Assembly (NCBI GenBank): GCA_964456405.1 | Contig: CAYVZB010000004.1 | Span: 1-62,699 of the forward strand | Source of the DNA: an uncultured Candidatus Saccharibacteria bacterium | GTDB lineage: Bacteria; Patescibacteriota; Minisyncoccia; Phycocordibacterales; DATGWK01 | Length of the DNA: 62,699 nucleotides | Reading direction: 5' to 3' | Shown: piece after piece, positions 1 through 62,699 of the stretch | Numbering within the stretch: the stretch's first letter is position 1 | How the letters are laid out: each line of letters begins with the position of its first letter | Translations under genes and position numbers: made by a program | The notes under the pieces: model-generated | Database searches by the model: none | Seen by the model: the letters and a program-made list of their open reading frames with translations, nothing else | What the model was told of the DNA's origin: nothing

Positions 1-789
1 ATTTTTTCGCAAGCATTTTTTGGACTGCTTCAAACAGTGTCGGAGAAATAATTGGTTCAAAGCTTCCGTCGTACCATTCGCCTTTGTGGTGCGTAAAACC
101 GAGATATACACGGCTCGTGAGCATTTTAGCGACGGAAGCTTTGGCAGGTGGCGTTCCTTTCGTGGTTACGCCGTGTTCCACCAAAAATTCAGCGAGGGTT
201 CCGAGGGTATGCGTCCCTTTGGCGTACTCTTCAAACGCTTTTACCACGATGCGTGATTTAGTTGGGTGCGGTTCAATATTCCTCGTTTTCGGATTATTCA
301 CATAGCCAAAGGGAGCGCGCACCAACCACTCGCCTCGGCGGACTTTTTGGCGGATACCGCGATTGATATTTTCAACGAGATTATCGCTGTAATACTTGGA
401 TTGTCCGAACGCCACCTGCAACATGAATTTCCCTTGCGGAGTTGGCTCAAACCAAAATGTCGGAAAACGCAAAGAAACTATTTTGGTCGTGTCTACTGCG
501 TAAATGATGCGCCCGCCGTCAACACTATTGCGAGCAAGACGGTCAGGGTGCCACGCGAGGATGCCTACGCCGTCCATATTTTCAATGCGGGCCATCATTT
601 CATTAAAAAGTTCACGACCAGGTTTCTTTGCACTTTTCGACTCCTGAAATTCCTCAAGAATTTCAAGATTTTCTCTACGCGCATATTCGTGTAATTCAAA
701 AAGCTGTGCCTCAATGGACATTATTTGGTGGTCATCATCCTCAGTGCTTTTTCTAGCGTAGATAAAATATTTTGGTTTGATTTCTTTCA
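1..789 (-). CDS. Large serine recombinase, N-terminal 263 codons (3' end lies beyond window start)
   Basis: Absent from ORF track because there is no in-window stop. Own translation of minus strand from ATG 789-787: MKEIKPKYFIYARKSTEDDDHQIMSIEAQ..GILAWHPDRLARNSVDGGRIIY..QVAFGQSKYYSDNLVENINRGIRQKVRRGEW..PFGYVNNPKTRNIEPHP. Catalytic YAR-x-ST block, DRL-x-R block and E-helix, followed by a recombinase domain typical of the large subfamily. Confidence 0.85.
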
Positions 790-919
790 TGTCATTGGGG
801 AGAACTTTTTGAATTCACAGCTTCCGCCGTAGGCGGAAAGGGTTTTGAAAAATTTGACAGCGCGATTTTGGCTTCTGCAAAATCGCTCCGACTTTCTGAT
901 TCCGACAACTTCTCTTTGG

Positions 920-1224
920 GTGGTGTTATTATAGCATTTGCTCGAACTTATTTCCAAAAGAAAATGAAGGACTAAACGCCCCGCCACCCGCCTCGCGGAC
1001 TCGGCGGACACCAGAAACAAACTTTTCTTTACATTTTCCGATTTGGCGCGCGGAAAAAGAATCTCTTAAATGGAAAAGAAAATTTTGTTTCTGGTGTTCT
1101 GCCCTCAAGGATTCGGGCTGGTGGCGGGGCTTCAGAAATTCGGACAGAAAATAAAAAAGTGGCTGGGGGTTGGGGGGAATGACACTTTTTATTTTCTGAC
1201 TAAAATTTTAACGGACTGGCGGAA
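920..1224. repeat. IR-L, 305-bp arm of a perfect inverted repeat
   Basis: Exact reverse complement of 3143-3447 (compared base by base). Contains an outward promoter, a 153-nt compound hairpin at 978-1130 (GCCCCGCCACC/GGTGGCGGGGC and ACCAGAAACAAA/TTTGTTTCTGGT stems) and an A/T-flanked hairpin at 1147-1196. Confidence 0.95.
928..957 (-). promoter_or_regulatory. Outward-facing sigma70-like promoter in IR-L, aimed at the recombinase gene
   Basis: Minus strand reads TTGGAA-N18-TATAAT with an extended -10 (TGCTATAAT). The recombinase ATG is about 130 nt downstream. Confidence 0.5.
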
Positions 1225-1323
1225 GTACAAAAAATTTGATATATTATAAAAGTCTAAAATGACAATGATTTAAAAAAATCTGCCTAAACTTTGCAAATGC
1301 GAAGCATGGCACAATAAGAAATT

Positions 1324-1481
1324 CCCGACCAAGATAGCAACCTCCTCATCAGGAGACGCTCTTGGTCGGGTCGTAGTCGTCGAAAGACGCTATGGGCAGT
1401 TCGAAAGAGCTGTCGTTCTCTCTGGTGGGGAGATTTTTGTTACAAAAATTTTCTCGCTAGAAACTAAACCCGACCAAGACA
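1324..1481 (+). promoter_or_regulatory. Structured 5' leader with mutually exclusive pairings (riboswitch/attenuator-like) upstream of the femAB-like gene
   Basis: The 11-mer CCCGACCAAGA occurs at 1324-1334 and again at 1469-1479 (2 nt before the ATG). Its perfect complement TCTTGGTCGGG lies at 1360-1370. Two GAAA-tetraloop hairpins lie between them (CGTC-GAAA-GACG at 1378-1389; CAGTTC-GAAA-GAGCTG at 1397-1412). Confidence 0.5.
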
Positions 1482-2510
1482 ATGAATAATTTTAAAATCC
1501 GAGAAATCGGAAATGGTGAAAATTTTGATCCTAGTATTTTTTGCGAAAATGTCCCGTTTACACAAGCAAGTTTTTATGGAGATTGGCAAAAAAATTTAGG
1601 CAGAACAGTAAAAAGATTCTTAATATCTAGCGATAAAGAAATTGTCGCTTATTTTCAAATAATTAAATATCCTCTTTTGCTAGGCAAAAGTTATTTCTAT
1701 ATACCTTATGGACCGGTTACAAAAGATTCTTCTGATGATTTTTTTTCCTACCTTAAACAAGAACTAAAAAGAATTTCTAAAATCGAAAATATTGTCTTTG
1801 TTCGTCTTGATTTCACACCAAAAATTTCAAATGATACTTTATTAAAATTTTTTACTAAAGCACCATTTTATACCTATCATTCGGCATATTTTCAACCTCG
1901 GGCTGAGTGGTTTCTTGGTTTGAAAAAAACAGAAAACGAAATACTCATGGAAATGCACGAAAAAACTCGTTACTCAATAAGATTAGCCGATAAAAAAGAA
2001 ATAGTTGCAGAAATTATTACCGACGATTTTGAAAAATATTTTGAGGTTTTTTATGAACTGATGACTGGAACAGCTGAACGAAATGGATTTAAACTCCACA
2101 AAAAGGATTATTACAAAAATATATTTCAAAATCTTTCTAGAACAAACTCTTATTTATCAATAGCAAAGTATGGTGAAAAGATTTTAGCAATTGATATGAT
2201 TATCGTTTTTGGAAAAATTGCAAACTATGTTTTTGGTGGTTCAAGTAATGAAGAAAGAAATCGTATGCCAACTTATTCGGCTCAGTGGAAAGCAATTTGT
2301 TATGCTAAACAACTTAACTGTGATTATTATAATTTTGGTGGTATAGCCACAGGAAATAAGATATATAAAGGTTGGGATGGTCTAACAATTTTTAAAAAGA
2401 AATTTGGTGGTGAAGAAATAACACATTCTGATTTTTTTGATTTAGTAACAAATCGAATCATATATTATATTTATAATTTTAGAAAATATCTAAAAAAAAT
2501 TATTCCATAA
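1482..2510 (+). CDS. FemAB-family peptidoglycan cross-bridge aminoacyltransferase (FemX/Lif/Zif-like)
   Basis: 342 aa. Family-like blocks: FTQASFYGDWQK, YIPYGPV, HEKTRYSIRLADKK, ERNGFKLHKKDYY, YVFGGSSNE..MPTYSAQW, GLTIFKKKFGG. About 30% GC by spot count. Confidence 0.8.
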   Translation: MNNFKIREIGNGENFDPSIFCENVPFTQASFYGDWQKNLGRTVKRFLISSDKEIVAYFQIIKYPLLLGKSYFYIPYGPVTKDSSDDFFSYLKQELKRISKIENIVFVRLDFTPKISNDTLLKFFTKAPFYTYHSAYFQPRAEWFLGLKKTENEILMEMHEKTRYSIRLADKKEIVAEIITDDFEKYFEVFYELMTGTAERNGFKLHKKDYYKNIFQNLSRTNSYLSIAKYGEKILAIDMIIVFGKIANYVFGGSSNEERNRMPTYSAQWKAICYAKQLNCDYYNFGGIATGNKIYKGWDGLTIFKKKFGGEEITHSDFFDLVTNRIIYYIYNFRKYLKKIIP

Positions 2511-2512
2511 AA

Positions 2513-3133
2513 ATGATCAAAATTGGATACACAATAATTATTTTTCTTTTAATTTCTTTAATTGTGGAAATCTTTTTCCTATCTGAAAATAAGCGAGAAA
2601 ATATATCTGACAAGCCAGCAATTAAGAAAGATATAGATTTTATAGCCCCAATAGATAATCCTCTAGTTAGAATTACAAAAAAATCTTTTGGTATTTTTGT
2701 GTCACCCCAAAATTCACCCATTACGCCAGAAAAATTTACTGGATATCATACGGGGGTTGATTTTGAAACTTTTCCAGAGGAACAAAATATAGATGTCCCA
2801 ATTGTGGCGGTTTGTACTGGTAAAATTCTAGAAAAAAGACAAGCAAATGGTTATGGTGGAATGGTAGTACAATCATGTTTTTTGGAAAATAATCCAATTA
2901 CTATTATTTATGGTCATATAAAATTATCAAGTATAAAAATATTACAAGGTGAAATTTTAACATCGGGTAATTTTTTGGGGGTTCTCGGTAATGGTTACAG
3001 CACAGAAACTGATGGCGAGAGAAAACACTTGCACCTTGGTATTCATAAAGGCAAAAATATTGATGTTCGTGGTTATGTGCAAATAGAAAATGATTTAAAT
3101 AATTGGATTAATATATCAACTTATTTAAAATAA
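2513..3133 (+). CDS. Membrane-anchored/secreted M23 (LytM/lysostaphin-type) zinc endopeptidase
   Basis: 206 aa. N-terminal hydrophobic anchor, HTGVDF (HxxxD) and HLHLGIH (HxH) zinc motifs. ATG is 2 nt after the femAB-like stop. Confidence 0.85.
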   Translation: MIKIGYTIIIFLLISLIVEIFFLSENKRENISDKPAIKKDIDFIAPIDNPLVRITKKSFGIFVSPQNSPITPEKFTGYHTGVDFETFPEEQNIDVPIVAVCTGKILEKRQANGYGGMVVQSCFLENNPITIIYGHIKLSSIKILQGEILTSGNFLGVLGNGYSTETDGERKHLHLGIHKGKNIDVRGYVQIENDLNNWINISTYLK

Positions 3134-3142
3134 TTGCTATTA

Positions 3143-3447
3143 TTCCGCCAGTCCGTTAAAATTTTAGTCAGAAAATAAAAAGTGTCATTCCCCCCAACCC
3201 CCAGCCACTTTTTTATTTTCTGTCCGAATTTCTGAAGCCCCGCCACCAGCCCGAATCCTTGAGGGCAGAACACCAGAAACAAAATTTTCTTTTCCATTTA
3301 AGAGATTCTTTTTCCGCGCGCCAAATCGGAAAATGTAAAGAAAAGTTTGTTTCTGGTGTCCGCCGAGTCCGCGAGGCGGGTGGCGGGGCGTTTAGTCCTT
3401 CATTTTCTTTTGGAAATAAGTTCGAGCAAATGCTATAATAACACCAC
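3143..3447. repeat. IR-R, 305-bp arm of a perfect inverted repeat
   Basis: Exact reverse complement of 920-1224. Confidence 0.95.
3410..3439 (+). promoter_or_regulatory. Outward-facing promoter copy in IR-R (would fire antisense into the trxB-like 3' end)
   Basis: TTGGAA (3410-3415), N18, TATAAT (3434-3439), preceded by TG. Confidence 0.4.
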
Positions 3448-3485
3448 AATGATCCGCGAGAACAGTCGGGGACTGTCACGGATTT

Positions 3486-4406
3486 CTACGCCCTCAAGTA
3501 AAGATAAATATCTTCGAGTGCCTTCACGGCATCACCAGCGGCAATGTTGTTTTGATGGTAGAGACCATCTGTGCAGTCACCAGCAGCCCAGATACCCGGT
3601 GTGTTGGTCATTTGTGTTTTTGGGTCAACAATAATTTGTCCGTATTGGTTCCGTTCCACTATATTTTTTGCAAATTCAGTATTGGGAAGTGCGCCAATTT
3701 CAACAAAAATACCCTGGACCGGAAGAGTTGTTTCTTCACCAGTTTTTTTGTTTTTAAAGGTATAAGAGGTAACAAATTTTTCGCCATCGATCTTTATGCT
3801 TTCAGTGTCTGTAAGTGCCTTCATGTGAGGATGAGCAATTACTTTCTGGACCGTTACTGGATCTGCCTTAAACGTCGAGTCCTTGTGAATGAGTGTTACG
3901 CTTTTTGTATACGCAAGGAGTTGTGCTGCTGTTTCAAAACCAGCATTGCCACCACCGACGACGATTACGTCTTTTCCGGCGAAAAGTGGACCATCACAGG
4001 AAGCGCAGTATGTTAGTCCTTTGTTTTCGTATTCTGCTGCACCAGGAATTTCGAGCTTTCGGCGAATACTTCCAGTCGCGATGAGGATTGTCTGGGCCTC
4101 GTACGTGTTTTTATCGGTCGTAATTACAAAACGTGTATCTTTTTTAGATATTTCCTTTACGTATTCACCAACCTGTAACTTCACAACGTCTCCGGCGTAA
4201 TGTTCAAGGTGTTTTTTAAGGTTTTCAGCAAGTTCTTGGCCACTTAATGAAACAGTTCCGATCCAGTTTTGAATATCATCAGAAACAGCGCTTTGGCTTT
4301 CAAAATTTGTTGTAATAAAAACAGTCGAAAGTTTTTTTCTCGACGCATATACACCAGCGGCGACGCCTGCCGGGCCGCCACCCAAAATTGCTAAATCGTA
4401 AATCAT
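3486..4406 (-). CDS. trxB: Thioredoxin-disulfide reductase-like FAD/NAD(P) oxidoreductase
   Basis: 306 aa. GGGPAG FAD motif, redox CASCDG, second GGGNAG Rossmann motif, C-terminal GD motif (AAGDC). Confidence 0.85.
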   Translation of the reverse strand: MIYDLAILGGGPAGVAAGVYASRKKLSTVFITTNFESQSAVSDDIQNWIGTVSLSGQELAENLKKHLEHYAGDVVKLQVGEYVKEISKKDTRFVITTDKNTYEAQTILIATGSIRRKLEIPGAAEYENKGLTYCASCDGPLFAGKDVIVVGGGNAGFETAAQLLAYTKSVTLIHKDSTFKADPVTVQKVIAHPHMKALTDTESIKIDGEKFVTSYTFKNKKTGEETTLPVQGIFVEIGALPNTEFAKNIVERNQYGQIIVDPKTQMTNTPGIWAAGDCTDGLYHQNNIAAGDAVKALEDIYLYLRA

Positions 4407-4512
4407 TATTCTATTTTAAACTACATATCTCATACCGCAAAACGAAACCTCTCTGGGTATCCTTTGGGGTTTTAAGTATCGCACCTCTGGGTAGGTAGAA
4501 TCTTTAGTACTG

Positions 4513-4588
4513 TATTTCTATTCCCCAAGCAACGCTCTGAGGGGACTCCCGGAGGCCGGCGTGCCCTGAAGAGCGTTGCTTAAAACCC
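4513..4588 (+). repeat. Structured intergenic repeat, family 2, copy B
   Basis: P1 AAGCAACGCTC (4527-4537) pairs with GAGCGTTGCTT (4571-4581). Shared core CTGAGGGGACTCCCGGAGGC...GTGCCCTGAAGAG matches copies at 8004-8116 (minus) and 38975-39087. Confidence 0.6.
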
Positions 4589-4647
4589 GTCCGGAGGACA
4601 ATCATTCAAAATATCGTGGACCCGCCCTCGCAGGGGCGACGCAGGTC

Positions 4648-5847
4648 CTACTTTAGTTTCGATCTTCGGAGAAACGCAGGAACTGCAGACCATTCATCGT
4701 CATCCATATCATCTGGTTGTGCAGCGATTGGTTTCTTTTCGGTTTGTGAGTCCTCGGTTTTTACTGGAGTAGAAGTAGTGCTTGTGGACGGGATAGTGTT
4801 GTAAATTTTACCCTTTTTTTCTGCGTCATCGGCTTTCTGCTCAAGAGATTTGTGAGTTGGTGACTCCTGGAAGATAGATTTTCGAACGGCATTTTCTGGG
4901 AAACCGGTCGCAATCACTGTGATGCGAACTTCACCTTTCTTCATGCCATCGTTTCGAATCGTACCGAAGATGATTTTTGCACCAGGATCGACTGATTCAG
5001 TGATGATCTTTGCAGCGTCCTGAATTTCAAACATTGTAAGGTCGTCACCACCAGCAATGGAGAACAGAACGCCTTTGGCACCTGCAATAGAAAGCTCAAG
5101 AAGAGGGGAATTGATTGCGATTTTTGCTGCTTCTTCCGCGCGCTTTTCGCCAGTAGCACTACCGATACCCATGAGTGCTGGGCCAGCATTTTCCATAATT
5201 GCTTTGACGTCTGCGAAGTCGATGTTGATAAGACCCGGAGTTGTAATAAGGTCAGAGATTGCTTCAACGGCTTGTCGCAACACTTCATCACACATTGCAA
5301 AGGCGCTTTTTGCAGTAGTTTCTTTGCTAATGATGCTTAAAAGACGGTCGTTAGGAATAACGATCATTGCATCAACAACACTTCGGAGTTCTTCGATTGC
5401 TTGTTCAGCAATGCGCATACGCTGTAACCCTTCAAAAAAGAACGGTTTTGTAATAACAGCAACAGTAAGCGCACCGAGCTCTTTTGAGATTTGAGCGATT
5501 CGAGGAGCCGCACCTGAACCAGTACCACCGCCTGCACCACAAGCAATGAATACCATATCTGCACCAGTTATAGATTCTCGGACTTCTTCTTGTGCTTCGT
5601 CTACAGCACGTCTGCCGAGCTCTGGATTCATACCCGTACCGAGACCGCGAGTCAGATTTTTACCAATGTGAATTTTCTTTTTAGCCAGAGAGTTGTGAAG
5701 ATCCTGTGCGTCAGTGTTGATCGCAATAAATTCTACACCCCGAACTTTCGAGTTGATCATGTGATTGATCGCATTTCTACCAGAACCTCCAACACCGAGG
5801 ACTTTGATTCGTGCGAATGTTTCAACTTCAGGCTTAATTTGGGGCAT
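4648..5847 (-). CDS. ftsZ: Cell division GTPase FtsZ
   Basis: 399 aa. GVGGSGRNAINHM, tubulin signature GGGTGSGAAP, acidic/disordered C-terminal tail. Confidence 0.97.
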   Translation of the reverse strand: MPQIKPEVETFARIKVLGVGGSGRNAINHMINSKVRGVEFIAINTDAQDLHNSLAKKKIHIGKNLTRGLGTGMNPELGRRAVDEAQEEVRESITGADMVFIACGAGGGTGSGAAPRIAQISKELGALTVAVITKPFFFEGLQRMRIAEQAIEELRSVVDAMIVIPNDRLLSIISKETTAKSAFAMCDEVLRQAVEAISDLITTPGLINIDFADVKAIMENAGPALMGIGSATGEKRAEEAAKIAINSPLLELSIAGAKGVLFSIAGGDDLTMFEIQDAAKIITESVDPGAKIIFGTIRNDGMKKGEVRITVIATGFPENAVRKSIFQESPTHKSLEQKADDAEKKGKIYNTIPSTSTTSTPVKTEDSQTEKKPIAAQPDDMDDDEWSAVPAFLRRSKLK

Positions 5848-6045
5848 GTTGTGATTATTAAATAAAATTAAATTACTTTTTTAGACAAAATAGAAACACA
5901 ATGCGAGTTCTCTCGCTCTCATGTCCCTAAAATGTCGAATAACGTTGCCTTATGATAGCACAGTGAAAAGTCTCTTGAAAACACTTGACCAGTTCGATCA
6001 ATCGTTTCAATATCAAGGTCCTGCGAATACAGGTGTTTTTGATAT

Positions 6046-7227
6046 TTAGGGTAAAAATTGCTTAATAAAAGAAATAGTTTTGCCCTTGATTCGTTTTGCC
6101 AAGTTTGAAACCTTTAGTGACCCCGTATCGTCGGTTGAAAGGCCCCAGAAACAAAGACCGTATGCAACAGACCATGAGCTATTTTTAAAAGGGCTTTTTG
6201 TTGGATCACCAGCATGCAATGCGGCGACTTTTGCTGGTAGTAAAAGGGAGCTTTTGGCATTTTCTTCAATACCACTGATGCCGGCGCCACCACCAGTAAT
6301 GATGATTCCGGCCGGCAAAAGACCAGCGTGGCCAACTTTCTTTAGATGTGCACCGATCAGATCAAACATGTCTTCAAGTCGGGCATCAATAACATCATCA
6401 AGCTTTTTTCTTGGGATTGTAAACGTTGTGATTCCACCCATTTTGAGATGTTCTGCTTCGTCGAGAGCGATTTTGAATCCAAGGGCGAGGTCGTTGGTAA
6501 TATTGCTTGAACCAACCGGAAACACTGCAACAGATTGTGGTTTGTTTTCATCAAAGACAGCAAGGGTAAGTGTTTCCGCACCGATATTGGCAAGAGCGCA
6601 TCCGGCGATTTTTTGACTTTTGGAAAGAGTAACCAAGCTTGCTGCCATTGGGGCGGCCATAACATCGACGACTTCTACACCAGCTTCTTCAACAACTTCT
6701 ATAAGGTTATGTAAATGATGTTCGAGACAAGTAATAAAAAGCATTTTGCATTCGAGCTTGTTGCCACGAAGGCCGATTGGAGTTGGGCCTAGTACTGGTT
6801 TGTCGTCGAGTTTGTATTGAAGGGGGATTGGATGAATGATTTTTCGGTTTACGATCATCGAGGAGGGGATTTCTTTTTCGCATGTTTCGTGCAGTTTGTT
6901 GAGATCAACGTCGTCGATTTCTGAATCACCACGAGAGATCATGATCGAGGCCGTTGAAATAATGCTTTCAAGACCAATACCACCTACAGATAGGAAGGCG
7001 CGTTTGATCTTTATGCCACTGGTTTTTTCCGCCTGTGCAAGAGCTTGGAGCAGGCTTTGGGTTGTGTCTGCAGGAGATGTAATGTAACCATGGCGAAGTC
7101 CTTTTGACTCTGCGTAGCCCATACCCAAGACACGAGGAAATTCCTTTCCAGAGTCTGGACTTTCTGCCACAACAACTTTGATCTGGTATGTACCAATATC
7201 TATACCGACCGCTATTTTCTTAGCCAT
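6046..7227 (-). CDS. ftsA: Cell division protein FtsA (actin-like ATPase)
   Basis: 393 aa. GIDIGTYQIKVVV phosphate-1 motif, IIITGGGAGISG adenosine motif, immediately upstream of ftsZ. Confidence 0.9.
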   Translation of the reverse strand: MAKKIAVGIDIGTYQIKVVVAESPDSGKEFPRVLGMGYAESKGLRHGYITSPADTTQSLLQALAQAEKTSGIKIKRAFLSVGGIGLESIISTASIMISRGDSEIDDVDLNKLHETCEKEIPSSMIVNRKIIHPIPLQYKLDDKPVLGPTPIGLRGNKLECKMLFITCLEHHLHNLIEVVEEAGVEVVDVMAAPMAASLVTLSKSQKIAGCALANIGAETLTLAVFDENKPQSVAVFPVGSSNITNDLALGFKIALDEAEHLKMGGITTFTIPRKKLDDVIDARLEDMFDLIGAHLKKVGHAGLLPAGIIITGGGAGISGIEENAKSSLLLPAKVAALHAGDPTKSPFKNSSWSVAYGLCFWGLSTDDTGSLKVSNLAKRIKGKTISFIKQFLP

Positions 7228-7263
7228 TTATTTTAAACACTTTTTAGGATAGAAAGAGCGATT

Positions 7264-7653
7264 CTAATCTTCGTAACCTTTGATTCCAAAAACATTTCTA
7301 ATCGCCTTTTCTTCTTTGTCCATTCTACTACCGTGGTCCATTCCTTTCAAATGATGTAAACCGTGGATAAACAAAAAAGCCAGGTGATTTTCAAAAGTAT
7401 GACCAACCTCAAGAGCTTTTTCTTTTACTTTTTCTAGGCAGATAAAAATTTCTCCAGAAGATTCGGTTAGAGGAAAACTAAGAATGTCTGTAACATAATC
7501 TTTCTTTCGATATGTAGTATTGAGTTCAAGCATTTTTGGGGGTTCGACAAAGACCAGACTAAGTTCATAGTCAGGACCAAGAACTTTTTCGGCCATAACA
7601 GAAAAAGGCAGATCCGGCTGCCTCTCTGAAGTGCTTTTTATATCAACTGACAT
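7264..7653 (-). CDS. ybeY: rRNA maturation endoribonuclease YbeY
   Basis: 129 aa. HGLHHLKGMDH zinc motif. Confidence 0.85.
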   Translation of the reverse strand: MSVDIKSTSERQPDLPFSVMAEKVLGPDYELSLVFVEPPKMLELNTTYRKKDYVTDILSFPLTESSGEIFICLEKVKEKALEVGHTFENHLAFLFIHGLHHLKGMDHGSRMDKEEKAIRNVFGIKGYED

Positions 7654-7890
7654 TTATCGGAAACTTCGCTCCTGCATTTTACCCATCTTGATGAGTTCTG
7701 CTGTTTCTGTTTGTCGGTTCATTCGCTTGAGAGCGTTTTTCTTGGTTACAAAGTGAGAACGATTTCGTTCTGTGAAGCGGTTTTTTCGGACACGCATAAG
7801 GACGCCAGAGCCTTGTACTCGACGTGTAAAACGCTTGATGACGCTAATGCTATTTTCGTTATTTCCTCGCTCTACTTCTACGTTTATCAT
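7654..7890 (-). CDS. rpsU: 30S ribosomal protein S21
   Basis: Track ORF 7654..7929. The S21-like sequence starts at the internal Met: MINVEVERGNNENSISVIKRFTRRVQGSGVL..RKNRFTE. Confidence 0.8.
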   Translation of the reverse strand: MINVEVERGNNENSISVIKRFTRRVQGSGVLMRVRKNRFTERNRSHFVTKKNALKRMNRQTETAELIKMGKMQERSFR

Positions 7891-8003
7891 AGGTGGAAAG
7901 ATAGTAACATATACTATGTTTTCAATCAATAAACTTCAGCTGGGGTTTACGGTATCTAAATAATTGCTCCTCCCGGGAGGTTTCAACCAGCCCTTCAGGG
8001 GAA

Positions 8004-8116
8004 GGTTTCAAGCAATGCGCTTACGGGTACGTAGAATCTTTACTAAGATTCTACTCGGTCCTCGCGCCGTCGCGCTGCGGAGCCCCTACAGCGCATTGCT
8101 TGGGGAAAAGAAATGC
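8004..8116 (-). repeat. Structured intergenic repeat, family 2, copy A (adjoins a degenerate family-1 copy at 7984-8008)
   Basis: P1 AAGCAATGCGC (8010-8020) pairs with GCGCATTGCTT (8091-8101). The reverse complement aligns to copy B: TTCCCCAAGCAA(T/C)GC(G/T)CTG(T/A)AGGGG... Confidence 0.6.
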
Positions 8117-8162
8117 AATTCAATTCAATACGAATGCATTTGTATTGAATTCCTCTATCCCA

Positions 8163-8328
8163 ACCATTCCCCGTAGGAGTTTCGCGTAAAGGTAGTGAAA
8201 ATTGAAGAGTCTTTAGAGAGTGAGATGAGCACTGTCTGACGAGCGAAGCGAGGAGTTTGCTCATCTCACCGTAAAGACGACTACAATTTTCCTACCTTGT
8301 AGCGGGGCCCACTCCGCAGGGGAATGGT
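8163..8328. other. 166-nt domain closed by a 10-bp stem and containing a ~30-bp near-continuous hairpin (candidate ncRNA or MITE-like element)
   Basis: ACCATTCCCC (8163-8172) pairs with GGGGAATGGT (8319-8328). Inner stems: GGTAG/CTACC, GAAAATTG/CAATTTTC, GTCTTTA/TAAAGAC, TGAGATGAGC (8221-8230)/GCTCATCTCA (8259-8268). Confidence 0.5.
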
Positions 8329-8369
8329 GAAAACCCTCGGAGGGAAAGTTTATAAACGGTGAGGAAACG

Positions 8370-10253
8370 TTACATACCAAGGATAACCGGGATAACAATC
8401 GGTTTTTTGTTGGTTTTCTGGAACAAAAATCGGCTTACGGCATCTGCCACATTTGATTTCACGAACTCGAAGTTAATTGGGTTCATGCCTGTAGTAGAGG
8501 TTTCAACGGTTTTTTTGATTATCAGTCGAGCCTGCTGAAGCAGTTCCTGAGATTCACGAAGATATACGAAACCTCGGGAAATAATATCTGGAGATTTGCG
8601 GAGTTTGCCAGTTCGAACATTGATTGTGGCAATGATGACGAACATACCGTCCTCGGCGAGCATTTTTCGGTCTCGGATAACAACCTCTTGCATATCACCG
8701 ATGGTAAAGCCTTCAACCATCATGTCGTCCGACGGTGCTTTTTCCTTCAAGACAGAAATTTTGTCTGCTGTTGGTGGAATTTCAATCACCGAGCCGTTGT
8801 CTGGTACAACAATGTTTTCTTTTGGTGTGCCGAGTTGATGCGCAAGCTCAGCGTGCATTTTTACTCTGTAATGTTGGCCGTGAACCGGTATGAAGAATTT
8901 GTATGGAATCTGCTTGTGAATCCATTCGAGCTCTCCTCGTTTTCCGTGACCAGAAGCGTGAACGTCTGAGTCAAGGTAGGTAATGATCTTTGGATCGTGT
9001 CGGTAGAGATTGTCTTTAAGTTTATCAACGGCTTTTTCGTTTCCGGGAATAACAGAAGAAGAGAAAATAATAGTATCGTTTTTATTGAGCTTCACGTGTT
9101 TGTGAGTCTTGTTTGCCATTCTCATCAGAGCAGCAAATTCTTCACCCTGGGCGCCGGTTGAAATGATAAAAATCTTATTTGGCGGATATTTTTCTATGTC
9201 TTCAATCGGTACGATGTGGTCTGTTTCAACAAGGTTCAAATGTTTGATGATATCAACATTGGTTTTCATGCTTCGGCCCTCAACAATGATTTTCTTGTTG
9301 TACTTTTTTGCCATCTTGATGAATTCGATGATTCGCTCAACCTGTGATGCGAATGTTGCGATCAAGAGGCGGCCGGGCACTTCTCCAACGATTTTATCAA
9401 TCGTGTTCATCACGTGTTGTTCAGACATTGAGAATCCCGGTCGGTCGATACCAGTTGAATCCATGGCCAAAAGAAGGATGTTTCGATCCTTAAACATTTT
9501 GTATTGCTCGACTTCTTTCGGGTTCGGTATACCGTCTTCATTGTCGACTCTGACGTCACCGGTGTTTACGATATCGCCAAATGGGGTTTCGATAATGACA
9601 CCAGTTGAGTCGGGAATAGAATGGGTAAGACCAAAGAACCGAACTTTTAAGTTTGCCGTAAGGGGGATTGCACCGTCGTCTGCACCGACAATTTTGAGGT
9701 TAAGGGGTGGAAGGTGAGGAAATTCTTCGTGTCGTTTCTTGATGAGAAGTGCACCAAATTCTCGAGTGTAAATTGGCGGATTACCAAGTCGTTCGATGAG
9801 ATACGGAATACCTCCAATGTGATCTAAATGACCGTGGGTTATTACCAGAGCACGGATTTTACCTTTTCGTTCCTCGAGATATTTAATGTTTGGCAAAATA
9901 TAGTCGACACCGGGAGTTTCGTCATCGCTAAATTGAACACCAGCATCGATAACAATAATGTCGTCTTTGTATTCGACTAACATCATGTTTTTACCAATTT
10001 CCTCGACACCGCCAAGTGGAATAATCCGGATGTTTTCTCCGGCCGGTGGAATCTTTACATGCTCACCCTTTCTGTCAGGTCGTTCACTACCCATGGCAGC
10101 AGAATTTTGATGCGTAAAGGGTGTGCGGCGATCAGTACGCTGGTGATGACCTCCTGGTCTGCCTCGGCCTCCCATAGGACGACTTCTGTGTGGTCGTGGG
10201 CCTTGGTTGGAGGCTGGGTTTGCTGGTCTTACTTCTGGTTTTATTGGTTGCAT
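8370..10253 (-). CDS. rnj: Ribonuclease J (metallo-beta-lactamase/beta-CASP) with an R/G/P-rich N-terminal extension
   Basis: 627 aa. HGHLDHIGG motif and beta-CASP region. The first ~75 aa are low-complexity and basic. Confidence 0.9.
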   Translation of the reverse strand: MQPIKPEVRPANPASNQGPRPHRSRPMGGRGRPGGHHQRTDRRTPFTHQNSAAMGSERPDRKGEHVKIPPAGENIRIIPLGGVEEIGKNMMLVEYKDDIIVIDAGVQFSDDETPGVDYILPNIKYLEERKGKIRALVITHGHLDHIGGIPYLIERLGNPPIYTREFGALLIKKRHEEFPHLPPLNLKIVGADDGAIPLTANLKVRFFGLTHSIPDSTGVIIETPFGDIVNTGDVRVDNEDGIPNPKEVEQYKMFKDRNILLLAMDSTGIDRPGFSMSEQHVMNTIDKIVGEVPGRLLIATFASQVERIIEFIKMAKKYNKKIIVEGRSMKTNVDIIKHLNLVETDHIVPIEDIEKYPPNKIFIISTGAQGEEFAALMRMANKTHKHVKLNKNDTIIFSSSVIPGNEKAVDKLKDNLYRHDPKIITYLDSDVHASGHGKRGELEWIHKQIPYKFFIPVHGQHYRVKMHAELAHQLGTPKENIVVPDNGSVIEIPPTADKISVLKEKAPSDDMMVEGFTIGDMQEVVIRDRKMLAEDGMFVIIATINVRTGKLRKSPDIISRGFVYLRESQELLQQARLIIKKTVETSTTGMNPINFEFVKSNVADAVSRFLFQKTNKKPIVIPVILGM

Positions 10254-10297
10254 AATTTTTAATTAACCCTACTTCGCCCTGCGGGCTACGAAGGGCA

Positions 10298-12058
10298 CTA
10301 GTAAGCGAATATTTTCCAAACTTTATTGGTTTCGATATACCATTCTTGGATATTGTTAAAGCGTTCAGACGGTACAGTAAGTTTCCCCAATGATACGTTT
10401 GCTAACTTTTTCGGTACAACGTAGATAAATTCGGGGGAATAAATGAACGAAGCGGGCATGTCTGTTTTGAATAACGATTCAAAATCCTTTGCTCTATTCT
10501 CTCGAGCCACTGGATCTTGAATTGTTCTCAAATCCTCTAAAATCTTGTCAGCACTAATGTTTGCATAGAGTGCGATGTTGAGTCCTGGGTCATTGCGCTG
10601 TGACGAATGCCAAAAAGGATACAAATCATACTCTCTACCAACCACTTCTCCAAAAAGAAGCGCCTCAAACTTTCTTGGTCGGATCACGTTTTGGTTCAAG
10701 TCTCCGATTTCAAAGACTCGAATATCAACGGTGACACCAATTTTCTCCCAATCCTGCTTGATATACTCGGCGATTTGTTTGAGTTCAGCCGCATCACTCG
10801 TTGCAAGGGAGAAAGAAAGGGTAACTGTATTTGTACCAACTTTCTTTTCCATTGCGCCAGTTTTGGGGTTAACCGCCCAACCGGCTTTTGCCAGCATTGA
10901 GATTGCCTGGTCAGCATGGGAACGAGTAGGACTGGTTGCCTCGGATTTTTGTTCAGTTTCCTTTAGGTCCGAAGAGGGAACAGGGGAATCAATTTTTGTG
11001 GCGTAGCCACCGAGAATTTCTGAGATAATTCGGTCTTTGTCAATTGCTGTATCGAGAGCGGTTCGAACTTCTTTGTTGAGAAATACGTTTGCCTGGTTTT
11101 GGTTGAAAAACACACCGAAGACTCTTGGTAATGATGCGGTAATAATAGAGCTGTTGCGCAAGTCGAGTGTTTTTAAATCAGCGGGAGAAACGCCACCAAG
11201 TGTATCAATATCTCCGTTCTGGAATGCACTAAGAAGGTCCTCGACGTTTTGGTAGAAGCTTAAATTGATGTATTTAACAAATGGTTGACCTAACGGGTAG
11301 TCTTCAAAAGACTGAAGTGTATAGTGGTTAGAAAGTCCATAAGAATTTCTTCCAACTTTCTTTATATAGTACGGACCGTTGCCGACAGCGTTAATGTTAA
11401 GTTCACTAAAAGAAAACTGATCGGTTGGTACCTCACGCCAAATATGTTTTGGAATAATGCCGACAGTAAAGTTGTCTATAAATGGTGCATATGCTTGTTT
11501 GAGGCTGAATGTGATTTCTTTATCGTTAATTTTTTGGACAATAACTCCATCCCAAATTGGTCGTTTTGGACTTTTAACTGTTGAGTCTTGGATTTTTTGG
11601 ATAGTAAACTCTATATCTTCGGTTGTAATCGGTTCACCGTCATGAAAAAAGATATTGTCACGTAACGTAAATGTGTATGTTCGGCCATCTGGTGAGATGG
11701 TGTAGCTTGCTGCAAGATCTGGAACGAGCTTTCCATCCGGGGAGGCCTTGAGAAGGCCAGAAAAAACTAAAGACACCACGTCTTTGTCCGCATCAGAGAC
11801 TGCAAGCACTGGGTTTACGAATCGGGGGATGCCAACTACGCCCTCAGTCATTTCACCACCACGGTCTGGTACTTCAACGAGAAATTTATTATTTAAATGT
11901 GCCAAAAAAGTTAAACCAGTAACAACAGCCACGGCTATAAGAGAATAAAAAACCACTTTTTCGGTGATTGAAAATGCGTGAGTAATCCTATACAAAATTT
12001 CTAGGAACCGCCCACGTTTTAGGTTTGAAGTCGAGATTGATGAATTTTCGTTGTTCAC
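10298..12058 (-). CDS. ABC transporter substrate-binding protein, family 5 (peptide/nickel type), membrane-anchored
   Basis: 586 aa. N-terminal TM helix and SBP_bac_5-like blocks (TFTLRDNIFFHDGEPIT, GNGPYYI). GTG start. Confidence 0.8.
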   Translation of the reverse strand: MNNENSSISTSNLKRGRFLEILYRITHAFSITEKVVFYSLIAVAVVTGLTFLAHLNNKFLVEVPDRGGEMTEGVVGIPRFVNPVLAVSDADKDVVSLVFSGLLKASPDGKLVPDLAASYTISPDGRTYTFTLRDNIFFHDGEPITTEDIEFTIQKIQDSTVKSPKRPIWDGVIVQKINDKEITFSLKQAYAPFIDNFTVGIIPKHIWREVPTDQFSFSELNINAVGNGPYYIKKVGRNSYGLSNHYTLQSFEDYPLGQPFVKYINLSFYQNVEDLLSAFQNGDIDTLGGVSPADLKTLDLRNSSIITASLPRVFGVFFNQNQANVFLNKEVRTALDTAIDKDRIISEILGGYATKIDSPVPSSDLKETEQKSEATSPTRSHADQAISMLAKAGWAVNPKTGAMEKKVGTNTVTLSFSLATSDAAELKQIAEYIKQDWEKIGVTVDIRVFEIGDLNQNVIRPRKFEALLFGEVVGREYDLYPFWHSSQRNDPGLNIALYANISADKILEDLRTIQDPVARENRAKDFESLFKTDMPASFIYSPEFIYVVPKKLANVSLGKLTVPSERFNNIQEWYIETNKVWKIFAY

Positions 12059-12073
12059 AAGGATGAAAGTTGA

Positions 12074-12148
12074 GGCGCTAGGCGCTAGGCTCTAGGCACT
12101 AGCAATTTATTTTTTGGGCTAAAGCCTAAGGACTAGAGCCTAATGCCC
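12074..12148. repeat. Inverted pair of 4 x 7-bp tandem repeats (GGCNCTA heptads)
   Basis: GGCGCTA GGCGCTA GGCTCTA GGCACTA at 12074-12101. The minus strand of 12116-12148 reads GGGCATTA GGCTCTA GTCCTTA GGCTTTA GCCC. Confidence 0.8.
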
Positions 12149-12156
12149 GTCTTTAA

Positions 12157-12396
12157 TTAATTGAAGATAAGTGAAATGAGGGCCAAAATGGCAAAAAGCG
12201 CACCGATAACAATCGTGCCGTAGAAGAGTACTTTCTCGAAACCTCGTCGTTCGTGGAAACCAGCAGAAAAGCCGTCGCCACCAAAACCGGCGCCAAGACC
12301 CGCTTCAGATCGCTGGAGTAAGATTGCCCCAACAAGAATCACGGAGAGCACAATATGAATAATCGGTAAAACCGAAATGAAAAACGCCATTTCCAA
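12157..12396 (-). CDS. secG: Preprotein translocase subunit SecG
   Basis: 79 aa, two TM helices, LLQRSEAGLGAGFGG motif. Confidence 0.8.
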   Translation of the reverse strand: MEMAFFISVLPIIHIVLSVILVGAILLQRSEAGLGAGFGGDGFSAGFHERRGFEKVLFYGTIVIGALFAILALISLIFN

Positions 12397-12435
12397 TAGT
12401 ATACGTGGAATTTAAAACTTGGCAAATTACTTTTA

Positions 12436-12466
12436 TAAAGAAAAAGCCCGACTCAAAATCGGGCTT
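12436..12466 (-). terminator. Intrinsic terminator after the pilin-like gene
   Basis: AAGCCCGA/TCGGGCTT stem (12444-12466) followed by a T-run on the minus strand. Confidence 0.65.
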
Positions 12467-12482
12467 GAAATGTGTCTTGGCG

Positions 12483-12875
12483 TCATCTTTCGAACGGAGT
12501 CGGTGTTGGTGGAATCGAATTGCCTGAAGCGATGACCGTGAATTCGCTGTGTTTGAGTGTGTAGGAGAACTGCTCGTAACTCAAAACAATCCGTTTGGTT
12601 TGGTCGCTTGAGATCAATTCGATGTAGTTCAAATCACTGATTGATGCAACTCTGTTGATCTTGTAGGTGTCAGGAACGAGTGCGGCCGATGCCTCTTGCG
12701 GAGACGAGGTGTTCTTGGTGATGATGAGGATGCCGCCAGTCTTCGGCAGAAACTCGGCGTTCTTGTCTCTGCGAATACCGCTAACGTCATCGATCACGAT
12801 CAGGATCCCAAACGCCACGATCACGGCGATGACCAACCATTCATACAGCGAGTATCCCTTTTGTCTCTGGTTCAT
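12483..12875 (-). CDS. Type IV pilin-like protein (prepilin-type N-terminal cleavage/methylation motif)
   Basis: Internal start MNQRQKG|YSLYEWLVIAVIVAFGILIV: Gly at -1, Glu at +5, hydrophobic helix. GGGAGG Shine-Dalgarno 4 nt upstream of ATG 12875. GC-rich. Confidence 0.6.
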   Translation of the reverse strand: MNQRQKGYSLYEWLVIAVIVAFGILIVIDDVSGIRRDKNAEFLPKTGGILIITKNTSSPQEASAALVPDTYKINRVASISDLNYIELISSDQTKRIVLSYEQFSYTLKHSEFTVIASGNSIPPTPTPFER

Positions 12876-12933
12876 GAGTCCTCCCTTGTAATGTGGGCGT
12901 TGTGCTGTTTGTTCTGAGGTGATACACACTGTG

Positions 12934-13323
12934 TCAGTTTTGGGTCTCTGTTTCTTCTGGTGGAACCACCCGAATCCTCCACATCGCGTCTGCCAACCCT
13001 TGTAGTTCGTCTGGGGATAAGGTTAGTTCGGTCCCATGCAAGTCATTGACGAGATAGATTAACGGAGAACCGTTTGTGTCTCTAAACAGGTTATCTGCCC
13101 GGTACCAAAAAGCCGCACGAGGTACGGTTTTTTCGCTAAGGTTGGCCAGTGCGGTTGGAGGCAGGATCCCAACCATTGAGTTTTTTTCGATCAGTCTTCT
13201 TTGGCCGGTGTAGTCAGTGAAGGAGAACTCCCACTTCCTGAAATTTCGTGCCGTAAGGATTGAGATCACAATTATCACAACGGTGATAATTCCCGCAAAC
13301 CAGTTTCCAGAGCGTTCAGTCAT
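12934..13323 (-). CDS. Hypothetical membrane-anchored protein
   Basis: 129 aa, one N-terminal TM helix, AAGGAG Shine-Dalgarno, GC-rich. Confidence 0.5.
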   Translation of the reverse strand: MTERSGNWFAGIITVVIIVISILTARNFRKWEFSFTDYTGQRRLIEKNSMVGILPPTALANLSEKTVPRAAFWYRADNLFRDTNGSPLIYLVNDLHGTELTLSPDELQGLADAMWRIRVVPPEETETQN

Positions 13324-13496
13324 TCGCTACTCCTTTCAAATCTTCAAGGAACATGTGGCTACTTTGACATTCATTTCGCTTATTCCAATATAAAATTGTC
13401 ATGTAAATGTTGAACCGTCAATCTTTTTGGTCGAAAGAAAAAACGCCCAACCACATTTTTGTGGCGGGCGTGTGAAGTGTTGAGACACGATGAAGT

Positions 13497-13949
13497 TCAT
13501 GGCCAGGAGAAGTAGAAGTTGTCATAATCGCGAGGATCACGACTTAGCCCTGCCTGAGAGACGGCCATTAACTTCCAAGTTTTGTTCTCAGAATCGTAGG
13601 TTGCCCTGACAAATGTACCGACCGGAAACTTGTCCGCATCCCAATCGGTCATGACATGGGTCTCGCCGTTGGGTTCCTGTACCTCGGCAATGTAGCAGGT
13701 GCCACCTACTACTGCGATCTCGAGCACTTTGTAGATCAGACCGTCAGTTGGCTTGTTCCAGCTCCGGATTTTGTCCGGCGCCCTGAGTGGGAACGCAGAG
13801 ATTACATCAGCTTGGCTTGATTTGTTTTTGGCGTCGTGGACCACCTTCGACATTGTAAGTGTAATGGCACCCACTCCGCCCAAAAGGATTAAGGCGACTA
13901 GCGCCCAGAGGGCAGAATGCGAACCAAACAATTTTCTCCTGTGATGCAT
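13497..13949 (-). CDS. Hypothetical membrane-anchored protein
   Basis: 150 aa, N-terminal TM helix, AGGAG Shine-Dalgarno, own terminator at about 13441-13475. Confidence 0.5.
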   Translation of the reverse strand: MHHRRKLFGSHSALWALVALILLGGVGAITLTMSKVVHDAKNKSSQADVISAFPLRAPDKIRSWNKPTDGLIYKVLEIAVVGGTCYIAEVQEPNGETHVMTDWDADKFPVGTFVRATYDSENKTWKLMAVSQAGLSRDPRDYDNFYFSWP

Positions 13950-14185
13950 ACGAGTCTCCTGTGAAAGTGCTGGTGAATGTGGCGTTATGCCACGGGAATT
14001 ACTGAAAAAATAATAGCATTTTATTGTGGAAAGTCAAGTTTTAGTGCCGGCCCAAAAGTTCGGAGTCGTCCGATGCAAGTTCATGTTGTACATTTAGTGT
14101 CTGACATATATAAAAACCGCCCAGCTGCATTTCCCAAAGGATTTGCAGCCGGACGGCAGAAAGGTCATGAAGGTGAATCGGTTGA

Positions 14186-14944
14186 TCAGGTTGTGGCTGG
14201 CTGGAGCTTAAGCCAGTGAACCGAGATGAGCTGGTACATGATGAGGCCGAGCACTACCCCCGTCATCCCACCAGCAATTGCGCTGTCGAGACCGTAGCCG
14301 ACAAGTGTTCCGAAACCCGAAGCGAAGAGACAGATGAGCCGCCGGTCTGAATGGACAAACACGAAGGCCAGCCGCCCGAACCGGATCATGAACCGAACGA
14401 GTGTCGGAATGTGAACAGGAACGAATCTCGTCACAACCCAGCGGACCAATCTCAAAAAACCATATACGATATTGTACCGAAGAGGACTAGTCTGTTTCAA
14501 GAATCGTTCTGCCCCAATATTCACGCTCGGCGCACCCAGTACCTGAATAAGCAAAACAAGAAGAAGAAAGTAAATAGCAAATACCCCCGAAGCAAACAAT
14601 GGTGGAAATGGATTTTCAGAGAGTTTTGCTTGCAGTTTATCAAAACCTATCAGAATACCCGACAAGAGCATAAGCCCCAGGAAAAACTGAAAACCCACAC
14701 TGCAAAGAGTTGCACAAAGCAAGGAGTTCCGTTTAACGTTTTTCCAGTTAGTTTTTCCAGAAATAGCTGTCCGCCACGTCTTGGCGATACCCGTCACCAA
14801 GTGACGAACATCAACCAAGAAGTAGCCCAGCACCGCGCCGACGATCAGACCCACGAACGGCACGCTGGTGAGCTCGAGTGAGACCAGAGTTCCGATGAGG
14901 CCACCGATGAAACAGGCCACGATGATTGAGATGAGACGATTCAT
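14186..14944 (-). CDS. Hypothetical polytopic membrane protein
   Basis: Track ORF 14186..15019. Likely start is MNRLISIIV at 14944, preceded by AAAGGGA. 6-7 predicted TM helices. GC-rich. Confidence 0.55.
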   Translation of the reverse strand: MNRLISIIVACFIGGLIGTLVSLELTSVPFVGLIVGAVLGYFLVDVRHLVTGIAKTWRTAISGKTNWKNVKRNSLLCATLCSVGFQFFLGLMLLSGILIGFDKLQAKLSENPFPPLFASGVFAIYFLLLVLLIQVLGAPSVNIGAERFLKQTSPLRYNIVYGFLRLVRWVVTRFVPVHIPTLVRFMIRFGRLAFVFVHSDRRLICLFASGFGTLVGYGLDSAIAGGMTGVVLGLIMYQLISVHWLKLQPATT

Positions 14945-15183
14945 ATATTCCCTTTCAAGGAACAGGTGTTTGTAACTCCAGATTCGTCCAGAGTGTATAT
15001 TCTGGCCGAACTCTATCACTTATACACAAAAAGTCAATGGTCTGTGATGTATCATAACCCTTGCAACACCTGGGAGGATGATGTCGCAATTCATCCAGCA
15101 TTTTGACCATGTTTTTCTCTTGAAGTCCTTAGTCCATTTGTATTATACTTTCGCCACAATTTAGAAATAATTTCTTAAACGAC

Positions 15184-15543
15184 ATGAAAAAATCCAAGAA
15201 AGTTGTTTCGAAACCAAAAGTTGTTCAAAAAATTTCATCAAGTGATTCAAAAATCCAACCACTTGGTGACCGTATACTCATTAAGCCTTTTTCTGTTGCG
15301 GAAGTAGAAAAGAAAACCGATTTTGGAATTATCATTCCTGAAACAGTAAGCAAAGAACAACCGGAACAAGGAAAGGTGCTTGCAGTAGGCGAAGGTCGTT
15401 ACCAAGACGGTGCATTTGTACCAATGAAAATCAAAGTTGGTGACACCGTTATTTTTTCTAAATATGGTTTTGATGAGGTAAAAGTAGATGGAGACACATT
15501 ATATATATTGAGAGAGGATAGTATTCTTGCAGTTATTAAGTAA
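15184..15543 (+). CDS. groES: Co-chaperonin GroES (with basic N-terminal extension)
   Basis: 119 aa. IQPLGDRILIKP..GKVLAVGEG..VGDTVIFSKY. Confidence 0.9.
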   Translation: MKKSKKVVSKPKVVQKISSSDSKIQPLGDRILIKPFSVAEVEKKTDFGIIIPETVSKEQPEQGKVLAVGEGRYQDGAFVPMKIKVGDTVIFSKYGFDEVKVDGDTLYILREDSILAVIK

Positions 15544-15642
15544 CCCTCGGTGTCTTCCCGGGCTTGTCCCGGGATCTAGGAGTTTAACCACCGTGGTCTG
15601 GACTCCGGAACAAGTCTGGGCGACAAGTAAAAACAGATTTAG

Positions 15643-17313
<1,671 letters not shown>

Positions 17314-17384
17314 TTGATCGGGAATATTGTTTTAGTATAATATTCTCAGCTGGTAAGGCTGGTGGACATGACAAATTGGTAAAC

Positions 17385-17406
17385 AAAATCCCCGAAAGGG
17401 GATTTT
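17385..17406 (+). terminator. Intrinsic terminator after groEL
   Basis: AAAATCCCC-GAAA-GGGGATTTT, followed by an extended -10 TGTTATAAT (17408-17416) for lemA. Confidence 0.7.
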
Positions 17407-17442
17407 GTGTTATAATTCCCGCATAAAATTAAATTTACCCAT

Positions 17443-17997
17443 ATGATTACATGGATTATTTTGGCAGTTGTCGTTGTTGCAGTTCTTTTCCTTGTGTTCA
17501 TGTACAACAACTTTGTACGAAAAGTAAATCGTACAAAAGAAGCCTGGGCAGACATCGATGTTCAGCTCAAACGCCGATACGACCTCATCCCTAATCTGGT
17601 TAATACCGTAAAGGGTTATGCGACACACGAATCAACTGCATTTGAAAAAGTAACTCAGGCTCGAGCTCAGGCAATGCAGGCAACCGGCACTGCGAATAAG
17701 GGTCAGGCTGAAAACATGCTTACAGATGCACTCAAGTCAGTCTTTGCAGTTGCAGAAGCATACCCAGACCTCAAGGCAAACCAGAATTTCCTCGCGCTTC
17801 AGACCGAACTTTCAGATACCGAAAGCAAAGTTCAAGCTGCTCGACGTTTCTACAATGCCAATGTTCGTGATCTTAATATCGCAATCGAATCTTTCCCAAA
17901 TAACGTTATCGCAAAAGTATTTAATTTCAGTAAAATGGATTTGTTTGACCTTGGTGGTAACGAAGCCGCCCGCGAACCAGTAGAAGTAAAGTTCTAG
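17443..17997 (+). CDS. lemA: LemA family protein
   Basis: 184 aa. N-terminal TM helix, WADIDVQLKRRYDLIPNLV, AYPDLKAN..F..LQ.EL...E..V..AR..YN. Confidence 0.9.
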   Translation: MITWIILAVVVVAVLFLVFMYNNFVRKVNRTKEAWADIDVQLKRRYDLIPNLVNTVKGYATHESTAFEKVTQARAQAMQATGTANKGQAENMLTDALKSVFAVAEAYPDLKANQNFLALQTELSDTESKVQAARRFYNANVRDLNIAIESFPNNVIAKVFNFSKMDLFDLGGNEAAREPVEVKF

Positions 17998-18034
17998 TTC
18001 TTTGTTTCGTCTCGTATTCGCATTCTCTTACTAC

Positions 18035-18162
18035 AACCAGCCCTGAATGGAGGGTCTCGCAGGCAGGAAGTGCTTTCGTCTGGCTTTTCCGAAAGCACTT
18101 CCGTGGCCGAGAGGAGCCGCGATTTCAGCAGAAATCGACGGCGCCCTCCTCACGGGCTGGTT
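18035..18162 (-). repeat. Structured intergenic repeat, family 1 (AACCAGCCC...GGGCTGGTT), long copy
   Basis: AACCAGCCC (18035-18043) pairs with GGGCTGGTT (18154-18162). Inner stems: GGAGGG/CCCTCC, 13-bp GGAAGTGCTTTCG/CGAAAGCACTTCC, GATTTC-AGCA-GAAATC. Confidence 0.6.
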
Positions 18163-18171
18163 AAAATAAAC

Positions 18172-19056
18172 ATGTACAAATCCTACGACTCTAACATCCG
18201 TAAAACATGGCTCTTGATGACTCTATTTTTTGTCGTGGTCATTGGTGTTGGTTGGGTTTTTAGTCATGTATACAATAACCCCGGAATTCTCTTCGTTTTT
18301 GTTGTGATCAGTCTCCTGATGAACATTTTTTCTTATTGGTTTTCCGACAAAATTGTTCTCTCGATGTACAGAGCTCAACCGGTGACGGATACAAGTGCCC
18401 CAGATCTTTATAATAGTGTTGAAAATTTGGCGATAACTGCTGGTTTGCCGATGCCCAAGGTTTATATCATTCCAGATTCACAACCGAACGCTTTTGCGAC
18501 TGGAAGAAATAAAGAACACGCAGCAATCGCGGTTACATCCGGTTTGCTTCAGCTTCTTAACAAAACAGAGCTTGAAGGTGTGCTGGCCCATGAGCTTTCG
18601 CATGTCGGCAATCGTGACACATTGATTTCTACTGTCGTGGTTGTGCTTGTCGGATTTGTTACCCTTATCTCTGATTTCTTTTTACGAGTACGATTTTTGG
18701 GTGGTGGCAATGATCGTGATAACAGAGCTGGAGCACTATTGGCTATAGTTGGGATTATTCTGGCAATACTTTCACCAATTGTTGCCACAATTATTCAGCT
18801 TGCAATTTCACGCAAAAGGGAATTCTTGGCCGATGCATCGGGTGCCCTTCTTACGCGATATCCAGAAGGTTTGGCGAGCGCGCTTGAAAAGATCGCCGCA
18901 CATTCGAGCCAACCAATGGCGCGGGCAAATAATGCAACTGCTCATTTATTTATTTCAAATCCATTTGGAAACTTTGGAAAGGGTGTAAGTAAACTTTTTA
19001 TGACTCATCCGCCAATGGAAGAGCGCATAAGGATTTTACGAGGAATGAAACCGTAG
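18172..19056 (+). CDS. htpX: Zinc metalloprotease HtpX (M48)
   Basis: Track ORF 18070..19056, whose first 34 codons lie in the repeat. Start MYKSYDSNIRK at 18172. HELSHVGNRD motif, 4 TM helices. Confidence 0.9.
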   Translation: MYKSYDSNIRKTWLLMTLFFVVVIGVGWVFSHVYNNPGILFVFVVISLLMNIFSYWFSDKIVLSMYRAQPVTDTSAPDLYNSVENLAITAGLPMPKVYIIPDSQPNAFATGRNKEHAAIAVTSGLLQLLNKTELEGVLAHELSHVGNRDTLISTVVVVLVGFVTLISDFFLRVRFLGGGNDRDNRAGALLAIVGIILAILSPIVATIIQLAISRKREFLADASGALLTRYPEGLASALEKIAAHSSQPMARANNATAHLFISNPFGNFGKGVSKLFMTHPPMEERIRILRGMKP

Positions 19057-19070
19057 TAGGATGGGTTCTT

Positions 19071-19157
19071 GGAAAGATGCCAGAGCGGTCGAATGGGCTA
19101 CCCTGGAAAGGTAGTATATCCGAAAGGGTATCGAGGGTTCGAATCCCTCTCTTTCCG
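19071..19157 (+). tRNA. tRNA-Ser (anticodon GGA)
   Basis: Hand-folded cloverleaf. Acceptor GGAAAGA/TCTTTCC, D stem CCA/TGG, anticodon stem CTACC/GGTAG with loop CTGGAAA, long variable arm ATATCC-GAAA-GGGTAT, T arm GAGGG-TTCGAAT-CCCTC. No encoded CCA. Confidence 0.9.
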
Positions 19158-19376
19158 CCTTCGCTCGCCGAAGCGGCGAGCTACGGCGGACATAGTCCGC
19201 TAGTGGCTCATCGCGAAGGAGAGCAAAATACCGGCGAAGCTTCTCGCCTCGACGTAGCCTTTGGCGAAGCAGGGTCGGCAAGATCGCGAGCCAGTGTCCA
19301 GACCGTGGCCGAGCGACAGCGAGGAGATTATCAGTGACCGAATCCTTCCTTTTCTACTAAGTTAAAGTTATCAAAC

Positions 19377-19970
19377 ATGGACCAACAAACTATCAACACA
19401 TACAACAAAATGGCGAAGGAATACGATGACGAGACTGTTAATTTCTGGGATCAGTTTCCTCGAACCTTTCTCGATAAGTTTGTTGAGCTTTCTGGAGAAA
19501 AAATAGTAGACATTGGTAGTGGTCCTGGTAGAGATGGCATGTTGCTTCAAAAAGCAGGAAAAGAAGTTTTTTGTGTAGATGCTTCGGAAGCAATGGTTAA
19601 ACTATCCTCCGAAAGAGGTCTTAAATCTGTTCTTGCTGGTTTTGATAAACTACCATTCGAAGATGGGTCATTTGATGGGGCCTGGTCATATACGGCACTT
19701 CTTCATATTCCCAAGAATTCTATAGGTGTTCCCTTGGGTGAGATTTCTCGTGTGCTTAAACCTTCTGGGGTCTTTGCGCTCGGTCTGATTGAGGGTGACG
19801 CAGAAGAATATAAAGAAAGTATGGGGGTAGGCATGCCTCGATGGTTTAGTTTTTACCAAAAAGACGAGATAGAAAATCTCTGCAGAGAGCACGGGTTTGA
19901 ACTTGTTTATTTTGAAACATTAAAACCTCGGTCAAAGAATTATTCGAACTTCATTTTCAGAAAAAAGTAG
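19377..19970 (+). CDS. Class I SAM-dependent methyltransferase
   Basis: 197 aa. VDIGSGPGRDG motif I. Confidence 0.8.
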   Translation: MDQQTINTYNKMAKEYDDETVNFWDQFPRTFLDKFVELSGEKIVDIGSGPGRDGMLLQKAGKEVFCVDASEAMVKLSSERGLKSVLAGFDKLPFEDGSFDGAWSYTALLHIPKNSIGVPLGEISRVLKPSGVFALGLIEGDAEEYKESMGVGMPRWFSFYQKDEIENLCREHGFELVYFETLKPRSKNYSNFIFRKK

Positions 19971-20144
19971 TCGACTCAGGTCTTTTAAATAAAACGTAAG
20001 GAATTTGTTGGAATATTCTTACATTGTCTTGCTGGTCTGGTACTGAACCCACCATGCTCGCCACAACTTTCGCACTTTAAATTTTCTCAAGCGTTTCTTA
20101 ATCACTCGTTCTTCATAATCAGTTTGTTATCTGTAATAACTGAT

Positions 20145-20876
20145 ATGAAAAAAAATTTACTGTATATTTTTGTACCAATTTTTGTATTTAGTTTGGTTAG
20201 TCCGCGTGGTGTGTTTGCTCTTCGTCCCTCTGGCTGTGTATTGGGAGACCCCATACTTACAGTTTGGTTCCACTCTTCACCAATCGACCCGGGACAGGGA
20301 GGTTATATTGCAATGGATATTGGTAATGGGGACTCAGATCCTTGTCCCGACTCAAAATTTAAAGTTTCTATAAATATGCCAAATAACTGGCGGCCAGTGA
20401 TACGACCAGCTAGACCGATTTTAATTCCAGCTACCGGCAATTCTCAGGCATTAGTTCAGGGTCAGATTGATTTTGTGGTACCACAGGGCGCACAACAGAG
20501 GGACTATCCTTTTGTCATAACAGTAAAAAACAAAAGAACACAGAAAGTTACAAACAAAACCGTAACCTTTCATGTTGGAGATACCCCTACAATAGAAAGT
20601 ATGACTCCAGCGTTTGGGCCAGCGGGTACACAGGTATTGTTGACCGGTCGAAATTTTGGAGCGGTGCCAGAACTTTTGTTTCAAAACAGTATTTATGGTG
20701 CTTATTCTGTATTTGGTGTGCCATCTGACGGTACAACATACAGCTTCGTTGTTCCAGAAAAGATTAACTTGAATTCATGTGGTTGTTTGGGGACATCAAC
20801 CCCTTCTGCCTACGATGTGTTCATTGCCACTGGTGGTGCATATTCAAATAAAATGATTTTTACCCTTACACCATAG
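20145..20876 (+). CDS. Secreted protein with C-terminal IPT/TIG-like domain
   Basis: Start MKKNLLYIFVPIFVFSL (signal peptide). PTIESMTPAFGPAGTQVLLTGRNFG resembles IPT/TIG. Confidence 0.55.
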   Translation: MKKNLLYIFVPIFVFSLVSPRGVFALRPSGCVLGDPILTVWFHSSPIDPGQGGYIAMDIGNGDSDPCPDSKFKVSINMPNNWRPVIRPARPILIPATGNSQALVQGQIDFVVPQGAQQRDYPFVITVKNKRTQKVTNKTVTFHVGDTPTIESMTPAFGPAGTQVLLTGRNFGAVPELLFQNSIYGAYSVFGVPSDGTTYSFVVPEKINLNSCGCLGTSTPSAYDVFIATGGAYSNKMIFTLTP

Positions 20877-21037
20877 GTAAAATTTATTTTCTAAAGTTCA
20901 TTTGACCAAAAAATTGGTAGGTAGTAGTATTCCGGGCAGTAAGTTATCTCGTATAAGTTTTCTGTTTTGAACGGAAAAGGATAAGGGGAGAATCTAGTCG
21001 CTTACGGTTTTAAAATAAAGACTAGAAAAATAGCCAA

Positions 21038-21316
21038 ATGGCAAAGAAGTTGTACGTAGGAGGTATTCCTTACAGTTCTACAGATCAGACACTTAAGGAT
21101 GCTTTCTCACAAGCTGGCACAGTTACTTCCGCTAGCATTATCATGGACCGAATGACAGGTCGATCAAAGGGTTTCGGCTTTGTCGAAATGGCCTCTGATG
21201 CAGAAGCAATGGCTGCAATTGATATGTGGAACGGAAAGGAATTTGAAGGCCGCAATCTTACCGTGAGCGAAGCTCGTCCTATGACAGAGCGACCTCCACG
21301 TCGAGGTGATATGTAA
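21038..21316 (+). CDS. RRM-type RNA-binding protein
   Basis: 92 aa. RNP-2 LYVGGI and RNP-1 KGFGFVEM. Confidence 0.85.
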   Translation: MAKKLYVGGIPYSSTDQTLKDAFSQAGTVTSASIIMDRMTGRSKGFGFVEMASDAEAMAAIDMWNGKEFEGRNLTVSEARPMTERPPRRGDM

Positions 21317-21343
21317 TCTCTGGTTCTCTCTGGAGCTTATGTA

Positions 21344-21377
21344 ACACAAAACCCACCAGAAATGGTGGGTTTTGTGT
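21344..21377 (+). terminator. Intrinsic terminator after the RRM gene
   Basis: ACACAAAACCCACC-AGAAA-TGGTGGGTTTTGTGT. Confidence 0.7.
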
Positions 21378-21447
21378 TATAGGTCTAACAACAATGTTTT
21401 TGCCATTTTAATATAAGGTATAATTATTTTGTGTTAAAGAATCTGTG

Positions 21448-22392
21448 ATGGAAAAGAGAACCTCTAGAATTATCGCTGGTGTTGTTATCGTTGCGTGTAT
21501 TGTCTATTTTGGTTTTTCTCTTGTCCGCAATTCCTTGCTCGGTTCTTTTGTTGCTGTCGTTTTTGATTCCGAAAATAGCAGTGAGCCGGTAGTTGTCGGT
21601 GATCCCTATCAGCTCTACTCTCGGGCAAGCGAACTCAATTCTCAGATTACCCAAATAACGACTGAATTAGTCTCTTCTGACGAGATTACCAAGAGGAGCG
21701 TTGTGGGTAGTAACTATGTAGCATTGATTTCTAAGGGTTTCGATGACTCAGAAGAAATACTGGGATCAAAAAAAGATTCTTCGGACAAAGAAGACAAAGA
21801 ATTTGATTTGAGCCCACGTATACCTTGTTCTCAACCTGACTGTGATCCAAGAGATCGGGGAGGTTTGCGCGATCTATCAGATGTTCCAGATGTATCTCCA
21901 GATGAACCATCGCAAAATACGAGCGATTCTTCCTCACTTCAGCCCGCTGAGTCATCGGGCAGTTCATCGGCGGCACCAACTGACGCTCGAAACACTGAAA
22001 GAATTGAAAGGGTTGAAACCAGGAGGGAGTCAATTGAAAAACTAAACACCCTTGTATCCGAAAGACATGAGTTAATGACAACCCTTGCGAAATCAAACCC
22101 AGAACTTTTTCTTTCGTCTCAATTGTCAGTTGAAGTATTGAAGAAATTACCCCGCTCACTTCAGCCTGAAGTCGAAAAACCAGTATTCCTTAAGGGATTT
22201 GTTGTGCCCATGAAAAACAGCTCTTATTTTGTAAGTAAAAATGAGATTCTTACACTTTATTCAACAAACGGTGTCCAAACAAATTCAATTTCTGCAATCC
22301 AGCTTTCTGGTGTGCGAATCGGGAATCTCGTTGTTGCCGAAAGCACTGACATAAAAAAGATCTCTCCTTTTTTTATGAATAAAGGGAATTAA
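21448..22392 (+). CDS. Hypothetical membrane-anchored protein with S/D/E-rich linker
   Basis: About 314 aa, N-terminal TM helix. Stop overlaps the next ATG (TAATG). Confidence 0.5.
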   Translation: MEKRTSRIIAGVVIVACIVYFGFSLVRNSLLGSFVAVVFDSENSSEPVVVGDPYQLYSRASELNSQITQITTELVSSDEITKRSVVGSNYVALISKGFDDSEEILGSKKDSSDKEDKEFDLSPRIPCSQPDCDPRDRGGLRDLSDVPDVSPDEPSQNTSDSSSLQPAESSGSSSAAPTDARNTERIERVETRRESIEKLNTLVSERHELMTTLAKSNPELFLSSQLSVEVLKKLPRSLQPEVEKPVFLKGFVVPMKNSSYFVSKNEILTLYSTNGVQTNSISAIQLSGVRIGNLVVAESTDIKKISPFFMNKGN

Positions 22393-22901
22393 TGAAAAGG
22401 GAAGTTTTACTCCTGGTACTTATTGGGTTTATTTTGGTTTTCATACTAACTTTTAGTTTTGTTGGGCTTTCCCCTGAAAAAAGGTCCCCACAAACACCTG
22501 TTGTTGCGCAGAGGGTAGAAAAAAGCGTTGTAGACGGTGGGTCTTTTGTTTTAATTGGAGGGAAAAAAATTCGAGTTGATCTTGCAAACACACCGGCTAC
22601 TCGAACCCAAGGACTTTCCGGAAGAAAATCACTTTTGGAAAATGAGGGAATGCTTTTTGTTTTTGAAAATAGTGGTCAATATGGTTTCTGGATGAAAGAT
22701 ATGAATTTTCCGATCGATATTATTTGGGTTGATGAAAATAAAAATATTGTTCATATCGAAAAAAATCTTTTGCCCGATACATATCCACGTATTTTTACTC
22801 CTCAAAATCCGTCCAGGTATGTACTAGAGGTGCAGGCTGGTTTTTCTGACACGATAAGCCTTCAGGTTGGGGATAAAATTGAATTTTCTCAAAATTTTTA
22901 A
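22392..22901 (+). CDS. DUF192 domain protein
   Basis: 169 aa. GLSGRKSL..EGMLFVF...GFWMKDMNFPIDIIWVDENKNIV. Confidence 0.7.
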   Translation: MKREVLLLVLIGFILVFILTFSFVGLSPEKRSPQTPVVAQRVEKSVVDGGSFVLIGGKKIRVDLANTPATRTQGLSGRKSLLENEGMLFVFENSGQYGFWMKDMNFPIDIIWVDENKNIVHIEKNLLPDTYPRIFTPQNPSRYVLEVQAGFSDTISLQVGDKIEFSQNF

Positions 22902-23087
22902 CTTTTCCCACCGTAACTTTTTCAAGAATTACGTTTTAAAATAGTCTTTTTAGACAGCGTTCACTTTACATTCTACCCCGCGTGTTTTTGAGTGTTTTTT
23001 TGATTGATTTTCTATTCTGTTGAGACGCAATCTACGGTAAAATATGATGACATAATTTTATCAATGTAACCTGAAACACAAGCGCTC

Positions 23088-25823
23088 ATGAATATTTCAA
23101 TCACAAAACGAGATGGTACGAAAGAAAAGTTCAATGCTGACAAAATAAATCGATCTATCGAGCGCGCATGTATCGGTCTCTCTGATCCAATTAGTTTAGT
23201 TACACAAATTGCGCTTGAAACCCAGCTGACTTTGTATGATGGAATCACTACGGATGAAATGGATCAAGCAACAATCAGTGCCGCGGTTCAAAATATTAAA
23301 AATGATATTGAGTTTGATAAAATCGCGACACGTTTGCTTCTTAAAACAATATATCGTCGAGTGATTGGTGAATATGGTGACGATCCAGAAACATTAAAAC
23401 GCAGACACAGGGAAGAATTCATCAATTACGTAAACAGGGGTGTTGAAAGTGGCCTTCTCGACAAGAGAATGCTTGAAAAATATGACCTCGTGAAGCTTTC
23501 TGAGGTTTTGGATTTGCGCCGAGATGAACTTTTTCAGTACGCTGGTCTTTCTGGTCTTCTGAACCGCTATGCACTCAAGGACAAACAACAACAACCAAGT
23601 GAAACCCCGCAGTATTTCTTTATGCGCATTGCAATGGGTCTTTCGTACAACGAAGCCGATCCCACCGGAATGGCAAAAAAATTCTACGACAAAATGTCTC
23701 GTTTCGAGTATATCGCTGGTGGTTCTACAAATTTAGGTGCGGGTACAAGTCGTCCAGCGCTTTCAAACTGTTTTCTTTTGGAAATCCATGATGACATGGC
23801 CCACATTGCAAAATCTGTATCGGACGTCCTTCTTCTTTCAAAAGATTCTGGTGGTATTGGTGCTTCTATCACTAAACTAAGAGCTTCTGGTTCACCGTTG
23901 GCGGCAAGCAACACCACTTCTTCTGGTCCAACACCCTTTGCCAAGATTATTGATACTGCAATTCGTGCAGTTCAGCGTGGGGGCAAGAAAAAGGGCGCGC
24001 TTTGTTTCTACATGGAAAACTGGCACATTGATTTTGAAGATTTCCTAAACTGGAAGCACAACGCTGGCGATGATTATCTCCGAATGCGTACCGCAAATAC
24101 CGCAGCGTTTCTTTCTGATGAATTTATGACTCGGGTTCGAGATGGAAAGGATTGGTACATGTTTGATCCAAAAGAGACCCCAGATCTCAATGAGTTGTAC
24201 GGCAAAGCATTTAGTAAACGATATGCCGAATATATTGAAATGGCGGAAGCAAAAAAGCTTCGAGTATTTAAAAAAGTACCCGCACGAGAGCAATTCCGAC
24301 AAATGCTTGTGTCTTTGCAAACCACCTCTCATCCATGGCTTACCTGGAAAGACCCGATCAATACGCGAGCACTCAACAACAACACCGGTACGATTCATAT
24401 GTCGAACCTTTGCACCGAAATTTGTTTGCCCCAGGACAAAGAGCATATTGCTGTATGTAATTTGGCTTCAATTAATCTCGCTGCTCATATCACAAATAGG
24501 GAAATTAACTGGTCACGACTCGAAGAAACCGTTCGGCTCGCAGTGCGCCAGCTTGATAACTTGATCGACATCAACAAACTGGCTATTCCGGAAGCCGCTC
24601 GGTCAGATCAGGAAAACCGCGCAATTGGTCTTGGCGTTATGGGTTTTTCAGACACCCTTGAACAATTAGGTATGGCATATGACAGTGAACATGCCTGGAA
24701 CTTTGCTGACCGAATTTTTGAATTTATTTCGTATATGGCGATCGACGAAAGTGCAAATCTTGGTCTTGAACGTGGTGTGTACAAAAATTTCGTCGGATCC
24801 GGTTGGTCAAAGGGTATGGTACCGATCGATACTGTAAAAGTTCTTGAAAATGATCGTGGTACTACAATTACTGTTTCAAAAGAAAGTAAGCATAAGGGTC
24901 TTAATTGGGATCTTTTGCGAGAAAAAGTTCGTAAGGGCATGCGAAATGCAACGTTGATGGCAGTGGCACCAAATGCAAACATTGGTTTGGTTGCCGCAAC
25001 GACTCCTGGTATCGATCCGCGGTTTGCCCAGGTTTTTTCTCGAAACAAAATGTCAGGAAAGTATCTCGACCTCAATCACAACTTGGTAAAGGATCTCAAG
25101 AACATGGGGATTTGGGAGAATGTCAGGGAAGAAATTATTGAACGACAAGGAGACATTGCAGATATCGAAGGTATTCCTCAGCACATCAAGGATATTTACA
25201 AAACTTCATTTACAACAAATCCTTACGCATTTATCGAAGTTGCGGCTCGAGCACAAAAATGGATTGATCAGGCCCTTTCTCGAAACATGTATCTTGAAAC
25301 TCGAGACATCGACGAAACAATGAAGATCTATATGACTGCGTGGGAGAAAGGTGTTAAAACAACATATTATCTTCACATGAAGCCTCGTCATACTGCAGAA
25401 CAGAGTACAGTTGCGGTTAACAAGGCAAAGAAGATTGGAAAAGTAGGATTCGGTGCCATTGCATTTATGCCTAAAAAAGTAGAATCTTCTTCGGAGGCAG
25501 TAGAAGCAAAGGGTTTTGCCGTGCCACTCCAAACGACTATTACCGCGCTTCCAGAGATCGAAACGGTTGCTTCAGAGGTTGCGCCAATAGTTTCCCCAGT
25601 GCAGCAGGTTGATGTGGAGCCAGCATATGTCGCATCGAAACCAGCAATCTCTTGGAATATCCCAAAGTCGTCTCCGGCGCAGTCAGTTTCTACGGTAATG
25701 AGTGCTCCTGTAGAAGCGACACCGACACAAAATTCTCTCGATTCTGTGCCGTCAAAGCCAGCGCTTCGAGTGCATGCGCCGTCAGATCCGCAAGATGATT
25801 TGATTTGTGATAGTTGTCAGTAG
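23088..25823 (+). CDS. nrdA: Ribonucleoside-diphosphate reductase alpha subunit (class Ia, ATP-cone) with a long low-complexity C-terminal tether
   Basis: 911 aa. N-terminal ATP-cone (ITKRDGTKEKFNADKI), active-site NLCTEI, C-terminal CDSCQ redox pair. Confidence 0.95.
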   Translation: MNISITKRDGTKEKFNADKINRSIERACIGLSDPISLVTQIALETQLTLYDGITTDEMDQATISAAVQNIKNDIEFDKIATRLLLKTIYRRVIGEYGDDPETLKRRHREEFINYVNRGVESGLLDKRMLEKYDLVKLSEVLDLRRDELFQYAGLSGLLNRYALKDKQQQPSETPQYFFMRIAMGLSYNEADPTGMAKKFYDKMSRFEYIAGGSTNLGAGTSRPALSNCFLLEIHDDMAHIAKSVSDVLLLSKDSGGIGASITKLRASGSPLAASNTTSSGPTPFAKIIDTAIRAVQRGGKKKGALCFYMENWHIDFEDFLNWKHNAGDDYLRMRTANTAAFLSDEFMTRVRDGKDWYMFDPKETPDLNELYGKAFSKRYAEYIEMAEAKKLRVFKKVPAREQFRQMLVSLQTTSHPWLTWKDPINTRALNNNTGTIHMSNLCTEICLPQDKEHIAVCNLASINLAAHITNREINWSRLEETVRLAVRQLDNLIDINKLAIPEAARSDQENRAIGLGVMGFSDTLEQLGMAYDSEHAWNFADRIFEFISYMAIDESANLGLERGVYKNFVGSGWSKGMVPIDTVKVLENDRGTTITVSKESKHKGLNWDLLREKVRKGMRNATLMAVAPNANIGLVAATTPGIDPRFAQVFSRNKMSGKYLDLNHNLVKDLKNMGIWENVREEIIERQGDIADIEGIPQHIKDIYKTSFTTNPYAFIEVAARAQKWIDQALSRNMYLETRDIDETMKIYMTAWEKGVKTTYYLHMKPRHTAEQSTVAVNKAKKIGKVGFGAIAFMPKKVESSSEAVEAKGFAVPLQTTITALPEIETVASEVAPIVSPVQQVDVEPAYVASKPAISWNIPKSSPAQSVSTVMSAPVEATPTQNSLDSVPSKPALRVHAPSDPQDDLICDSCQ

Positions 25824-25828
25824 TTTTT

Positions 25829-25856
25829 TCAACCAGCCCTTCAGGAGGCTGGTTGA
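25829..25856 (+). repeat. Family 1 repeat, minimal hairpin copy
   Basis: CAACCAGCC (25830-25838) pairs with GGCTGGTTG (25847-25855), directly after the nrdA stop. Confidence 0.6.
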
Positions 25857-25953
25857 GTAAGGGGGATTCACAACATAAAATCACAAAAAACAATATTGCT
25901 AATTTGCACCAGGGTCACTACAATTACCAAACTTTATTCATAACAAAACCACA

Positions 25954-26982
25954 ATGTTACTTGGAAAAGCCTCACCAGAAGATATGAATTTGCACCCACT
26001 TCGATACAAGTGGGCATACGATCTTTACAACACCGCAGTGCGAAACACCTGGTTTCCTCATGAAATTGCTCTCAAAGAGGATCTTGAGGATTTTAATGGT
26101 ATGACCGACGATGAACGTCATGCAGTTAAGTTTCTTATGGCCTTTTTCAATCCGGCTGAACTCATTGTGAATCGTTCGTTGGCGCTTGGTGTGTATCCAT
26201 ACCTCAAGTCTCCTGAATGTCATCTCTACTTGGCAAAGCAAATGTGGGAAGAGGCAAATCACTGTGTTGCGTTTGAGTATGTACTTGAAACATTTCCGTT
26301 TGACCGCGAGAGAATTTTCAGTCTTCATCTCGAACGACCGTCAATGGTTGCTAAAGAGACCTATATCAACAAGTATTTGAAACGAATGACTGAAGTGACT
26401 CTCGATATCACCACCATTGAAGGGAAAAAAGATTTTATTCGGAATCTTGTTGCAACAAATATTGTGATGGAGGGTGTCTGGTTTTATTCAGGATTTATGG
26501 TCGCTCTTTCATTCCGACAGAGGAATAAGCTTCGAAACTTTGGTTCAATGATCAACTGGGTGCTCCGAGACGAAAGTCTTCATTTGCAGTTCGGTATTAA
26601 CCTCATTCACAATATTTTGGAAGAGAACCAAGAGCTTTTGACCGAAGAATTTGCGAACGAAATCAGAAATATTGTTATCGAGGGTGTGAATCTCGAAACT
26701 GATTACAACAAAGACTTGTTCCCGAATGGAATTCTCGGTTTGAATGCAGACTACGTCAATCAATACGTGCAGTATGTCGCTGATCGACGACTCGAAGAGC
26801 TTGGTATGCCAAAACACTATGAAGTAACAAATCCTGCAAAGTGGATGTCTGCAGCCACTGATGTGTTTGAGCTTGTAAACTTTTTCGAAAGCCAGAACAC
26901 GAGCTATGAAGTCGATACTCGAGCTCATACAAACAAAAAAACCGAAATGACAGCTGAGCCAGCAAAAGTCGAGGGGGAATAA
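25954..26982 (+). CDS. nrdB: Ribonucleoside-diphosphate reductase beta subunit
   Basis: 342 aa. Di-iron ligand blocks (EEANHCVAFEY, VMEGVWFYSGF, RDESLH). Confidence 0.93.
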   Translation: MLLGKASPEDMNLHPLRYKWAYDLYNTAVRNTWFPHEIALKEDLEDFNGMTDDERHAVKFLMAFFNPAELIVNRSLALGVYPYLKSPECHLYLAKQMWEEANHCVAFEYVLETFPFDRERIFSLHLERPSMVAKETYINKYLKRMTEVTLDITTIEGKKDFIRNLVATNIVMEGVWFYSGFMVALSFRQRNKLRNFGSMINWVLRDESLHLQFGINLIHNILEENQELLTEEFANEIRNIVIEGVNLETDYNKDLFPNGILGLNADYVNQYVQYVADRRLEELGMPKHYEVTNPAKWMSAATDVFELVNFFESQNTSYEVDTRAHTNKKTEMTAEPAKVEGE

Positions 26983-27003
26983 TCACTGTGCTAAAATTGG
27001 TGC

Positions 27004-28218
27004 ATGTATAAGGTTGTTGCCGGTCTTTTGATTATTTTGTCTCTTGTTATTGCCTACAGTTCTTTTTTTCGTGGTGATTCATTACAACTTGCCTCGATAT
27101 TTTTTCACGATTCAGTAACTGCCGACTCGCTTCGGGAAGCGTACGACGATGCGGAAAAAAGTTCAAAAAGAAATCCTGGTGAGAAAGTAAAGATTTTGAT
27201 TGTTCCTGGTCACGACAGACAATATCCGGGGACGGTGTATCGTGGATTGCAAGAGGTTGAGCTTACGACAGATTTGGGTGAAAAACTCTATACCTTGCTT
27301 CAAAGGGAGCCGGCTTTTGATGTGCATCTTACTCAAACCAAGCAAGGATATACATCAGAGTTTTCTAATTATTTTGATCAGAACAAACAAGCGATTCAGG
27401 AATTTATAGAGACTCAAAAAGGTCTTATGAACCAGTACGTAGAAAGCGGCCAAGTAGAGCGGGTGATTCGCGTGTCTCACAATGCTGCACCGGGTGAAAT
27501 GGCTACGAGACTTTATGGAATTAATAAATGGGCGAATGACAATGGCGTGGATATTGTCGTTCACATTCATTTCAACGATTATCCGGGTAGGAAGAAAAAT
27601 GTTGCCGGCGAGTATTCCGGTTTTTCTATTTATGTTCCGGAGAATCAATACTCAAATGCTCCGGGTTCAAAATCTGTTGCAGAGTACATTTTTAATCGCC
27701 TTGATAATTTTTATCCATCGAGCGACTTACCTAAGGAAAATTTAGGAATAGTGGAAGACCAAGAGCTTATTGCTCTTGGTTCACATAATTCTCTTGATGC
27801 TGCCAGTATGCTTATAGAATACGGATATATTTATGAACCTGGTGTGTTTGATTTAGCGCTTCGAGACAAAATTCTCGAGGATTTAGCTCTACAGACATAT
27901 CTAGGAGTTATGGATTTTTTTGGTGAAACAGCGTACGAAAATGGCCGGTTTGGTTCACGTCTTTTGCCACATGAGTGGCAGGGGGATTTACAGAACGGAG
28001 ATGGGTCTAAGCTCAGTGTGTTGAGTCTTCAGGCTGCGCTTGTTTCTGAAGGAGTGTACCCGCCACCGGGCGAAACTAAAAATAGTTGTCCTATTTCTGG
28101 GCGTTTTGGTCCGTGTACAGAAAAGTCCGTTAAAATATTTCAGGAGAAATACGGAATCTTGCCGGCTCAGGGTTTTGTGGGTGAACTAACACGAGCGAAG
28201 TTGAACGAATTGTACTAG
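27004..28218 (+). CDS. N-acetylmuramoyl-L-alanine amidase-like protein with C-terminal peptidoglycan-binding domain
   Basis: 404 aa. Signal anchor, Amidase_3-like blocks (ILIVPGHD, DIVVHIHFND), PG_binding_1-like C-terminus (LQAALVSEGVY..G.FG..T..SVK.FQ). Confidence 0.7.
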   Translation: MYKVVAGLLIILSLVIAYSSFFRGDSLQLASIFFHDSVTADSLREAYDDAEKSSKRNPGEKVKILIVPGHDRQYPGTVYRGLQEVELTTDLGEKLYTLLQREPAFDVHLTQTKQGYTSEFSNYFDQNKQAIQEFIETQKGLMNQYVESGQVERVIRVSHNAAPGEMATRLYGINKWANDNGVDIVVHIHFNDYPGRKKNVAGEYSGFSIYVPENQYSNAPGSKSVAEYIFNRLDNFYPSSDLPKENLGIVEDQELIALGSHNSLDAASMLIEYGYIYEPGVFDLALRDKILEDLALQTYLGVMDFFGETAYENGRFGSRLLPHEWQGDLQNGDGSKLSVLSLQAALVSEGVYPPPGETKNSCPISGRFGPCTEKSVKIFQEKYGILPAQGFVGELTRAKLNELY

Positions 28219-28227
28219 TTTGAATTC

Positions 28228-29277
28228 ATGCACGCTCATTCCAAAATAATTTTTCTTACCACGATGTGTCTTTTGGGTGTGACGTTTTTTTATACCGAAA
28301 GACTTACCCCTGAAACCACAGTGCCTAAACTATTAGAGAAAATTGTCGTGCACAAAAAAGTTTCACCCGAACCCGTAAAAATGCTTTTTGTAGGAGATAT
28401 CATGCTCGATCGGACAGTTGCAATTAGTGCAGATCAAAAAGGTACTGATTCGTTATTTTTAAAGGTTCAAGATCTTTTAGCTGGAGCAGACGTGACGGTT
28501 GGTAATCTTGAAGGTCCAATTACTGATAAGCCTTCTGTCGCAAAAAAAGACTTCTCGATTCTTCGATTCACCTTTGACCCAAAGTTTGCTCAGGTTTTGA
28601 AAAACTATGGTTTTTCTGCTTTGAGTTTGGCAAATAACCACTCATTAGATTTTGGCAGAGATGGGTATGATCAAACAACAAATTACCTTCAAAACGTTGA
28701 TATGGCTTTCTTCGGGTCTTATTTGAATGACAAAAACATATCCACGAGTATGCAGATGAAAGAGAAAAATATCTGCTTGGTCGGGTATCATGATTTGTTT
28801 ACGCATGATCCAGTGCCAGTGATAGACGAAATTACTCGTATTCGTTTGGAGTGCGACTACGTTGTTTTGTTCGCACATTGGGGAGAGGAATATCAAAAGA
28901 TTCAAGGAGATCGACAAACCAAACTCGCACATGAGTTTATCGATGCTGGGGCCGATTTGGTAATCGGTGCTCACCCACATGTAGTTCAGCCGGTTGAAAT
29001 ATATAAAAACAAAGCTATTTTCTACTCACTTGGTAATTTTATGTTTGATCAAAATTTTTCTTTTGCCACACGACATGGATTGGCTATAGAGGTTGAATGG
29101 AGTGAAGAAAAAACAGATTTTAAGCTGGTACCGGTAGCTATTAATGAAGCAGAAGTTGAAATTGCAAATGAGACAGATGGGGCTCGGGTGATTCGCGATG
29201 TTTTGGCTGAAGGATTGCTTTCGCCCGAGACCACTTCATCAATTTTAAATAGCTGGAATTTTGTTTTAGAGAATTAA
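28228..29277 (+). CDS. CapA/PGA_cap family metallophosphoesterase-like protein
   Basis: 349 aa. VGDIMLDR, GNLEGPIT, LANNHSLDFG, FAHWGEEY, GAHPHVVQP, YSLGNF. Confidence 0.8.
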   Translation: MHAHSKIIFLTTMCLLGVTFFYTERLTPETTVPKLLEKIVVHKKVSPEPVKMLFVGDIMLDRTVAISADQKGTDSLFLKVQDLLAGADVTVGNLEGPITDKPSVAKKDFSILRFTFDPKFAQVLKNYGFSALSLANNHSLDFGRDGYDQTTNYLQNVDMAFFGSYLNDKNISTSMQMKEKNICLVGYHDLFTHDPVPVIDEITRIRLECDYVVLFAHWGEEYQKIQGDRQTKLAHEFIDAGADLVIGAHPHVVQPVEIYKNKAIFYSLGNFMFDQNFSFATRHGLAIEVEWSEEKTDFKLVPVAINEAEVEIANETDGARVIRDVLAEGLLSPETTSSILNSWNFVLEN

Positions 29278-29312
29278 AAAAGACCCTGCACGTAATGCGA
29301 GCAGGGTCTTTG
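29276..29312. terminator. Bidirectional terminator between the capA-like gene and the PEP-CTERM gene
   Basis: AGACCCTGC (29281-29289) pairs with GCAGGGTCT (29301-29309), with an A-run before and T's after. Confidence 0.65.
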
Positions 29313-29347
29313 GCTACGAAGGAAACACATCAGGTGTGGACGAGCGA

Positions 29348-30034
29348 TCAGGCTCGCCGGCGACGGGTGGCGATGATGCCACCGAGACCGAGAAGCGCAG
29401 CAGAACCAGGAGCTGGGAGAATTGGCTGGGGGTGAAAGCTTGCGGTAACAATCCACTCGCTTTCCATCTCGATTTGCCAGTCGTAGGTGAAGTCAGGATG
29501 ACCGGCGGTAAAGATGCTGACATGGGATGTCGATCGCAGCGGAAGCGCACCATCTGCCCAAACACTTGAACTGGCGCCTCCGACCAGGTTGCCCGGTCGG
29601 CGGTAGATCGAAGCGTATGCATCAACGCTGATGCTGAGTACTTCGTCGAAGTCGTACGAGATGTCACCCATGTGGGTTCCCACCGTGACTTCCTGGAAGC
29701 TTGCATGCGAGCTGCTCGTCATGCCGTAGTTTTCCATAAAGTCGTAGAACGGGCCGACGGCATTGGTCCGGTCCACAAACATCCCACGAACATAGGTGTT
29801 GGTGTGGAGCCGGAGCTCGCCAAGGTATGAGCCTTGGTAGATGTCGATGCTCGTATTGAGCGTGATTGGGACCATGTTCTCGCCGTTGACCCCGCCCCTT
29901 GCGAAGTAGACACCGAGAGGGTCCATGCCGATGCTCGTGTTTTCGATGAAGTTCTGGCCGAAGGCCCGACTGGGCGCAACGAGCGCCATGAGCAGGGTCA
30001 AGGCCAAAACCGACACAAACAAGCGGATCTTCAT
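29348..30034 (-). CDS. Secreted protein with PEP-CTERM-like sorting signal
   Basis: 228 aa. Signal peptide (ALVAPSRAFG), C-terminal LPAPGSAALLGLGGIIATRRRRA. About 57% GC by spot count. AAAGGGA Shine-Dalgarno. Confidence 0.65.
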   Translation of the reverse strand: MKIRLFVSVLALTLLMALVAPSRAFGQNFIENTSIGMDPLGVYFARGGVNGENMVPITLNTSIDIYQGSYLGELRLHTNTYVRGMFVDRTNAVGPFYDFMENYGMTSSSHASFQEVTVGTHMGDISYDFDEVLSISVDAYASIYRRPGNLVGGASSSVWADGALPLRSTSHVSIFTAGHPDFTYDWQIEMESEWIVTASFHPQPILPAPGSAALLGLGGIIATRRRRA

Positions 30035-30246
30035 CGTGTTTCCCTTTGTCTAAGAACCGAAAGAAATGGATCAGCACACGCTGACCTCTGGTATAAGAGT
30101 AACATGCTGTTTATATTGTGTCAAGCATACATATAATCTAAATAGTCAAATATCATGGCCGTATTCAGCCCTGTATTGGTGGTAACAACCATACGCTCTT
30201 GCTTTCTTTTGATATAATTAACCATTATCCCTAAGCATTTTTCGGC

Positions 30247-31281
30247 ATGAAAACTATCAAAGTGGCAGTAAACGGTGCAGGACGAATTGGCAGAGCTTTC
30301 GTAAAACTTGCTCAAGAAAGAAAAGAGATCGAGATTGTTGCGGTTAATGACCTCGGAAGTCTTGAAAGCATCGTCTATCTTTTTAAATACGACACCGTAT
30401 ATGGGCCAACTCAGTTTCCAGTCGAAGCAGGTAAAGACGGTAAAACTATTTCTATTAATGGAAAGTCAGTAGCATTCGTTTCTGAAAAGGATCCAACAAA
30501 GCTTCCATGGGGAGCAATGAACGTCGATATTGTTGTTGAATCAACCGGTCTCTTTACTGCGTATGACAAAGCTCGTGCGCATCTCACTGCTGGTGCAAAA
30601 CGTGTCGTCGTAACTGCCCCTGTAAAGGATGAACCACCTGCGGACATCAAGGGTGCTACCGTGCTTATGGGTATCAACGATGATTTTTTGACCGATGTTC
30701 AAATTAGCTCAAACGCTTCGTGTACAACAAACGCTGGATCACCCGTTATGGCAATTCTTCATGAGGCGATTGGAATTGAAAAAGCGATGCTTAACACGGT
30801 CCACGGATACACCGCCAGCCAGGCTCTCGTTGATGGTCCAAGTAAAAAGGATCTTCGTGAGGGACGAGCTGCAGCACAAAATATTGTTCCGTCATCAACC
30901 GGTGCGGCGATTGCTGTTACGCAAGCACTCCCGGAACTTAAGGGAAAATTTGATGGTATTTCTATCCGTGTTCCAGTGCCAGTAGGTTCCATTGCCGACA
31001 TTACATTCGTCTCAAAGCGAAACACTTCCGTAGAAGAAGTTAACGATATTCTCACGAAAGCCGCAAAGGAAAAACGTTGGCAAAAAGTGTTTTCTGTTAC
31101 AGATGAGCCGTTAGTTTCTTCGGATATTATTGGCAATCCTCATGCATCAATTGTTGATCTTGCAATGACTCGCGTTGTCGATGGAAACTTGGTAAAGGTT
31201 TTAGCTTGGTACGACAATGAAATGGGGTATACACATGCGCTCATGGAGCATGTGGTGAAGTCGGGGAGTTCAATTAAATAG
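30247..31281 (+). CDS. gap: Type I glyceraldehyde-3-phosphate dehydrogenase
   Basis: 344 aa. NGAGRIGR, active-site SNASCTTN, WYDNEMGY. Confidence 0.95.
   Translation: MKTIKVAVNGAGRIGRAFVKLAQERKEIEIVAVNDLGSLESIVYLFKYDTVYGPTQFPVEAGKDGKTISINGKSVAFVSEKDPTKLPWGAMNVDIVVESTGLFTAYDKARAHLTAGAKRVVVTAPVKDEPPADIKGATVLMGINDDFLTDVQISSNASCTTNAGSPVMAILHEAIGIEKAMLNTVHGYTASQALVDGPSKKDLREGRAAAQNIVPSSTGAAIAVTQALPELKGKFDGISIRVPVPVGSIADITFVSKRNTSVEEVNDILTKAAKEKRWQKVFSVTDEPLVSSDIIGNPHASIVDLAMTRVVDGNLVKVLAWYDNEMGYTHALMEHVVKSGSSIK
31204..31281 (+). repeat. Direct repeat copy 1 (functional gap 3' end)
   Basis: 67/78 nt identical to 31500-31577. Confidence 0.9.
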
Positions 31282-31500
31282 ATGCAAAACAAAATGACAT
31301 TAATAATCATGGGTGCAGCTATCGTGATTATAGTTGCTGGGTCTCTTGTATATATGAGGTCATCCTGCACTGGATTGTGGGAACGACAACCTTCTAAGAT
31401 TCCATCAAACCTTCTTTCAAAAAAAGAAGGTGAACCCGATGATTATACAAAATGTGTATACGTCGGTTTTTCAGAAATGATAGATAGATGGAAAAAGTAG
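31282..31500 (+). CDS. Small membrane-anchored protein inside the gap-tail duplication
   Basis: 72 aa. ATG directly abuts the gap TAG. TM helix LIIMGAAIVIIVAGSLVY. Confidence 0.4.
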   Translation: MQNKMTLIIMGAAIVIIVAGSLVYMRSSCTGLWERQPSKIPSNLLSKKEGEPDDYTKCVYVGFSEMIDRWKK

Positions 31501-31577
31501 CTTGGTACGACAATGAAATGGGGTATACGCACGCACTTATGGAGCATGTGGTGAAGTTGGGGCAAGCGATTAAATAA
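31500..31577 (+). pseudogene. Displaced relic of a gap 3' end (26 codons including stop, no upstream ORF)
   Basis: Would encode AWYDNEMGYTHALMEHVVKLGQAIK*. The first four differences from copy 1 are synonymous. Confidence 0.75.
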
Positions 31578-31584
31578 AATAAAC

Positions 31585-31935
31585 ATGAAAAATTTCTTTA
31601 AGTTTACAAAGCCTAAAGTTTTTTTAGCTATTTTTTTGTTTTTAGTTTCTGTAATGACGTATTTGACACTTACTTACGATTTTGCGTGCGGGTCGGGATT
31701 ACATAGTTCCTTCTGTCCTTTTTTTGAATCAATATACCAACTTTCAAAGCACATTCCGGATCTGTTTTGGCAATTTGTGATTGCGCCTGTGTTCATCGTT
31801 AGACCTGGTGATTTTGTGGCTTTAGCCATGATGTTTATGCTTCGGGATTATTTCTTATCCTGTGTCATCATTTTGCTGTTCAATCAGGCACGGCGGTTAA
31901 TAAAAGATTCTCCATCTTCTGATCAAAAACCGTAA
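31585..31935 (+). CDS. Hypothetical membrane protein
   Basis: 116 aa, 3 hydrophobic segments. Confidence 0.45.
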   Translation: MKNFFKFTKPKVFLAIFLFLVSVMTYLTLTYDFACGSGLHSSFCPFFESIYQLSKHIPDLFWQFVIAPVFIVRPGDFVALAMMFMLRDYFLSCVIILLFNQARRLIKDSPSSDQKP

Positions 31936-31971
31936 ATTTAGGTGTCTGTCAGTGTGTTAAAATCGTACTTT

Positions 31972-32400
31972 ATGAAACGACCAATCCTCATAGTTACAGG
32001 AATTATTATTCTTGTTGCAATCGGCGTGGGCTGGTCATTTACTCACAAAACAACATTTGCACCGACAGATGGCACCCCACTGCCAGTTCGCACAGAAGAC
32101 CTCACAAACGTACAGATCGGCAAAACCTCACAAGGAACGACTGAAGTCGCAATTACTCCGCTTCAAATTATCGAAGACAGTAGGTGTCCGCAGGGTGTGC
32201 AATGCATCTGGGCTGGGAGAGTTGTTGTAAAAGCCAGAATTGCAGAGGGGGATTTTAGTAAAGAATATAATTTTGCTGAAGGGGAAGGGGTAACCACTGA
32301 TCTCGGTGAAATTACCATGATGAAAGTTTCCCCGGTACCTGTTCATAATAAACCACTTAAACCAGAAGACTATCAAATGACATTTCACATCGAGAGGTAA
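31972..32400 (+). CDS. Hypothetical membrane-anchored protein
   Basis: Start MKRPILIVTGIIILVAIG inside track ORF 31942..32400. Confidence 0.5.
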   Translation: MKRPILIVTGIIILVAIGVGWSFTHKTTFAPTDGTPLPVRTEDLTNVQIGKTSQGTTEVAITPLQIIEDSRCPQGVQCIWAGRVVVKARIAEGDFSKEYNFAEGEGVTTDLGEITMMKVSPVPVHNKPLKPEDYQMTFHIER

Positions 32401-32441
32401 TTTCATTGGTATAATAAATTCGTATTAGTTAAATCCATAAA

Positions 32442-33089
32442 ATGAATCCAAACGAAATTAACCAAACTTCACAAGTGCCTCCGACAATTCCTCCGATCCA
32501 ACCCCCATCAACCCCACAGACCAATAAAAGACTTGAAGTGCCTTTGGTTTTACTGCTGATTGTGGGTGCTTCTGCGGTCGTGTTTTGGTTCTGGTGGAGC
32601 AATTCTCAGCCAAATTTAGGTGTAACTCCAATCGATGTCCCGAATACTCAAAATGACACTAACGGATCAGTAGTTGATCAAAATAATAAAATACAAATGA
32701 ATGATAATGAAGCAAAAATTGCGCTTGTTCAACAAATTTATAATGCATACAAAAACAAAGACGTTGAAACTATAAAAATTCTCATGAAAACGAGGATTAA
32801 GAATCTTGCAACAGAACAGGGTGAGTCTGAAGCCGAAATGGAAAAGGAGGTGGTTAAGGCTCTTTTAGTGAGTTTGAATGATCCAACGACACCCCTGCTC
32901 GAACTTGATCCTGCAACTCTAACTTTTACCCCTACACAAGACCCCGCTGTTTTTCTAGTAAAGGCCCGACGACCTCAATCTACAAATCTATACGATCCTT
33001 TGACTTTCTATGACCCAAATGAAGACGTCGCGGTATTGGATGAATTGTACATTTCCAACATAGACGGCCAGTGGGTATGGGTCAAGTAA
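32442..33089 (+). CDS. Hypothetical membrane-anchored protein, Pro-rich N-terminus
   Basis: 215 aa, one TM helix (VPLVLLLIVGASAVVFWFWW). Confidence 0.5.
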   Translation: MNPNEINQTSQVPPTIPPIQPPSTPQTNKRLEVPLVLLLIVGASAVVFWFWWSNSQPNLGVTPIDVPNTQNDTNGSVVDQNNKIQMNDNEAKIALVQQIYNAYKNKDVETIKILMKTRIKNLATEQGESEAEMEKEVVKALLVSLNDPTTPLLELDPATLTFTPTQDPAVFLVKARRPQSTNLYDPLTFYDPNEDVAVLDELYISNIDGQWVWVK

Positions 33090-33156
33090 GTTGTTTTGTG
33101 TCTCTAAAAATATTTCCGTGTGCACTTAGAAAAGTTTTGCGTGATAAAATATTTAG

Positions 33157-33645
33157 ATGAAAAAAATCCTCATCGCTTCAGACCATGCCGGTTTCGAACT
33201 CAAGCAAGCCCTTATTCCGCTTCTTCATGACATGGGTTATGAAGTAAAGGATTTTGGTGCACATTCTTTTGTTGAGGATGATGATTATCCGGATTATATA
33301 GCGCCACTTGCAAAAGAAGTTTCGGAAAGTGGCGGGGTTGAGCAGGGAATAGTGATCGGTGGCTCTGGTCAGGGTGAAGCAATTGTGGCAAATCGATTCC
33401 GCCACGTGCGGGCGATTGTGTGCAATGGTATTTCTGATCAGCACAATCACGATACAGTGAATCCATTGAACTTTATGGTTCAAACCGCTCGAGCCCACAA
33501 CGACGCAAACGTACTTTCTCTTGGTGCTCGGTTTCTGGCTGTTTCAGATGCAAAAGAAGCAGTCAAAACATTTCTGACCACCGAATTTAGTGAAGAAAAA
33601 AGACACGAAAGAAGGCTCAAGAAGCTTGATGAATTAAGTAAATAA
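33157..33645 (+). CDS. rpiB: Ribose-5-phosphate isomerase B
   Basis: 162 aa. ASDHAGFELK, GIVIGGSGQGEAIVANR. Confidence 0.9.
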   Translation: MKKILIASDHAGFELKQALIPLLHDMGYEVKDFGAHSFVEDDDYPDYIAPLAKEVSESGGVEQGIVIGGSGQGEAIVANRFRHVRAIVCNGISDQHNHDTVNPLNFMVQTARAHNDANVLSLGARFLAVSDAKEAVKTFLTTEFSEEKRHERRLKKLDELSK

Positions 33646-33646
33646 C

Positions 33647-34357
33647 ATGGTTGAGATCATTCCAGCAATTCTTCCAAAAACTTTCGATGATTTAAGTCAA
33701 AATCTTTCGGAGGTTTCTGGGCTCACAAAAATGGTTCAGGTTGATATCTGCGATGGCGTATTTGTAAAGAATAAAACCTGGCCATACATTCAAAAAAACG
33801 ATCCGGATTTTGCTGAAATACTAAAGGAAAATGGCGGTTTTCCATATTGGGAAGAAATAGATTTTGAGGCAGATCTTATGATCAAGCCAACTCTTGAAGA
33901 AGTTACAAAATGGGTTACTGCGGGTGCAAAAAGACTCGTGATTCATGCTGAATCAATAGAAAATCCTGCCGAATTTATTGAACAGATTCGAAATTCTCTT
34001 CCCGGATCAGACTCTGTGTTTAATACTGAGATTGGAGTCGCCATTAATCCTGATACTCGAAACGAAGTGCTTAAGCATGTCGTAAAGCACGTCGACTTTA
34101 TTCAATGCATGGGTATTAAAAACATTGGCTATCAAGGTGAACCGTTTGACACAACGGTTTTAGAAAAGATTCATGAACTACGAGTTCTATATCCGAATGT
34201 TACAATAAGTGTTGACGGTGCAGTGAATGAAGAAACGGCACCGCAACTTATCGATGCCGGCGCAACTCGACTCGTAATCGGTTCAGCGATTTTTGAAAGT
34301 GGCGATATTCCAGGCACGATTCAGTTTTTCCAAAGTTTGGCTACCGCGGAAGAATAG
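33647..34357 (+). CDS. rpe: Ribulose-phosphate 3-epimerase-like protein
   Basis: 236 aa. IIPAIL, VDICDGVFV, AGAKRLVIHAE, INPDT, VDGAVN, GSAIF. Confidence 0.75.
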   Translation: MVEIIPAILPKTFDDLSQNLSEVSGLTKMVQVDICDGVFVKNKTWPYIQKNDPDFAEILKENGGFPYWEEIDFEADLMIKPTLEEVTKWVTAGAKRLVIHAESIENPAEFIEQIRNSLPGSDSVFNTEIGVAINPDTRNEVLKHVVKHVDFIQCMGIKNIGYQGEPFDTTVLEKIHELRVLYPNVTISVDGAVNEETAPQLIDAGATRLVIGSAIFESGDIPGTIQFFQSLATAEE

Positions 34358-34389
34358 TTGGTGTTTTTGCGGCAACAGTAAAATAAGTA

Positions 34390-35259
34390 ATGCATGAACT
34401 TAACGATATAAAAGCAAAGCACCTTGAATTAAAGGCCAATGCGGTCCGTCAGTCTATTATAAAAATGCTTCTCGAGGCTGGATCGGGTCATACAGCAGGG
34501 CCACTTGGTATGGCTGATATTTTTACTGCTCTCTATTTTCATATTTTAAATCACAATCCAAAACAGCCTGACTGGGAAGAACGTGACAGGGTTGTCCTTT
34601 CAAATGGTCATATTTGTCCTGTGCTCTATGCAACAATGGCTCACGCTGGGTATTTTTCAATAGACGACCTGCAGACATTGCGAAAGTTCGGTTCAAAACT
34701 TCAAGGTCATCCACACCGAGAATATTTGCCGTCTCTTGAAACAAGCTCTGGACCTTTGGGCACCGGACTTTCTCAGGCTGTTGGAATGGCAATCGCAAGT
34801 CGCATAGATCATGGACTTACAGGTGGCCCATTTATCTATGCTCTCTTAAGTGACGGTGAGCACGACTGTGGAAATATCTGGGAGGCGGCAATGTTGGCGG
34901 GTAAAGAAAAACTTAGAAATTTGATTGCCTTTGTTGATCGAAATAATATTCAGATTGATGGATACACCGAAGACATCATGCCGATCGAACCACTTGCCGA
35001 CAAATGGCGAGCATGGAATTGGCATGTGATTGAAATCGATGGTCACAACATGCAAGAGATCGTGGAGGCAGTGAACCAAGCCAAAGCCGTTTTTGAAAAG
35101 CCGTCAGTAATTATTGCTCATACGATTCCGGGTAAGGGTGTACCAGATTTTGAGCGAAAGTTTGAATGGCACGGTAAGCCACCAAATAAAGAAGAGGCGA
35201 AGGTTGCTTTGAATGCGTTGAGAACACTAGAGGGAAAGATTAAATCAGAGCATCAGTAA
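34390..35259 (+). CDS. Transketolase, N-terminal (TPP-binding) subunit
   Basis: 289 aa. GSGHTAGPLGMADI, SNGH, LSDGEHDCGNIWEA. Confidence 0.9.
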   Translation: MHELNDIKAKHLELKANAVRQSIIKMLLEAGSGHTAGPLGMADIFTALYFHILNHNPKQPDWEERDRVVLSNGHICPVLYATMAHAGYFSIDDLQTLRKFGSKLQGHPHREYLPSLETSSGPLGTGLSQAVGMAIASRIDHGLTGGPFIYALLSDGEHDCGNIWEAAMLAGKEKLRNLIAFVDRNNIQIDGYTEDIMPIEPLADKWRAWNWHVIEIDGHNMQEIVEAVNQAKAVFEKPSVIIAHTIPGKGVPDFERKFEWHGKPPNKEEAKVALNALRTLEGKIKSEHQ

Positions 35260-35260
35260 T

Positions 35261-36244
35261 ATGATTCATAGAACTCTAAATCAAAAAATTTTAGATCACG
35301 ATGTCGAGCAGGTGCCGATTCGTAAGGGCTATGGTGAAGGTTTGCTTGCTGCAGGTGAAGCGGATGAACGGGTGGTTGCGTTGTGTGCGGATTTAACCGA
35401 ATCAACTCAGACTCATGTGTTTGCAAAAAAGTTCCCTAAACGTTTTGTTGAAATTGGTGTGGCAGAACAAAATTTAGCTTCGGTTGCGTCTGGTATGGCC
35501 GCAATGGGCAAAATCCCTTTTATTACTTCATACGCCATGTTTTCGCCTGGGCGAAATTGGGAACAAATTCGTACGACGATCTGCTATAACGACCGACCAG
35601 TGAAAATCATTGGTTCCCATGCAGGAATTTCTGTTGGTCCTGATGGTGGAACTCATCAGGCGATCGAGGACATTGCAATTACTCGAGTAATTCCTCGGAT
35701 GGTCGTAATTTCTCCCTGTGACAGTATTGAAGCAAAAAAAGCGACCATGGCCGCAGCAAAAAATGGCACCCCAGTCTATATACGTCTTGGTCGCGAGAAA
35801 ACTCCAGTCATTACCACTGAACAAACTCCTTTTGAAATAGGTAAGGCCCAGGTTTTTTATGAGTCAATCAAGCCCGATGTGGTAATTGTTGCGACTGGAG
35901 CGCTAGTTCACAAAGCAATTTTGGTTGCGAATGAGCTCGGCAAAGAGGGAATTCAAATCAATGTTGTAAATCTTGCAACCATCAAACCGCTCGACGAAGA
36001 AACAATCATTGATCAGGCAAAAAAAGCTGGAGCGGTTGTAACCGTCGAAGAACATCAGATCCGCGGTGGTATGGGCAGTGCAGTTGCCGAATGTTTGGCA
36101 AAAAATCACCCAGTACCAATAGAGTTTGTTGGTGTCGATGACAAATTTGGTCAGTCAGGAACCCCCGATGAGCTTATTGAACATTACGGAATGGGAGTTG
36201 ATGCTATTACAAAAGCAGTAAAGAAAGTTATATCCAGAAAATAA
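35261..36244 (+). CDS. Transketolase, C-terminal (pyrimidine-binding) subunit
   Basis: 327 aa. FVEIGVAEQN, GPDGGTHQAIEDIA. Confidence 0.9.
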   Translation: MIHRTLNQKILDHDVEQVPIRKGYGEGLLAAGEADERVVALCADLTESTQTHVFAKKFPKRFVEIGVAEQNLASVASGMAAMGKIPFITSYAMFSPGRNWEQIRTTICYNDRPVKIIGSHAGISVGPDGGTHQAIEDIAITRVIPRMVVISPCDSIEAKKATMAAAKNGTPVYIRLGREKTPVITTEQTPFEIGKAQVFYESIKPDVVIVATGALVHKAILVANELGKEGIQINVVNLATIKPLDEETIIDQAKKAGAVVTVEEHQIRGGMGSAVAECLAKNHPVPIEFVGVDDKFGQSGTPDELIEHYGMGVDAITKAVKKVISRK

Positions 36245-36319
36245 TTATTTGACCACCTCTGCTTCTTCTCTTACACTGTCTAAGGATCGATCATACCTAA
36301 ACCCAGGAGGACTATAACC

Positions 36320-36649
36320 GTGTTGCAAACCAAGAGCGGTGTGCATGTTGGTAAGATCTACCGGCATTTCAAGGGTGGGTTGTACTTGGTGTTGAGTATC
36401 GCCAAACATTCAGAGACAAAGGAGGAATACGTCGTCTACAAACCTCTGTATGACTCGGAGGTTTCGTTGTGGGTACGACCACTCACCGAGTTCGTCCAAG
36501 AGGTTGAACATGGGGAAAAGCGTGTTCCACGGTTTGCCATGGAGGAACAAACCACTCTACAGCTTGGGGACCACAGGTCAGCGGAAGAAACGAATCACAG
36601 AGTGAAACCTGGCAATTTGTTCCTTAGGCGCGTAGTAAAGCGCAGGTAG
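36320..36649 (+). CDS. DUF1653 domain protein
   Basis: 109 aa. YRHFKGGLYLVL..A.HSETKEEYVVYKPLY. GTG start with AGGAGG Shine-Dalgarno. GC-rich. Confidence 0.7.
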   Translation: MLQTKSGVHVGKIYRHFKGGLYLVLSIAKHSETKEEYVVYKPLYDSEVSLWVRPLTEFVQEVEHGEKRVPRFAMEEQTTLQLGDHRSAEETNHRVKPGNLFLRRVVKRR

Positions 36650-36663
36650 AAATTTTCGAACAT

Positions 36664-36697
36664 AAAACACCGTCATGGGACGGTGTTTTACTTTTTT
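36664..36697 (+). terminator. Intrinsic terminator after the DUF1653 gene
   Basis: AAAACACCGTC/GACGGTGTTTT stem followed by a T-run. Confidence 0.75.
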
Positions 36698-36912
36698 AAG
36701 CCAAGACCCCAGTCTATTTTTTTGTGTTCGGCGCTGAAATATTTGAAATAAATCGATTATCAAGATCTTTCACTTCCTGATACTTGGTGCCAATAAAAAA
36801 GGTAAGAATTGGGAAGGCGATTAAAAAGAACAACAACGAAGCCCATTTTGAATACCAAGTTACTTTATTCCACTCAATTTTGTTTCGATTTCTCATTTGG
36901 TGTAGCTTAAAA

Positions 36913-37905
36913 TTAAATTTTTCTTGGAGCGTAATCTTTTGGAGCATTCTTCAAATATTCTTCAAGTTTTGCTCGAGTTAGAAGGCCTTTTTGGGCACCA
37001 ACTTCTTGTACGACACTCATTGAGTTAATTGGACCCCATTGAAGTGCTTCAGAAAGTGGTTTGCCAAGAGCCAGTGCAACGGCGACCGTTGAAGCAAACG
37101 CGTCTCCGGCACCGGTTCGTTCGTATGGTGCTTTGGGGTCGGGATATGTTGGCATGAACCAGTAGTCTGTACCGTCGTGGGCATATGCTCCCTTGGGTCC
37201 GTCTGTAATAACAACAATCTTTGGACCAAGTGTTCGCATAGAAGAAAGAAGTTCTTTGATTTCAGCATTTTCCTTTTTCAAAATTCGTTTTGCTTCTTCG
37301 ACATTGCAGAAAAATATATCTGATCGCTTGTAGAAAGACATGAGTTTTTCAATACCAGCATTCATTTGGAATGTGCCAGGCTGAAAAGCGACTTTAATAT
37401 CCGGATTTTTTTCAAGCCAGGCTGCAATTTCGAGCTGGTAATTGAGTGATTCGGCACCAAGGGAGGTGATGTACACCCACTTTGGATTGCGCCATGGAGC
37501 AGAGAACACATACTCAAAATCTTCGTGTTTTACAAGAATTGTTCGTTCGTCTTCGTACCAGAGAACATAATGATAGTTAGTTTTTTTACCGCGGTGCTTT
37601 TTAACAAATCGTGTTGAAACACCGTTTTTCTTAAGAGAATTGATGCAGTCTTTGCCGTGTGCGTCATCGCCAACATCTGTCATTGACGCAGAATTTAGTC
37701 CTAGGCGGGCCGCAGAAACAGCCGCATTTGGTCCGTTGCCCACACCGCTTATAACATCGACAAATTCAAAAGGGATTTTTTCGCCAAAAGGCATGCAGAT
37801 TTCGCATCCTTCGTGGTTTACGTTGCAGTGAACAGAAGCCTGATGAAGTCGAATAAAAGCATCGACAACAATGTCGCCGATAGCCAGAAAATCAATTGGT
37901 TTCAT
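36913..37905 (-). CDS. PfkB-family carbohydrate/nucleoside kinase
   Basis: 330 aa. C-terminal GAGDAFAS motif, N-terminal DxxVD sugar-binding region. Confidence 0.85.
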   Translation of the reverse strand: MKPIDFLAIGDIVVDAFIRLHQASVHCNVNHEGCEICMPFGEKIPFEFVDVISGVGNGPNAAVSAARLGLNSASMTDVGDDAHGKDCINSLKKNGVSTRFVKKHRGKKTNYHYVLWYEDERTILVKHEDFEYVFSAPWRNPKWVYITSLGAESLNYQLEIAAWLEKNPDIKVAFQPGTFQMNAGIEKLMSFYKRSDIFFCNVEEAKRILKKENAEIKELLSSMRTLGPKIVVITDGPKGAYAHDGTDYWFMPTYPDPKAPYERTGAGDAFASTVAVALALGKPLSEALQWGPINSMSVVQEVGAQKGLLTRAKLEEYLKNAPKDYAPRKI

Positions 37906-38095
37906 GGGGGGAATTATAACACGGTACTCGTTTGGTACATTTTCGCTTCGCGAGCGCCTCAGGTCGGTATCAATTGTCTCCAGTTCGCTTGGCTCACTGT
38001 CGACATTTGATCCCTCGCGGCGCGTTTACGGCAATAATTCACCTTTCTCGCTTCGCGCCGGAGGAGTATATTTTGCTCATGGTACAATTTATTTC

Positions 38096-38965
38096 ATGAA
38101 AACTCTTCGCGAATATATTCAGGATGCAGAAATGAACAAGGTTGCCATTGGTCATTTTAATATTTCAAATATGGAAGCAGTCTGGGCGATCTCGAATGTT
38201 GCCCGAAAACTCAATGTGCCAGTAATAATCGGAGTTTCAGAAGGTGAGCGAGATTTTTTTGGTGTTCGACAAATCGCGGCGGTAGTTAAGAGCCTTCGTG
38301 AGGAGTTTGCCCACCCTATTTTTCTTAACGCTGATCATACATATTCAGTAAAAGGAGTAAGGGAGGCGATTGATGCTGGTTTTGATGCGGTTATCTTTGA
38401 TGGTGCAAAACTTTCGTTTGATGAAAACGTCGCTGCAGCAAAAGAATGTGTTGAATACGCCCGTGGTGTTGGACACGAGGTATTAGTTGAAGCCGAACTG
38501 GGTTTTATCGGTCAATCTTCCAAAATTTTGGATGCTGTGCCCGAAGGTGTGAATCTTTCAGAGGAAGGTTTAACCAAGCCCGAAGAAGCAAGCATGTTTG
38601 TTGAAAAAACCGGTGTTGATCTTTTGGCACCAGCAGTAGGGAATTTCCACGGCATGCTCAAGGGCGGCATTGATCCAAAACTTAATATTGAACGAATAGA
38701 AGAACTCAGAGAGGCTTGTGGTATCCCAATGGTTCTCCATGGTGGTTCTGGTAATTCTGCAGACGATTTTTCTGCAGCAATTGACGCCGGAATCAGCATT
38801 GTTCATATCAACACAGAGCTTCGTATTGCGTATCGTGATGCATTGAAATTTTCTCTCCAAGAAAATCCCGAAGAGGTTGCGCCGTACAAAATTCTAAAAC
38901 CAACCGTGACGGCAATGGAGAAGATTGTTGAGGCAAAGTTGAAGGTGTTTAATAAAATGAATTGA
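38096..38965 (+). CDS. fba: Class II fructose-bisphosphate aldolase
   Basis: Start MKTLREYIQDAEMNKVAIGHFNISN inside track ORF 37871..38965. DH (NADHTYS), ELGFIG, VLHGGSG. Confidence 0.9.
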   Translation: MKTLREYIQDAEMNKVAIGHFNISNMEAVWAISNVARKLNVPVIIGVSEGERDFFGVRQIAAVVKSLREEFAHPIFLNADHTYSVKGVREAIDAGFDAVIFDGAKLSFDENVAAAKECVEYARGVGHEVLVEAELGFIGQSSKILDAVPEGVNLSEEGLTKPEEASMFVEKTGVDLLAPAVGNFHGMLKGGIDPKLNIERIEELREACGIPMVLHGGSGNSADDFSAAIDAGISIVHINTELRIAYRDALKFSLQENPEEVAPYKILKPTVTAMEKIVEAKLKVFNKMN

Positions 38966-38974
38966 ATGAATTGG

Positions 38975-39087
38975 GTCCCCTCCCTAGATAATATTCTGAG
39001 GGGACTCCCGGAGGCGCGAAGGCGCCGAGGGCGAGCAAGGTTTTAGCAGAAATCTATGCGTGCCCCGAAGAGTATTATCTGAAAACC
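38975..39087 (+). repeat. Structured intergenic repeat, family 2, copy C
   Basis: P1 AGATAATATTC (38986-38996) pairs with GAGTATTATCT (39070-39080). Core CTGAGGGGACTCCCGGAGGC...GTGCCCCGAAGAG. Confidence 0.6.
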
Positions 39088-40722
39088 ATGTTCCTTAAAG
39101 ATGAAATAAAACAATTTTTCAAAGGAGACGTTGCTGATGACAAGGCGACATTGATTACCTATAGCCATGACGCTAGTCTTTTTGAAGTAAAACCACAGCT
39201 TGTTGTTTTTCCGAAGGATGCAGAGGATATTAAGCGACTTGTAACATTTGTTGCAGAAAGAAAAAATACAGATCGACAGATTTCTTTGACACCACGTTCA
39301 GCGGGCACCTGTATGTCGGGTGGTTCTCTTAATGATTCGATTATTATCGATGTGACCAGGCACATGCACGGTATCAAAATGCTTAATAAGCACCGCGCGA
39401 TCGTTCTACCCGGTACGTTTTATCGAGACTTTGAAGTTGAAACATTAAAAATTGATGCGATTTTACCTTGCTACACCGCCTCAAAAAATTTGTGCGCTAT
39501 TGGTGGTATGGTCGGAAACAATTCTGGTGGTGAAAAAACACTACAATACGGCAAAATGGAAGATTATGTTGATTCGCTCAAGGTGGTTTTTTCTGATGGT
39601 AATGAATATCTTGTAAAACCGCTTTCCAAAAAAGAACTCGATGCAAAAATCGCTCAAAATGATTTTGAGGGCAATCTCTATAAACAAATTTTTGAACTTA
39701 TAGAAAAAAATCAGGGAGCGCTCATGACCGCAAAACCGGTTGTTTCGAAGAATTCCGCTGGATACTATTTGTGGAATGTCTGGGATGGTGAAACATTTGA
39801 TCTCACAAAACTTATCGTGGGCTCACAAGGCACTCTCGGTATTGTTACCGAAATTGAACTTCGATTGGTACCGGTTAAAAAAATAACCAAGCTTTTTGTT
39901 ATTTTTATGCCGCACATAAAGGAGCTTGGTAGGGTCGTAAACGAAATTCTAGAATCAAAACCAGAAAGTATTGAATCCTACGACGATAGCACCATGAAGC
40001 TTGCAATCAAGTTTTTGCCACAGATGATGAAAAACATGAAAGGTTCTTTCTTCAAGCTTATTTTTAGCTTTATTCCAGAATTTTTCATGATGCTGACAGG
40101 GGGAATTCCCAAATTGGTACTACTCGTTGAGTTCGCCGGTGACGATGAAAAAGAATTGACCGAACAACTTGCACAACTTCAAAATAAAATACAGCACTTT
40201 AAATTCAAGACCCGAAGTATTCATTCTGTAACCGAAGCTGAAAAGTATTGGACGATTCGTCGAGAAAGTTTCAATCTGCTTCGTCAGCATGTCCACGGGC
40301 TTCGTACCGCGCCATTTGTTGATGATGTGGTTGTCCGACCAGAATTTTTACCAGAATTTTTACCAAAAATGCGTGCAATTTTAGACGAGTATAAACTTGT
40401 GTATACCATCGCTGGTCACGCCGGTAACGGCAATTTCCATATCATCCCATTAATGGATATGAAAATAGAGAGGAATAGGGAAATCATCAGAGAAATTTCT
40501 GACCGAATTTATAATCTAGTTATCAAGTATCACGGCTCAATTACAGGTGAACACAATGACGGCATTGTTCGCACACCATATTTGAAAAAAATGTTTGGCC
40601 AGAAAATTGTTGATCTGTTCCAAGAAACCAAAAATATTTTTGATTCAAAGAATATATTTAACCCGGGAAAGAAGGTTAACGTATCTATTGATTACATGGA
40701 GAGCCATATTGCGAAGTCATAG
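39088..40722 (+). CDS. FAD-linked oxidase (GlcD/D-lactate dehydrogenase family)
   Basis: 544 aa. FAD_binding_4-like N-terminal half (PRSAGTCMSGGS, GGMVGNNSGG), C-terminal GHAGNGNFH and GEHNDG. Confidence 0.85.
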   Translation: MFLKDEIKQFFKGDVADDKATLITYSHDASLFEVKPQLVVFPKDAEDIKRLVTFVAERKNTDRQISLTPRSAGTCMSGGSLNDSIIIDVTRHMHGIKMLNKHRAIVLPGTFYRDFEVETLKIDAILPCYTASKNLCAIGGMVGNNSGGEKTLQYGKMEDYVDSLKVVFSDGNEYLVKPLSKKELDAKIAQNDFEGNLYKQIFELIEKNQGALMTAKPVVSKNSAGYYLWNVWDGETFDLTKLIVGSQGTLGIVTEIELRLVPVKKITKLFVIFMPHIKELGRVVNEILESKPESIESYDDSTMKLAIKFLPQMMKNMKGSFFKLIFSFIPEFFMMLTGGIPKLVLLVEFAGDDEKELTEQLAQLQNKIQHFKFKTRSIHSVTEAEKYWTIRRESFNLLRQHVHGLRTAPFVDDVVVRPEFLPEFLPKMRAILDEYKLVYTIAGHAGNGNFHIIPLMDMKIERNREIIREISDRIYNLVIKYHGSITGEHNDGIVRTPYLKKMFGQKIVDLFQETKNIFDSKNIFNPGKKVNVSIDYMESHIAKS

Positions 40723-40798
40723 ATTGACTTGTAATCATAATTGTGCTATAAAAATTTTGGACGTATCTCAAATCAACTTCTAACACACAGGAGCGTGT

Positions 40799-41176
40799 AT
40801 GCAGTTTTTCTTTGAAAATTGGTATTTGATCGGGTTGTTTCAGGTGGCTCTGGGCATCGTCGGCGGTATTCTGATTCGGCGGCTCTACCACTTCAGCAGG
40901 TACGGTTTGCCTGGTCAGATCGTGACGGCTGACAGACTGTTTAAGTCGGGTCAGTTGATCGAGATCAACCAGCTCGTGCTCTTGCCGGCAGGACTCTGCG
41001 CGGTCGTAATGTACCGAGATTTCTGGCGCATCGTGAGGTTTCAAAATCTCGAGGGTTGTGTCACGAACATGGCGCCCGACAGGTGGCGTAGCGGTGTCTA
41101 TGTGTATGAGTTCGAGAGGCTCGCCAGGAACCATCCTTCGGGATTCGGTATCACAGAATCGATCAAGATGATCTGA
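40799..41176 (+). CDS. Hypothetical protein with N-terminal TM helix
   Basis: 125 aa. AGGAG Shine-Dalgarno 6 nt upstream. GC-rich. Followed by a terminator. Confidence 0.5.
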   Translation: MQFFFENWYLIGLFQVALGIVGGILIRRLYHFSRYGLPGQIVTADRLFKSGQLIEINQLVLLPAGLCAVVMYRDFWRIVRFQNLEGCVTNMAPDRWRSGVYVYEFERLARNHPSGFGITESIKMI

Positions 41177-41200
41177 GCTCGTAAGCACTCTGTGATTCTG

Positions 41201-41227
41201 AGCCCCACGCACATGCGCGGGGCTTTT
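41201..41227 (+). terminator. Intrinsic terminator
   Basis: GCCCC-A-CGC ACAT GCG-C-GGGGC, then TTTT. Confidence 0.65.
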
Positions 41228-41346
41228 CATTTGTGTGTACAGATAAAGGTATCCACATTGACACACCTTTAGTATGGAGTTATATTTTTGATCCCCAGTG
41301 TAACCATTGTCGGTTACGGGATAGTGAACTTCAAAAACGGAGTTGG

Positions 41347-41562
41347 ATGATGAGTAAGGGACTTCAGGTACTTACGAGGAAGATTCTGAGAAAAAAGCCG
41401 GAACTCGGCGCTGCGATTTCCTCGCAGAAACGTCAGGTTGGGTCGAGTTTGGACACAAGTGCAACATCGGTGCCCGCGAACCCGCATACCAGTGTCCTCG
41501 GTGGGTTTGCTGACGGTCGTGCAAACCTCGGTTTGACGTCCTTCGGGTCCTCCGCCCGTTAG
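41347..41562 (+). CDS. Possible small basic protein (71 aa); coding status uncertain
   Basis: GGAG 5 nt upstream of ATGATG. Disordered basic sequence. Terminator-like AGCTCC..GGAGCT+T6 at about 41620-41652. Confidence 0.25.
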   Translation: MMSKGLQVLTRKILRKKPELGAAISSQKRQVGSSLDTSATSVPANPHTSVLGGFADGRANLGLTSFGSSAR

Positions 41563-41723
41563 GTTGGCTAACGCTTACACTGTGTACAAGGTTCCTCGCG
41601 ATACTGTTTTTGTTCTTTCAGCTCCCCACATCGTGGCGGAGCTTTTTTGTTCCGCCTTAGGTTTCGTGAATGTGGATGCGTTTGTAATTAAGCCGTTGGC
41701 GATACTGCTGTGGTGTCCCGCAG

Positions 41724-41751
41724 TTGATTTATTTTGGCTTTTCCATATAAT
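41724..41751 (+). promoter_or_regulatory. Sigma70-like promoter abutting the rplY start codon
   Basis: TTGATT (41724-41729), N16, TATAAT (41746-41751). ATG at 41758. Confidence 0.45.
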
Positions 41752-41757
41752 GGCCCA

Positions 41758-42432
41758 ATGATTAGTTTGCAGGTAACAAACCGCCCAAAGGGTGGTAGTC
41801 TCGAAAAAATCCGAAATAGCGGCCTTATGCCGGCGGTTTTTTACGGTAAAAAACAGGAGTCAACTCCCGTTTCTATTCCAATGGTAGATTTCCTAAAGGT
41901 TTGGAAGCAGGCCGGTGAATCTTCTGTTGTTATTTTGAAGACAGACAAGGGCGAGGTTGAGGCTCTTATTCACGACGTTGATCTCGATCCAGTAACAGAA
42001 ACTCCTCGTCATGCTGACTTTTATGTATTCGAAAAAGGTCACAAAATTACACTCGATATTCCTCTCGAATTCGTTGGTGTTTCTCCTGCAGTAAAAGATT
42101 TGGGCGGTATTCTCATAAAAGTTCTCCACGAAATTAAAATCGAAGCAATGCCAAAAGACCTGCCTAAGAAAATTGAAGTCGATATTTCTTCTCTTGTTAA
42201 TTTCGAAAGCCAGATTCTTGCGGGTGATATCAAACTTTCTGAGGGTGTAGCTCTCGTTGAATCTCCGACTGAGGTTGTGGCACTTGTTTCAATGCCTAAA
42301 GAAGAAAAAGAAGAAGAGGCCGCACCTGCTGATCTCTCGGCTATTGAAGTTGAAAAGAAGGGTAAGAAGGAAGAAGAAGGAGTTGAGGGCGGCGAAGCCC
42401 CAAAGGCTGAAAAGGCAGATAAGAAAGAATAA
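41758..42432 (+). CDS. rplY: 50S ribosomal protein L25/Ctc with K/E-rich tail
   Basis: Track ORF 41734..42432 (TTG start). Conserved sequence from MISLQVTNRPKGG..PAVFYGK. Confidence 0.85.
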   Translation: MISLQVTNRPKGGSLEKIRNSGLMPAVFYGKKQESTPVSIPMVDFLKVWKQAGESSVVILKTDKGEVEALIHDVDLDPVTETPRHADFYVFEKGHKITLDIPLEFVGVSPAVKDLGGILIKVLHEIKIEAMPKDLPKKIEVDISSLVNFESQILAGDIKLSEGVALVESPTEVVALVSMPKEEKEEEAAPADLSAIEVEKKGKKEEEGVEGGEAPKAEKADKKE

Positions 42433-42435
42433 TTC

Positions 42436-42459
42436 AAAACCCCGCGCTCGCGGGGTTTT
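42436..42459 (+). terminator. Intrinsic terminator after rplY
   Basis: AAAACCCCGCG..CGCGGGGTTTT. Confidence 0.7.
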
Positions 42460-42512
42460 GTAATTTTAGACAGTAAGATCCGTCAATTTCTCTGGTTAGA
42501 CATGATATATTT

Positions 42513-43892
42513 ATGTTCATGGGTTTTTCTTTTAAGAAAGCTTTTTTAGGTACTACTATTTTTTTGGTGGCCGTTTTTTTTCATGCGCCAACCTTCTTGG
42601 TGGCTCATGCCCAAACCGCGGAAGATGTAGCCACTCGCGAAAGACAACTTCGTGCTGAACTTGATAAAACCGAGAAAGAAATCGCTCAGTGGACTATTAC
42701 CCTCAATGCGAAGAAACAAGAAACCGCTTCTATTGAGCGAGACGCAGAGATTTTGGCTGGAAAAATTGAACAGGCAAAGCTGGTGATAAAAGCAAAAAAT
42801 TTGGCAATTCAGACTATTGGTAAGGATATTTCTTTAAAGGAGGAAACGATCGGTCAGCTTAACCAAAAAATTGAACGTGGAAGGGAATCTCTGGGTGAGC
42901 TCATTAGAAAAACCAATGAAATGGACGCATATTCTGTAGCGGAAGTGGCGCTTTCTAATAAAAAAGTTTCAGAGTTTTTTGTTGATGTTGATGCCTATAA
43001 TTCTATAGAAAAAGCTATGGGGGATTTATTTAGCGATATCAGAGAAACTAAAAATAAGACAGAATCTGAGAAAGAACAGCTTACCGCAAAAAAGAATCAA
43101 GAAGCAGATGCAAAAGCCGTTATCGAAACAGAAAAAAGTAAGGTAGAAAAAAGCGAAGCTGAAAAGAAGGCTCTGCTCGCCGCAAGTAAAAGTCAGGAAA
43201 AAACGTACAGTCAAATTCTTGCCGAAAAACAAGCCAGAGCCGCACAGATTCGATCTGCGCTGTTTGCCTTGCGAGATTCTGCTGCAATTCCATTTGGCAA
43301 GGCATTGAGTTTTGCTAATGAAGTTTCTGAGGAGACTGGTGTAAGGCCAGCATTTTTGCTGGCAATTCTGACCCAAGAAACAAACTTGGGTGCAAATATT
43401 GGAACTTGTAACCGTCCTGGTGACCCCGAAGAAAAGCAGTGGCGAGCGATCATGCCTGGTCCAGCCGATATTGCAGCAAAAAAATCTCGCCGCGACGATG
43501 AGTCGGCATTCCTGCGTATTACCAAGGCGCTCGGTTTCGACCCCGATTCAATGCCACTTTCTTGTCCATGGAAAGATGGTTGGGGCGGTGCTATGGGCCC
43601 TTCACAATTCATTCCTACAACATGGGAGTCTTACCAGACCAAAATTGCTAATGCATTGGGCAAAAGCGTGGTAAATCCATGGGAGCCAGAAGATGCATTC
43701 ATGGCTTCAGGCATTTATCTCTCGGAGCTTGGTGCTGGCGGGGGCACGTATACTGCAGAAAGAACCGCTGCACTCAAATATTATGCTGGAGGCAATTGGG
43801 CCGCTCCGGCTAATGCGTTTTACGGTGATGGAGTCATGGCAAAGGCCAAGAGTATTCAGGAGAATATGATTGATCCGTTACAAGGGTTGTAG
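42513..43892 (+). CDS. Secreted coiled-coil protein with C-terminal lytic transglycosylase-like domain
   Basis: 459 aa. Signal peptide, ~220-aa heptad-rich region, then AFLLAILTQETNLG and GAMGPSQFIPTTW. Confidence 0.7.
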   Translation: MFMGFSFKKAFLGTTIFLVAVFFHAPTFLVAHAQTAEDVATRERQLRAELDKTEKEIAQWTITLNAKKQETASIERDAEILAGKIEQAKLVIKAKNLAIQTIGKDISLKEETIGQLNQKIERGRESLGELIRKTNEMDAYSVAEVALSNKKVSEFFVDVDAYNSIEKAMGDLFSDIRETKNKTESEKEQLTAKKNQEADAKAVIETEKSKVEKSEAEKKALLAASKSQEKTYSQILAEKQARAAQIRSALFALRDSAAIPFGKALSFANEVSEETGVRPAFLLAILTQETNLGANIGTCNRPGDPEEKQWRAIMPGPADIAAKKSRRDDESAFLRITKALGFDPDSMPLSCPWKDGWGGAMGPSQFIPTTWESYQTKIANALGKSVVNPWEPEDAFMASGIYLSELGAGGGTYTAERTAALKYYAGGNWAAPANAFYGDGVMAKAKSIQENMIDPLQGL

Positions 43893-43895
43893 TTT

Positions 43896-43949
43896 TCAAC
43901 CAGCCCGTGAGGAGGGAGCACGAGAGACCCTTCGTTCTGGGCTGGTTGA
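43896..43949 (+). repeat. Family 1 repeat, medium copy
   Basis: TCAACCAGCCC (43896-43906) pairs with GGGCTGGTTGA (43939-43949). Interior GTGAGGAGGG..GAGACCCTTCGTTCT matches the reverse complement of 18035-18162. Confidence 0.6.
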
Positions 43950-44014
43950 GAGAAAGGGGAGTGCAAATAGGCACTTTTTGACTTTTAAGATGATTTTGAT
44001 ATAGTCTTACGGCA

Positions 44015-44236
44015 ATGAAAAAAGAAACACATCCTCAATATTTCCCAAACGCAGCCGTAGAATGTGCCTGTGGCAATAAATTTACCATTGGTTCTACAAA
44101 GGAGGCTATTCGAGTTGAAATCTGTTCTAAATGTCACCCTTTCTATACTGGTGCTGAAAAAGTACTCGATAGCGCCGGCCGTGTTGAGAAATTCAAGACT
44201 CGACGTGCAGCTGCCACTAAGAAGGTAAAAGCGTAA
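44015..44236 (+). CDS. rpmE: 50S ribosomal protein L31
   Basis: 73 aa. [10 protein letters not shown]...C..CHPFYTG. Confidence 0.9.
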
Positions 44237-44247
44237 CTATTAATCTT

Positions 44248-44270
44248 GATCCCGGGTAAAGCCCGGGATC
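44248..44270 (+). terminator. Hairpin after rpmE
   Basis: GATCCCGGG-TAAAG-CCCGGGATC followed by TTGTT. Confidence 0.55.
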
Positions 44271-44287
44271 TTGTTATACTTGCCAAC

Positions 44288-45277
44288 ATGGAACTCGAAA
44301 GTTTCAAACAAAACTCAAAAACTGCATTTTTAGCCGACTTGTACTCTAAGTACGAAAAGGAAGAAGCAGAGATTCAGAAAATGGCCGAAAACGACCCGTC
44401 CTTTTCTGTACTTGCAAAAGATGAACTTGAAAATTTGAGGGCACAGAAAGAGTCACTCATGACTCAGATGAAAGATATTGTGGCTAAGGATAATGCCGAA
44501 GAAGAATTTCCTAATGAAATAATTCTTGAGGTTCGGGCAGGTGCAGGAGGCGACGAAGCCGCTCTTTTTGCTGAAAAGTTGGCACTCATGTACCAGCGTT
44601 ATGCTCAACGCCGCGGATGGGGGTCTCGACCGCTTGAAGAGTCAAAGAATTCCCTCGGTGGCTATAAGGAAGCGACATTTGAAATTAAGGGAAAGGGAGT
44701 ATATAAAGATCTGCGATTTGAATCCGGTGTACATCGTATTCAGCGTGTACCTGCAACAGAAAAATCTGGCCGAGTTCACACTTCTACTGCATCAGTTGCA
44801 ATACTTCCGATCAGAAAGAAATCAAAGATCACGATTAATCCTGCCGATATTGAGATGGAATTTTCTCGTTCGGGCGGTGCGGGTGGCCAAAACGTCAACA
44901 AGGTTGAAACCGCTGTTCGGCTTATTCATAAACCAACTGGCATTGATGCTAAGTCAACATCTGAACGAAGTCAGGCGGCCAACCGCATGATGGCCATGGA
45001 AGTTTTGCAGGCCAAGCTCGACATGGCACATGAAGCGGAGCAAGCAAAAAAGCATGCAGCAGAGAGAAGGGAACTTGTTGGTACTGCTGATCGTTCAGAA
45101 AAAGTTCGAACCTATAATATTTTGCAAGATCGTATTACAGACCACAGGCTCAAGGAGTCATGGCACAATATTGAAACTATTTTTGCCGGTGACATGGATT
45201 CAATCATCGAATCTTTCCAAGAAAGACTTGAAAAGGGTGGTGCGATCGAGGCCGGAAGTGTGGAGGATGACGAGTAA
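44288..45277 (+). CDS. prfA: Peptide chain release factor 1
   Basis: Start MELESFKQ (the track ORF begins inside the rpmE hairpin). PAT tripeptide (RVPATE) and GGQ ([12 protein letters not shown]). Confidence 0.9.
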
Positions 45278-45321
45278 TTCGAGCCATTTGCCAAAAAAGG
45301 TTGTTTTTGCTAGACTTCCCA

Positions 45322-45342
45322 AGCGTTTTCGAACGCTTTTTT
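45322..45342 (+). terminator. Intrinsic terminator after prfA
   Basis: AGCGTT-TTCG-AACGCT, then T5. Confidence 0.65.
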
Positions 45343-45350
45343 GTTAAAAT

Positions 45351-46058
45351 ATGATTACCAAACACAAAGAAGGCGATATCATCTCAGATCTCTTTAAAGC
45401 AGGAGCACATTTTGCTTTTGTTCGCGCACGACGACACCCTTCAACAAAGCCATACATTTTCGGCGTAAAGAACCGAATTGAAATTTTTGATCTCGAAAAG
45501 ACAAACGAAGCACTTCAGAAAGCTCTCGAGTTCGTAAAAAATATGGGCACCATGAACAGCACCGTGCTTTTTGTTGGTGGTAAGGGCGAGGCCAAGAACG
45601 CAGTTAAGGCTGCTGCTTCAAAGATCGGCATGCCGTACGTAGATGGCCGATGGATTGGCGGAACTCTGACTAATTTCAACCAGATCAAGCGTCGAGTAGC
45701 CAAACTTGAAGAACTCACATCTCAAAAAGAAAAGGGCGAACTCGCAAAGTACACAAAGCGAGAGCGAATGCTTATTGATAAAGAAATCGAAAATCTCCGA
45801 ATCTATTTCGAAGGCATTGTTTCAATGAAAGACTTACCAAAGGCAATGATTATTGTTGATCCAAAGAAAGAAGAAATCGCGGTCAAAGAAGCGTTCGAAA
45901 AGGGAATTCCTGTCGTCGCAATCGCTGGTTCTGACTGTGATATTTCAGTTATTGACTACCCAGTTCCTGCAAACGATGCTTCGGTTGCAAGTATTACATT
46001 CCTTGTGAACAAGCTTGCCGAGAGTTACAGTGAAGGAAAAGCGATTTCAAAGAAGTAA
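45351..46058 (+). CDS. rpsB: 30S ribosomal protein S2
   Basis: 235 aa. GAHFAF..RR.HP....YIFG. Confidence 0.95.
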   Translation: MITKHKEGDIISDLFKAGAHFAFVRARRHPSTKPYIFGVKNRIEIFDLEKTNEALQKALEFVKNMGTMNSTVLFVGGKGEAKNAVKAAASKIGMPYVDGRWIGGTLTNFNQIKRRVAKLEELTSQKEKGELAKYTKRERMLIDKEIENLRIYFEGIVSMKDLPKAMIIVDPKKEEIAVKEAFEKGIPVVAIAGSDCDISVIDYPVPANDASVASITFLVNKLAESYSEGKAISKK

Positions 46059-46105
46059 TTATAAGTTTCTCTTCGCATTGGGCGAAGTGTAAGTAAATTT
46101 AAAAT

Positions 46106-46696
46106 ATGTCTGAGATTACAACGGAGCGTATTAAGGAATTACGAGATCGGACCGGTATTTCCATCATGCAGTGCAGAAAAGCTTTGGAAGAAGCTGGTGG
46201 TGACATGGAAAAGGCCGTTATTATTCTCCAAAAACAAAGCAAGGCCGTTGCTTCAAAGAAATCCGATCGAACCCTTAAGGCTGGTACCGTTGCCTCTTAT
46301 ATTCATGCCACAGGCACTATTGGTGCTATGGTTGAGCTCTTTTGCGAAACCGATTTCGTTGGTAAGAACGAAGAGTTTAGAGCTGTAGCCCGAGACATTG
46401 CTCTTCATATCGCTGCAACTAATCCAGAATTCTTGAAAAAAGAAGATATAAACGAAGAAATGCGTCTTAAAGTTCAGGAAATCTTCGCTGATGAAGTTAA
46501 AAACCTGCCAGAAGCTATTCGTCCAAAGGCGCTAGAAGGCAAAATGGATGCCTATTTTAGCGAGCGCATACTCCTTGACCAGCTTTTTGTAAAGGATCAA
46601 AATATGACCATCAAGGGTATAATTGATGGAGCAGTTCAGAAATTCGGCGAACGTATTGAAATCGGCCGTTTTGCTCGATTCGGCATCTCTCGATAA
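46106..46696 (+). CDS. tsf: Elongation factor Ts (short form)
   Basis: 196 aa. IKELRDRTGISIMQCRKALEEAGGDMEKA, VELFCETDFV. Confidence 0.9.
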   Translation: MSEITTERIKELRDRTGISIMQCRKALEEAGGDMEKAVIILQKQSKAVASKKSDRTLKAGTVASYIHATGTIGAMVELFCETDFVGKNEEFRAVARDIALHIAATNPEFLKKEDINEEMRLKVQEIFADEVKNLPEAIRPKALEGKMDAYFSERILLDQLFVKDQNMTIKGIIDGAVQKFGERIEIGRFARFGISR

Positions 46697-46702
46697 AACA
46701 AA

Positions 46703-47074
46703 ATGGGTTTACTTTATACATTTATTGTTGCAACGCTTGCTCTGGGGGTTCTTGTTTTTGCTAAGTCACGAGAACTCAAAACCGGTAAGCCGACATTTGT
46801 GAACAAGGCACTCTCTAAATGTGACCCATTTTGTAACACCGTCAGTGCACGTGTTAAACATATCGTGCATAATCAGCGTGAAAAAGCATTCTTTTTGTTT
46901 TTGGTCCATATCCCAAGTCAAATTGAAGCGTTGTTTACTAAAATTCGACAACGAACACACGATTACTATCGTGGAACTAACGAAAAGATGCGTAACAAGC
47001 GCAATATTTCAAACAGCACCGTCTCTCCATACATGCGTTCAATGACCCTTAAGCGGGACACCGAAGGGTTTTAA
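46703..47074 (+). CDS. Hypothetical membrane-anchored basic protein
   Basis: 123 aa, N-terminal TM helix. Confidence 0.4.
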   Translation: MGLLYTFIVATLALGVLVFAKSRELKTGKPTFVNKALSKCDPFCNTVSARVKHIVHNQREKAFFLFLVHIPSQIEALFTKIRQRTHDYYRGTNEKMRNKRNISNSTVSPYMRSMTLKRDTEGF

Positions 47075-47138
47075 TTTTCTTCAAAGTATTGTATCCTCAT
47101 CGGAAGCGAGTGAGAGGAATTCTTGCAACACGCAAGAC

Positions 47139-47209
47139 GCGCAGCGATTGCAGCAAGTACTTGAGAATTTCCTTGGAAATTCGAAAGTAGCTTGCGCAAT
47201 GAGCTGCGC
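47139..47209. other. 71-nt multi-stem hairpin upstream of tRNA-Thr
   Basis: GCGCAGC/GCTGCGC, GCAAG/CTTGC, GAATTTCC/GGAAATTC nested stems. Confidence 0.5.
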
Positions 47210-47243
47210 TCGAGCGAAGCGAGAATGTGTCGAACGAGTCAGC

Positions 47244-47266
47244 GCCACCTTAGCTGTTTTGGTAGA
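47244..47266 (+). repeat. Degenerate duplicate of the tRNA-Thr 5' end
   Basis: GCCACCTTAGCTGTTTTGGTAGA versus tRNA GCCACCTTAGCTCAGTTGGTAGA (20/23 identical), starting 37 bp upstream of the tRNA start. Confidence 0.7.
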
Positions 47267-47280
47267 TATAAAAACAGCAT

Positions 47281-47356
47281 CGCCACCTTAGCTCAGTTGG
47301 TAGAGCAGCCGTTTTGTAAACGGCAGGTCGTCAGTTCAAGCCTGACAGGTGGCTCC
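47281..47356 (+). tRNA. tRNA-Thr (anticodon UGU), CCA encoded
   Basis: Hand-folded. Acceptor GCCACCT/AGGTGGC, D arm GCTC-AGTTGGTA-GAGC, anticodon arm GCCGT-TTTGTAA-ACGGC, T arm GTCAG-TTCAAGC-CTGAC. Confidence 0.9.
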
Positions 47357-47439
47357 AAAAGTATGGTTTTATGCGCACGTGTGGATTCAGCTATTGTTTA
47401 GCTATTTTAAATGAACGATAATCAAATGGAGCGTGTAGC

Positions 47440-48087
47440 TTGCAGATGATTAGTAATAAATATTCTTTTAAATTTGTCAGGGGGAGTACCTTGGGTAGTT
47501 CAGCTACTTATGTTGTTGGTGAAAAACCATTAGCACTGAATGAAAGTTCTTCTGGAGATATTGGTGAAAAGCAGACTCTCATAACCGATGAAAATAAACG
47601 GGTTTTTCTTAAGGCATTAGGGGTAGCGGGTATCGGACTTGCCGCGTCCCAATTTTTACCCAAAAAGGCAGAAGCTTTGGTAATGGGAAGTACACCATCT
47701 TCAAGTGTGGTTGGAGTAAAAGACGCGAGTAACGACAGAATAAATCCTGCAACAGAAGAAACTGTTGCCTCGCTTCTTGCAGGTCAGGGCGTTTCAAAAA
47801 TTACCACCACACTTGCAGCAACGGGAAATGTCCACACTCCTGGTTCTGGTAAAAAAATCAGGGTTTATGCTTCGCGCTTTTCTTTAACGGCGGACGCGAC
47901 ATCAGTCTCGTTCCGTTTTACGTCCGGTGGCACGGATCACGAAAAATATGTGTCTCCGAAAGCCGGTGGTTTGTATGGTTCGAACAATCATCCAAATTAT
48001 ATCGAAGGTGGTGTGGATGAGGTGTTATACTGTGTAATATCTGGCACTACCACCGTGCAAATTAATATCGATTATTTAGAAGTTTAA
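47440..48087 (+). CDS. Hypothetical exported protein with a twin-arginine-like (KR) signal
   Basis: 215 aa. ENKRVFLKALGVAGIGLAASQFLPKKAEA fits S/T-R-R-x-F-L-K plus h-region plus AxA, except K-R replaces R-R. Beta-rich C-terminal domain. TTG start (ATG at 47446). Confidence 0.6.
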   Translation: MQMISNKYSFKFVRGSTLGSSATYVVGEKPLALNESSSGDIGEKQTLITDENKRVFLKALGVAGIGLAASQFLPKKAEALVMGSTPSSSVVGVKDASNDRINPATEETVASLLAGQGVSKITTTLAATGNVHTPGSGKKIRVYASRFSLTADATSVSFRFTSGGTDHEKYVSPKAGGLYGSNNHPNYIEGGVDEVLYCVISGTTTVQINIDYLEV

Positions 48088-48098
48088 TTTTAGAAGCA

Positions 48099-50759
48099 AT
48101 GGCATTACGAGCAGTTGAACATGTATTTACAGGAGTCACTACACCATACTCAAACTATGATTCGACTAAGACCAGTTTAGGGGATCTAATCGAACAGTAT
48201 ACAGGTGATGATAACACTGATAAGTTTGCTGGACCTTCAAAAATCGGTATTGCGCGACCGTTTGAAACCTCAACTTCAATTCCAGGTATTTTCCCGCACG
48301 TAGTACAGTGGGCGAATAAAGAGGGGCACTATTCAACGGGTACAGTTGCTGTTTCTGGTACTGCTGTGACAGGTAGTGGAACAGGGTGGTTAGCGGCAGG
48401 GGTGCCTATTGGCGCAAGAATTGGTTTTGGTTCAACTGACCCTGCAGAAATTACAACCTGGTACACCATTACTGCTATTGGTTCTGCTACAACACTAACA
48501 CTTGCAACTTCGGCGGGTACGATTTCAGGTGGCACGGCCTTTGTAATAGATAAAGAAGTTAAAAAAGACTGGGTATTTTTGGCCGATAACGCTGCTACTG
48601 CAGCAACTCGTAGAATTTCCTGCTTTGCTTACGATCGTTTAACCTCACTTTTTACATGGAGAGGATTCATTACAATTACCTACCCAGCCGGTGGAGGTAA
48701 TCAAATAATCAGAGGAATGCGAGTTATTTATGATACCTATACTGCTGGGACTATTGAGGTTTCGGGAGCTACGGTAACTGGCACGTCAACACTCTGGTCG
48801 GACTCACGTATTGCAGTTGGTTCCAGAATTGGTTTTGGTAGTACCGATCCGACACAAATTACTACCTGGTATTATATTAACGCTGTCAGTTCAAACACCT
48901 CAATCACACTCCAAACAAACGTTACTGCAAGCGGTACTGGAGGCACCGCCGCTAGTCTTACTATTTCTTCAGGTACAGCGTATGTCATTGAAGATTTGAA
49001 GGTTCTTACTTCTACTACCGCAGTTGTGATTGCGGCGGCGGGTTTGACCTTGGTTAACGGTCTTTCTTATGATGATTTTGCGGTCGGTGGTACAACTATT
49101 GCTGCGGCTACGACAGTTGATAAAACAAAGGCGGCGTACAGTCTTGTCGATCTTGATTCGATCTATTCGACTGGAACCGTAACAGTTCCAACATCAACAA
49201 CTGTTACCGGGTCAGGAACGGCATGGGCCGCTGCTACTCATCTCGGATGTAAAATTGGCTTTGGTTCAACCAACCCTGCTTCTATAACTACATGGTATAC
49301 GATCACTGCTGTTGGTTCGGGTACATCCCTTACCATTTCATCCGCGGCAACGGTGTCAGGGGGTACAAGTTATGTGATTGTCGGCGGAAACGGCATTTCG
49401 TGCGGTTTGGCAGTTGACGATCGTGTCAGTTGGACTGAGCAATATGCATATATAATCGAACTTCAGGGTGGAACCACGCCACAAGTATATAAATATAATT
49501 TCAGAGCTGATCTTACAACGCTTGGTGGTATTGGTGCAGGTAAGGCTGCGGCTGCGTGGGTACTCACAACAGGAACCCAGACCGTTACTGGTACGGTGAC
49601 ACAGACTAATAACGGTCGTGTTGGAATTTTATCCCACGGACCAGGTTCTGGTGTTAAGTGTTTATATTTTGTTTCCGGTAGCCGTGTTCACCGTGCACCG
49701 CTTACTGATATCGTTCAAGGAAGTACAACATGGGTTTCGGACTCCATGAGCGAAATTCCTCCCGGTGGTACTTCTACCTACGGTCTCACGAGTCTTTTGA
49801 CCGGTGTAGAAATTGCCGATCAAATCGACAGGCTTATTCTTACCACTACTGGCGCTGGTACTACCACAGCTCACCATCGTGCTTATTTAACAAAGTACGA
49901 TGCGTCTGGATCCTATGCGTTTGACCATATCTTCCTTGTGGATACTGGTCAACAAGATCAGTCTTCCGCTGATTCTGCCTCGGTGCCGCATCCAAGCGCA
50001 CAGGGCGCCGCTTTGTCTGTGTGGTCACAGGCCGGCCTTGTGTATATTGCACGTACGGGTACGGCCGCGACAACAAACGTAATGTACACAGTACCATTGG
50101 GTGCCGACTGGGAGTATGCTGATGGTTCAGTTAATCAAAGACTCATTACACCAGTACTCTCAACAGAGAATGCCCAAAAACTAATACGTGTGTACGCTAA
50201 TAATGCAGACTATTTAGGTGACGATAGTCTAACTATGCCAACAGAACCATTTAGGATTTATTATCGAACCTCAGGGATTGATGATGATTCGGGTAACTGG
50301 GTGTTGGTTGACCAAACTGGTGATTTAACCGGAGCGACTCCCGCGGAAGAAATTCAATTCGCAATCGAATTCAGAACTATTGGTGCAATTTGTCTCCCTA
50401 ATCGCGTATACAACCTGTCTTGTTTGTATGAGGACAATACTACTGATAGTCATTATCAGCCATCTGTTGCGCAGTCTTCAACAACAGAAAAAAGATTTGC
50501 ATGGAGATTTTCAACTGCATTTGGCGGCACAGTTCCAACACTCAGAATTAGACTGTATAATGCAACAACTGGCGGACTTTTGCTTGATGATACGACCACT
50601 GCATTGGCATCTGGCACGTTTGAGAAATCAACCAACGACGGCGGCTCGTGGGGATCATACAATACATCTGATAAGAGCAATGACACGACATACATTCGTT
50701 ATACGCCAACTTCGCTTGCAGACAACATAAAGGTTCGCGCCCTCCTAACACAAAACTAA
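48099..50759 (+). CDS. 886-aa signal-less protein with three ~70-aa G/T/S-rich repeats
   Basis: Long uninterrupted ORF. Repeats at aa 78-150, 214-296 and 356-427 share GT(V/I)xV..G..VTG(S/T)GT.W....G..IGFGST.P..ITTWY.I.A..S.TS(L/I)T......SGGT.YVI. Confidence 0.75.
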   Translation: MALRAVEHVFTGVTTPYSNYDSTKTSLGDLIEQYTGDDNTDKFAGPSKIGIARPFETSTSIPGIFPHVVQWANKEGHYSTGTVAVSGTAVTGSGTGWLAAGVPIGARIGFGSTDPAEITTWYTITAIGSATTLTLATSAGTISGGTAFVIDKEVKKDWVFLADNAATAATRRISCFAYDRLTSLFTWRGFITITYPAGGGNQIIRGMRVIYDTYTAGTIEVSGATVTGTSTLWSDSRIAVGSRIGFGSTDPTQITTWYYINAVSSNTSITLQTNVTASGTGGTAASLTISSGTAYVIEDLKVLTSTTAVVIAAAGLTLVNGLSYDDFAVGGTTIAAATTVDKTKAAYSLVDLDSIYSTGTVTVPTSTTVTGSGTAWAAATHLGCKIGFGSTNPASITTWYTITAVGSGTSLTISSAATVSGGTSYVIVGGNGISCGLAVDDRVSWTEQYAYIIELQGGTTPQVYKYNFRADLTTLGGIGAGKAAAAWVLTTGTQTVTGTVTQTNNGRVGILSHGPGSGVKCLYFVSGSRVHRAPLTDIVQGSTTWVSDSMSEIPPGGTSTYGLTSLLTGVEIADQIDRLILTTTGAGTTTAHHRAYLTKYDASGSYAFDHIFLVDTGQQDQSSADSASVPHPSAQGAALSVWSQAGLVYIARTGTAATTNVMYTVPLGADWEYADGSVNQRLITPVLSTENAQKLIRVYANNADYLGDDSLTMPTEPFRIYYRTSGIDDDSGNWVLVDQTGDLTGATPAEEIQFAIEFRTIGAICLPNRVYNLSCLYEDNTTDSHYQPSVAQSSTTEKRFAWRFSTAFGGTVPTLRIRLYNATTGGLLLDDTTTALASGTFEKSTNDGGSWGSYNTSDKSNDTTYIRYTPTSLADNIKVRALLTQN

Positions 50760-50760
50760 T

Positions 50761-51495
50761 ATGATTCACATTGAAAAAGGAGAATTTGTAGTAGGGAATC
50801 CGTCGCTCAAAGTGGTGACCAAGACTGGTGACTATGAAGATACAGCCCTAATTGAATTTAAAGATGTGAGCTCTGAGGAGGAACTCGTAGCCGGTGCTTA
50901 TCAAGCACAGTTTATTAAATACGGCAATTTGGTGTACCAATTCAATGATCCTAAGGATTTGGGTGTTGAAATTTTGAAAATCGACCCAGAATCTACTCAC
51001 GCTGCGGCATCTTTTGTTCGGCTCAATGCTGAGCTTTTGAGGCAACTCAATAATGGCTCACTCGAACCGTCGTCTCTAGACCAAGCGGTGGCAGAAGAAA
51101 AGATCAACACAGAGGAACCAGTAGAAGGTCCTGTTGATGTTGTCGAACCGGAGGAAACAGATGAACCGGATGATACTTTTCCACCGATCGATACACCAAC
51201 ACCGACTACACCACATATCGATATTTCAACCACAACCACTCCCTTCATCCCAAATAATTCGAAAAAGAATAGAAAAATTATTGATGTTCAGAAAACTAAT
51301 GTGGTCGATGATTTTGCTACAGATCAGATTTTGCCCGTAGATAAAAAAATTGATAATTCTTCGATTTTAGAGGAAGTGCTTGAAGTCGTGAGTCCGGAAG
51401 TCGGAGATGTTGTTTCTTCTGTCAAAAGGAAAATCGCTAAACTTAAAGGAATTACTCCAAAAAAGTTAGCCAAGAAAAAGCGTCGCAACACTTAG
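50761..51495 (+). CDS. Hypothetical acidic protein with P/T linker and K/R-rich C-terminus
   Basis: 244 aa. ATG is 1 nt after the 886-aa stop (TAATATG). Confidence 0.6.
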   Translation: MIHIEKGEFVVGNPSLKVVTKTGDYEDTALIEFKDVSSEEELVAGAYQAQFIKYGNLVYQFNDPKDLGVEILKIDPESTHAAASFVRLNAELLRQLNNGSLEPSSLDQAVAEEKINTEEPVEGPVDVVEPEETDEPDDTFPPIDTPTPTTPHIDISTTTTPFIPNNSKKNRKIIDVQKTNVVDDFATDQILPVDKKIDNSSILEEVLEVVSPEVGDVVSSVKRKIAKLKGITPKKLAKKKRRNT

Positions 51496-51511
51496 TTGGT
51501 CATACTTCCAT

Positions 51512-51691
51512 ATGGCATTATCCGATGTAAATTTTCAAGAGGGTGAAGGACAAGATTTTCTTTTGGAATTACCAACGGCTATATATGTTGGCTCTGTGAA
51601 TGATATTTTGAATGAACCGAGTAGCGCTCAGCTTCCAGTCATGGAACTGCCAGAATCCGAGGGTGGAGATATTTTTATTATGTCCGAATAG
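51512..51691 (+). CDS. Possible 59-aa acidic protein (below the ORF-track cutoff)
   Basis: Own translation: MALSDVNFQEGEGQDFLLELPTAIYVGSVNDILNEPSSAQLPVMELPESEGGDIFIMSE*. Fills the gap before tatC. Confidence 0.35.
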   Translation: MALSDVNFQEGEGQDFLLELPTAIYVGSVNDILNEPSSAQLPVMELPESEGGDIFIMSE

Positions 51692-51705
51692 ACTGAATTG
51701 TTTAC

Positions 51706-52425
51706 GTGGAGACTTTCAAGAATTTCATACAAAAATTTACGCCGTATCTCGAGGATATCAGGCGTCGGCTTTATTTTCTGGCAATTTTCTTCATTGCTAT
51801 GTTTATTGCTGGGTTTTTGGGAACCGGGATCATTATAAAGTTCATTCTTTCCTTGTTTGATATTAAAGATGTGGTTATTGCCACGACTTCACCTTTTCAG
51901 TTTGCTGATCTTTCTGTGAATATTGGTTTGGCTGCGGCCTGTCTCGTCTGTTGTCCACTTTTTGTGTACCATATTTTTTCTTTTTTGAGTCCGGCCCTTA
52001 GCAAAAGGGAAAAGAAATCATTCTTTGTCGTTTTACCTCTCTCGATCATTTTATTTTCAGCTGGATTCGTATATGGTTTTTTCATTTTGTATTACGCACT
52101 TATCACATTGGCGCGTATCAACAACAGTATTGGTGTTCAAAACATATGGGATGTAGGAACCTTTTTGTCCCAAATCATCATTACAGCCACACTTTTGGGT
52201 GTTTTGTTTCAGTTTCCGATTGTTGTGAGCTACCTTATTCGAATGGGACTTTTGGATGTCGCTGTTCTTCGTTCAAAAAGAAAGATCGCGGTGTTTATAA
52301 TATTCATTTTTGCAACTTTACTTCCACCAACCGACGGGCTATCATTAATTGCGATGGTATTGCCGCTTACGTTACTCTACGAGCTTACAATTTTGGCAAA
52401 TTCGAGAGTGCGAAGTTCTGCATAG
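51706..52425 (+). CDS. tatC: Twin-arginine translocase subunit TatC
   Basis: 239 aa, 6 TM helices. FLSPALSKREKK and LLPPTDGLS blocks. GTG start. Confidence 0.85.
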   Translation: METFKNFIQKFTPYLEDIRRRLYFLAIFFIAMFIAGFLGTGIIIKFILSLFDIKDVVIATTSPFQFADLSVNIGLAAACLVCCPLFVYHIFSFLSPALSKREKKSFFVVLPLSIILFSAGFVYGFFILYYALITLARINNSIGVQNIWDVGTFLSQIIITATLLGVLFQFPIVVSYLIRMGLLDVAVLRSKRKIAVFIIFIFATLLPPTDGLSLIAMVLPLTLLYELTILANSRVRSSA

Positions 52426-52464
52426 GCAATCGAAGGGAGTATATTATTAGTATTTATATAAAAT

Positions 52465-52647
52465 ATGTTTGGAAATATTGGGACAAAAGAAATTATCATC
52501 ATAGCTGTTGTTTTCATCATTCTTTTTGGCGCAAAGAAGATCCCAGAACTTTCAAAGAGTTTGGTTGAATCCATCCGACATCTCCGAGGTGCCTTTAAGG
52601 ATCTTCCTCCTGAAACAACTGGTAAGGAAGAAAAGAAACGATCTTAG
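52465..52647 (+). CDS. tatA: Twin-arginine translocase subunit TatA/E
   Basis: 60 aa. IIIIAVVFIILFGAKKIPELSKSL, amphipathic helix. Confidence 0.8.
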   Translation: MFGNIGTKEIIIIAVVFIILFGAKKIPELSKSLVESIRHLRGAFKDLPPETTGKEEKKRS

Positions 52648-52689
52648 TTTGTTGTTGGTGGTGGTGCCTGGTGTTCTTTGGAAACATAG

Positions 52690-54669
52690 ATGTTAGATCG
52701 TAGAAATTCTATTCTCAATAGGTTTTTAAAATCATTCTTTTTTATCTGGATATTTGTTTTGATTTTGGGCGTTTTTTCAGTTGCTCGAGCAGCATATGAG
52801 CGTTTTGAAGCCGGTGGCACCGCAACCATCGGTGAATTTGTGTACGACGATGATTTTGTTGCAACTACAACCGCTGGTTGTGTTGTGACAATTTATAATC
52901 CTGCTGGATCCGCCGTTGTTACTAACGCTTCTATGTCTGTGAATGTGACAAACGGTTGGTATTATTATAATTATTCTATTCCTACGTCTGGTGCAACCGG
53001 TGTTTGGCCAACCACAATGCGGTGCGGTAGTGCGGCGGTTGGTGATTTGGTTCAGTTGGACAAGAGTTTCGCCGTCGGAGATATTGTTGTTTCTTCCTCA
53101 ACCATTGCAACCTCTGTCTGGCAGAATGCAACGCGTTCACTTACCTCATTCGGTACACTTGTCTCTGATGTCTGGGCAAACGGTACCAGAACGCTCACTG
53201 GAGCTGGGTTAACCTCAGGCTCTTTGGCAACGCAGGCAGACATTTTGACCGCCTCATCATCTCTTGCAGCAACCATTCCAACAGCTGTCTGGAGCTCTGG
53301 AACTCGATCACTTACAACATTTGGCACACTGGTTTCAGACGTTTGGGCTAACGGTACACGAACACTTACCTCTGGTGGCAGTATCACTGCTGCCGATGTT
53401 TGGTCATATGCAACCCGAAGGCTCTCTGACTCAACACTCGATACTGGTTCACTTGCAACAGCAGCAAATCTAACAACCGCATCTTCTTCAATTGCAGCGG
53501 TGGTCAATGCTAATACCGATTCACAAGTTTCCTCAATTAACGCAAATACAAACTCTGTTGTTGGAACAGCGTCCTCATCACTTGCTTCTGTAATCAATGC
53601 CAACACAAACTCTCAGATTTCTTCAGCAATTTCAACGATAAACAGCAACGTTGCTTCAACGGTGCTTACAGCTTCGACATCGCTCGTCGCTACAATTCCA
53701 ACCGCGGTCTGGGCTAACACAACACGTTCACTCACCACATTTGGTAGCCTTGTTGCGGATATCTGGTCAGCCGCTACTCAAACACCATGGGATATGACCA
53801 CATCAGACTTCGGTACGGTAGCTGCGGGTAGTAATTATCTCGCAACAGTTCGAACGACATACAACGGCACACTTACTGACTCAAACAACACTCCGACAGT
53901 CACATTGTATGACCCAAGTAGAAACGTAATTGTGAGTGGTGTAGCAATGACTCGAATTTCAACAGGAACATATTCCTACTCATACACAACAACGAGCGGT
54001 TCACCTGCAGGTACATGGGAAGCGGTTTTCTCGGCAGGAGTTGATACTGGAAAGACACTTTCAGGCAGTGACTACTGGACCGTGGTTTCATCTCCTGCCC
54101 AGGTCATTATCAACAGTATTTCTGATACAGTAGCTCCAGAAATTTCTGCCAATGTCACAATCACGAACGAAGGTTTGACTGGATACGAGTATCAGTATGA
54201 ATGGTGTGTCGTTTCAAGCATCGACAATGCTTGTGGAGGGGGTAACGACACGTTCCATGGTATTGCGGCGAAATTTATCAATGCCGGTGAAGATTTCAAT
54301 ACAACACTGACCGCAACTGTGCCTAATGACGGCAATTATTTCTTCAAGTTGGTCGTGTACTTCGGTGACGACAGTTCTGGTGCTTCACGATCATTCGCTG
54401 TGACTGGCGGTACTGGTGGCGGCAGTCCACCTTCGGGTGGTGGTGGCGGAGGAGGGGGTGGTGGGGGAAGTTCAGGTGGTTCTCAGACGACAAATTCAGC
54501 GGTTGCAGATTTGAACGGGGATAACATCGTAAATTCTGTTGATTTCTCCATTCTTCTTTACTTCTGGAAAGCACAACCACCATTTTCTAACCCACAGGTT
54601 GATATGAATAAGGATGGTAAAATAGATTCTGTTGATTTCTCCATTCTTCTGTATCGATGGGGCCAATAG
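52690..54669 (+). CDS. Secreted repeat protein with poly-Gly linker and C-terminal dockerin module
   Basis: 659 aa. Signal peptide. Seven W-x5-R-x-LT repeats. G-run. Duplicated calcium-loop segments DLNGDNIVNSVDFSILL and DMNKDGKIDSVDFSILL. Confidence 0.75.
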   Translation: MLDRRNSILNRFLKSFFFIWIFVLILGVFSVARAAYERFEAGGTATIGEFVYDDDFVATTTAGCVVTIYNPAGSAVVTNASMSVNVTNGWYYYNYSIPTSGATGVWPTTMRCGSAAVGDLVQLDKSFAVGDIVVSSSTIATSVWQNATRSLTSFGTLVSDVWANGTRTLTGAGLTSGSLATQADILTASSSLAATIPTAVWSSGTRSLTTFGTLVSDVWANGTRTLTSGGSITAADVWSYATRRLSDSTLDTGSLATAANLTTASSSIAAVVNANTDSQVSSINANTNSVVGTASSSLASVINANTNSQISSAISTINSNVASTVLTASTSLVATIPTAVWANTTRSLTTFGSLVADIWSAATQTPWDMTTSDFGTVAAGSNYLATVRTTYNGTLTDSNNTPTVTLYDPSRNVIVSGVAMTRISTGTYSYSYTTTSGSPAGTWEAVFSAGVDTGKTLSGSDYWTVVSSPAQVIINSISDTVAPEISANVTITNEGLTGYEYQYEWCVVSSIDNACGGGNDTFHGIAAKFINAGEDFNTTLTATVPNDGNYFFKLVVYFGDDSSGASRSFAVTGGTGGGSPPSGGGGGGGGGGGSSGGSQTTNSAVADLNGDNIVNSVDFSILLYFWKAQPPFSNPQVDMNKDGKIDSVDFSILLYRWGQ

Positions 54670-54687
54670 TAACTTAATTAAATTAAC

Positions 54688-55596
54688 ATGCACAAGATAT
54701 TCAAATTTTTAGTAATAGCGATGATCGCTTTTGTTCTTCCACAGATGGTCTCGGCAGCGTCCGTATATGTTGAAGCGTCTCGAAGTACTATTTCAGTCGG
54801 CGACACTGCTGTGGTCGCGGTTAAGATCAATGCTGATGGCGGGGTAATCAACACGATTGAAGGAGATATAGCAATAAATTCAGTGGCGAATAACGCTGTT
54901 GTTCAGGAATTTAGTCTTGCTAATTCTGCTTTTGGATTGTGGCCACGAACTCCATCACTTTCTACCGATGGGAAAACGGTTTCTTTTGTCGGGGGAGTGC
55001 CAGGCGGTTTCAGTATTGAGGGTGCCACTGTTTTTAAAATAATTCTTGAAGCAAAAAAACCTGGTCGCGTAACTATTTCTCCTAAAAATATTTCTGTATA
55101 CCAAAACGATGGTCAGGGTACAAAATTACCAATACAATTTAAGGATGTGGCAATTGATGTCGTTGCCGCGCAATCTGGTGTAGAGGCCGTAAATGACTGG
55201 GCGGCAATTGTTTCTCAGGATGTAACAAAACCAGAAGACTTTATTATCGTTCCTGGACAGACAAATAATCTTTTTGAAGGCAAAAAATTTGTATTCTTTA
55301 GCGCAGTGGACAACCAGTCCGGCATTGACTATTACGAAGTTTCTGAAAATGGTGGCACTGCGGTACGAAGCGGTAGCACCTATGTCTTACAAAACCAGAA
55401 TGGCAATGTCGATCTCACAGTTACTGCGTATGACAAGGCAGGTAACCGACGTGTGGTAAAAAGCGCGGTTGAGCCAAAAGAAGGAATTTCATGGACGTTT
55501 GTTATTACGGTAATTCTGGCTGGAGTGGTGCTTAAGATTGTGTATAAAATTTGGAAGCGTAGAAAAAGTAATGCATCATTTTCTGGTCAAAATTAA
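54688..55596 (+). CDS. Cohesin-like domain protein, C-terminally membrane-anchored
   Basis: 302 aa. Signal peptide. SVYVEAS..ISVGDTAVVAVKINADGGVINTIEGDIAI...FKIILEAKKPGRVTIS. C-terminal TM helix plus KRRK. Confidence 0.65.
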   Translation: MHKIFKFLVIAMIAFVLPQMVSAASVYVEASRSTISVGDTAVVAVKINADGGVINTIEGDIAINSVANNAVVQEFSLANSAFGLWPRTPSLSTDGKTVSFVGGVPGGFSIEGATVFKIILEAKKPGRVTISPKNISVYQNDGQGTKLPIQFKDVAIDVVAAQSGVEAVNDWAAIVSQDVTKPEDFIIVPGQTNNLFEGKKFVFFSAVDNQSGIDYYEVSENGGTAVRSGSTYVLQNQNGNVDLTVTAYDKAGNRRVVKSAVEPKEGISWTFVITVILAGVVLKIVYKIWKRRKSNASFSGQN

Positions 55597-57289
55597 ATCT
55601 ACTTTCACCGTTGTTCTTGTTCTTCTGACTCTTTGCCTAGGTTTTGGATTTGCTTCGACTGCAGAAGCAGCCAGTCTTTATCTTTCGCCGTCGTCTCCAA
55701 GCTCTTCAGTGGGAAATATCACAACTCTTAAGGTTCTTGTTGATACCCAAGGAAAAGCAATTAACAACTCAGATGGAATCATCCAATTTCCAACAGATTC
55801 ATTAGAGGTTTTATCTATTAGCAAGAATCAATCGATTTTTACGATTTGGGTAGAGGAACCAAGGTTTTCCAATACTGATGGAACAATTACTTACAACGGA
55901 GGCGTTCCAAACCCCGGCTATACTGGAGCTGCTGGTGAAATCCTCACAGTAACCTTTAAGGCAAAGAAGCAGGGCCCAGCGTCAGTCATTTTTTCTGATT
56001 CAACTGTGCGCGAAAATGACGGCTACGGAACCGATATCCTTGTAGGAAAGCTTCCTGCTGTTATTAATGTTGGACAGGCGGTAGTGGATGCGCCTGCCCC
56101 CGCTACGGTTTCTAGTTTGCCACCAAAGCCAGTGGTAAAGTCACTTACCCATCCAGAACAGGATGGATGGTACTCGGAAACAACGGGTACTTTTAGTTGG
56201 GTTGTACCGGCAGGAGTGACATCTCTCCAGACGCTCTTAAGCAAGAATCCAACAGCGGTGCCTGCTATCACGTACGACCGATCAGTTTCTCAGCGAACCG
56301 TTAACAACTTGTCAGATGGAATTTTATACTTCCATGTTCGTTATTTGAACAATGTTGGCTGGGGACCGACAGCGCATTACAAAATTCAGATTGATACAAC
56401 CCCACCCGAGCTTTCTTCACTTCGCGTAGAGGGTGTTGATGGACGTGATGTGGTTACACTTACTGCAAAAGATTCTTTGTCTGGCGTCGAACGCTATGAA
56501 CTCACTGTCGATGACCAAGCTTCAATCGAATTTAAGTCATCAGAAGAAAACCCTCAGTTTGTACTACCTGTTCAAAATCCAAGCACTCATCGTTTAGGTG
56601 TTGTGGCTTTTGATAAGGCTGGTAATAAGGCCGAGATAACGACTTCATTTGATAGTCCACCAATTAAAGAACCAACGATTGATGTTGCTGAGAAGGAAAT
56701 TAGTAATGGAAGGAAGATCACTGTAACTGGTCAGACAGACTATCCAAATTCTGGTGTTGAGGTTTTGGTTCAGATTGGCGATCAACAACTTGGTTTGTTC
56801 CAGGGTGTGACGGCAGAGGACGGCACGTTTACTGTAATTTCTGATGAAATCAGAGAAAGTGGAACCGTCAAGGTTACTGCACAGCTCGTGTTCTCAGAAT
56901 TTGTTAAGAGCCCGTATTCTCAGCCGGTCTTTGTGCAGGTTTCTGATTTCTACGTCATAAAGGTCAGCAAAGAGGTGGTTCGGGTGCTGACATATGTCAT
57001 TCCGGCTGTCTTTATGCTGTTTGCTCTCCTTATACTCGTTTATCTTGGATGGCATAGGTTCTTTAGCCTTAAAAAGCGTTTAAGAAGAGATCTCGATGAA
57101 ACAGCGGCTGGAGTTCATAAGGCTGTTGCAATGTACAAGAGTGAATTGGCGCGACAGCTTGAGAAACTCGAACGAGCACGTGTTGACGATGGCCTCAATA
57201 AAGAAGAAGAAAAGATCTTCAAAGAACTCAAGAACAGTATCGATGACATCGATTTGTTTATCGAGAAAAAACTAAAGAAATTTAAATAG
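55571..57289 (+). CDS. Cohesin-like domain protein with Ig-like modules, TM helix and cytoplasmic coiled-coil tail
   Basis: Start MHHFLVKIKSTFTVVLVLL inside track ORF 55538..57289. SLYLSPSS..VGNITTLKVLVDTQGKAINNSDGIIQFP..LTVTFKAKKQGPASVIF. Confidence 0.65.
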   Translation: MHHFLVKIKSTFTVVLVLLTLCLGFGFASTAEAASLYLSPSSPSSSVGNITTLKVLVDTQGKAINNSDGIIQFPTDSLEVLSISKNQSIFTIWVEEPRFSNTDGTITYNGGVPNPGYTGAAGEILTVTFKAKKQGPASVIFSDSTVRENDGYGTDILVGKLPAVINVGQAVVDAPAPATVSSLPPKPVVKSLTHPEQDGWYSETTGTFSWVVPAGVTSLQTLLSKNPTAVPAITYDRSVSQRTVNNLSDGILYFHVRYLNNVGWGPTAHYKIQIDTTPPELSSLRVEGVDGRDVVTLTAKDSLSGVERYELTVDDQASIEFKSSEENPQFVLPVQNPSTHRLGVVAFDKAGNKAEITTSFDSPPIKEPTIDVAEKEISNGRKITVTGQTDYPNSGVEVLVQIGDQQLGLFQGVTAEDGTFTVISDEIRESGTVKVTAQLVFSEFVKSPYSQPVFVQVSDFYVIKVSKEVVRVLTYVIPAVFMLFALLILVYLGWHRFFSLKKRLRRDLDETAAGVHKAVAMYKSELARQLEKLERARVDDGLNKEEEKIFKELKNSIDDIDLFIEKKLKKFK

Positions 57290-57291
57290 TC

Positions 57292-58041
57292 TTACCGACT
57301 TGGATTGGGAGTAGAAGCTTCTTGGGTCGCATCTTCAATTTTTACAAGGTCATTTCCAATGAGCTCAGCGTACAGGTTTGTTTTTTCGCCAGTTTCTGAA
57401 CTTAATTCAATGATTACGTTTTGATTTTCTATTCTGATTTTTTCGGGTTTGTTTTTGTCTCCTAGAAAGATTAGGTTTGTACCCTCGTGACCATCGGTTG
57501 AACTTATCGCGCTTGTTAGGTAATAAAGCATGCCACGCTCTGCGTCTTTACGACTGATGATGAATGCAACGTCATCTTTACCATCTTGAGAAAGATCACC
57601 GTAGGCTTCCATGCCAAAGAATTTTTCAGGTTTGCGTTCCCGTGATTTCATCACAAGGGCTGGTAGATCGTGATTTTCAACACTTGAAACAAGGCGTTTG
57701 CTACGAATAACATGCTCACCAGTAATAATTATGGTAATTATTACCAAAGCAATAACAATATATTTTGTAGATGTAACAAACTTGATTGCGATTCCGATCA
57801 GGGTTCCATAAAGGGTAAAAACTACAAGGAAAAATGCGAATGTAATGCTAAGCGTTATTGTGTTTGAAATATTTTGACCATATGTAGACAAAATGTGTTC
57901 AAGTACTGGTCGTAATGACACAAATTCAAGAATTCTTCCGATTGTTGCTCCACTACCGATGAGATATGTAATGTATGCAGATAGCGCTGAACCCAGAAGG
58001 AGGCCTAAAACGCCCGTTTCAAGAATATTTGGTTTACTCAT
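57292..58041 (-). CDS. Hypothetical membrane protein with FG-GAP-like loop
   Basis: 249 aa, 4 TM helices, GDLSQDGKDDVAF. Confidence 0.5.
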   Translation of the reverse strand: MSKPNILETGVLGLLLGSALSAYITYLIGSGATIGRILEFVSLRPVLEHILSTYGQNISNTITLSITFAFFLVVFTLYGTLIGIAIKFVTSTKYIVIALVIITIIITGEHVIRSKRLVSSVENHDLPALVMKSRERKPEKFFGMEAYGDLSQDGKDDVAFIISRKDAERGMLYYLTSAISSTDGHEGTNLIFLGDKNKPEKIRIENQNVIIELSSETGEKTNLYAELIGNDLVKIEDATQEASTPNPSR

Positions 58042-58107
58042 GGCAGCATTATAATACCATTAGTCTCGCAGGTTAATTTTTGCTAGACTTGTCTGCGCCA
58101 AATAAAC

Positions 58108-59664
58108 ATGACCAAACATCAGAATAATCGAGATGATGGATCACGGACACCAATTCATATTGGACGTGCCTCCGAGCTCAGGGGAACTGATAGGGTGCTA
58201 TACCGTGCCCTTGAGATTCTACCTGGTGTTTTGGCGTGGGGATCAATTTTTCTTTGTATTTTCTTGTCTTATTTTGCGCCTGTCGCAGCGGCTGTTTTAA
58301 TCATCATTTTCGACTTTTACTGGCTTCTAAAGACAGTGTATCTTTCGACCTACCTTCGCCAAAACTGGCGTCGGATGAGGCATAACCTACACGTCGACTG
58401 GGTCGCAATGTTGAACAATGTGAAATCTGAACACGTGTACCACATGATCCTTTTACCTTTTTACAAGGAAGATATCGGTGTGATCGAAAAGGGTTTGGAA
58501 TCGATACAAAATTCTCGGTATGACAAAAAGAAGTTTTTGATTGTTCTTGCGACCGAAGAAAGAGCTGGTGCGGAATCAATGGCAAAAGCTCAGGCGGCAC
58601 AGAGTAAGTTTGCCCATATTTTTGGTGATTTCATTATCACCACACATCCAAAGGACGTGCCTGGTGAGATGGCGGGTAAGGGTTCAAATATTTCATATGC
58701 AATCGAAGAGGCGCGAACAAAAATTCTCGATTTTAGAGGGATTCCATACGAAGATGTTATTGTTTCGGCTTTTGATATTGATACAGTCGTGTACCCAGAC
58801 TATTTTGCTGCTGTAACCTGGCATTTCTTAACATCAGAGCATCCGTATCGCACGTCTTTCCAGCCCGTGCCTTTGTATAACAACAACATGTGGGACGCAC
58901 CAGCGCTTTCTCGTGTAGTGGCAACCTCTGGAACGTTTTGGCAGATGATTCAGCAAGAACGACCCGAAAAGATCGCGACATTTTCGTCTCATTCTGTTCC
59001 GTTCAAGACTCTATATGACATTGGATATTGGCAGAGGAACATGGTGTCTGAAGATTCCCGAATCTTTTGGAATGCCTTTTTTGCCTATGATGGTCATTAC
59101 AGTGTAACGCCGCTTTCGTATCCAATTTCGCTTGACGCAAACTTGGCGCCGACGTTTTGGCAGACGCTTATTAATATCTACAAACAGCAACAACGTTGGG
59201 GCTGGGGAGTCGAAAATGTGCCATATATTCTCTTTGGCTTAATAAAAAATAAAAAGATTTCGTTCTGGAAGAAGATCCGCGTGGCATTTACACAACTCGA
59301 AGGTTTTTGGTCTCTTTCAACCAATCCAATTATTATTTTTGCATTATCATGGTTGCCACTCATTATCGGTGGTCCGGCTTTTAACACAACCGTTCTTTCA
59401 TACAATTTACCGAGTGTGACGCGTAACCTTATGATCTTGGCAATGTGTGGGCTTGTTTTCTCGGCCATTGTTTCAATGTCCTTTTTACCAAAGAGACCCA
59501 AAACTCATAATCCACTTAAATTTGTGGTCATGATTTTGCAGTGGATTTTGATCCCCATTACTGTTACGGTTTTTGGAGCCATTCCGGGTCTGCACGCACA
59601 AACGCGACTCATGCTTGGGCAGTATATGGGCTTTTGGGTCACGCCAAAACATCGTGCTGACTAA
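58108..59664 (+). CDS. Integral-membrane family 2 glycosyltransferase (processive synthase-like, QxxRW)
   Basis: 518 aa. FDIDTVVYPDYF (D,D motifs), YKQQQRWGWG, N- and C-terminal TM bundles. Confidence 0.75.
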   Translation: MTKHQNNRDDGSRTPIHIGRASELRGTDRVLYRALEILPGVLAWGSIFLCIFLSYFAPVAAAVLIIIFDFYWLLKTVYLSTYLRQNWRRMRHNLHVDWVAMLNNVKSEHVYHMILLPFYKEDIGVIEKGLESIQNSRYDKKKFLIVLATEERAGAESMAKAQAAQSKFAHIFGDFIITTHPKDVPGEMAGKGSNISYAIEEARTKILDFRGIPYEDVIVSAFDIDTVVYPDYFAAVTWHFLTSEHPYRTSFQPVPLYNNNMWDAPALSRVVATSGTFWQMIQQERPEKIATFSSHSVPFKTLYDIGYWQRNMVSEDSRIFWNAFFAYDGHYSVTPLSYPISLDANLAPTFWQTLINIYKQQQRWGWGVENVPYILFGLIKNKKISFWKKIRVAFTQLEGFWSLSTNPIIIFALSWLPLIIGGPAFNTTVLSYNLPSVTRNLMILAMCGLVFSAIVSMSFLPKRPKTHNPLKFVVMILQWILIPITVTVFGAIPGLHAQTRLMLGQYMGFWVTPKHRAD

Positions 59665-59677
59665 GCTATACTAAATC

Positions 59678-60496
59678 ATGCCAAAGTCGTTTTCATACAG
59701 GTTTCGTGTAATCTATTTCTGGCTTTTTGTCCTGATCTTTCTTATTGGTTTCCCAATTCTTGTTTTTTATTCAGCTGGATATACCTGGGATGATAGATTT
59801 GGACTTTCAGTACGTGGTGGTATCTATGTGTTTACGCCAGAACCAGGAACATCGGTATTTATCGGTAACGAGCTCAGAAACGTATCTGGTTTTTTTAATA
59901 AAGAAATTCTTGTTGCAGATTTGAAGCCCGATGAATATTTGGTTCTTGCTACAAATGATACGTTCTGGCCATGGGCAAAGGTTGTTACCGTGAAAAAGGG
60001 TGAGGTTGAAGCTTTGGCGCCGCTTATGGTTCCAAAGGTTATTGATACTGAGGCTGTGCTTCGAACAACTCAACTGCACGCTACTTTGGCTAATCTTTTT
60101 GCCACAAAGACTATTCCAGCCGCTATCAAGAGCACAACTACGCCAGGGGCTTTACTCAAAAAGAATGTAAAAATCTGGTATGTTGGCACAAAACTGTTTG
60201 CAAAATGGGAGGGGAGAGCGGAGGCTGCTCCATCATATTTTTGTGATACGGAGTCTTGTGACAAGCCGATTCAGGTCTTCGAGGCTTATGTGCCGATTAG
60301 GTCTATCGACTTCTACCCATATCGAGACGATGCTATTATTCTAGCGCTTGATAATGGAGTGTATGTTATTGAGATAGATCGCCGACAAACCCAAAATTTC
60401 TATCCGTTATACCGGGGTAATGTGCCAGATTTTAGAGTGTATCGGAATCAGGTATATATCAAAGATAATGATTATATTGCGTTATTAAATGTATAA
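59678..60496 (+). CDS. Hypothetical membrane-anchored beta-rich (PEGA-like) protein
   Basis: 272 aa. N-terminal TM helix. GTSVFIGNE...LKPDEYLVLA resembles PEGA. Confidence 0.45.
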   Translation: MPKSFSYRFRVIYFWLFVLIFLIGFPILVFYSAGYTWDDRFGLSVRGGIYVFTPEPGTSVFIGNELRNVSGFFNKEILVADLKPDEYLVLATNDTFWPWAKVVTVKKGEVEALAPLMVPKVIDTEAVLRTTQLHATLANLFATKTIPAAIKSTTTPGALLKKNVKIWYVGTKLFAKWEGRAEAAPSYFCDTESCDKPIQVFEAYVPIRSIDFYPYRDDAIILALDNGVYVIEIDRRQTQNFYPLYRGNVPDFRVYRNQVYIKDNDYIALLNV

Positions 60497-60499
60497 ACT

Positions 60500-61702
60500 A
60501 TGAGCGAACAACTTTCAGGACTAAAACGAGCAGAGCGTGATGTAAACGCTAAGAGGCCACATGACAGCCTTCTTAAATTCGAGGTTTCAACACCCGAAGC
60601 AATTAAAAAAGCTCTTGAGGTAAAAGATTTGACTCTTGATGATGCCCCAAAGCATGCCATCAATCTTATTGTTAATACCGTTAAGAAAAAACTTGATGGT
60701 GCTGGCTTTGGTGAGATACGAATCATTCGTGGCAATCCAATCGTGACGGTTGAAGACAATTTCGACAAGCTCTTGTTCCCATACGATAACGCTGGTCGTG
60801 CATCTACCTATACTCGATATGTTGATGAAAATCACGTTTTGAGAACACACACCTCTGCTCAGGTTCCCCAGACATTTAAAGAATTTTACAAAGAATTCAA
60901 TGGCGATATTCCTGATACCGTTTTTATTTTTCTTGGCTTGGTATACCGACGTGATGTGATTGATCCGAAACACCTAGACGTCTTTCATCAAATGGATATT
61001 TGGGCGTTGCGAAAGAATGGTGATAGGGGCCCGTTTCGTGATGAAGATTTACTCCGGCTTGTGACGTTGGTGTTTAATTCTGTGCTCCCAGATCAGAAAC
61101 CAATTATTTATAAAGCTGTTCATCCATATACTCACAATGGTATAGAAGTGTATGGAAAATTGGGTAATGCTGAACTTGAAATTCTTGAGGCCGGCTTAAC
61201 ACACACAGAGGTACTTCGTGGTGCCGGCTTTGATCCAGAGTTATATTCTGGCCTCGCATCTGGCTTTGGTCTTGATCGTCTCGTTATGGCCCTTAAAAGT
61301 CTTCCTGATGTTCGCTATTTGCGTTCAGTTGAGCCTCGTATTGCCAAGCAAATGGAGAATACCGAAAAATTCAAGGAAGTTTCAATGATGCCACCGATCT
61401 CTCGTGATATGTCATACACTGTGCCCGGTGACTTTACCGAAGAAGATATTAACGAAGAAATTAAGGATGCGTTTGCTGAGAAAGCCTACTTGGTTGAAAA
61501 TGTGGCAATTCAGTCTCGAACAAAATATGCCGATCTTCCAGAAATTGCCCGGGAAAAGTTGGGAGCTCAACCAGGCCAAGACAACATTCTTGTCCGTATT
61601 ACACTCCGACATCCTGATGTGACTTTAACTAAAAAAGAAGCAAACGAACTCTACGATCAGGCATATCCAAAGTTGCACAAGGGGACTAAGGGATATATTT
61701 AG
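60500..61702 (+). CDS. pheS: Single-chain phenylalanine--tRNA ligase, mitochondrial-type architecture (PheS catalytic core + C-terminal FDX-ACB domain)
   Basis: 400 aa. NFDKLLFPYDN, LRTHTSAQ, motif 2 VYRRDVIDPKHLDVFHQMD, motif 3 SGFGLDRLVMAL, then PPISRDMSYTVP...ILVRITLRHPDVTLTKKE. Confidence 0.85.
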   Translation: MSEQLSGLKRAERDVNAKRPHDSLLKFEVSTPEAIKKALEVKDLTLDDAPKHAINLIVNTVKKKLDGAGFGEIRIIRGNPIVTVEDNFDKLLFPYDNAGRASTYTRYVDENHVLRTHTSAQVPQTFKEFYKEFNGDIPDTVFIFLGLVYRRDVIDPKHLDVFHQMDIWALRKNGDRGPFRDEDLLRLVTLVFNSVLPDQKPIIYKAVHPYTHNGIEVYGKLGNAELEILEAGLTHTEVLRGAGFDPELYSGLASGFGLDRLVMALKSLPDVRYLRSVEPRIAKQMENTEKFKEVSMMPPISRDMSYTVPGDFTEEDINEEIKDAFAEKAYLVENVAIQSRTKYADLPEIAREKLGAQPGQDNILVRITLRHPDVTLTKKEANELYDQAYPKLHKGTKGYI

Positions 61703-61711
61703 GTAACAAAA

Positions 61712-61738
61712 AGGACCCACGAAACGAATGTGGGTCCT
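61712..61738. terminator. Bidirectional hairpin between pheS and the micro-ORF
   Basis: AGGACCCAC (61712-61720) pairs with GTGGGTCCT (61730-61738). Confidence 0.5.
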
Positions 61739-61771
61739 GCGTCTTGAGAAACATATTGGCTGTGTGCGAGA

Positions 61772-61849
61772 TCAGTCCTTGAACGCGCACTGCTCGAGGA
61801 ACTCGGACGGGGTCATGTTGTACAGGGGGATGTAGTCGGTCACGAACAT
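61772..61849 (-). CDS. Possible 25-aa micro-protein
   Basis: Own translation: MFVTDYIPLYNMTPSEFLEQCAFKD*. GGAGAG Shine-Dalgarno 4 nt upstream. GC-rich. Own promoter and terminator. Confidence 0.35.
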   Translation of the reverse strand: MFVTDYIPLYNMTPSEFLEQCAFKD

Positions 61850-61922
61850 GGTACTCTCCACGCTGGGATGATGTAGCACCGAGCATCGCGATCCTCGCGA
61901 TGTACCCGTGTGCTCTGGTATA

Positions 61923-61951
61923 ACTGTATCATGTTAATATAAAACTGTCAA
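61923..61951 (-). promoter_or_regulatory. Near-consensus sigma70 promoter for the micro-ORF
   Basis: Minus strand reads TTGACA-N17-TACAGT. An 8-bp stem CATCGCGA-GGA-TCGCGATG lies in the 5' UTR. Confidence 0.5.
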
Positions 61952-62137
61952 GCACTTTCGCGTATAAAAAACACGTGTCCAAATATGGGGCCAGGTTGAG
62001 CCATTTTTAAGGGTCTTTTATCACCATTTTCACCTTGTTTTAAGAGCTGAATTTTGATAGTATTTTCATATACAAAGAAGCTAAATCGCAAAGGAAAATC
62101 GGCCGAAAATGGTCGATTTAATATTTAAAACGACAAC

Positions 62138-62699
62138 ATGGCTGAAGACAAAAAGAAAAAAGGAAGTACATACGATGCCTCACAGATTTCTGTTCTCGAA
62201 GGTCTCGAGCCTGTGCGCAAGCGTCCCGGAATGTACATTGGTACAACTGGTCCAGACGGTTTCCATCATTTGGTTACAGAAATCTTCGACAACTCTCGTG
62301 ATGAAGCGATGGGTGGTTTTGCTAATGATATTGAGATCGCTTTTCTTCCAAATAACCGTGTTCGTGTTGTAGACAACGGCCGTGGTATTCCGGTTGATAT
62401 CCATAAACAAACAAAAGTTTCAGCTCTCGAAACAATCATGACCACTCTGCATGCCGGAGGTAAATTTGGCGGTGAGGGTTACAAAGTTTCCGGAGGTCTT
62501 CATGGTGTCGGTGCGTCTGTTGTGAATGCTCTTTCTGTTTTTGTAAAAGTAACAGTTCACAAGGACGGTGGCATATATATGCAGGAGTATAGTCGTGGCA
62601 AGCGAAAGGCGGCAGTAAAGAAAATTGGTTCAACAAAGAATAACGGTACGGTCGTTATGTTTGAGCCCGACGAAGAAATCTTTGGTAAGCAAGCGTTTG
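62138..62699 (+). CDS. gyrB: DNA gyrase subunit B, N-terminal 187 codons (runs off window end)
   Basis: Not in ORF track (no stop). Own translation: [98 protein letters not shown]. Confidence 0.95.

Follow-up and report, generated by a model that had tools for sequence, protein, structure and literature searches.

Why do two perfectly matching arms in inverted orientation enclose an AT-rich cassette of two genes next to a large serine recombinase (LSR) gene at the left end of a Candidatus Saccharibacteria contig? A repeat search of the window (the whole stretch of DNA analyzed, 62,699 nt) found the arms to be 305 nt long, 100% complementary and separated by a spacer of 1918 nt (Table 1). A 51-nt segment of the arm was found exactly twice in the 62.7-kb window, compared with 0 expected occurrences, and a BLAST search for a third copy of the whole arm found none. 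In L001 (ERZ17987696), a SPAdes contig assembled from a different sample, both arms are present in the identical arrangement, at 100% identity. The perfect inverted repeat claimed in an earlier note on this DNA is thus real: the arms are exact reverse complements, reproduced in an independent assembly. The two ORFs that were reported to share their first 34 residues, 787..1020 (-) and 3347..3634 (+), are both present; neither has a Pfam match, and both are by-products of the repeat. The claim that the cassette is AT-rich compared to its surroundings was borne out as well: the GC content is 30.1% in the cargo (1225-3142), 28.0% in the femX-like gene and 29.6% in the M23 peptidase gene, versus 44.6% in the arms, 42.8% in trxB and 43.2% in the remainder of the window.

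Table 1. Coordinates of the features of the element and its right flank in the window.
Feature	Position	Strand	Basis and remarks
LSR gene, first 263 codons, ATG at 790	1..790	-	Translation, Pfam; remainder beyond the left window edge
'b' arm; LSR 5' UTR and inverted copy of the LSR 3' coding end	791..919	.	Translation compared with the C-terminus of L008
Crossover core CCAC of the internal attP-like junction (a_end-CCAC-b)	920..923	-	Junction alignments, 16 relatives; upstream alignment
Left arm, 'a' module	920..1224	.	Repeat search; internal to the element
Outward putative LSR promoter: TTGGAA, 18 nt, TGcTATAAT	928..957	-	Sequence alignment
Structured module, ~150 nt, five helices	978..1130	-	Alignment A1, RNAalifold, pair counts
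Inner AT-rich hairpin; inward promoter-like ATGACA, 16 nt, TAAAAT at 1179-1206	1136..1207	.	
LOOT RNA (RF03000)	1281..1414	+	64.7 bits, gathering score 46.4
FemX/FemAB-family peptidyltransferase gene, 342 aa	1482..2510	+	Pfam FemAB (PF02388), 3e-30
M23 peptidase gene, 206 aa, hydrophobic N-terminus	2513..3133	+	Pfam, 1e-10
Right arm, right end of the element	3143..3447	.	Repeat search
attR crossover core CCAC	3444..3447	+	Junction alignments; empty-site comparison
Chromosomal flank 'x'	3448..3485	.	Comparison with the L094 empty site

The recombinase family and its layout

Between the left arm and the start of the LSR gene lie 129 nt. The fragment contained in the window matches the Pfam domains Resolvase (PF00239; 5e-23) and Recombinase (PF07508; 9e-13), in agreement with the earlier identification of a large serine recombinase cut by the window edge. 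The L001 contig lengthens the reading of this LSR to 344 aa; it extends the window by 244 nt only, and the tRNA-Val and the b' copy (see below) of the window element were not recovered. Full-length homologs of the LSR are 520-530 aa long and also contain Zn_ribbon_recom; PF13408 was detected in all of the best 120 homologs of at least 500 aa. More than 7,500 homologs were found at 70-97% identity, nearly all of them in Patescibacteria, whereas the similarity to known serine integrases is only distant (SPbeta integrase, 3e-07; CcrB and XisF, far below the cut-offs). The window LSR is the presumed catalyst of recombination, and excision of the element is a candidate activity; alongside the LSR, neither a directionality factor nor any other second conserved gene turned up. 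The family could be of use in Patescibacteria genetics and could provide a new integrase specificity.

The layout of the family was examined in 80 genome loci with an LSR gene, and the window is one case of a conserved arrangement. A repeat of ~130 bp, denoted b (b' for the far copy), brackets the LSR gene and duplicates its 3' coding end ahead of its own ATG. The b/b' repeat was found in 62 of the 80 loci; in 44 of these 62, a block denoted a_end lies upstream and a tRNA or tmRNA gene abuts b' downstream, and the sides are reversed in a single locus. The genes at the far b' copy are those of tRNA-Glu (21), tRNA-Ala (19), tRNA-Leu (3), tmRNA (3), tRNA-Arg (1) and tRNA-Val (1), and some elements adjoin non-tRNA DNA (for example, L091). 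A second repeat, denoted a, of 150-430 bp and mostly 97-100% identical, is present in ~20 of the ~27 loci with enough upstream DNA, where it lies directly against b and its two copies flank 1.1-8.9 kb of unrelated cargo. The duplicated arms are a conserved design feature, with identities of 78 to 100% in other elements, and the zero divergence in the window is not best read, as had been proposed, as a sign of very recent duplication. Neither a locus with a_end on both sides of the LSR gene nor an excised circle was seen among the 80 loci.

In the window, positions 793-919 (plus strand, frame 793) encode the C-terminal 43 residues of the LSR, WGELFEFTASAVGGKGFEKFDSAILASAKSLRLSDSDNFSLGG, and the partner b' copy is predicted to lie next to tRNA-Val, outside the window. 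The LSR ORF crosses the att core, such that the tail after ...SLGG is coded either by the antisense strand of the tRNA or by a_end. The layout also explains a systematic break in Patescibacteria assemblies: in 40 of the 80 loci, a contig ends no more than 600 nt from the LSR ATG. We found no published description of such a double inverted-repeat layout. The earlier note mentions neither the second repeat, which brackets the recombinase gene, nor the tRNA target, nor the LOOT RNA.

Attachment junctions and anatomy of the arm

In an alignment of 16 elements, the three types of junction (tRNA/b, a/b and a/flank) share only (C/T/G)CAC; identity to the tRNA ends before this core, and identity to the flank begins after it. 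Three junctions with nothing but a CCAC core in common is the pattern of attL, attP and attR. The outer end of the right arm is identified as attR by an empty site in a relative, L094, which shares with the window the ftsA-ftsZ-trxB synteny and a TrxB 88% identical: the 29 nt at 3448-3476 of the window are identical to the DNA directly after tRNA-Val(GAC) in L094. The empty site reads ...GGTTCGAGTCCTCTATCGCCCAC|AATGATCCGCGAGAACAGTCGGGGACTGT, with the tRNA ending in ...GCCCAC, and the occupied site in the window reads ...GCTATAATAACACCAC|AATGATCCGCGAGAACAGTCGGGGACTGT. In L094, L095 and L096, tRNA-Val(GAC) directly follows trxB and represents the unoccupied target in relatives. With the integration junction, the empty site and the family-wide layout, the earlier suggestion that the cassette is the cargo end of a recombinase-mobilized element is well supported. 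The comparison also provides sequence-level predictions of attP, attB, attL and attR for an LSR family whose targets are tRNA 3' ends, which serine integrases rarely use.

The distance from GTTCGAG to the core is 11 nt in the tRNAs and 17 nt in a_end, a 6-nt shift seen in the left half-site only. It resembles the 5-bp shift of serine integrases, in which the motif bound by the zinc-ribbon domain is located ~5 bp nearer the center in attB than in attP (Rutherford 2013; PMC3783163). No conserved motif was found in the right half-sites (flank x) of the 16 elements.

The putative outward promoter partly coincides with a conserved block, GTTCGAGCAAA (937-947), which is an att half-site resembling a T-loop. 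Exact matches to GTTCGNGCAAA in the window are confined to the two arms, so this is not a general promoter motif. In the structured module, the folded strand runs from the cargo outward and is followed by a T-rich tract; 92.8% of the structure is paired, compared with 83.5% in shuffled alignments (0 of 500 shuffles reach 92.8%) and 50-57% in slid controls, and 18 pairs show double changes. Most simply, the module and the T-rich tract would terminate transcripts on their way out of the cargo bay, or insulate against them; both this and the promoter function of the arm are deduced from sequence. The innermost, AT-rich hairpin part of the arm travels with the femX cassette. The right arm mirrors the promoter (3410-3439, plus) and the structured module (~3237-3389, plus).

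A probable integrative island and the alternatives

Taken as a whole, the 305-bp repeat is very likely a duplication of the cargo-side arm of the attachment region in a ~4.2-kb, LSR-run integrative island at tRNA-Val(GAC). The island would lie between the 3' end of this tRNA gene, predicted just beyond the left edge of the window, and trxB, in the order, from the tRNA, tRNA-CCAC-b', LSR gene (antisense), b-CCAC-a, cargo, a'-CCAC-flank. The tRNA/b' junction would be attL and the outer end of the right arm (3444-3447) attR, whereas the left arm and b, with 791-919 as the P' side, would form an intact but inverted copy of attP. Going inward, each arm would consist of the CCAC core; the T-loop-mimicking half-site GTTCGAG, doubling as an outward extended -10 promoter; the ~150-nt structured module with its T-rich tract; and the cargo-linked hairpin. 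The left copy would supply the LSR with its putative promoter and 5' UTR and, because it keeps the full binding site over the predicted promoter of the LSR itself, we infer autoregulation. One point against this explanation is that conservative site-specific recombination alone cannot create the duplicated a and b arms.

As long, perfect inverted repeats, the arms could allow the cargo bay to flip by RecA-type homologous recombination, and the LSR segment could flip likewise through b/b'. All four isomers leave every gene and junction intact, so that flipping would be a tolerated by-product rather than a switch. Cargo inversion probably does happen: L004 shows the opposite cargo linkage, in a k=141 MEGAHIT contig across the 305-nt repeat that could reflect a choice of graph path, and in a related element, L152, the cargo is in the opposite orientation.

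A bolder extension of the island model, which we regard as speculative, is that a very widespread and distinct Patescibacteria LSR family recognizes the near-universal T-loop of tRNAs together with the acceptor end, and operates a factor-less 'flip-flop' element. With the retained inverted attP and the core-crossing ORF, flipping or integration would swap the C-terminal tail and the promoter of the LSR (the a_end promoter versus tRNA read-through), and this swap would set directionality or activity. The free form might be a two-arc circle similar to the 2-micron plasmid, or a single strand folded back on itself so as to restore a duplex attP. If so, the inverted-repeat-bounded bay would be a natural landing pad for cassette exchange, shuffling cargo between islands.

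It is improbable that arm, cargo and arm make up a mobile unit of their own, of the foldback or cassette-exchange kind, with the LSR an incidental neighbor. Such a unit would account for the 71-93% identity of window positions 977-1481 to femX cassettes in L103, L105/106 and L108, where the LSRs are only 46-61% identical to that of the window, for the similar cassette in the recombinase-less locus L101, and for the same M23-arm next to a third flank in L006. However, the cargo lacks a transposase, the ends coincide with the LSR core CCAC and with a half-site specific to the LSR lineage (920-975), the shared inner arms are explained by exchange through homologous recombination inside the conserved structured module, and L006 and L151 are ordinary attR-type junctions.

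Even less probable is a phase-variation switch in which the LSR inverts the 1.9-kb segment and toggles the femX/M23 cassette or a neighboring gene, in the style of Hin/Gin or of invertons. An inverted repeat beside a serine recombinase gene, along with the opposite linkage and orientation in L004 and L152, speaks for a switch, and the element shares with the Hin/Gin/Cin/Pin/Min segments and shufflons both this inverted-repeat-flanked arrangement, beside or containing the recombinase gene, and more than two sites in series. In Hin-type systems, however, small invertases act at 26-bp sites with an enhancer, and inversion swaps promoters or coding ends, whereas the elements described here have symmetric arms of 130-430 bp, and their sites are those of integration. 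In the window, both arms have the same sequence from end to end, outward and inward promoter-like sites included, and the entire cargo is between them, so that no promoter-gene or coding junction is altered by flipping. Moreover, at its outer end the right arm has an integration junction rather than a hix-like site, the enzyme is an LSR of 520-530 aa and not a ~190-aa invertase, the cargo differs entirely between elements, and the terminator-like structure faces outward. For the invertible segment proposed earlier, inversion is thus probable; a regulatory switch is not supported. An assembly artifact, with one arm a mis-join or collapsed repeat, is hardly credible: although short-read graphs break at the arms (L002 and L005 end 30 nt inside, and the trxB contigs L087-L090 end 42-179 nt beyond the trxB stop), L001 independently spans both arms, and dozens of MAGs show the layout, among them a closed chromosome (CP060229, L046) and contigs with long-read-style names (L015).

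The proposed integrative island resembles LSR elements and prophages (phiC31, Bxb1, A118/LI, SPbeta SprA, CcrAB, XisF) in its Resolvase, Recombinase and Zn-ribbon domains, in its hybrid attL and attR junctions, whose sole overlap with attP and attB is a short core, and perhaps in a candidate recognition motif that, in the left half-site only, is more distant from the core in the element than in the host. Unlike these elements, it targets the 3' ends of tRNA or tmRNA genes, appears to keep an intact inverted attP inside the integrated element, and has its LSR gene and cargo each bracketed by long inverted repeats; the LSR ORF runs across the att core, and no directionality factor is evident. 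The retained inverted attP and the LSR 3' end duplicated as a 5' UTR are outside current serine-integrase models and directly testable in vitro.

Tycheposons of Prochlorococcus and other tRNA-targeting islands are likewise small cargo islands at tRNA genes of streamlined genomes. They are, however, overwhelmingly tyrosine-recombinase elements and are bounded by direct repeats of partial tRNA, whereas here the recombinase is of the serine type, the junctions have only the 4-nt core in common, and the repeats lie inverted inside the element. The int genes of phage Mx8 and SSV1 span attP, so that integration alters the 3' end of the integrase ORF, as it does with the LSR tail; these are tyrosine recombinases, and their att region is not known to be duplicated. 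The yeast 2-micron plasmid, a circle that is a replicon, has 599-bp inverted repeats and encodes FLP, a tyrosine recombinase. The predicted excised circle would similarly have two unique arcs and a long inverted repeat (a+b, 434 bp) with the LSR target inside; unlike in the plasmid, neither a circle nor a replication gene was seen here. In Tn4451 and Tn5397, too, an LSR (TnpX/TndX) moves a small element with accessory genes. However, these transposons have GA-dinucleotide ends and low target specificity, and are not known to have long inverted repeats or tRNA specificity, whereas ends and targets here are the CCAC core and tRNA 3' ends; the parallel drawn in the earlier note thus holds for the enzyme class, on the domain match, and goes no further.

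The cargo

The LOOT RNA matches the full covariance model above the gathering threshold, and a terminator-like hairpin (1417-1433) with a T run is located directly 3' of it. The femX-like product matches the structures 6snr (FmhB; 1e-17) and 1ne9 (FemX) and falls below the NCBIfam equivalog cut-off, which places it within FemABX at the family level only; the M23 product matches the lysostaphin structures 4qp5 and 6yj1. The LOOT leader and the two genes thus appear to form an accessory cell-wall cassette. At the level of genes only, the M23 and FemABX pair resembles a lysin-immunity pair of the lysostaphin/Lif type, in which a FemABX protein modifies the cross-bridge of the cell that secretes the M23 lysin; wall remodeling of the housekeeping type would fit equally well, given that femX, a mur ligase gene and M23 occur together in ordinary cell-wall operons of relatives (L101). 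The window cargo is also found at another junction, in L006. Cargo in the family includes restriction-modification genes, ADP-ribosyltransferases, transporters, a seryl-tRNA synthetase and cell-wall enzymes, and islands of this type may be a major vehicle of accessory genes in the reduced, mostly uncultured Patescibacteria. Its association with femX makes LOOT, an orphan RNA motif, a testable candidate cis-regulator of a tRNA-dependent cell-wall enzyme.

The repeat-bounded cassette and its recurrence in other assemblies

The two 305-bp arms (repeat 'a') are exact reverse complements of each other separated by a spacer of 1918 nt, as the earlier note had described, and the enclosed DNA is as foreign in composition as claimed there (30.1% GC, against 44.6% in the arms and 43.2% in the rest of the window). 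The large serine recombinase (LSR) that the note placed outside the left arm was likewise confirmed as a minus-strand open reading frame cut by the window edge. Searched with a 51-nt stretch of the arm, the window gave two copies only (0 expected), and BLAST with the whole arm recovered no third copy. The two reading frames noted to share their first 34 residues are present, but are by-products of the repeat. None of the arm reading frames (a 59-aa frame, 787..1020 and 3347..3634) has a family match, and they were treated as non-coding, and hence not as a hidden directionality factor; by eye, the protein of the 59-aa frame is poorly conserved in locus L108, against about 78% identity of the DNA. 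As Rfam RNAs, the arms matched only plant and animal microRNA-precursor models in a permissive scan (E 0.04-0.9), which were rejected as generic long-hairpin matches.

A SPAdes contig from a different sample (L001) reproduces both arms and adds 244 nt on the left. Logan unitigs L002 and L005 end 30 nt inside the arms, and the trxB contigs L087-L090 end 42-179 nt beyond the trxB stop, which is the behaviour expected of a true repeat. In the unitig L006 (SRR6837549), the M23 end is joined, via a 100% identical arm, to a third, unrelated flank (L006 1069-1247); that this k=31 unitig spans the whole arm implies a single-copy arm in SRR6837549. L006 and contig L004, from unrelated assemblies, both begin exactly at window position 2382, which suggests a variant boundary within femX. 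In L003 (sample ERZ27282978), positions 1-37 hold a block (GGTTCGCGCAAATGCTATAAT) resembling the outer end of 'a' (a_end), fused at window position 1427 ahead of an identical femX; the break is not at the CCAC core, and LOOT RNA is absent within the 37 nt available.

Features of the island (window coordinates unless a locus is named)
Feature	Position	Strand	Remarks
LSR gene	ATG at 790	-	Resolvase + Recombinase domains
Repeat 'b'	791-919		129 nt between arm and LSR ATG
Repeat 'a', left arm	920-1224
Outer arm	920-975		~55 nt; core, half-site and promoter; specific to LSR lineage
Middle module	~978-1130; 3237-3389	-; +	~150 nt, five helices (arm-structure alignment A1)
Inner arm	1135-1224		~90 nt; accompanies femX cargo
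LOOT RNA (RF03000)	1281-1414	+	64.7 bits (gathering score 46.4)
Terminator-like hairpin	1417-1433		after LOOT
FemX/FemAB-family gene	1482-2510		Pfam 3e-30; FmhB structure 6snr 1e-17
M23 peptidase gene	2513-3133
Repeat 'a', right arm	3143-3447
Outward promoter-like site	3410-3447	+	right arm
Flank hairpin	about 3462-3476
trxB	3486-4406	-
LOOT, L099	6803-6934
LOOT, L103	3852-3985
LOOT, L105	1027-1160
LOOT, L108	2064-2191
LOOT, L112	4279-4405
LOOT, L121	4819-4946
LOOT, L129	4808-4934

The recombinase family and its tRNA target

With the 344-aa LSR fragment as query, more than 7,500 homologues score E<1e-20, nearly all of them from MAGs of Patescibacteria; they are 520-530 aa long, 70-97% identical, and contain Resolvase, Recombinase and Zn-ribbon domains. 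For the rest of the window's LSR, only the additional 244 nt of L001 were recovered, and P0001 is a 97% identical homologue. Its nearest counterparts among solved or curated proteins are remote (SPbeta integrase, 3e-07; CcrB and XisF, far under the cut-offs), and no relatives were found in IMG/VR viral contigs, so that there is no sign of phage origin. LSRs that are 94-96% identical (L007-L013) were found in MAGs bearing the labels Moraniibacteriota, Saccharibacteria, Paceibacterota, Nomurabacteria and Yanofskybacteria, which implies either recent transfer over deep Patescibacteria lineages or mis-binning of small repeat-bounded contigs.

Comparison of each of 80 genome loci with itself revealed a common layout. 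A 100-140-bp inverted repeat, 'b', is present in 62 of the 80 loci, with one copy directly upstream of the LSR ATG and the other within the 3' coding end; in the window, translation comparison identified plus-strand 793-919 as code for the LSR's own C-terminal 43 residues. Repeat 'a' adjoins the upstream 'b' copy and was detected in about 20 of the roughly 27 loci with sufficient upstream DNA (150-430 bp, mostly 97-100% identical), enclosing 1.1-8.9 kb. The contig ends less than 600 nt from the LSR ATG in half of the loci (40/80), and thus these repeats routinely break assemblies. In 44 of the 62 loci with 'b', a tRNA or tmRNA on the opposite strand starts where the downstream 'b' copy ends on its outer side, so that the tail of the LSR reading frame is read antisense through the tRNA (e.g., ...GG-PYRTRTC). 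The target counts are Glu 21, Ala 19, Leu 3, tmRNA 3, Arg 1 and Val 1, the tmRNA of L024 being detected by Rfam only. A group I intron match (55.4 bits; gathering score 50) lies in L008 (10975-11257, minus strand), about 1.2 kb past the island's tRNA-Ala.

Across 16 elements, the junctions are tRNA ...CCAC/b, a_end ...CCAC/b and a_end ...CCAC/flank, which have in common only the 4-nt core (C/T/G)CAC; within the tRNA, this core takes in the final two bases of the acceptor stem, the discriminator and one further base. Judged from the sequences, the pattern is that of attL (tRNA-core-b), attP (a-core-b) and attR (a-core-flank), with tRNA-core-flank as the putative attB.

An empty site was located via TrxB homologues. 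Those 84-88% identical share the ybeY-ftsA-ftsZ-trxB synteny, and in three contigs (L094, L095, L096) a convergent tRNA-Val(GAC) directly follows trxB. The empty site of L094 reads ...GGTTCGAGTCCTCTATCGCCCAC/AATGATCCGCGAGAACAGTCGGGGACTGT and the window at the right arm end reads ...GCTATAATAACACCAC/AATGATCCGCGAGAACAGTCGGGGACTGT; hence, the flank beyond the right arm (3448-3485, before trxB), identical to L094 over its first 29 nt, corresponds to what comes after tRNA-Val where the site is unoccupied, and the two sequences break at the CCAC/CAC core. At the sequence level, this comparison is direct evidence of insertion and fixes the putative attR at 3444-3447. A tRNA-Val and b', the partner copy of 'b', are predicted just past the window's left edge, and the unoccupied form would be tRNA-Val-CCAC-AATGATCC. 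The trxB-side flank had 0 matches in JGI metagenomes.

The last ~55 nt of 'a' contain a conserved block consisting of a -35 element, AAGTTCG(A/C)GCAAA, an extended -10 and ACACCAC. The GTTCGAG of a_end matches the tRNA T-loop, and lies 17 nt from the core versus 11 nt in the tRNA. Rutherford et al. describe a zinc-ribbon-domain motif displaced by 5 bp between attP and attB (PMC3783163), and the displacement of GTTCGAG resembles this shift, a suggestive analogy that concerns one half-site only. GTTCGNGCAAA was rejected as a general promoter element, its exact copies in the window being confined to the arms.

Arm modules and cargo

Three kinds of comparison divided the arm into outer, middle and inner parts. 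The middle module is common to same-lineage elements with other cargo and to femX cassettes on other LSR lineages. In 11 elements, 92.8% of its cells are paired versus 83.5% after shuffling (0 of 500 shuffles reached the observed value), and 18 of the 37 pairs show double-sided changes; slid controls pair at 50-57% only. Covariation is strong and the loops are conserved; no Rfam family matched the module. On the strand running from the cargo outward, there are 18 G-U cells to about 5 C-A cells, and a T-rich tract follows the module, which we infer to be a terminator or insulator placed before the outward promoter. The promoter-like site of the right arm is directed, antisense, into the 3' end of trxB, with only the flank hairpin in between.

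In 8 of the 23 loci scanned, LOOT precedes a same-strand femX-like gene at a distance of 55-70 nt. It looks like a leader that acts in cis, in the manner of a riboswitch or attenuator, on the gene of a tRNA-dependent cell-wall transferase; its Rfam type is 'Gene; sRNA', and nothing about its function was found in the body of the paper that first described it. A role within the recombinase system was rejected because 10 of 11 other islands lack LOOT, which tracks femX instead; it belongs with the cargo, not with the recombination machinery. In L014 (1441-1553), LOOT precedes a secreted 340-aa protein instead of femX.

To the right of the cassette lie trxB, ftsZ and ftsA. Other same-lineage elements carry unrelated genes (HNH with DNA methylases, LexA-fused methylase, AdoMet synthase, SerRS, ART-PolyVal, RhuM, symporters, surface beta-helix proteins, PLD-like protein, NUDIX and large helicases), and neither femX nor M23 was found among their examined cargo. 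The femX-like genes that are 58-88% identical are spread across Patescibacteria, frequently between inverted repeats and next to LSRs that share only 46-61% identity with that of the window (e.g., L103, L105/106, L108, L112, L126, L127). Given that femX cassettes with the shared module adjoin such divergent LSRs, the cassette has moved between islands, most likely by homologous exchange inside that module. L101 (6778-10180), a femX-mur ligase-M23 operon with decayed arms and an adjoining tRNA but without a recombinase, is probably a fossil island; its arms are truncated 'a' modules (130 nt, 94% identical), one of them 10 nt from the tRNA 3' end. A 342-aa reading frame of the window (25954-26982), considered as a second femX gene, is unrelated. 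The femX-M23 pair resembles lysostaphin/Lif and zoocin/Zif, but relatives hold it in ordinary cell-wall operons, which would suit a housekeeping-type remodelling role equally well.

Cargo orientation and the duplicated arms

Inversion of the segment, one of the two readings in the earlier note, probably occurs. In L004, the M23 end is joined via an arm to the recombinase, the opposite cargo orientation, and L152 (93% identity) also shows the opposite linkage. Inverted repeats of this length and perfection will recombine, and because attP x attR pairing is described as not normal for LSRs (PMC3783163), homologous recombination is the likelier route of cargo inversion. However, the arms are symmetric through all promoter-like sites and all isomers retain the same three junction types, leaving no visible way for orientation to serve as a switch. 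The zero divergence, read earlier as very recent duplication or homogenisation, fits a young or recently homogenised copy, but the arms are a conserved design, their identity in other elements ranging from 100% down to 78%.

In a minority of loci (L009; truncated L021, L057 and L082), the arrangement is mirrored, the tRNA lying upstream and the 'a' arm downstream, and the C-terminal tails of recombinases P0003/4, P0007 and P0108 are apparently a_end-coded; individual tails were used because sorting them by regular expressions was too crude for isomer frequencies. L016 has tRNA-Ala on both sides: its LSR segment (182-2001) lies between two inverted tRNA-Ala(TGC) genes within a 215-nt repeat (90% identical). 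Both junctions are attL-type, the outcome expected if two tRNA genes had undergone double-site cassette exchange.

Conservative recombination cannot generate the duplicated 'a' and 'b' arms, although these are conserved across LSR lineages. The explanation we prefer is that the internal a-CCAC-b would keep a full enzyme-binding site over the LSR promoter once integration splits the original attP, making LSR autoregulation possible, and that b/b' symmetry would keep the LSR reading frame intact in both orientations. Alternative readings are switching of either the C-terminal tail or the promoter, a cassette-exchange bay, fold-back single strands, and a 2-micron-like circle; neither a circle nor a directionality factor was seen in the 80 loci.

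The island belongs to the class of LSR integrative elements, within which its target is unusual and its internal architecture undescribed; our incomplete coverage of the literature combining LSRs with Candidate Phyla Radiation or Saccharibacteria yielded no published description of this layout. The nearest concept is that of tycheposons, cargo islands that target tRNAs in the streamlined genomes of Prochlorococcus; a minority of tycheposons use LSRs.

Second, paralogous LSR genes (33-52% identical) are located beside or inside islands in L014 (3976-5748), L013, L043, L061 and L091, and islands appear to stack in tandem. The paralogues of L013, L043 and L061 have their own b-type repeat, and the 3' end of the 590-aa LSR of L014 extends into the distal arm.

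Follow-up and report, generated by a model that had tools for sequence, protein, structure and literature searches.

A two-state switch built on the LOOT RNA motif is the probable function of the putative 5′ leader (1262-1484) that precedes a FemAB-like/M23 peptidase operon in an uncultured Candidatus Saccharibacteria bacterium. Coordinates refer to the window, the whole stretch of 62,699 nucleotides that was analysed (Table 1). An 11-nt strand of the leader, a′, can pair with a, its partner within hairpin P2, or with a2, a copy of a that lies directly before the start codon. The a:a′, a′:a2 and apex:anti-apex pairings are maintained across the LOOT family, the first two by compensatory change; the alternative folds are near in predicted energy and the spacing to the start codon is fixed. 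A sequence-only reading of this DNA had proposed that a′ pairs with either copy and that pairing with the downstream one would block access to the initiation region, and this core idea is backed by family co-variation and near-equal energies.

In the proposed ON state a′ would pair with a and close P2, leaving the initiation region single-stranded and translation possible. In the OFF state the a′:a2 helix would lie over positions −13 to −3; the mRNA has no Shine-Dalgarno sequence, and 30S binding would be blocked. A second layer would arise from competition of the P2 apex for 1415-1443, a segment with three predicted alternatives: a weak hairpin resembling a terminator, with a U-run; pairing with the apex; or pairing with the spacer (P5). 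The switch might be triggered by folding kinetics or the age of the transcript, by a protein, or by the P3 GAAA loop docking, in a Mg2+-dependent way, on the receptor-like loop of P1. The cargo genes are accessory or mobile and unrelated to one another, which favours a general input over a metabolite or a tRNA.

Table 1. Features of the LOOT leader and the genes that follow it.
Feature	Position	Strand	Basis or remark
Putative -10 box, TAAAAT	1255-1260	+	part of the 5′ motif region 1255-1272
Conserved 5′ motif, ACAATGATTTA	1262-1272	+	ACAAYTGAATA-like
LOOT RNA core, hairpins P1-P4	1281-1414	+	cmscan RF03000
P1 hairpin, internal loop CCUAAA / CAUGG	1281-1311	+	Rfam alignment
a, 5′ arm of P2 outer stem	1324-1334	+	a:a′ duplex −19.8 kcal/mol
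P2 apex, inner CUCCU/AGGAG hairpin, complementary to 1415-1443	1335-1359	+	fold
a′, 3′ arm of P2, switching strand, only partner open to both a and a2	1360-1370	+	
P3, GAAA loop	1372-1394	+	Rfam alignment and fold
P4, GAAA loop	1395-1414	+	Rfam alignment and fold
Anti-apex segment	1415-1443	+	holds terminator-like hairpin 1417-1433, then TTTTTGTTAC from 1434
P5, alternative hairpin of anti-apex with spacer	1421-1461	+	predicted in MFE
a2, copy of a	1469-1479	+	predicted a′ pairing would mask −13 to −3
FemAB-like gene, 342 aa, cargo	1482-2510	+	Pfam FemAB, E 3.3e-30
M23 peptidase gene, 206 aa, second cassette gene	2513-3133	+	Pfam Peptidase_M23, E 9.6e-11

The LOOT core

The segment 1281-1414 is a full-length member of LOOT (Rfam RF03000), matching model positions 1-121 of 121 with a cmscan score of 64.7 bits against a gathering score of 46.4 (E 1.1e-11); a scan of the whole window returns the identical match. 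The Rfam search that the sequence-only reading had recommended thus revealed a family that its author missed, and a novel type of leader is ruled out since the element is already catalogued. Weak matches to miRNA models at 978-1130 are noise arising from a long hairpin. The Rfam alignment and an independent minimum free energy (MFE) fold agree on four consecutive hairpins, an internal loop in P1 and GNRA-capped P3 and P4. Folding of 1275-1500 (MFE −82.9 kcal/mol, z-score −7.2) reproduces the earlier description of an upstream hairpin with an inner CUCCU/AGGAG stem followed by two GAAA hairpins, at 1372-1394 and 1395-1414. In terms of the family, a:a′ is the outer stem of P2 and the GAAA hairpins are P3 and P4; a2 falls beyond the Rfam model, which ends at P4.

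Compensatory changes among relatives back the helices. P1 and P3 carry compensatory changes relative to the orthologous leader L011, and the arms of P2 differ at nearly every locus yet remain paired. P1 displays the motif CCUAA(A/C)...(C/U)AUGG in 67 of 72 loci, here as CCUAAA...CAUGG. The canonical 11-nt GAAA tetraloop receptor is CCUAAG_UAUGG (PMC11381326), which the P1 internal loop looks like, a resemblance of sequence only. At least 40 of 72 loci have a TAnAAT-like box and then an ACAAYTGAATA-like sequence 4-10 nt 5′ of P1, and the leader transcript likely begins near 1262.

The LOOT motif stems from the alignments of Weinberg and Breaker (PMC5737381, PMC7779021), and its covariation has been noted (PMC7657543, PMC11701678); it receives no discussion in the main text of the 2017 paper. 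Rfam has carried it since 2017-2020 without a function, as an "sRNA" (type Gene; sRNA) known from metagenomes only. Among 101 relatives 27 have LOOT, as do 29 of the 151 genomes in a class sample (each count including the present genome), with 1-4 copies per genome; none of 14 control genomes has it. The element described here shares with the Rfam family the four hairpins, the P1 internal loop, the GNRA loops, the full-length match over the cut-off and the habitat of small metagenome-derived genomes. It differs from the Rfam entry, typed as a trans-acting sRNA with a model ending at P4, in that this locus and its relatives continue into a co-varying anti-apex/terminator-like segment, and about one third of the loci additionally carry the start-codon mask a2. 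With two extra sets of helices co-varying with the core, one of them over the start of the next gene, LOOT becomes a testable cis-regulatory switch.

Pairing over the start codon

The 11-mer CCCGACCAAGA occurs exactly at a and at a2 on the + strand, and its sole exact complement in the window is a′, as the sequence-only reading had stated; the 3′ end of a2 indeed lies 2 nt upstream of the ATG of a FemAB-like open reading frame. Matches to CCCGACCAAGA with one mismatch number 7 where 0.78 are expected, a count attained in 0 of 100 shuffles. Elsewhere in the 716-kb genome there is one extra exact copy, on contig C5 (C5:28352), away from start codons; the chance expectation for copies in the whole genome is about 0.3. 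The LOOT leader accounts in full for the repeats that had been flagged in the window.

The arms were compared over 70 LOOT loci, which were parsed from small genomes of relatives. In 24 of these 70 loci, a′ can form an unbroken run of 9 or more Watson-Crick pairs with a site in the 200 nt downstream, against 8 of 4702 mismatched locus pairs (0.17%) and 1 of 70 when each a′ is compared with its own upstream DNA. A run-length test tolerating G-U pairs was dropped as lenient (12.9% of the null reaches at least 9) and replaced by the Watson-Crick-only and energy tests. The duplex of a′ with the initiation region has a mean energy of −17.6 kcal/mol against −4.7 for the null, with 25 of 25 positive loci below the null 5th percentile; because these loci were picked by pairing, the 100% pairing within the set is circular and the test stands on the null frequency. 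In all 25 the a2-type site follows P4 at a distance of 38-64 nt and precedes the next open reading frame by 0-13 nt.

These pairings comprise 18 distinct arm combinations, with double-sided changes at 9 of 9 pair positions (72 of 162 cells), counted on ungapped ends; a MAFFT alignment of a′...a2 was left unused since its row ends were shifted by one column. In L021 a GGAGG-containing site is masked through G-U pairs and is not an exact copy of the arm. In their interior, a and a2 differ little and in mixed ways: 3 differences retain pairing by wobble and 6 abolish it, for the most part toward the end next to the apex. No further copy of a′ that could serve a as another partner was found upstream or downstream in the 70 loci. 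In the orthologous leader L011, which comes from a different family, a, a′ and a2 are all identical to those of the window amid the compensated P1 and P3, and the three segments co-vary in 17 other arm combinations. Loss of the 11-mers in orthologous leaders, on which that reading had staked its case, did not arise. The gene behind L011 is 78% identical to the FemAB-like gene of the window. Four DNA sequencing runs gave no informative variants within a, a′ or a2, the contigs being short and of low depth. About two thirds of LOOT loci are without a2, and any pairing is seen in 3 of 16 negative loci of the same spacing, so masking is an add-on and not the core function of LOOT.

A repeat in a mobile-looking cassette might also be a feature of the DNA, such as a recombination core or a target duplication left behind by the cassette or by the neighbouring serine recombinase, with no role in RNA. 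The LOOT-FemAB-M23 cassette has a low GC content, adjoins a serine recombinase gene and is flanked by perfect 305-bp inverted repeats. These bounding repeats lie elsewhere (920-1224 and 3143-3447), and the position of the a...a2 repeat relative to LOOT and the start codon is constant over 18 versions of its sequence, although the genes that follow are unrelated. Moreover, the repeat corresponds in every case to the strand complementary to a′, and the changes from a in L021, L023, L037, L049 and L054 retain G-U or Watson-Crick pairing to a′. A purely DNA-level origin is hence very improbable.

Competing folds and the second helix

The fold with P2 closed is predicted at −85.4 kcal/mol and the a′:a2 fold at −84.1, so that forcing a′:a2 costs 1.3 kcal/mol. 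Over the 25 loci the median gap between the folds is 2.2 kcal/mol, and a′:a2 is the MFE in 7 of them; it is also the MFE for segment 1281-1484 taken alone. These are nearest-neighbour energies, which disregard pseudoknots and tertiary contacts. P2 forms first as the RNA is made, and its local hairpin is strong (−27.0 kcal/mol); without a trigger, displacement of a by a2 may be rare.

The same energies could describe a fixed folding pathway in place of a regulated switch. P2 would then guide early folding or termination, and the mRNA would end in an a′:a2 four-way junction that serves stability or processing (e.g., RNase III cleavage or 5′-end protection) or sets a constant low level of translation. 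The a′:a2 MFE of 1281-1484 and of the 7 loci agrees with such an end state, the apex:anti-apex duplex described below is of a size cut by double-strand RNases, and no consistent ligand-related set of genes follows LOOT. The small energy gap, however, is typical of bistable switches rather than of pathways that run one way, a permanent mask over genes that need expression is hard to justify, and a:a′ is itself under strong covariation as P2 of the Rfam model. The fixed pathway is accordingly regarded as unlikely, if the more serious of the competitors to the two-state switch.

The P2 apex is complementary to the anti-apex segment after P4 in nearly the whole family: 67 of 70 loci fall below the null 5th percentile, with a mean of −26.9 against −13.6 kcal/mol (−26.4 in the window) and a mean duplex length of 19.5 bp. 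The sense strands form the more stable duplex, compared with the antisense strands, in 67 of 70 loci, and G-U makes up 18% of the pairs; the complementarity is specific to the RNA strand. On geometric grounds the full duplex should be incompatible with a closed P2. The anti-apex segment overlaps a terminator-like hairpin of 7 bp followed by TTTTTGTTAC, which alone is weak (−6.8 kcal/mol), and a U-rich stretch after P4 is present in almost all loci. The alternative hairpin P5 is predicted at about −20.2 kcal/mol for 1419-1462, with partial family support (10 of 25 loci below the null 5th percentile).

A terminator-like hairpin and T-run after P4, recurring as a U-rich segment in nearly every locus, would also suit a free-standing sRNA that ends at the U-run around 1434-1438, in keeping with the Rfam class. 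Such an sRNA, or its a′ strand once P2 opens, would hit a2 in trans on the mRNA of its own downstream gene, whether separately transcribed or made by read-through, and locus-specific arms would prevent cross-talk among the 1-4 copies of a genome. Against this stand the weakness of the terminator hairpin and the location of the target, always on the same strand and 38-64 nt downstream, which suits an intramolecular device. Furthermore, for the LOOT copy of this genome that has no a2, a genome-wide search found no arm-matching site close to a start codon, and the placement of the start codon 50-69 nt past P4 in 38 of 66 loci is leader-like. Action in trans is thus improbable, slightly more so than the fixed pathway.

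Comparison with known regulatory systems

Several known leaders resemble the proposed switch in part. Translational riboswitch platforms of the TPP thiM and SAM-II types likewise have one strand that alternates between a sensor helix and the ribosome-binding region; in contrast to these, the LOOT leader has no coherent regulon and no riboswitch family match, and the site masked is a locus-specific copy of a helix arm and not a Shine-Dalgarno sequence. Trp-leader attenuators (1:2/2:3/3:4) share the overlapping, mutually exclusive helices, predicted here as the apex hairpin, apex:anti-apex and the terminator-like hairpin with its U-run, whereas in the present leader no leader peptide was found and the terminator hairpin is weak. 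In hok-type mRNAs, which belong to type I toxin-antitoxin systems, the start region is first hidden and later exposed by fold-back elements that act over a long range. The likeness is that long-range alternative pairings gate the translation of mobile-element cargo, possibly by transcript age; unlike hok, LOOT has no antisense RNA gene, no toxin and no relation in sequence or family, and sok (RF01794) is unmatched.

T-box leaders (RF00230) also precede genes for proteins that use aminoacyl-tRNA. FemAB-type transferases use aminoacyl-tRNA, and the sequence-only reading had considered tRNA sensing; a leader sensing charged or uncharged tRNA in the manner of a T-box, or a cell-wall metabolite, would match FemAB chemistry. 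The gene context is all that speaks for this. Neither T-box nor any riboswitch family matches 700-1700 on either strand at E≤10, Stem I with a specifier and the T-box sequence are lacking, and the variable arms hold no conserved specifier-like or NCCA-binding element. The same leader design, moreover, stands before genes for methylases and nucleases as well as for immunity and membrane proteins. Sensing of tRNA or of a cell-wall compound is the least credible of the alternatives and can practically be set aside.

Cargo genes and genomic context

The genes downstream of LOOT encode 26 proteins from 20 unrelated Pfam families, including DNA methylase (4), HNH (3), FemAB (2) and Imm_superinfect (2), besides a glycosyltransferase and membrane proteins. 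The aptamer of a metabolite riboswitch is tied to a coherent gene set, which these genes do not form, and the riboswitch option of the sequence-only reading is unlikely given their diversity. Its statement that the genome mostly lacks Shine-Dalgarno sequences holds up in a crude test, with SD-like 4-mers upstream of 9% of 423 long open reading frames against 10% in a control stretch. A simple pattern search did not find the 3′ end of the 16S rRNA.

Taken together with the co-varying helices, this cargo suggests a wider reading, which is tentative and somewhat less secure than that of the single leader. LOOT may be not an sRNA but a portable bistable leader with its own promoter, carried with mobile-element cargo in ultra-small bacteria. 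Its private, hypervariable arm would be copied before the start codon, and one refolding event in response to a general cue would couple the pseudoknot/terminator decision to masking. If true, this would be the first function for an orphan family and a gene-control device fitting organisms without Shine-Dalgarno-led initiation. It suggests how such bacteria might gate acquired genes for restriction-modification, nuclease, immunity and cell-wall functions, and its value would lie in a family-level rule and not in a single locus.

One contig assembled from DNA reads has a loose end at 1224 that is the reverse complement of 3113-3142. It was rejected as evidence of inversion because the contig begins inside the inverted repeat, and the loose end may be the junction of the other repeat in reference orientation. 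No RNA run was found to contain region 1150-2150; its DNA is present in wastewater and activated-sludge metagenomes.

Identity and distribution of the leader

The leader upstream of the FemAB-like gene is a member of LOOT (Rfam RF03000), a known family of bacterial RNAs with four hairpins, P1 to P4. The covariance-model scan suggested in an earlier sequence-only reading, run with Rfam 15 on positions 700-1700, matched LOOT over the whole length of the model, scoring 64.7 bits where the gathering score is 46.4 (E 1.1e-11), and a scan of the whole window agrees. The minimum free energy (MFE) fold of 1275-1500 consists of five hairpins (-82.9 kcal/mol, z-score -7.2). They include the hairpin with the inner CUCCU/AGGAG stem and the two GAAA-capped hairpins described in that reading, which correspond to LOOT P2 and to P3 and P4, respectively. 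The 11-mer a and its complement a′ form the outer stem of P2. Sequence search also reproduced the exact pair of 11-mers, their single complement and the 2-nt gap to the ATG. This ATG opens a 342-aa ORF with a Pfam FemAB match (E 3e-30), and an M23 peptidase gene follows. With at most one mismatch, the 11-mer has seven matches in the window against 0.78 expected, a number reached in 0 of 100 shuffles; elsewhere in the 716-kb assembly one further exact copy lies within contig C5, away from start codons.

Features of the leader and its surroundings
Feature	Position	Basis	Remark
Large serine recombinase, N-terminal 263 aa (Resolvase + Recombinase domains)	2-790		- strand; cut by contig start
Putative -10 box TAAAAT	1255-1260	family motif search	
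ACAAYTGAATA-like motif ACAATGATTTA	1262-1272	family motif search	
LOOT	1281-1414	Rfam 15 scan	+ strand
a, 11-mer CCCGACCAAGA	1324-1334	exact	5′ arm of P2
Apex, inner part of P2	1335-1359		
a′, complement of CCCGACCAAGA	1360-1370	exact	3′ arm of P2; sole exact complement within the window
Anti-apex	1415-1443		directly after P4
Terminator-like hairpin	1417-1433		followed by TTTTTGTTAC
P5, predicted anti-apex:spacer hairpin	1421-1461		
a2, second copy of CCCGACCAAGA	1469-1479	exact	ends 2 nt before ATG at 1482

Among relatives from the same order, 27 of 101 carry LOOT, and in a class-wide sample it occurs in 29 of 151 genomes; the source genome is counted in each figure. None of 14 control genomes yielded it. 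From the relatives and the class sample 72 loci were gathered, and P2 could be parsed in 70. The source genome carries a second LOOT (78.6 bits) on the minus strand of another contig (C2:76178-76292; locus L001 1501-1615), 58 nt upstream of a 207-aa membrane or secreted-looking ORF and without an a2 copy. Locus L037 (G139:C11, from another genome) has tandem LOOTs at 232-350 and 1501-1624, about 1.2 kb apart on the same strand and each preceding its own ORF; an a2 mask is present only at the second, whose ORF is DNA methylase-like. The Rfam papers picture LOOT as a metagenome-based family and list two added covarying pairs, and the CaCoFold paper reports an extreme number of cross-covariations in it. 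The accessible literature gives no function for LOOT, and the main text of the 2017 discovery paper is silent on it; the functional reading developed here is absent from that literature.

Conservation of a2 before start codons

By sequence comparison, the third copy a2 is a conserved, co-varying element. At least nine contiguous Watson-Crick pairs link a′ to a site within the next 200 nt in 24 of 70 loci, against 8 of 4702 (0.17%) when a′ was compared with the downstream DNA of unrelated loci and 1 of 70 with the locus's own upstream DNA. Sites with at least eight contiguous pairs at the standard position were counted as positive (n = 25). All of them start 38-64 nt past P4, begin at the P2 base and end 0-13 nt (mostly 2-5) ahead of an ORF start codon. 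Duplexes between a′ and the 25-nt stretch that ends at the start codon have a mean energy of -17.6 kcal/mol versus -4.7 for mismatched pairs; 25/25 are under the null's 5th percentile. These loci hold 18 distinct a′/a2 combinations, with two-sided changes at all nine a′:a2 pair positions (72 of 162 cells). Of the differences between a2 and a within the helix, three still allow wobble pairs and six, for the most part at the apex-proximal end, disrupt pairing. Locus L021 masks something other than a copy of a, namely a GGAGG-containing stretch joined to a′ via G-U pairs. A second copy of a′ was looked for near LOOT loci and none was found, so a and a2 compete for one partner. The sequence-only reading had named loss of the three 11-mers in orthologous leaders as evidence against a switch. 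In the orthologous leader L011 from another family, whose FemAB-like gene is 78% identical, a, a′ and a2 are identical to those here and P1 and P3 differ by compensatory changes, so that objection does not arise. That the repeat is instead a DNA-level feature of a mobile cassette is very improbable, since 18 sequence versions, ahead of unrelated genes, all keep it in the same place.

Predicted competing folds and translation initiation

Two folds of similar energy are predicted. For 1262-1500 the structure with P2 closed has -85.4 kcal/mol and the best fold with a′:a2 enforced -84.1 kcal/mol; in the latter, a′ and a2 would close a four-way junction enclosing P3, P4 and P5, leaving a unpaired. 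Enforcing a′:a2 costs a median of 2.2 kcal/mol (range 0-8.9) in the 25 positive loci, and in seven of them, including this one when the RNA ends at the start codon, it is the MFE fold.

Sequence complementarity points to a second alternative helix common to almost all LOOT loci, between the P2 apex and the anti-apex segment (-26.4 kcal/mol here). Own-locus duplexes in the 70 loci have a mean energy of -26.9 kcal/mol versus -13.6 for mismatched loci and a mean length of 19.5 pairs (18% G-U); 67 are under the null's 5th percentile and 52 under its 1st. The sense strand forms the more stable duplex in 67/70 and therefore the constraint acts on this RNA strand. Full apex:anti-apex pairing and a closed P2 would be mutually exclusive on geometric grounds, since a loop of about 25 nt held almost entirely in a 20-bp duplex could not be closed by the adjacent P2 stem. 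The anti-apex can also pair with the spacer to form P5 (-20.2 kcal/mol), a pairing that the family supports in part, with 10 of 25 loci under the null's 5th percentile.

The position of LOOT points to a cis leader. Just ahead of P1, at least 40 of 72 loci have a -10-like box and an ACAAYTGAATA-like motif, and for this reason the transcript likely starts upstream of a. The distance from P4 to the next start codon on the same strand is 50-69 nt in 38 of 66 loci. Termination of LOOT as a small RNA acting in trans on its own downstream mRNA would make use of the terminator-like hairpin; it is unlikely, since that hairpin alone is weak (-6.8 kcal/mol) and the cis spacing is fixed. In line with the earlier proposal that the genome mostly lacks Shine-Dalgarno sequences, a crude test gave no enrichment: similar 4-mers precede 9% of 423 long ORFs versus 10% in a control stretch, and the sequence ahead of the ORFs is rich in A/U and poor in G. 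Initiation should therefore be sensitive to an 11-bp helix at -13 to -3.

The co-variation of a2, the similar fold energies, the apex:anti-apex helix and the cis-leader position together favor, with moderate confidence, a two-state leader. With P2 closed, a′ would be held by a, leaving a2 free and allowing translation; with a′ paired to a2, the start site would be covered. An unregulated pathway in which the same helices form in a fixed sequence is a lesser possibility, as the two folds are nearly equal in energy.

Downstream genes and the input of the proposed switch

The genes behind a2-bearing leaders encode DNA methylases (4), HNH nucleases (3), FemAB (2) and superinfection-immunity proteins (2), as well as a glycosyltransferase, staphylococcal-type and Mrr-type nucleases and membrane or zinc-ribbon proteins. 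This diversity argues against tRNA or metabolite sensing, and the scan of 700-1700 gave no T-box or riboswitch match. The switch architecture of the sequence-only reading, an alternative pairing of a′ over the start region, is supported at the family level. Its suggestion of a tRNA- or riboswitch-type sensor is not; sensing of this kind is scarcely credible.

Masking of the start codon appears to be an optional module on the LOOT core, because a2 is missing from about two-thirds of the loci, the initiation regions of a2-less loci pair with a′ no more than the null (3/16), and the P2 arm of the a2-less copy in the source genome matches no site near any start codon genome-wide. The core itself probably acts through the competition between apex and anti-apex. 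An internal P1 motif, CCUAAA...CAUGG here and CCUAAC...UAUGG in one-third of loci, is found in 67 of 72. It resembles the 11-nt GAAA-tetraloop receptor CCUAAG_UAUGG (PMC11381326), and P3 ends in GAAA; by analogy, P3 might dock on P1, which would clamp the P2 base.

Inverted repeats and a candidate mobile cassette

Positions 920-1224 recur inverted at 3143-3447 (305 bp, 100% identical), and identity stops at both ends. What they enclose is exactly the putative LOOT promoter, LOOT itself and the FemAB-like and M23 genes, and the enclosed genes have 22-33% GC versus about 45-50% outside. The FemAB-like transferase gene is directly followed by that for a secreted or membrane-anchored M23 peptidase (together 1482-3133), an arrangement reminiscent of pairs of a bacteriolysin and its immunity factor, for example lysostaphin/Lif and zoocin A/Zif. 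The serine recombinase gene lies 129 nt outside the left repeat, divergent from the cassette; its full-length relatives have 507-556 aa. Repeat homologues (70-76% identity) were found in 16 of 100 relatives; a search of seven other members of the genus gave none. In one relative (G036) they stand to either side of the orthologous LOOT-FemAB cassette, and in another (G081) a copy neighbours a serine recombinase gene that is 78% identical to the one here. From its sequence context the LOOT-FemAB-M23 unit looks like a candidate mobile or invertible cassette.

The repeat contains a long, near-perfect hairpin (978-1130, 153 nt; MFE -76.6 kcal/mol, z-score -7.0), which is therefore present twice; against Rfam it gave miRNA-model matches at noise level only. 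Positions 62666-62676 of the window and 22-32 of contig C5 have the same sequence context, so the end of the window contig and the start of C5 probably abut or overlap.

Follow-up and report, generated by a model that had tools for sequence, protein, structure and literature searches.

Two described mobile loci place an M23 peptidase gene beside a FemABX-family gene: in Staphylococcus simulans the lysostaphin gene (lss) stands with that for Lif/Epr, and in Streptococcus zooepidemicus the zoocin A gene (zooA) stands with that for Zif. The lss and lif genes are transcribed separately, as are zooA and zif, and the Lif and Zif proteins are the size of FemA and FemB. Lysostaphin carries a C-terminal SH3b domain and zoocin A carries a TRD targeting domain, and antimicrobial M23 enzymes are generally basic (PMC9662197). 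In ScrM/ScrI of Streptococcus dysgalactiae, a murein hydrolase is accompanied by a Fem-like transferase that alters the interpeptide bridge (preprint 10.1101/2024.09.27.615381); this system is chromosomal and competence induced, and ScrM has a CHAP-SH3b-CCD architecture rather than that of an M23 peptidase. Staphylococcus aureus offers a comparison of another kind, in which FemX is a tRNA-dependent branch builder and the M23 enzymes LytM and LytU cut the cross-bridges so formed to let cells grow and separate; their genes lie apart from one another on the chromosome and are not mobile. LytU, a small M23 enzyme, has an N-terminal membrane anchor.

A FemABX-M23 gene pair lies near the start of the window, by which we mean the whole stretch of 62,699 nucleotides that was analyzed. 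A transferase gene (positions 1482 to 2510, plus strand, 342 amino acids), referred to here as Fem, is followed by a gene for an M23 zinc metallopeptidase (2513 to 3133, plus strand, 206 amino acids), with 2 nt separating the Fem stop codon from the M23 start codon (TAA-AA-ATG). A preliminary description of this DNA had proposed a lysostaphin/zoocin-type module, a portable weapon against host or competitor that brings its own protection. Spelled out, an exported M23 enzyme would cleave the unmodified cross-links of competitors or of a host, and Fem (with MurE, where a sister cassette has it) would alter the producer's cross-bridge and so make it resistant, as in the lysostaphin/Lif, zoocin A/Zif, and ScrM/ScrI systems. 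We consider it more likely that the pair re-tailors the wall of its own carrier than that it supplies a secreted weapon and an antidote.

The transferase and the peptidase

Fem matches the Pfam model FemAB (PF02388) with an E value of 3e-30 and a score of 105.7 bits (curated cutoff, 24). Its best matches in the PDB are to S. aureus FemX (6snr; 1e-17, or 1e-29 by profile) and to Weissella FemX (1e-13 by profile). An invariant F304-K305 in the Fem family aligns with F304-K305 of the Weissella enzyme, in which K305 is the catalytic lysine. The coiled-coil insert of about 70 amino acids is missing from Fem, the step from profile position 233 to 238 jumping residues 236 to 307 of 6snr. With its 342 amino acids Fem falls outside the FemA/FemB/Lif/Zif-type subgroup, whose members have ~410 to 430 amino acids with an insert of ~60 to 70. 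Judging from these matches, Fem is a FemABX-family aminoacyl-tRNA-dependent peptidyltransferase in a compact, FemX-like form, with predicted transfer activity. It differs from Lif and Zif in this compactness and also in its associations, since sister cassettes hold a MurE paralog. Identity to plasmid-borne Fem genes is only 22 to 25%. One match on a Staphylococcus plasmid was considered as a lysostaphin locus and dropped, because it is an orphan Fem-like gene without an M23 gene.

All 357 Fem homologs come from Patescibacteria. A survey of gene neighborhoods confirmed that Fem-M23 pairs recur (L223 and L224), but M23 proved to be the rarer partner: among 60 loci with a Fem of at least 50% identity, in a pattern-biased sampling, a MurE-type ligase, the usual partner and a translationally coupled one, accompanies Fem in 26 and an M23 gene in 4. 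In one complete chromosome of 808 kb, Fem and MurE overlap by 4 nt beside parAB, at a site with no repeats, recombinase, or M23 gene. A neighbor-joining tree, which carries no support values, places all the Fem genes linked to M23, inverted repeats, recombinase, or a LOOT RNA in one terminal subclade, and this subclade nests inside the chromosomal Fem(-MurE) family. The preliminary description had taken a grouping with housekeeping FemX as evidence against its own proposal; that grouping holds in part, Fem lying inside a lineage-wide Paceibacteria family with a chromosomal parAB site. Scored against the murE model TIGR01085, the ligase of the cassettes reaches 353 bits, above the cutoff of 257. 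The cassette MurE of L008 stands alongside a second MurE, to which it is 39% identical; the DNPR-equivalent motif, read by eye, is DPY in both paralogs and is uninformative on MurE specificity.

The M23 protein matches Pfam Peptidase_M23 (PF01551) with an E value of 1e-10 and 42.2 bits (cutoff, 28.7). Its active-site motifs are intact (H79-TGV-D83, the catalytic H135 in YGH, and H172-L-H174), making up the full HxxxD/H/HxH set of lysostaphin and zoocin A, and H79, D83, H135, H172, and H174 are invariant across 36 family members. With all five catalytic residues present, the protein is not of the degenerate EnvC/NlpD type, an identity that the preliminary description had named as contrary to its proposal. 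An AlphaFold model (mean pLDDT, 91) consists of a helix (residues 4 to 23), a disordered linker (24 to 45), and a single M23 domain (46 to 206). A Foldseek search with the model gave 27 M23 matches in the PDB at an E value of ≤1e-3, among them LytM (target-normalized TM-score, 0.66), ShyA, Csd, LysTt72, 2638A, and LytU. This mixture of autolysins, DD-endopeptidases, and lysins led us to drop an assignment of subtype from structure. Pfam models, residues, and fold agree with the initial reading of the locus as a FemAB-family gene followed 2 nt later by an M23 gene with intact zinc motifs.

Several properties of the M23 enzyme are those that a bacteriolysin would have. It is an intact member of the lysostaphin family, its gene adjoins that of a FemABX protein within a mobile element, its closest PDB sequence is the M23 domain of the lytic enzyme of phage 2638A (6yj1; 7e-7), and lysostaphin itself is among the sequence matches (4e-4). 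The N-terminal hydrophobic helix is compatible with a Sec signal and could either stay on the protein as an anchor or be removed as a signal peptide; in the latter case, the enzyme could be released. The residues at -3 and -1 are small, by reading, in the M23 orthologs of L008 and L208; a cleavage motif is plausible in the orthologs and weak in the window protein. Precedents for an M23 enzyme or another murein hydrolase with a Fem-like partner exist (PMC9662197; preprint 10.1101/2024.09.27.615381).

Other properties set the enzyme apart from lysostaphin and zoocin A. No SH3b, TRD, or other Pfam domain was found beyond M23, and the AlphaFold model ends with the M23 domain at residue 206; unlike ScrM/ScrI, the pair has neither a binding domain nor a link to competence. 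The ectodomain is near neutral (pI 6.6), whereas the antimicrobial enzymes are generally basic. The protein belongs to a set of ~2,200 small Patescibacteria proteins with a transmembrane helix and an M23 domain, and its relatives at 52 to 64% identity stand alone in ordinary chromosomal contexts. The single domain without a targeting module, the pI of 6.6, and the lone chromosomal relatives all point to a self-directed role for the peptidase.

A cassette between perfect inverted repeats

The Fem-M23 pair has a GC content of 28.6%, against a mean of 43.1% for 1,652-nt windows across the rest of the 62-kb window (standard deviation, 2.2; minimum, 37.7), and so lies 6.6 standard deviations below the mean. 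No second Fem gene is present within the 62-kb window. The same pair is found, identical, in further assemblies (L001, L002, and L005); an independent pair with genes overlapping by 4 nt is found in L223 and L224 (86%/70% identity); and Fem-MurE-M23 trios with overlapping genes are found in L008, L089, L146, and L208. Because identical pairs, an independent pair, and trios recur in this way, the adjacency of Fem and M23 is not due to chance.

Perfect inverted repeats of 305 nt flank the pair. The left arm (TIR-L) occupies positions 920 to 1224 and the right arm (TIR-R) positions 3143 to 3447, and the two are complementary at 305 of 305 nt. TIR-R begins 9 nt past the M23 stop codon and, at its outer end, is separated from the trxB stop codon by 38 nt. 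Each arm represents an element of about 250 to 370 nt that is conserved in Paceibacteria, in which a promoter-like box at the terminus is joined to a long hairpin rich in GC. TIR-L contains a promoter-like site directed outward (957 to 928, minus strand; TTGGAA-18-TGCTATAAT) and another directed inward (1179 to 1206, plus strand). The consensus of the repeat element has a sharp outer terminus, TGGTGCTGTAAT..., and its core is present in at least 120 metagenome stretches; it was not found in viral contigs. RNAalifold was uninformative on the raw alignment of 84 copies; when the consensus fold was mapped onto the alignment, pairing in the hairpin reached 93% across 77 distinct copies, and compensatory changes were seen at 11 of its 54 pairs.

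All four junctions of the repeats were found in independent samples, which rules out an assembly artifact. The outer junction of TIR-R with trxB is seen in four more assemblies (L217 to L220), all of them ending at the repeat or within it, and the inner junctions are seen in L002 and L005. The TIR-R arm has a different flank in L006, and in L223 an arm that is 91% identical follows the M23 gene and adjoins a tRNA gene. Across elements the repeats are perfect and range from 200 to 374 nt; the arms are 100% identical within each element, yet they differ between elements. The same repeat surrounds other cargo, including restriction-modification systems, a P-type ATPase, and an LD-carboxypeptidase. 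The name "VanX-like," considered for the cargo of L128, was dropped for lack of support in Pfam. No target-site duplication was found at the termini of the elements in the window, L179, L206, and L124.

Next to TIR-L lies a gene for a large serine recombinase (2 to 790, minus strand), transcribed away from the cassette. The window holds its 5' part, of 263 codons, and the gene runs off the window start. The encoded protein contains the Pfam domains Resolvase (PF00239; 5e-23) and Recombinase (PF07508; 9e-13), and its best NCBIfam match is CcrB, with a score far below the cutoff of that model. Full-length relatives have 518 to 559 amino acids. The closest, in L105, is 80% identical, and the 3' end of its gene overlaps a tmRNA gene; a tRNA or tmRNA gene abuts the 3' end in all six of the relatives in which this end is visible (that of the window gene lies beyond position 1). 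The idea that Fem works with one particular tRNA encoded nearby was rejected because many different tRNA genes adjoin, and these fit better as insertion sites.

The cassette occurs with other flanks as 100% identical DNA in L003 and L006, and the same or related cassettes occupy different chromosomal sites. Vertical descent has not fixed the pair at its position in the window. A search for assemblies with the exact Fem, M23, or TrxB protein yielded no empty site; all assemblies break at the repeat. In L004 the M23 end is joined to the recombinase side, the opposite of the join in the window; this is uninformative on orientation because the 305-nt repeat exceeds the k-mer size of the assembler. 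The L190 cassette is flipped relative to those of L103 and L208, and short-read graphs are identical for both orientations. The mobility of the pair is supported by the repeats together with the recombinase, by the occurrence of the same repeat around unrelated cargo, and by the abutment on tRNA or tmRNA genes. In these respects the mobile cassette of the preliminary description was borne out, as was its account of the pair as a single AT-rich unit with its own structured leader.

The architecture has partial counterparts in known elements. As in SCCmec with CcrAB, Resolvase and Recombinase domains occur in a compact element with varied accessory cargo, but the elements described here lie at tRNA or tmRNA genes and not at rlmH. 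The layout of an invertible segment is also present, with inverted repeats bracketing a segment beside a recombinase gene as in the Hin and Gin systems; compared with hix, gix, or att sites, however, the repeats are perfect and far longer (200 to 374 nt). Unlike integron-like platforms, these elements have no cassette array and no attC-like sites.

We also considered whether a lineage FemX and a routine M23 autolysin might have come together by chance in an ordinary housekeeping context, with the repeats being generic intergenic sequence. Both proteins do come from large families found across the lineage, some of whose members occupy ordinary chromosomal contexts, and these genomes hold the repeat element in great abundance. 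This explanation is nonetheless quite unlikely, given the low GC content of the pair, the identical DNA with different flanks, the recurrence of Fem-M23 adjacency with overlapping genes in independent cassettes, and arms that are identical within elements and different between them. The consistent recombinase and tRNA/tmRNA signature and the placement of all M23-linked Fem genes in one derived subclade also argue against it.

The leader of the transferase gene

The Rfam LOOT RNA (RF03000) matches positions 1281 to 1414 (plus strand) over its full length (model positions 1 to 121), with 64.7 bits against a gathering score of 46.4 and an E value of 7e-10. Rfam lists LOOT as an sRNA gene known from metagenomes, and the text of Weinberg et al. 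2017 (PMC5737381) does not mention its context. In contrast with that typing, LOOT is here an aptamer-like part of the Fem leader. Among the loci examined it occurs exclusively upstream of Fem (in the window, L009, L055, L087, L089, L103, L146, and L208) and never before other cargo of the same element. Its absence before cargo other than Fem rules out that LOOT is part of the general repeat element.

The rest of the leader (1415 to 1481, plus strand), a putative expression platform, contains a terminator-like hairpin with a T-run (1417 to 1441) and an 11-nt strand, here called C (1469 to 1479; CCCGACCAAGA), that ends 2 nt before the Fem ATG. Strand C is a third copy of the 5' strand of the LOOT stem P2 (strand A, 1324 to 1334), and A and C compete for pairing with strand B (1360 to 1370; TCTTGGTCGGG). 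In the minimum-free-energy fold of the full leader, B pairs with C (z = -7.5), and the two conformers lie within 0 to 0.5 kcal/mol of each other in all seven leaders tested. When the two leader types are compared, the three strands show covariation at two positions; only these two leader lineages are available, and so the independent events are few. Precise A-to-C deletions are present in L008 and in L090 to L092.

The constant position of LOOT as the 5' leader of Fem and the covarying third strand at the start codon indicate a cis-acting switch. We therefore regard the leader as a riboswitch-like cis-regulatory candidate, in which the alternative pairing is predicted to be able to sequester the Fem start region. 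We know of no immunity gene that is preceded by a leader resembling a riboswitch, and we count this against the bacteriolysin reading.

Wall remodeling, bacteriolysis, or addiction

The arrangement of the genes bears on what the pair does. Fem precedes M23 in the same orientation at a distance of 2 nt, and the two genes are translationally coupled, whereas lss and lif, and likewise zooA and zif, form separate transcription units. The Fem-MurE-M23 order of the sister cassettes looks like that of a biosynthetic operon. The compact, FemX-type Fem also comes from a lineage-wide family that is coupled to MurE at core chromosomal sites, which we also count against the bacteriolysin reading. On the other side, M23 genes of the cassette clade (at least 65% identity) are seen only together with Fem, and Fem-only copies are common, as orphan immunity genes would be. 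Fem-only and Fem-MurE-only copies could indeed be orphan immunity genes, and the loss of MurE from the window cassette, with Fem and M23 retained, is a pattern that a toxin-immunity pair would show equally. What stands of the lysostaphin/zoocin-type module is the adjacency, the M23 enzyme with its intact active site, and the mobility; what is missing is the targeting domain and the basic pI, and the pairing itself is weakened as an argument, the usual partner of Fem being MurE. Weighing both sides, we judge a bacteriolysin with its immunity protein to be a serious but rather unlikely explanation.

The same data would apply to a form of addiction based on the wall that would stabilize the mobile element: M23 would attack the unmodified cross-links of the carrier, Fem would protect them continuously, and after loss of the element or silencing of Fem, residual M23 would lyse the cell. 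Restriction-modification systems, which sister elements carry as cargo, are classic addictive modules. A small integrative element, a gene order of Fem followed by M23, and a membrane-retained enzyme, which would act on the wall of its own cell, would also suit such a scheme. Elements with Fem-MurE but without M23 (L009, L103, and L190) argue against it, addiction needs a differential stability of the two proteins of which there is no sign, and wall turnover would have to be slow enough. This purely inferential reading is the least probable of those that we considered.

The best explanation, to which we give not quite an even chance, is that the pair is a portable module in which Fem installs a branch in the wall and M23 is the endopeptidase that matches it. 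On this view, a small integrative element found in Paceibacteria (Patescibacteria) carries the pair as its cargo; the element consists of a large serine recombinase gene and an adjoining cargo bay between two identical, inverted 305-nt copies of a promoter-plus-hairpin sequence. This cargo would be a peptidoglycan-remodeling operon with two sources within the lineage, namely the femX-murE pair of its chromosomes and a family of small M23 endopeptidases with an N-terminal hydrophobic helix. We infer as the substrate of Fem the diamino acid at the third position of the stem peptide, to which it would add a branch residue from aminoacyl-tRNA; in sister cassettes, a dedicated MurE paralog may provide the stem for this reaction. 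Cross-links would next be formed via the Fem-added branch. The co-translated M23 enzyme would be kept at the producer's own membrane or wall, where, as the matching endopeptidase, it would open the new cross-links for growth and separation. The LOOT leader would gate expression as a bistable RNA, with either P2 completed or its 3' strand paired to the 11 nt just before the Fem AUG. Such a division of labor would resemble that of FemX with LytM and LytU in S. aureus, the window M23 sharing the layout of LytU, but with the genes gathered into an AT-rich operon on an integrative element.

A module that combines a branch builder with the matching M23 enzyme would convert the wall chemotype of its recipient, and the adaptive benefit, as we infer it, is that a changed chemotype could resist wall-targeting enzymes of phages, competitors, or hosts. 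A more far-reaching proposal, which we consider speculative and unlikely to hold in full, is that the recombinase and its two identical long inverted repeats constitute an undescribed cassette platform of Patescibacteria that inserts at tRNA or tmRNA genes. Recombinase action or homologous recombination would swap or flip the cargo, as a natural recombinase-mediated cassette exchange, and one class of cargo would be a portable operon that sets the peptidoglycan chemotype (Fem, alone or accompanied by MurE and M23) and is gated by LOOT as a riboswitch for a signal related to the cell wall or to aminoacyl-tRNA.

Whichever reading of the pair holds, the orphan LOOT RNA gains a cis-regulatory context, as the leader of Fem, and becomes a riboswitch candidate. 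The recombinase and perfect inverted repeats around interchangeable cargo form a compact and abundant element that may represent a new scheme of cassette mobilization and a source of new recombinase/site pairs. If the remodeling module that we favor is real, ultra-small Patescibacteria would trade ready-made kits for wall chemistry, in which a branch builder is combined with an endopeptidase that matches it and, in some cases, with a stem ligase, and these kits would bear on the evasion of lysins, phages, and host defenses and on the variability of the poorly known peptidoglycan of Patescibacteria.

A FemABX-M23 gene pair between perfect inverted repeats

The FemABX transferase gene (Fem; 1482-2510, plus strand), which encodes 342 amino acids and matches the Pfam FemAB family (3e-30), is separated by 2 nt from the start of a gene for a 206-amino-acid M23 peptidase (2513-3133, plus strand; Peptidase_M23 match, 1e-10). 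The peptidase has a complete catalytic set, H79-x3-D83, H135, and H172-x-H174, and all of these residues are invariant across 36 relatives. The adjacency of FemAB and M23 genes with intact zinc motifs, noted in the preliminary description, is thus confirmed by the Pfam matches, the gap, and the motif residues. The description of the pair as an AT-rich unit with its own structured leader also held: its GC content is 28.6%, versus a mean of 43.1% (standard deviation, 2.2; minimum, 37.7) in equal-sized windows elsewhere, and the leader contains a LOOT RNA above the Rfam gathering score. No further Fem, MurE, or M23 gene was found within the 62-kb window.

A perfect inverted repeat of 305 nt encloses the pair (left arm, 920-1224; right arm, 3143-3447). 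Promoter-like sites lie in each arm, one directed outward (TTGGAA-18-TGCTATAAT) and one inward (ATGACA-16-TAAAAT). Directly to the left, a large serine recombinase gene (5' part only; 2-790, minus strand) encodes Resolvase and Recombinase domains and is transcribed away from the cassette; this gene and the element's left end extend past the window edge. On the other side of the pair are trxB, ftsZ, and ftsA. All four repeat junctions were found in independent assemblies (L001, L002, L004, L005, and L217-L220), in which the repeat is the typical break point. The inverted repeat is therefore real, and an assembly artefact as its source was ruled out.

Cassette DNA that is 100% identical also exists with different flanks. 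At one locus (L006), the full right arm is followed by sequence not in the window. At another (L003:1-60), the promoter box of a different element copy (…GCAAATGCTATAATGAGAG) is joined at window position 1427, inside the leader's terminator-like hairpin (1417-1441), so that LOOT is bypassed; in this natural variant, a promoter lies directly ahead of a Fem gene that has no LOOT. Locus L223 holds Fem and M23 genes related to those of the window (86% and 70% identity); downstream come a repeat arm that shares 91% identity with the window's and then a tRNA gene. In the L004 and L190 assemblies, the cassette appears flipped with respect to the recombinase. Because short-read graphs are ambiguous across the 305-nt perfect repeat and cannot tell the orientations apart, we offer inversion or exchange of the cassette only as a hypothesis. 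The inverted repeats, the recombinase, and the identical DNA under other flanks support the proposed mobile cassette well, and in more detail than had been suggested. That the pair serves as a wall-based addiction module stabilizing the element seems improbable to us.

The repeat element across metagenomes

The 26- to 28-nt arm core is present in at least 120 metagenome stretches, and none was found in viral contigs. When aligned, copies of the element show a terminus with a sharp boundary (TGGTGCTGTAAT...), a box resembling a promoter, and a long, GC-rich hairpin. This hairpin is 93% paired over 77 distinct copies, with compensatory changes in 11 of 54 pairs. Inverted element pairs bracket cargo in the window and in L008, L009, L117, L124, L179, L206, and L208. 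Within a locus the arms are 100% identical over 200 to 374 nt in the window, L124, L179, L206, and L208, and less so in L117 (94%) and L008 (94% over 130 nt); between elements, arm sequence varies. No target-site duplication was seen among the repeat-bracketed elements compared.

The first cargo gene usually encodes a small XRE-type HTH protein. Cargo includes Tsp45I-like and EcoRI-like restriction enzymes, DNA methylases, a P-type ATPase, an S66 LD-carboxypeptidase, an S49 peptidase, a histidine phosphatase, and a phosphoribosyltransferase. Complete restriction-modification systems lie between inverted repeats at L117:3846-9127 (Tsp45I-like plus methylase) and L206:284-3202 (EcoRI-like plus methylase), each with a small C-protein-like XRE HTH gene in front.

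In the pattern-based sample of loci, about 1/10 to 1/5 of element copies have a large serine recombinase as their divergent neighbor on the left. Wherever its 3' end is visible (6/6 loci), the recombinase gene adjoins or overlaps a gene for a tRNA (Tyr, Leu-cag, Ile-gat, Pro-tgg, or Leu-gag) or, in one case, a tmRNA, a pattern characteristic of small integrative elements. The tmRNA case is L105, whose recombinase is, at 80% identity, the one most closely related to that of the window. There (L105:4708-7000), the recombinase gene overlaps the tmRNA 3' end and is followed by a single element copy, with no second arm or cargo ahead of a convergent chromosomal gene; the locus could represent an "empty" platform or else an element in decay. 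L165:1-6195 holds a 1,875-nt inverted repeat, 99.9% identical, with recombinase genes at either end that both face inward toward two element copies; this structure is a large palindromic element or else a fold-back artefact of the assembly.

A LOOT leader upstream of Fem

The LOOT RNA (Rfam RF03000) spans positions 1281-1414, 5' of the terminator-like hairpin. Among the fetched loci it occurs only ahead of Fem genes (the window, L009, L055, L087, L089, L103, L146, and L208) and never before other cargo. Strands A (1324-1334) and B (1360-1370) form the 5' and 3' sides of LOOT stem P2, and strand C (1469-1479), located 2 nt upstream of the Fem AUG, is an identical copy of A, so that B can pair with either. 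The minimum-free-energy fold of the whole leader has the B:C pairing (z = -7.5), and the computed gap between the two states is 0 to 0.5 kcal/mol in seven leaders. A, B, and C covary at two positions between two leader lineages, one with CCCGACCAAGA/TCTTGGTCGGG/CCCGACCAAGA and the other with CCCAACCACGA/TCGTGGTTGGG/CCCAACCAC. A precise A-to-C deletion is found in L008 and L090-L092. The leader has the predicted anatomy of a cis-acting bistable switch, with covariation from two lineages only, whereas the Rfam entry describes LOOT as an sRNA gene.

An isolated LOOT-Fem unit, with neither repeats nor MurE, is present on a 553-kb contig (L087:8155-11026). About 0.8 kb upstream of it lie a HicA toxin gene and a different M23 gene, one that contains LysM. 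The same region encodes a T4SS coupling protein and contains a phage-lysozyme-like gene, and it therefore looks like a genomic island.

Relatives of Fem and M23 and the role of the pair

All 357 Fem homologs are from Patescibacteria. Close homologs, at 80 genome loci, are AT-richer than their flanks and often lie beside various tRNA genes. Of 60 loci with a Fem of at least 50% identity, obtained by pattern-based sampling, 26 have a neighboring MurE gene (at least 60% identity to the cassette-type ligase) and 4 a neighboring M23 gene; the usual neighbor of the family is a MurE-type ligase rather than an M23 peptidase. A complete 808-kb chromosome has Fem and MurE beside parAB, with a 4-nt overlap between the two genes and no repeat, recombinase, LOOT, or M23 at the site. 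The cassette ligase exceeds the murE model threshold (353 bits versus 257), and L008 has a second MurE, 39% identical to it, 2.5 kb away and outside the repeats. In a neighbor-joining tree, which carries no support values, every Fem linked to M23, repeat, recombinase, or LOOT falls in one terminal subclade nested within the chromosomal Fem(-MurE) family.

Fem homologs directly follow tRNA genes at numerous other loci (e.g., L007, L015, L017, and L030), and in L034:4933-6344 and L056:4619-5985 a homolog on the opposite strand splits a tRNA cluster (Ala-Pro, Fem, Val-Ala), as if a single gene had been inserted. Both MurE types (L008:9029-10342 and L008:5253-6563; also L009, L089, and L208) match murE models only from about model position 70 to 100 onward, so the N-terminal UDP-binding domain usual for MurE is missing from these Paceibacteria enzymes. 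In its place, the proteins start with a hydrophobic stretch (MKKLLKKLLP...YHY...), raising the question of whether their substrate might be a membrane-linked precursor.

The M23 peptidase has approximately 2,200 homologs, each a small protein from Patescibacteria with one M23 domain behind an N-terminal helix. The AlphaFold model of the window's enzyme (mean pLDDT, 91) likewise predicts a helix (4-23), a disordered linker, and one terminal M23 domain. Relatives with 52 to 64% identity stand alone in chromosomes, after an ECF sigma factor, ABC transporter, or histidine phosphatase gene; that the window's two genes are housekeeping genes neighboring by coincidence is nevertheless, in our estimate, improbable. 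By sequence, the nearest solved structures are lysostaphin and the M23 domain of phage 2638A, a D-Ala-Gly endopeptidase (PMC9662197). Fold matches mix LytM, ShyA, Csd1-3, LytU, and phage lysins, so fold assigns no M23 subtype. LytU is an M23 enzyme with an N-terminal membrane anchor.

The pair had been proposed to be a lysostaphin/zoocin-type module, with a released M23 bacteriolysin and Fem as its immunity protein. The mobile cassette of that proposal stood, but its weapon part lacks several hallmarks of the model systems. Their hydrolases have a targeting domain, which the window's M23 lacks; antimicrobial M23 enzymes are generally basic, whereas the ectodomain of the window's M23 has a pI of 6.6. 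Lif and Zif are FemA/B-sized. The window's Fem is not of the FemA/B/Lif type; in a profile alignment it conserves F304-K305 of FemX and lacks the coiled-coil insert, giving the same compact architecture as Weissella FemX, in which K305 is catalytic. Unlike model-system immunity genes, it is ancestrally coupled to a stem-peptide ligase, and in sister cassettes three genes with overlapping reading frames form an operon. We therefore regard a released bacteriolysin with Fem immunity as the less likely reading, though a conceivable one. In a separate setting, the small mobilizable S. epidermidis plasmid pSE48_1 (L221; CP066304.1; 8.3 kb, no hydrolase gene) carries an orphan 411-amino-acid Fem-like aminoacyltransferase gene (1827-3062) that may be an orphan lysostaphin-type resistance gene.

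The missing weapon hallmarks lead us to favor, tentatively, a self-directed wall module in which Fem, with or without MurE, builds a branch and is matched by its M23. Fem, together with MurE where present, would install a branched cross-link, and the M23 peptidase, cotranslated and kept at the envelope, would open the cross-links that Fem makes. The whole Fem(-MurE)-M23 unit would be portable, with its expression gated by LOOT.
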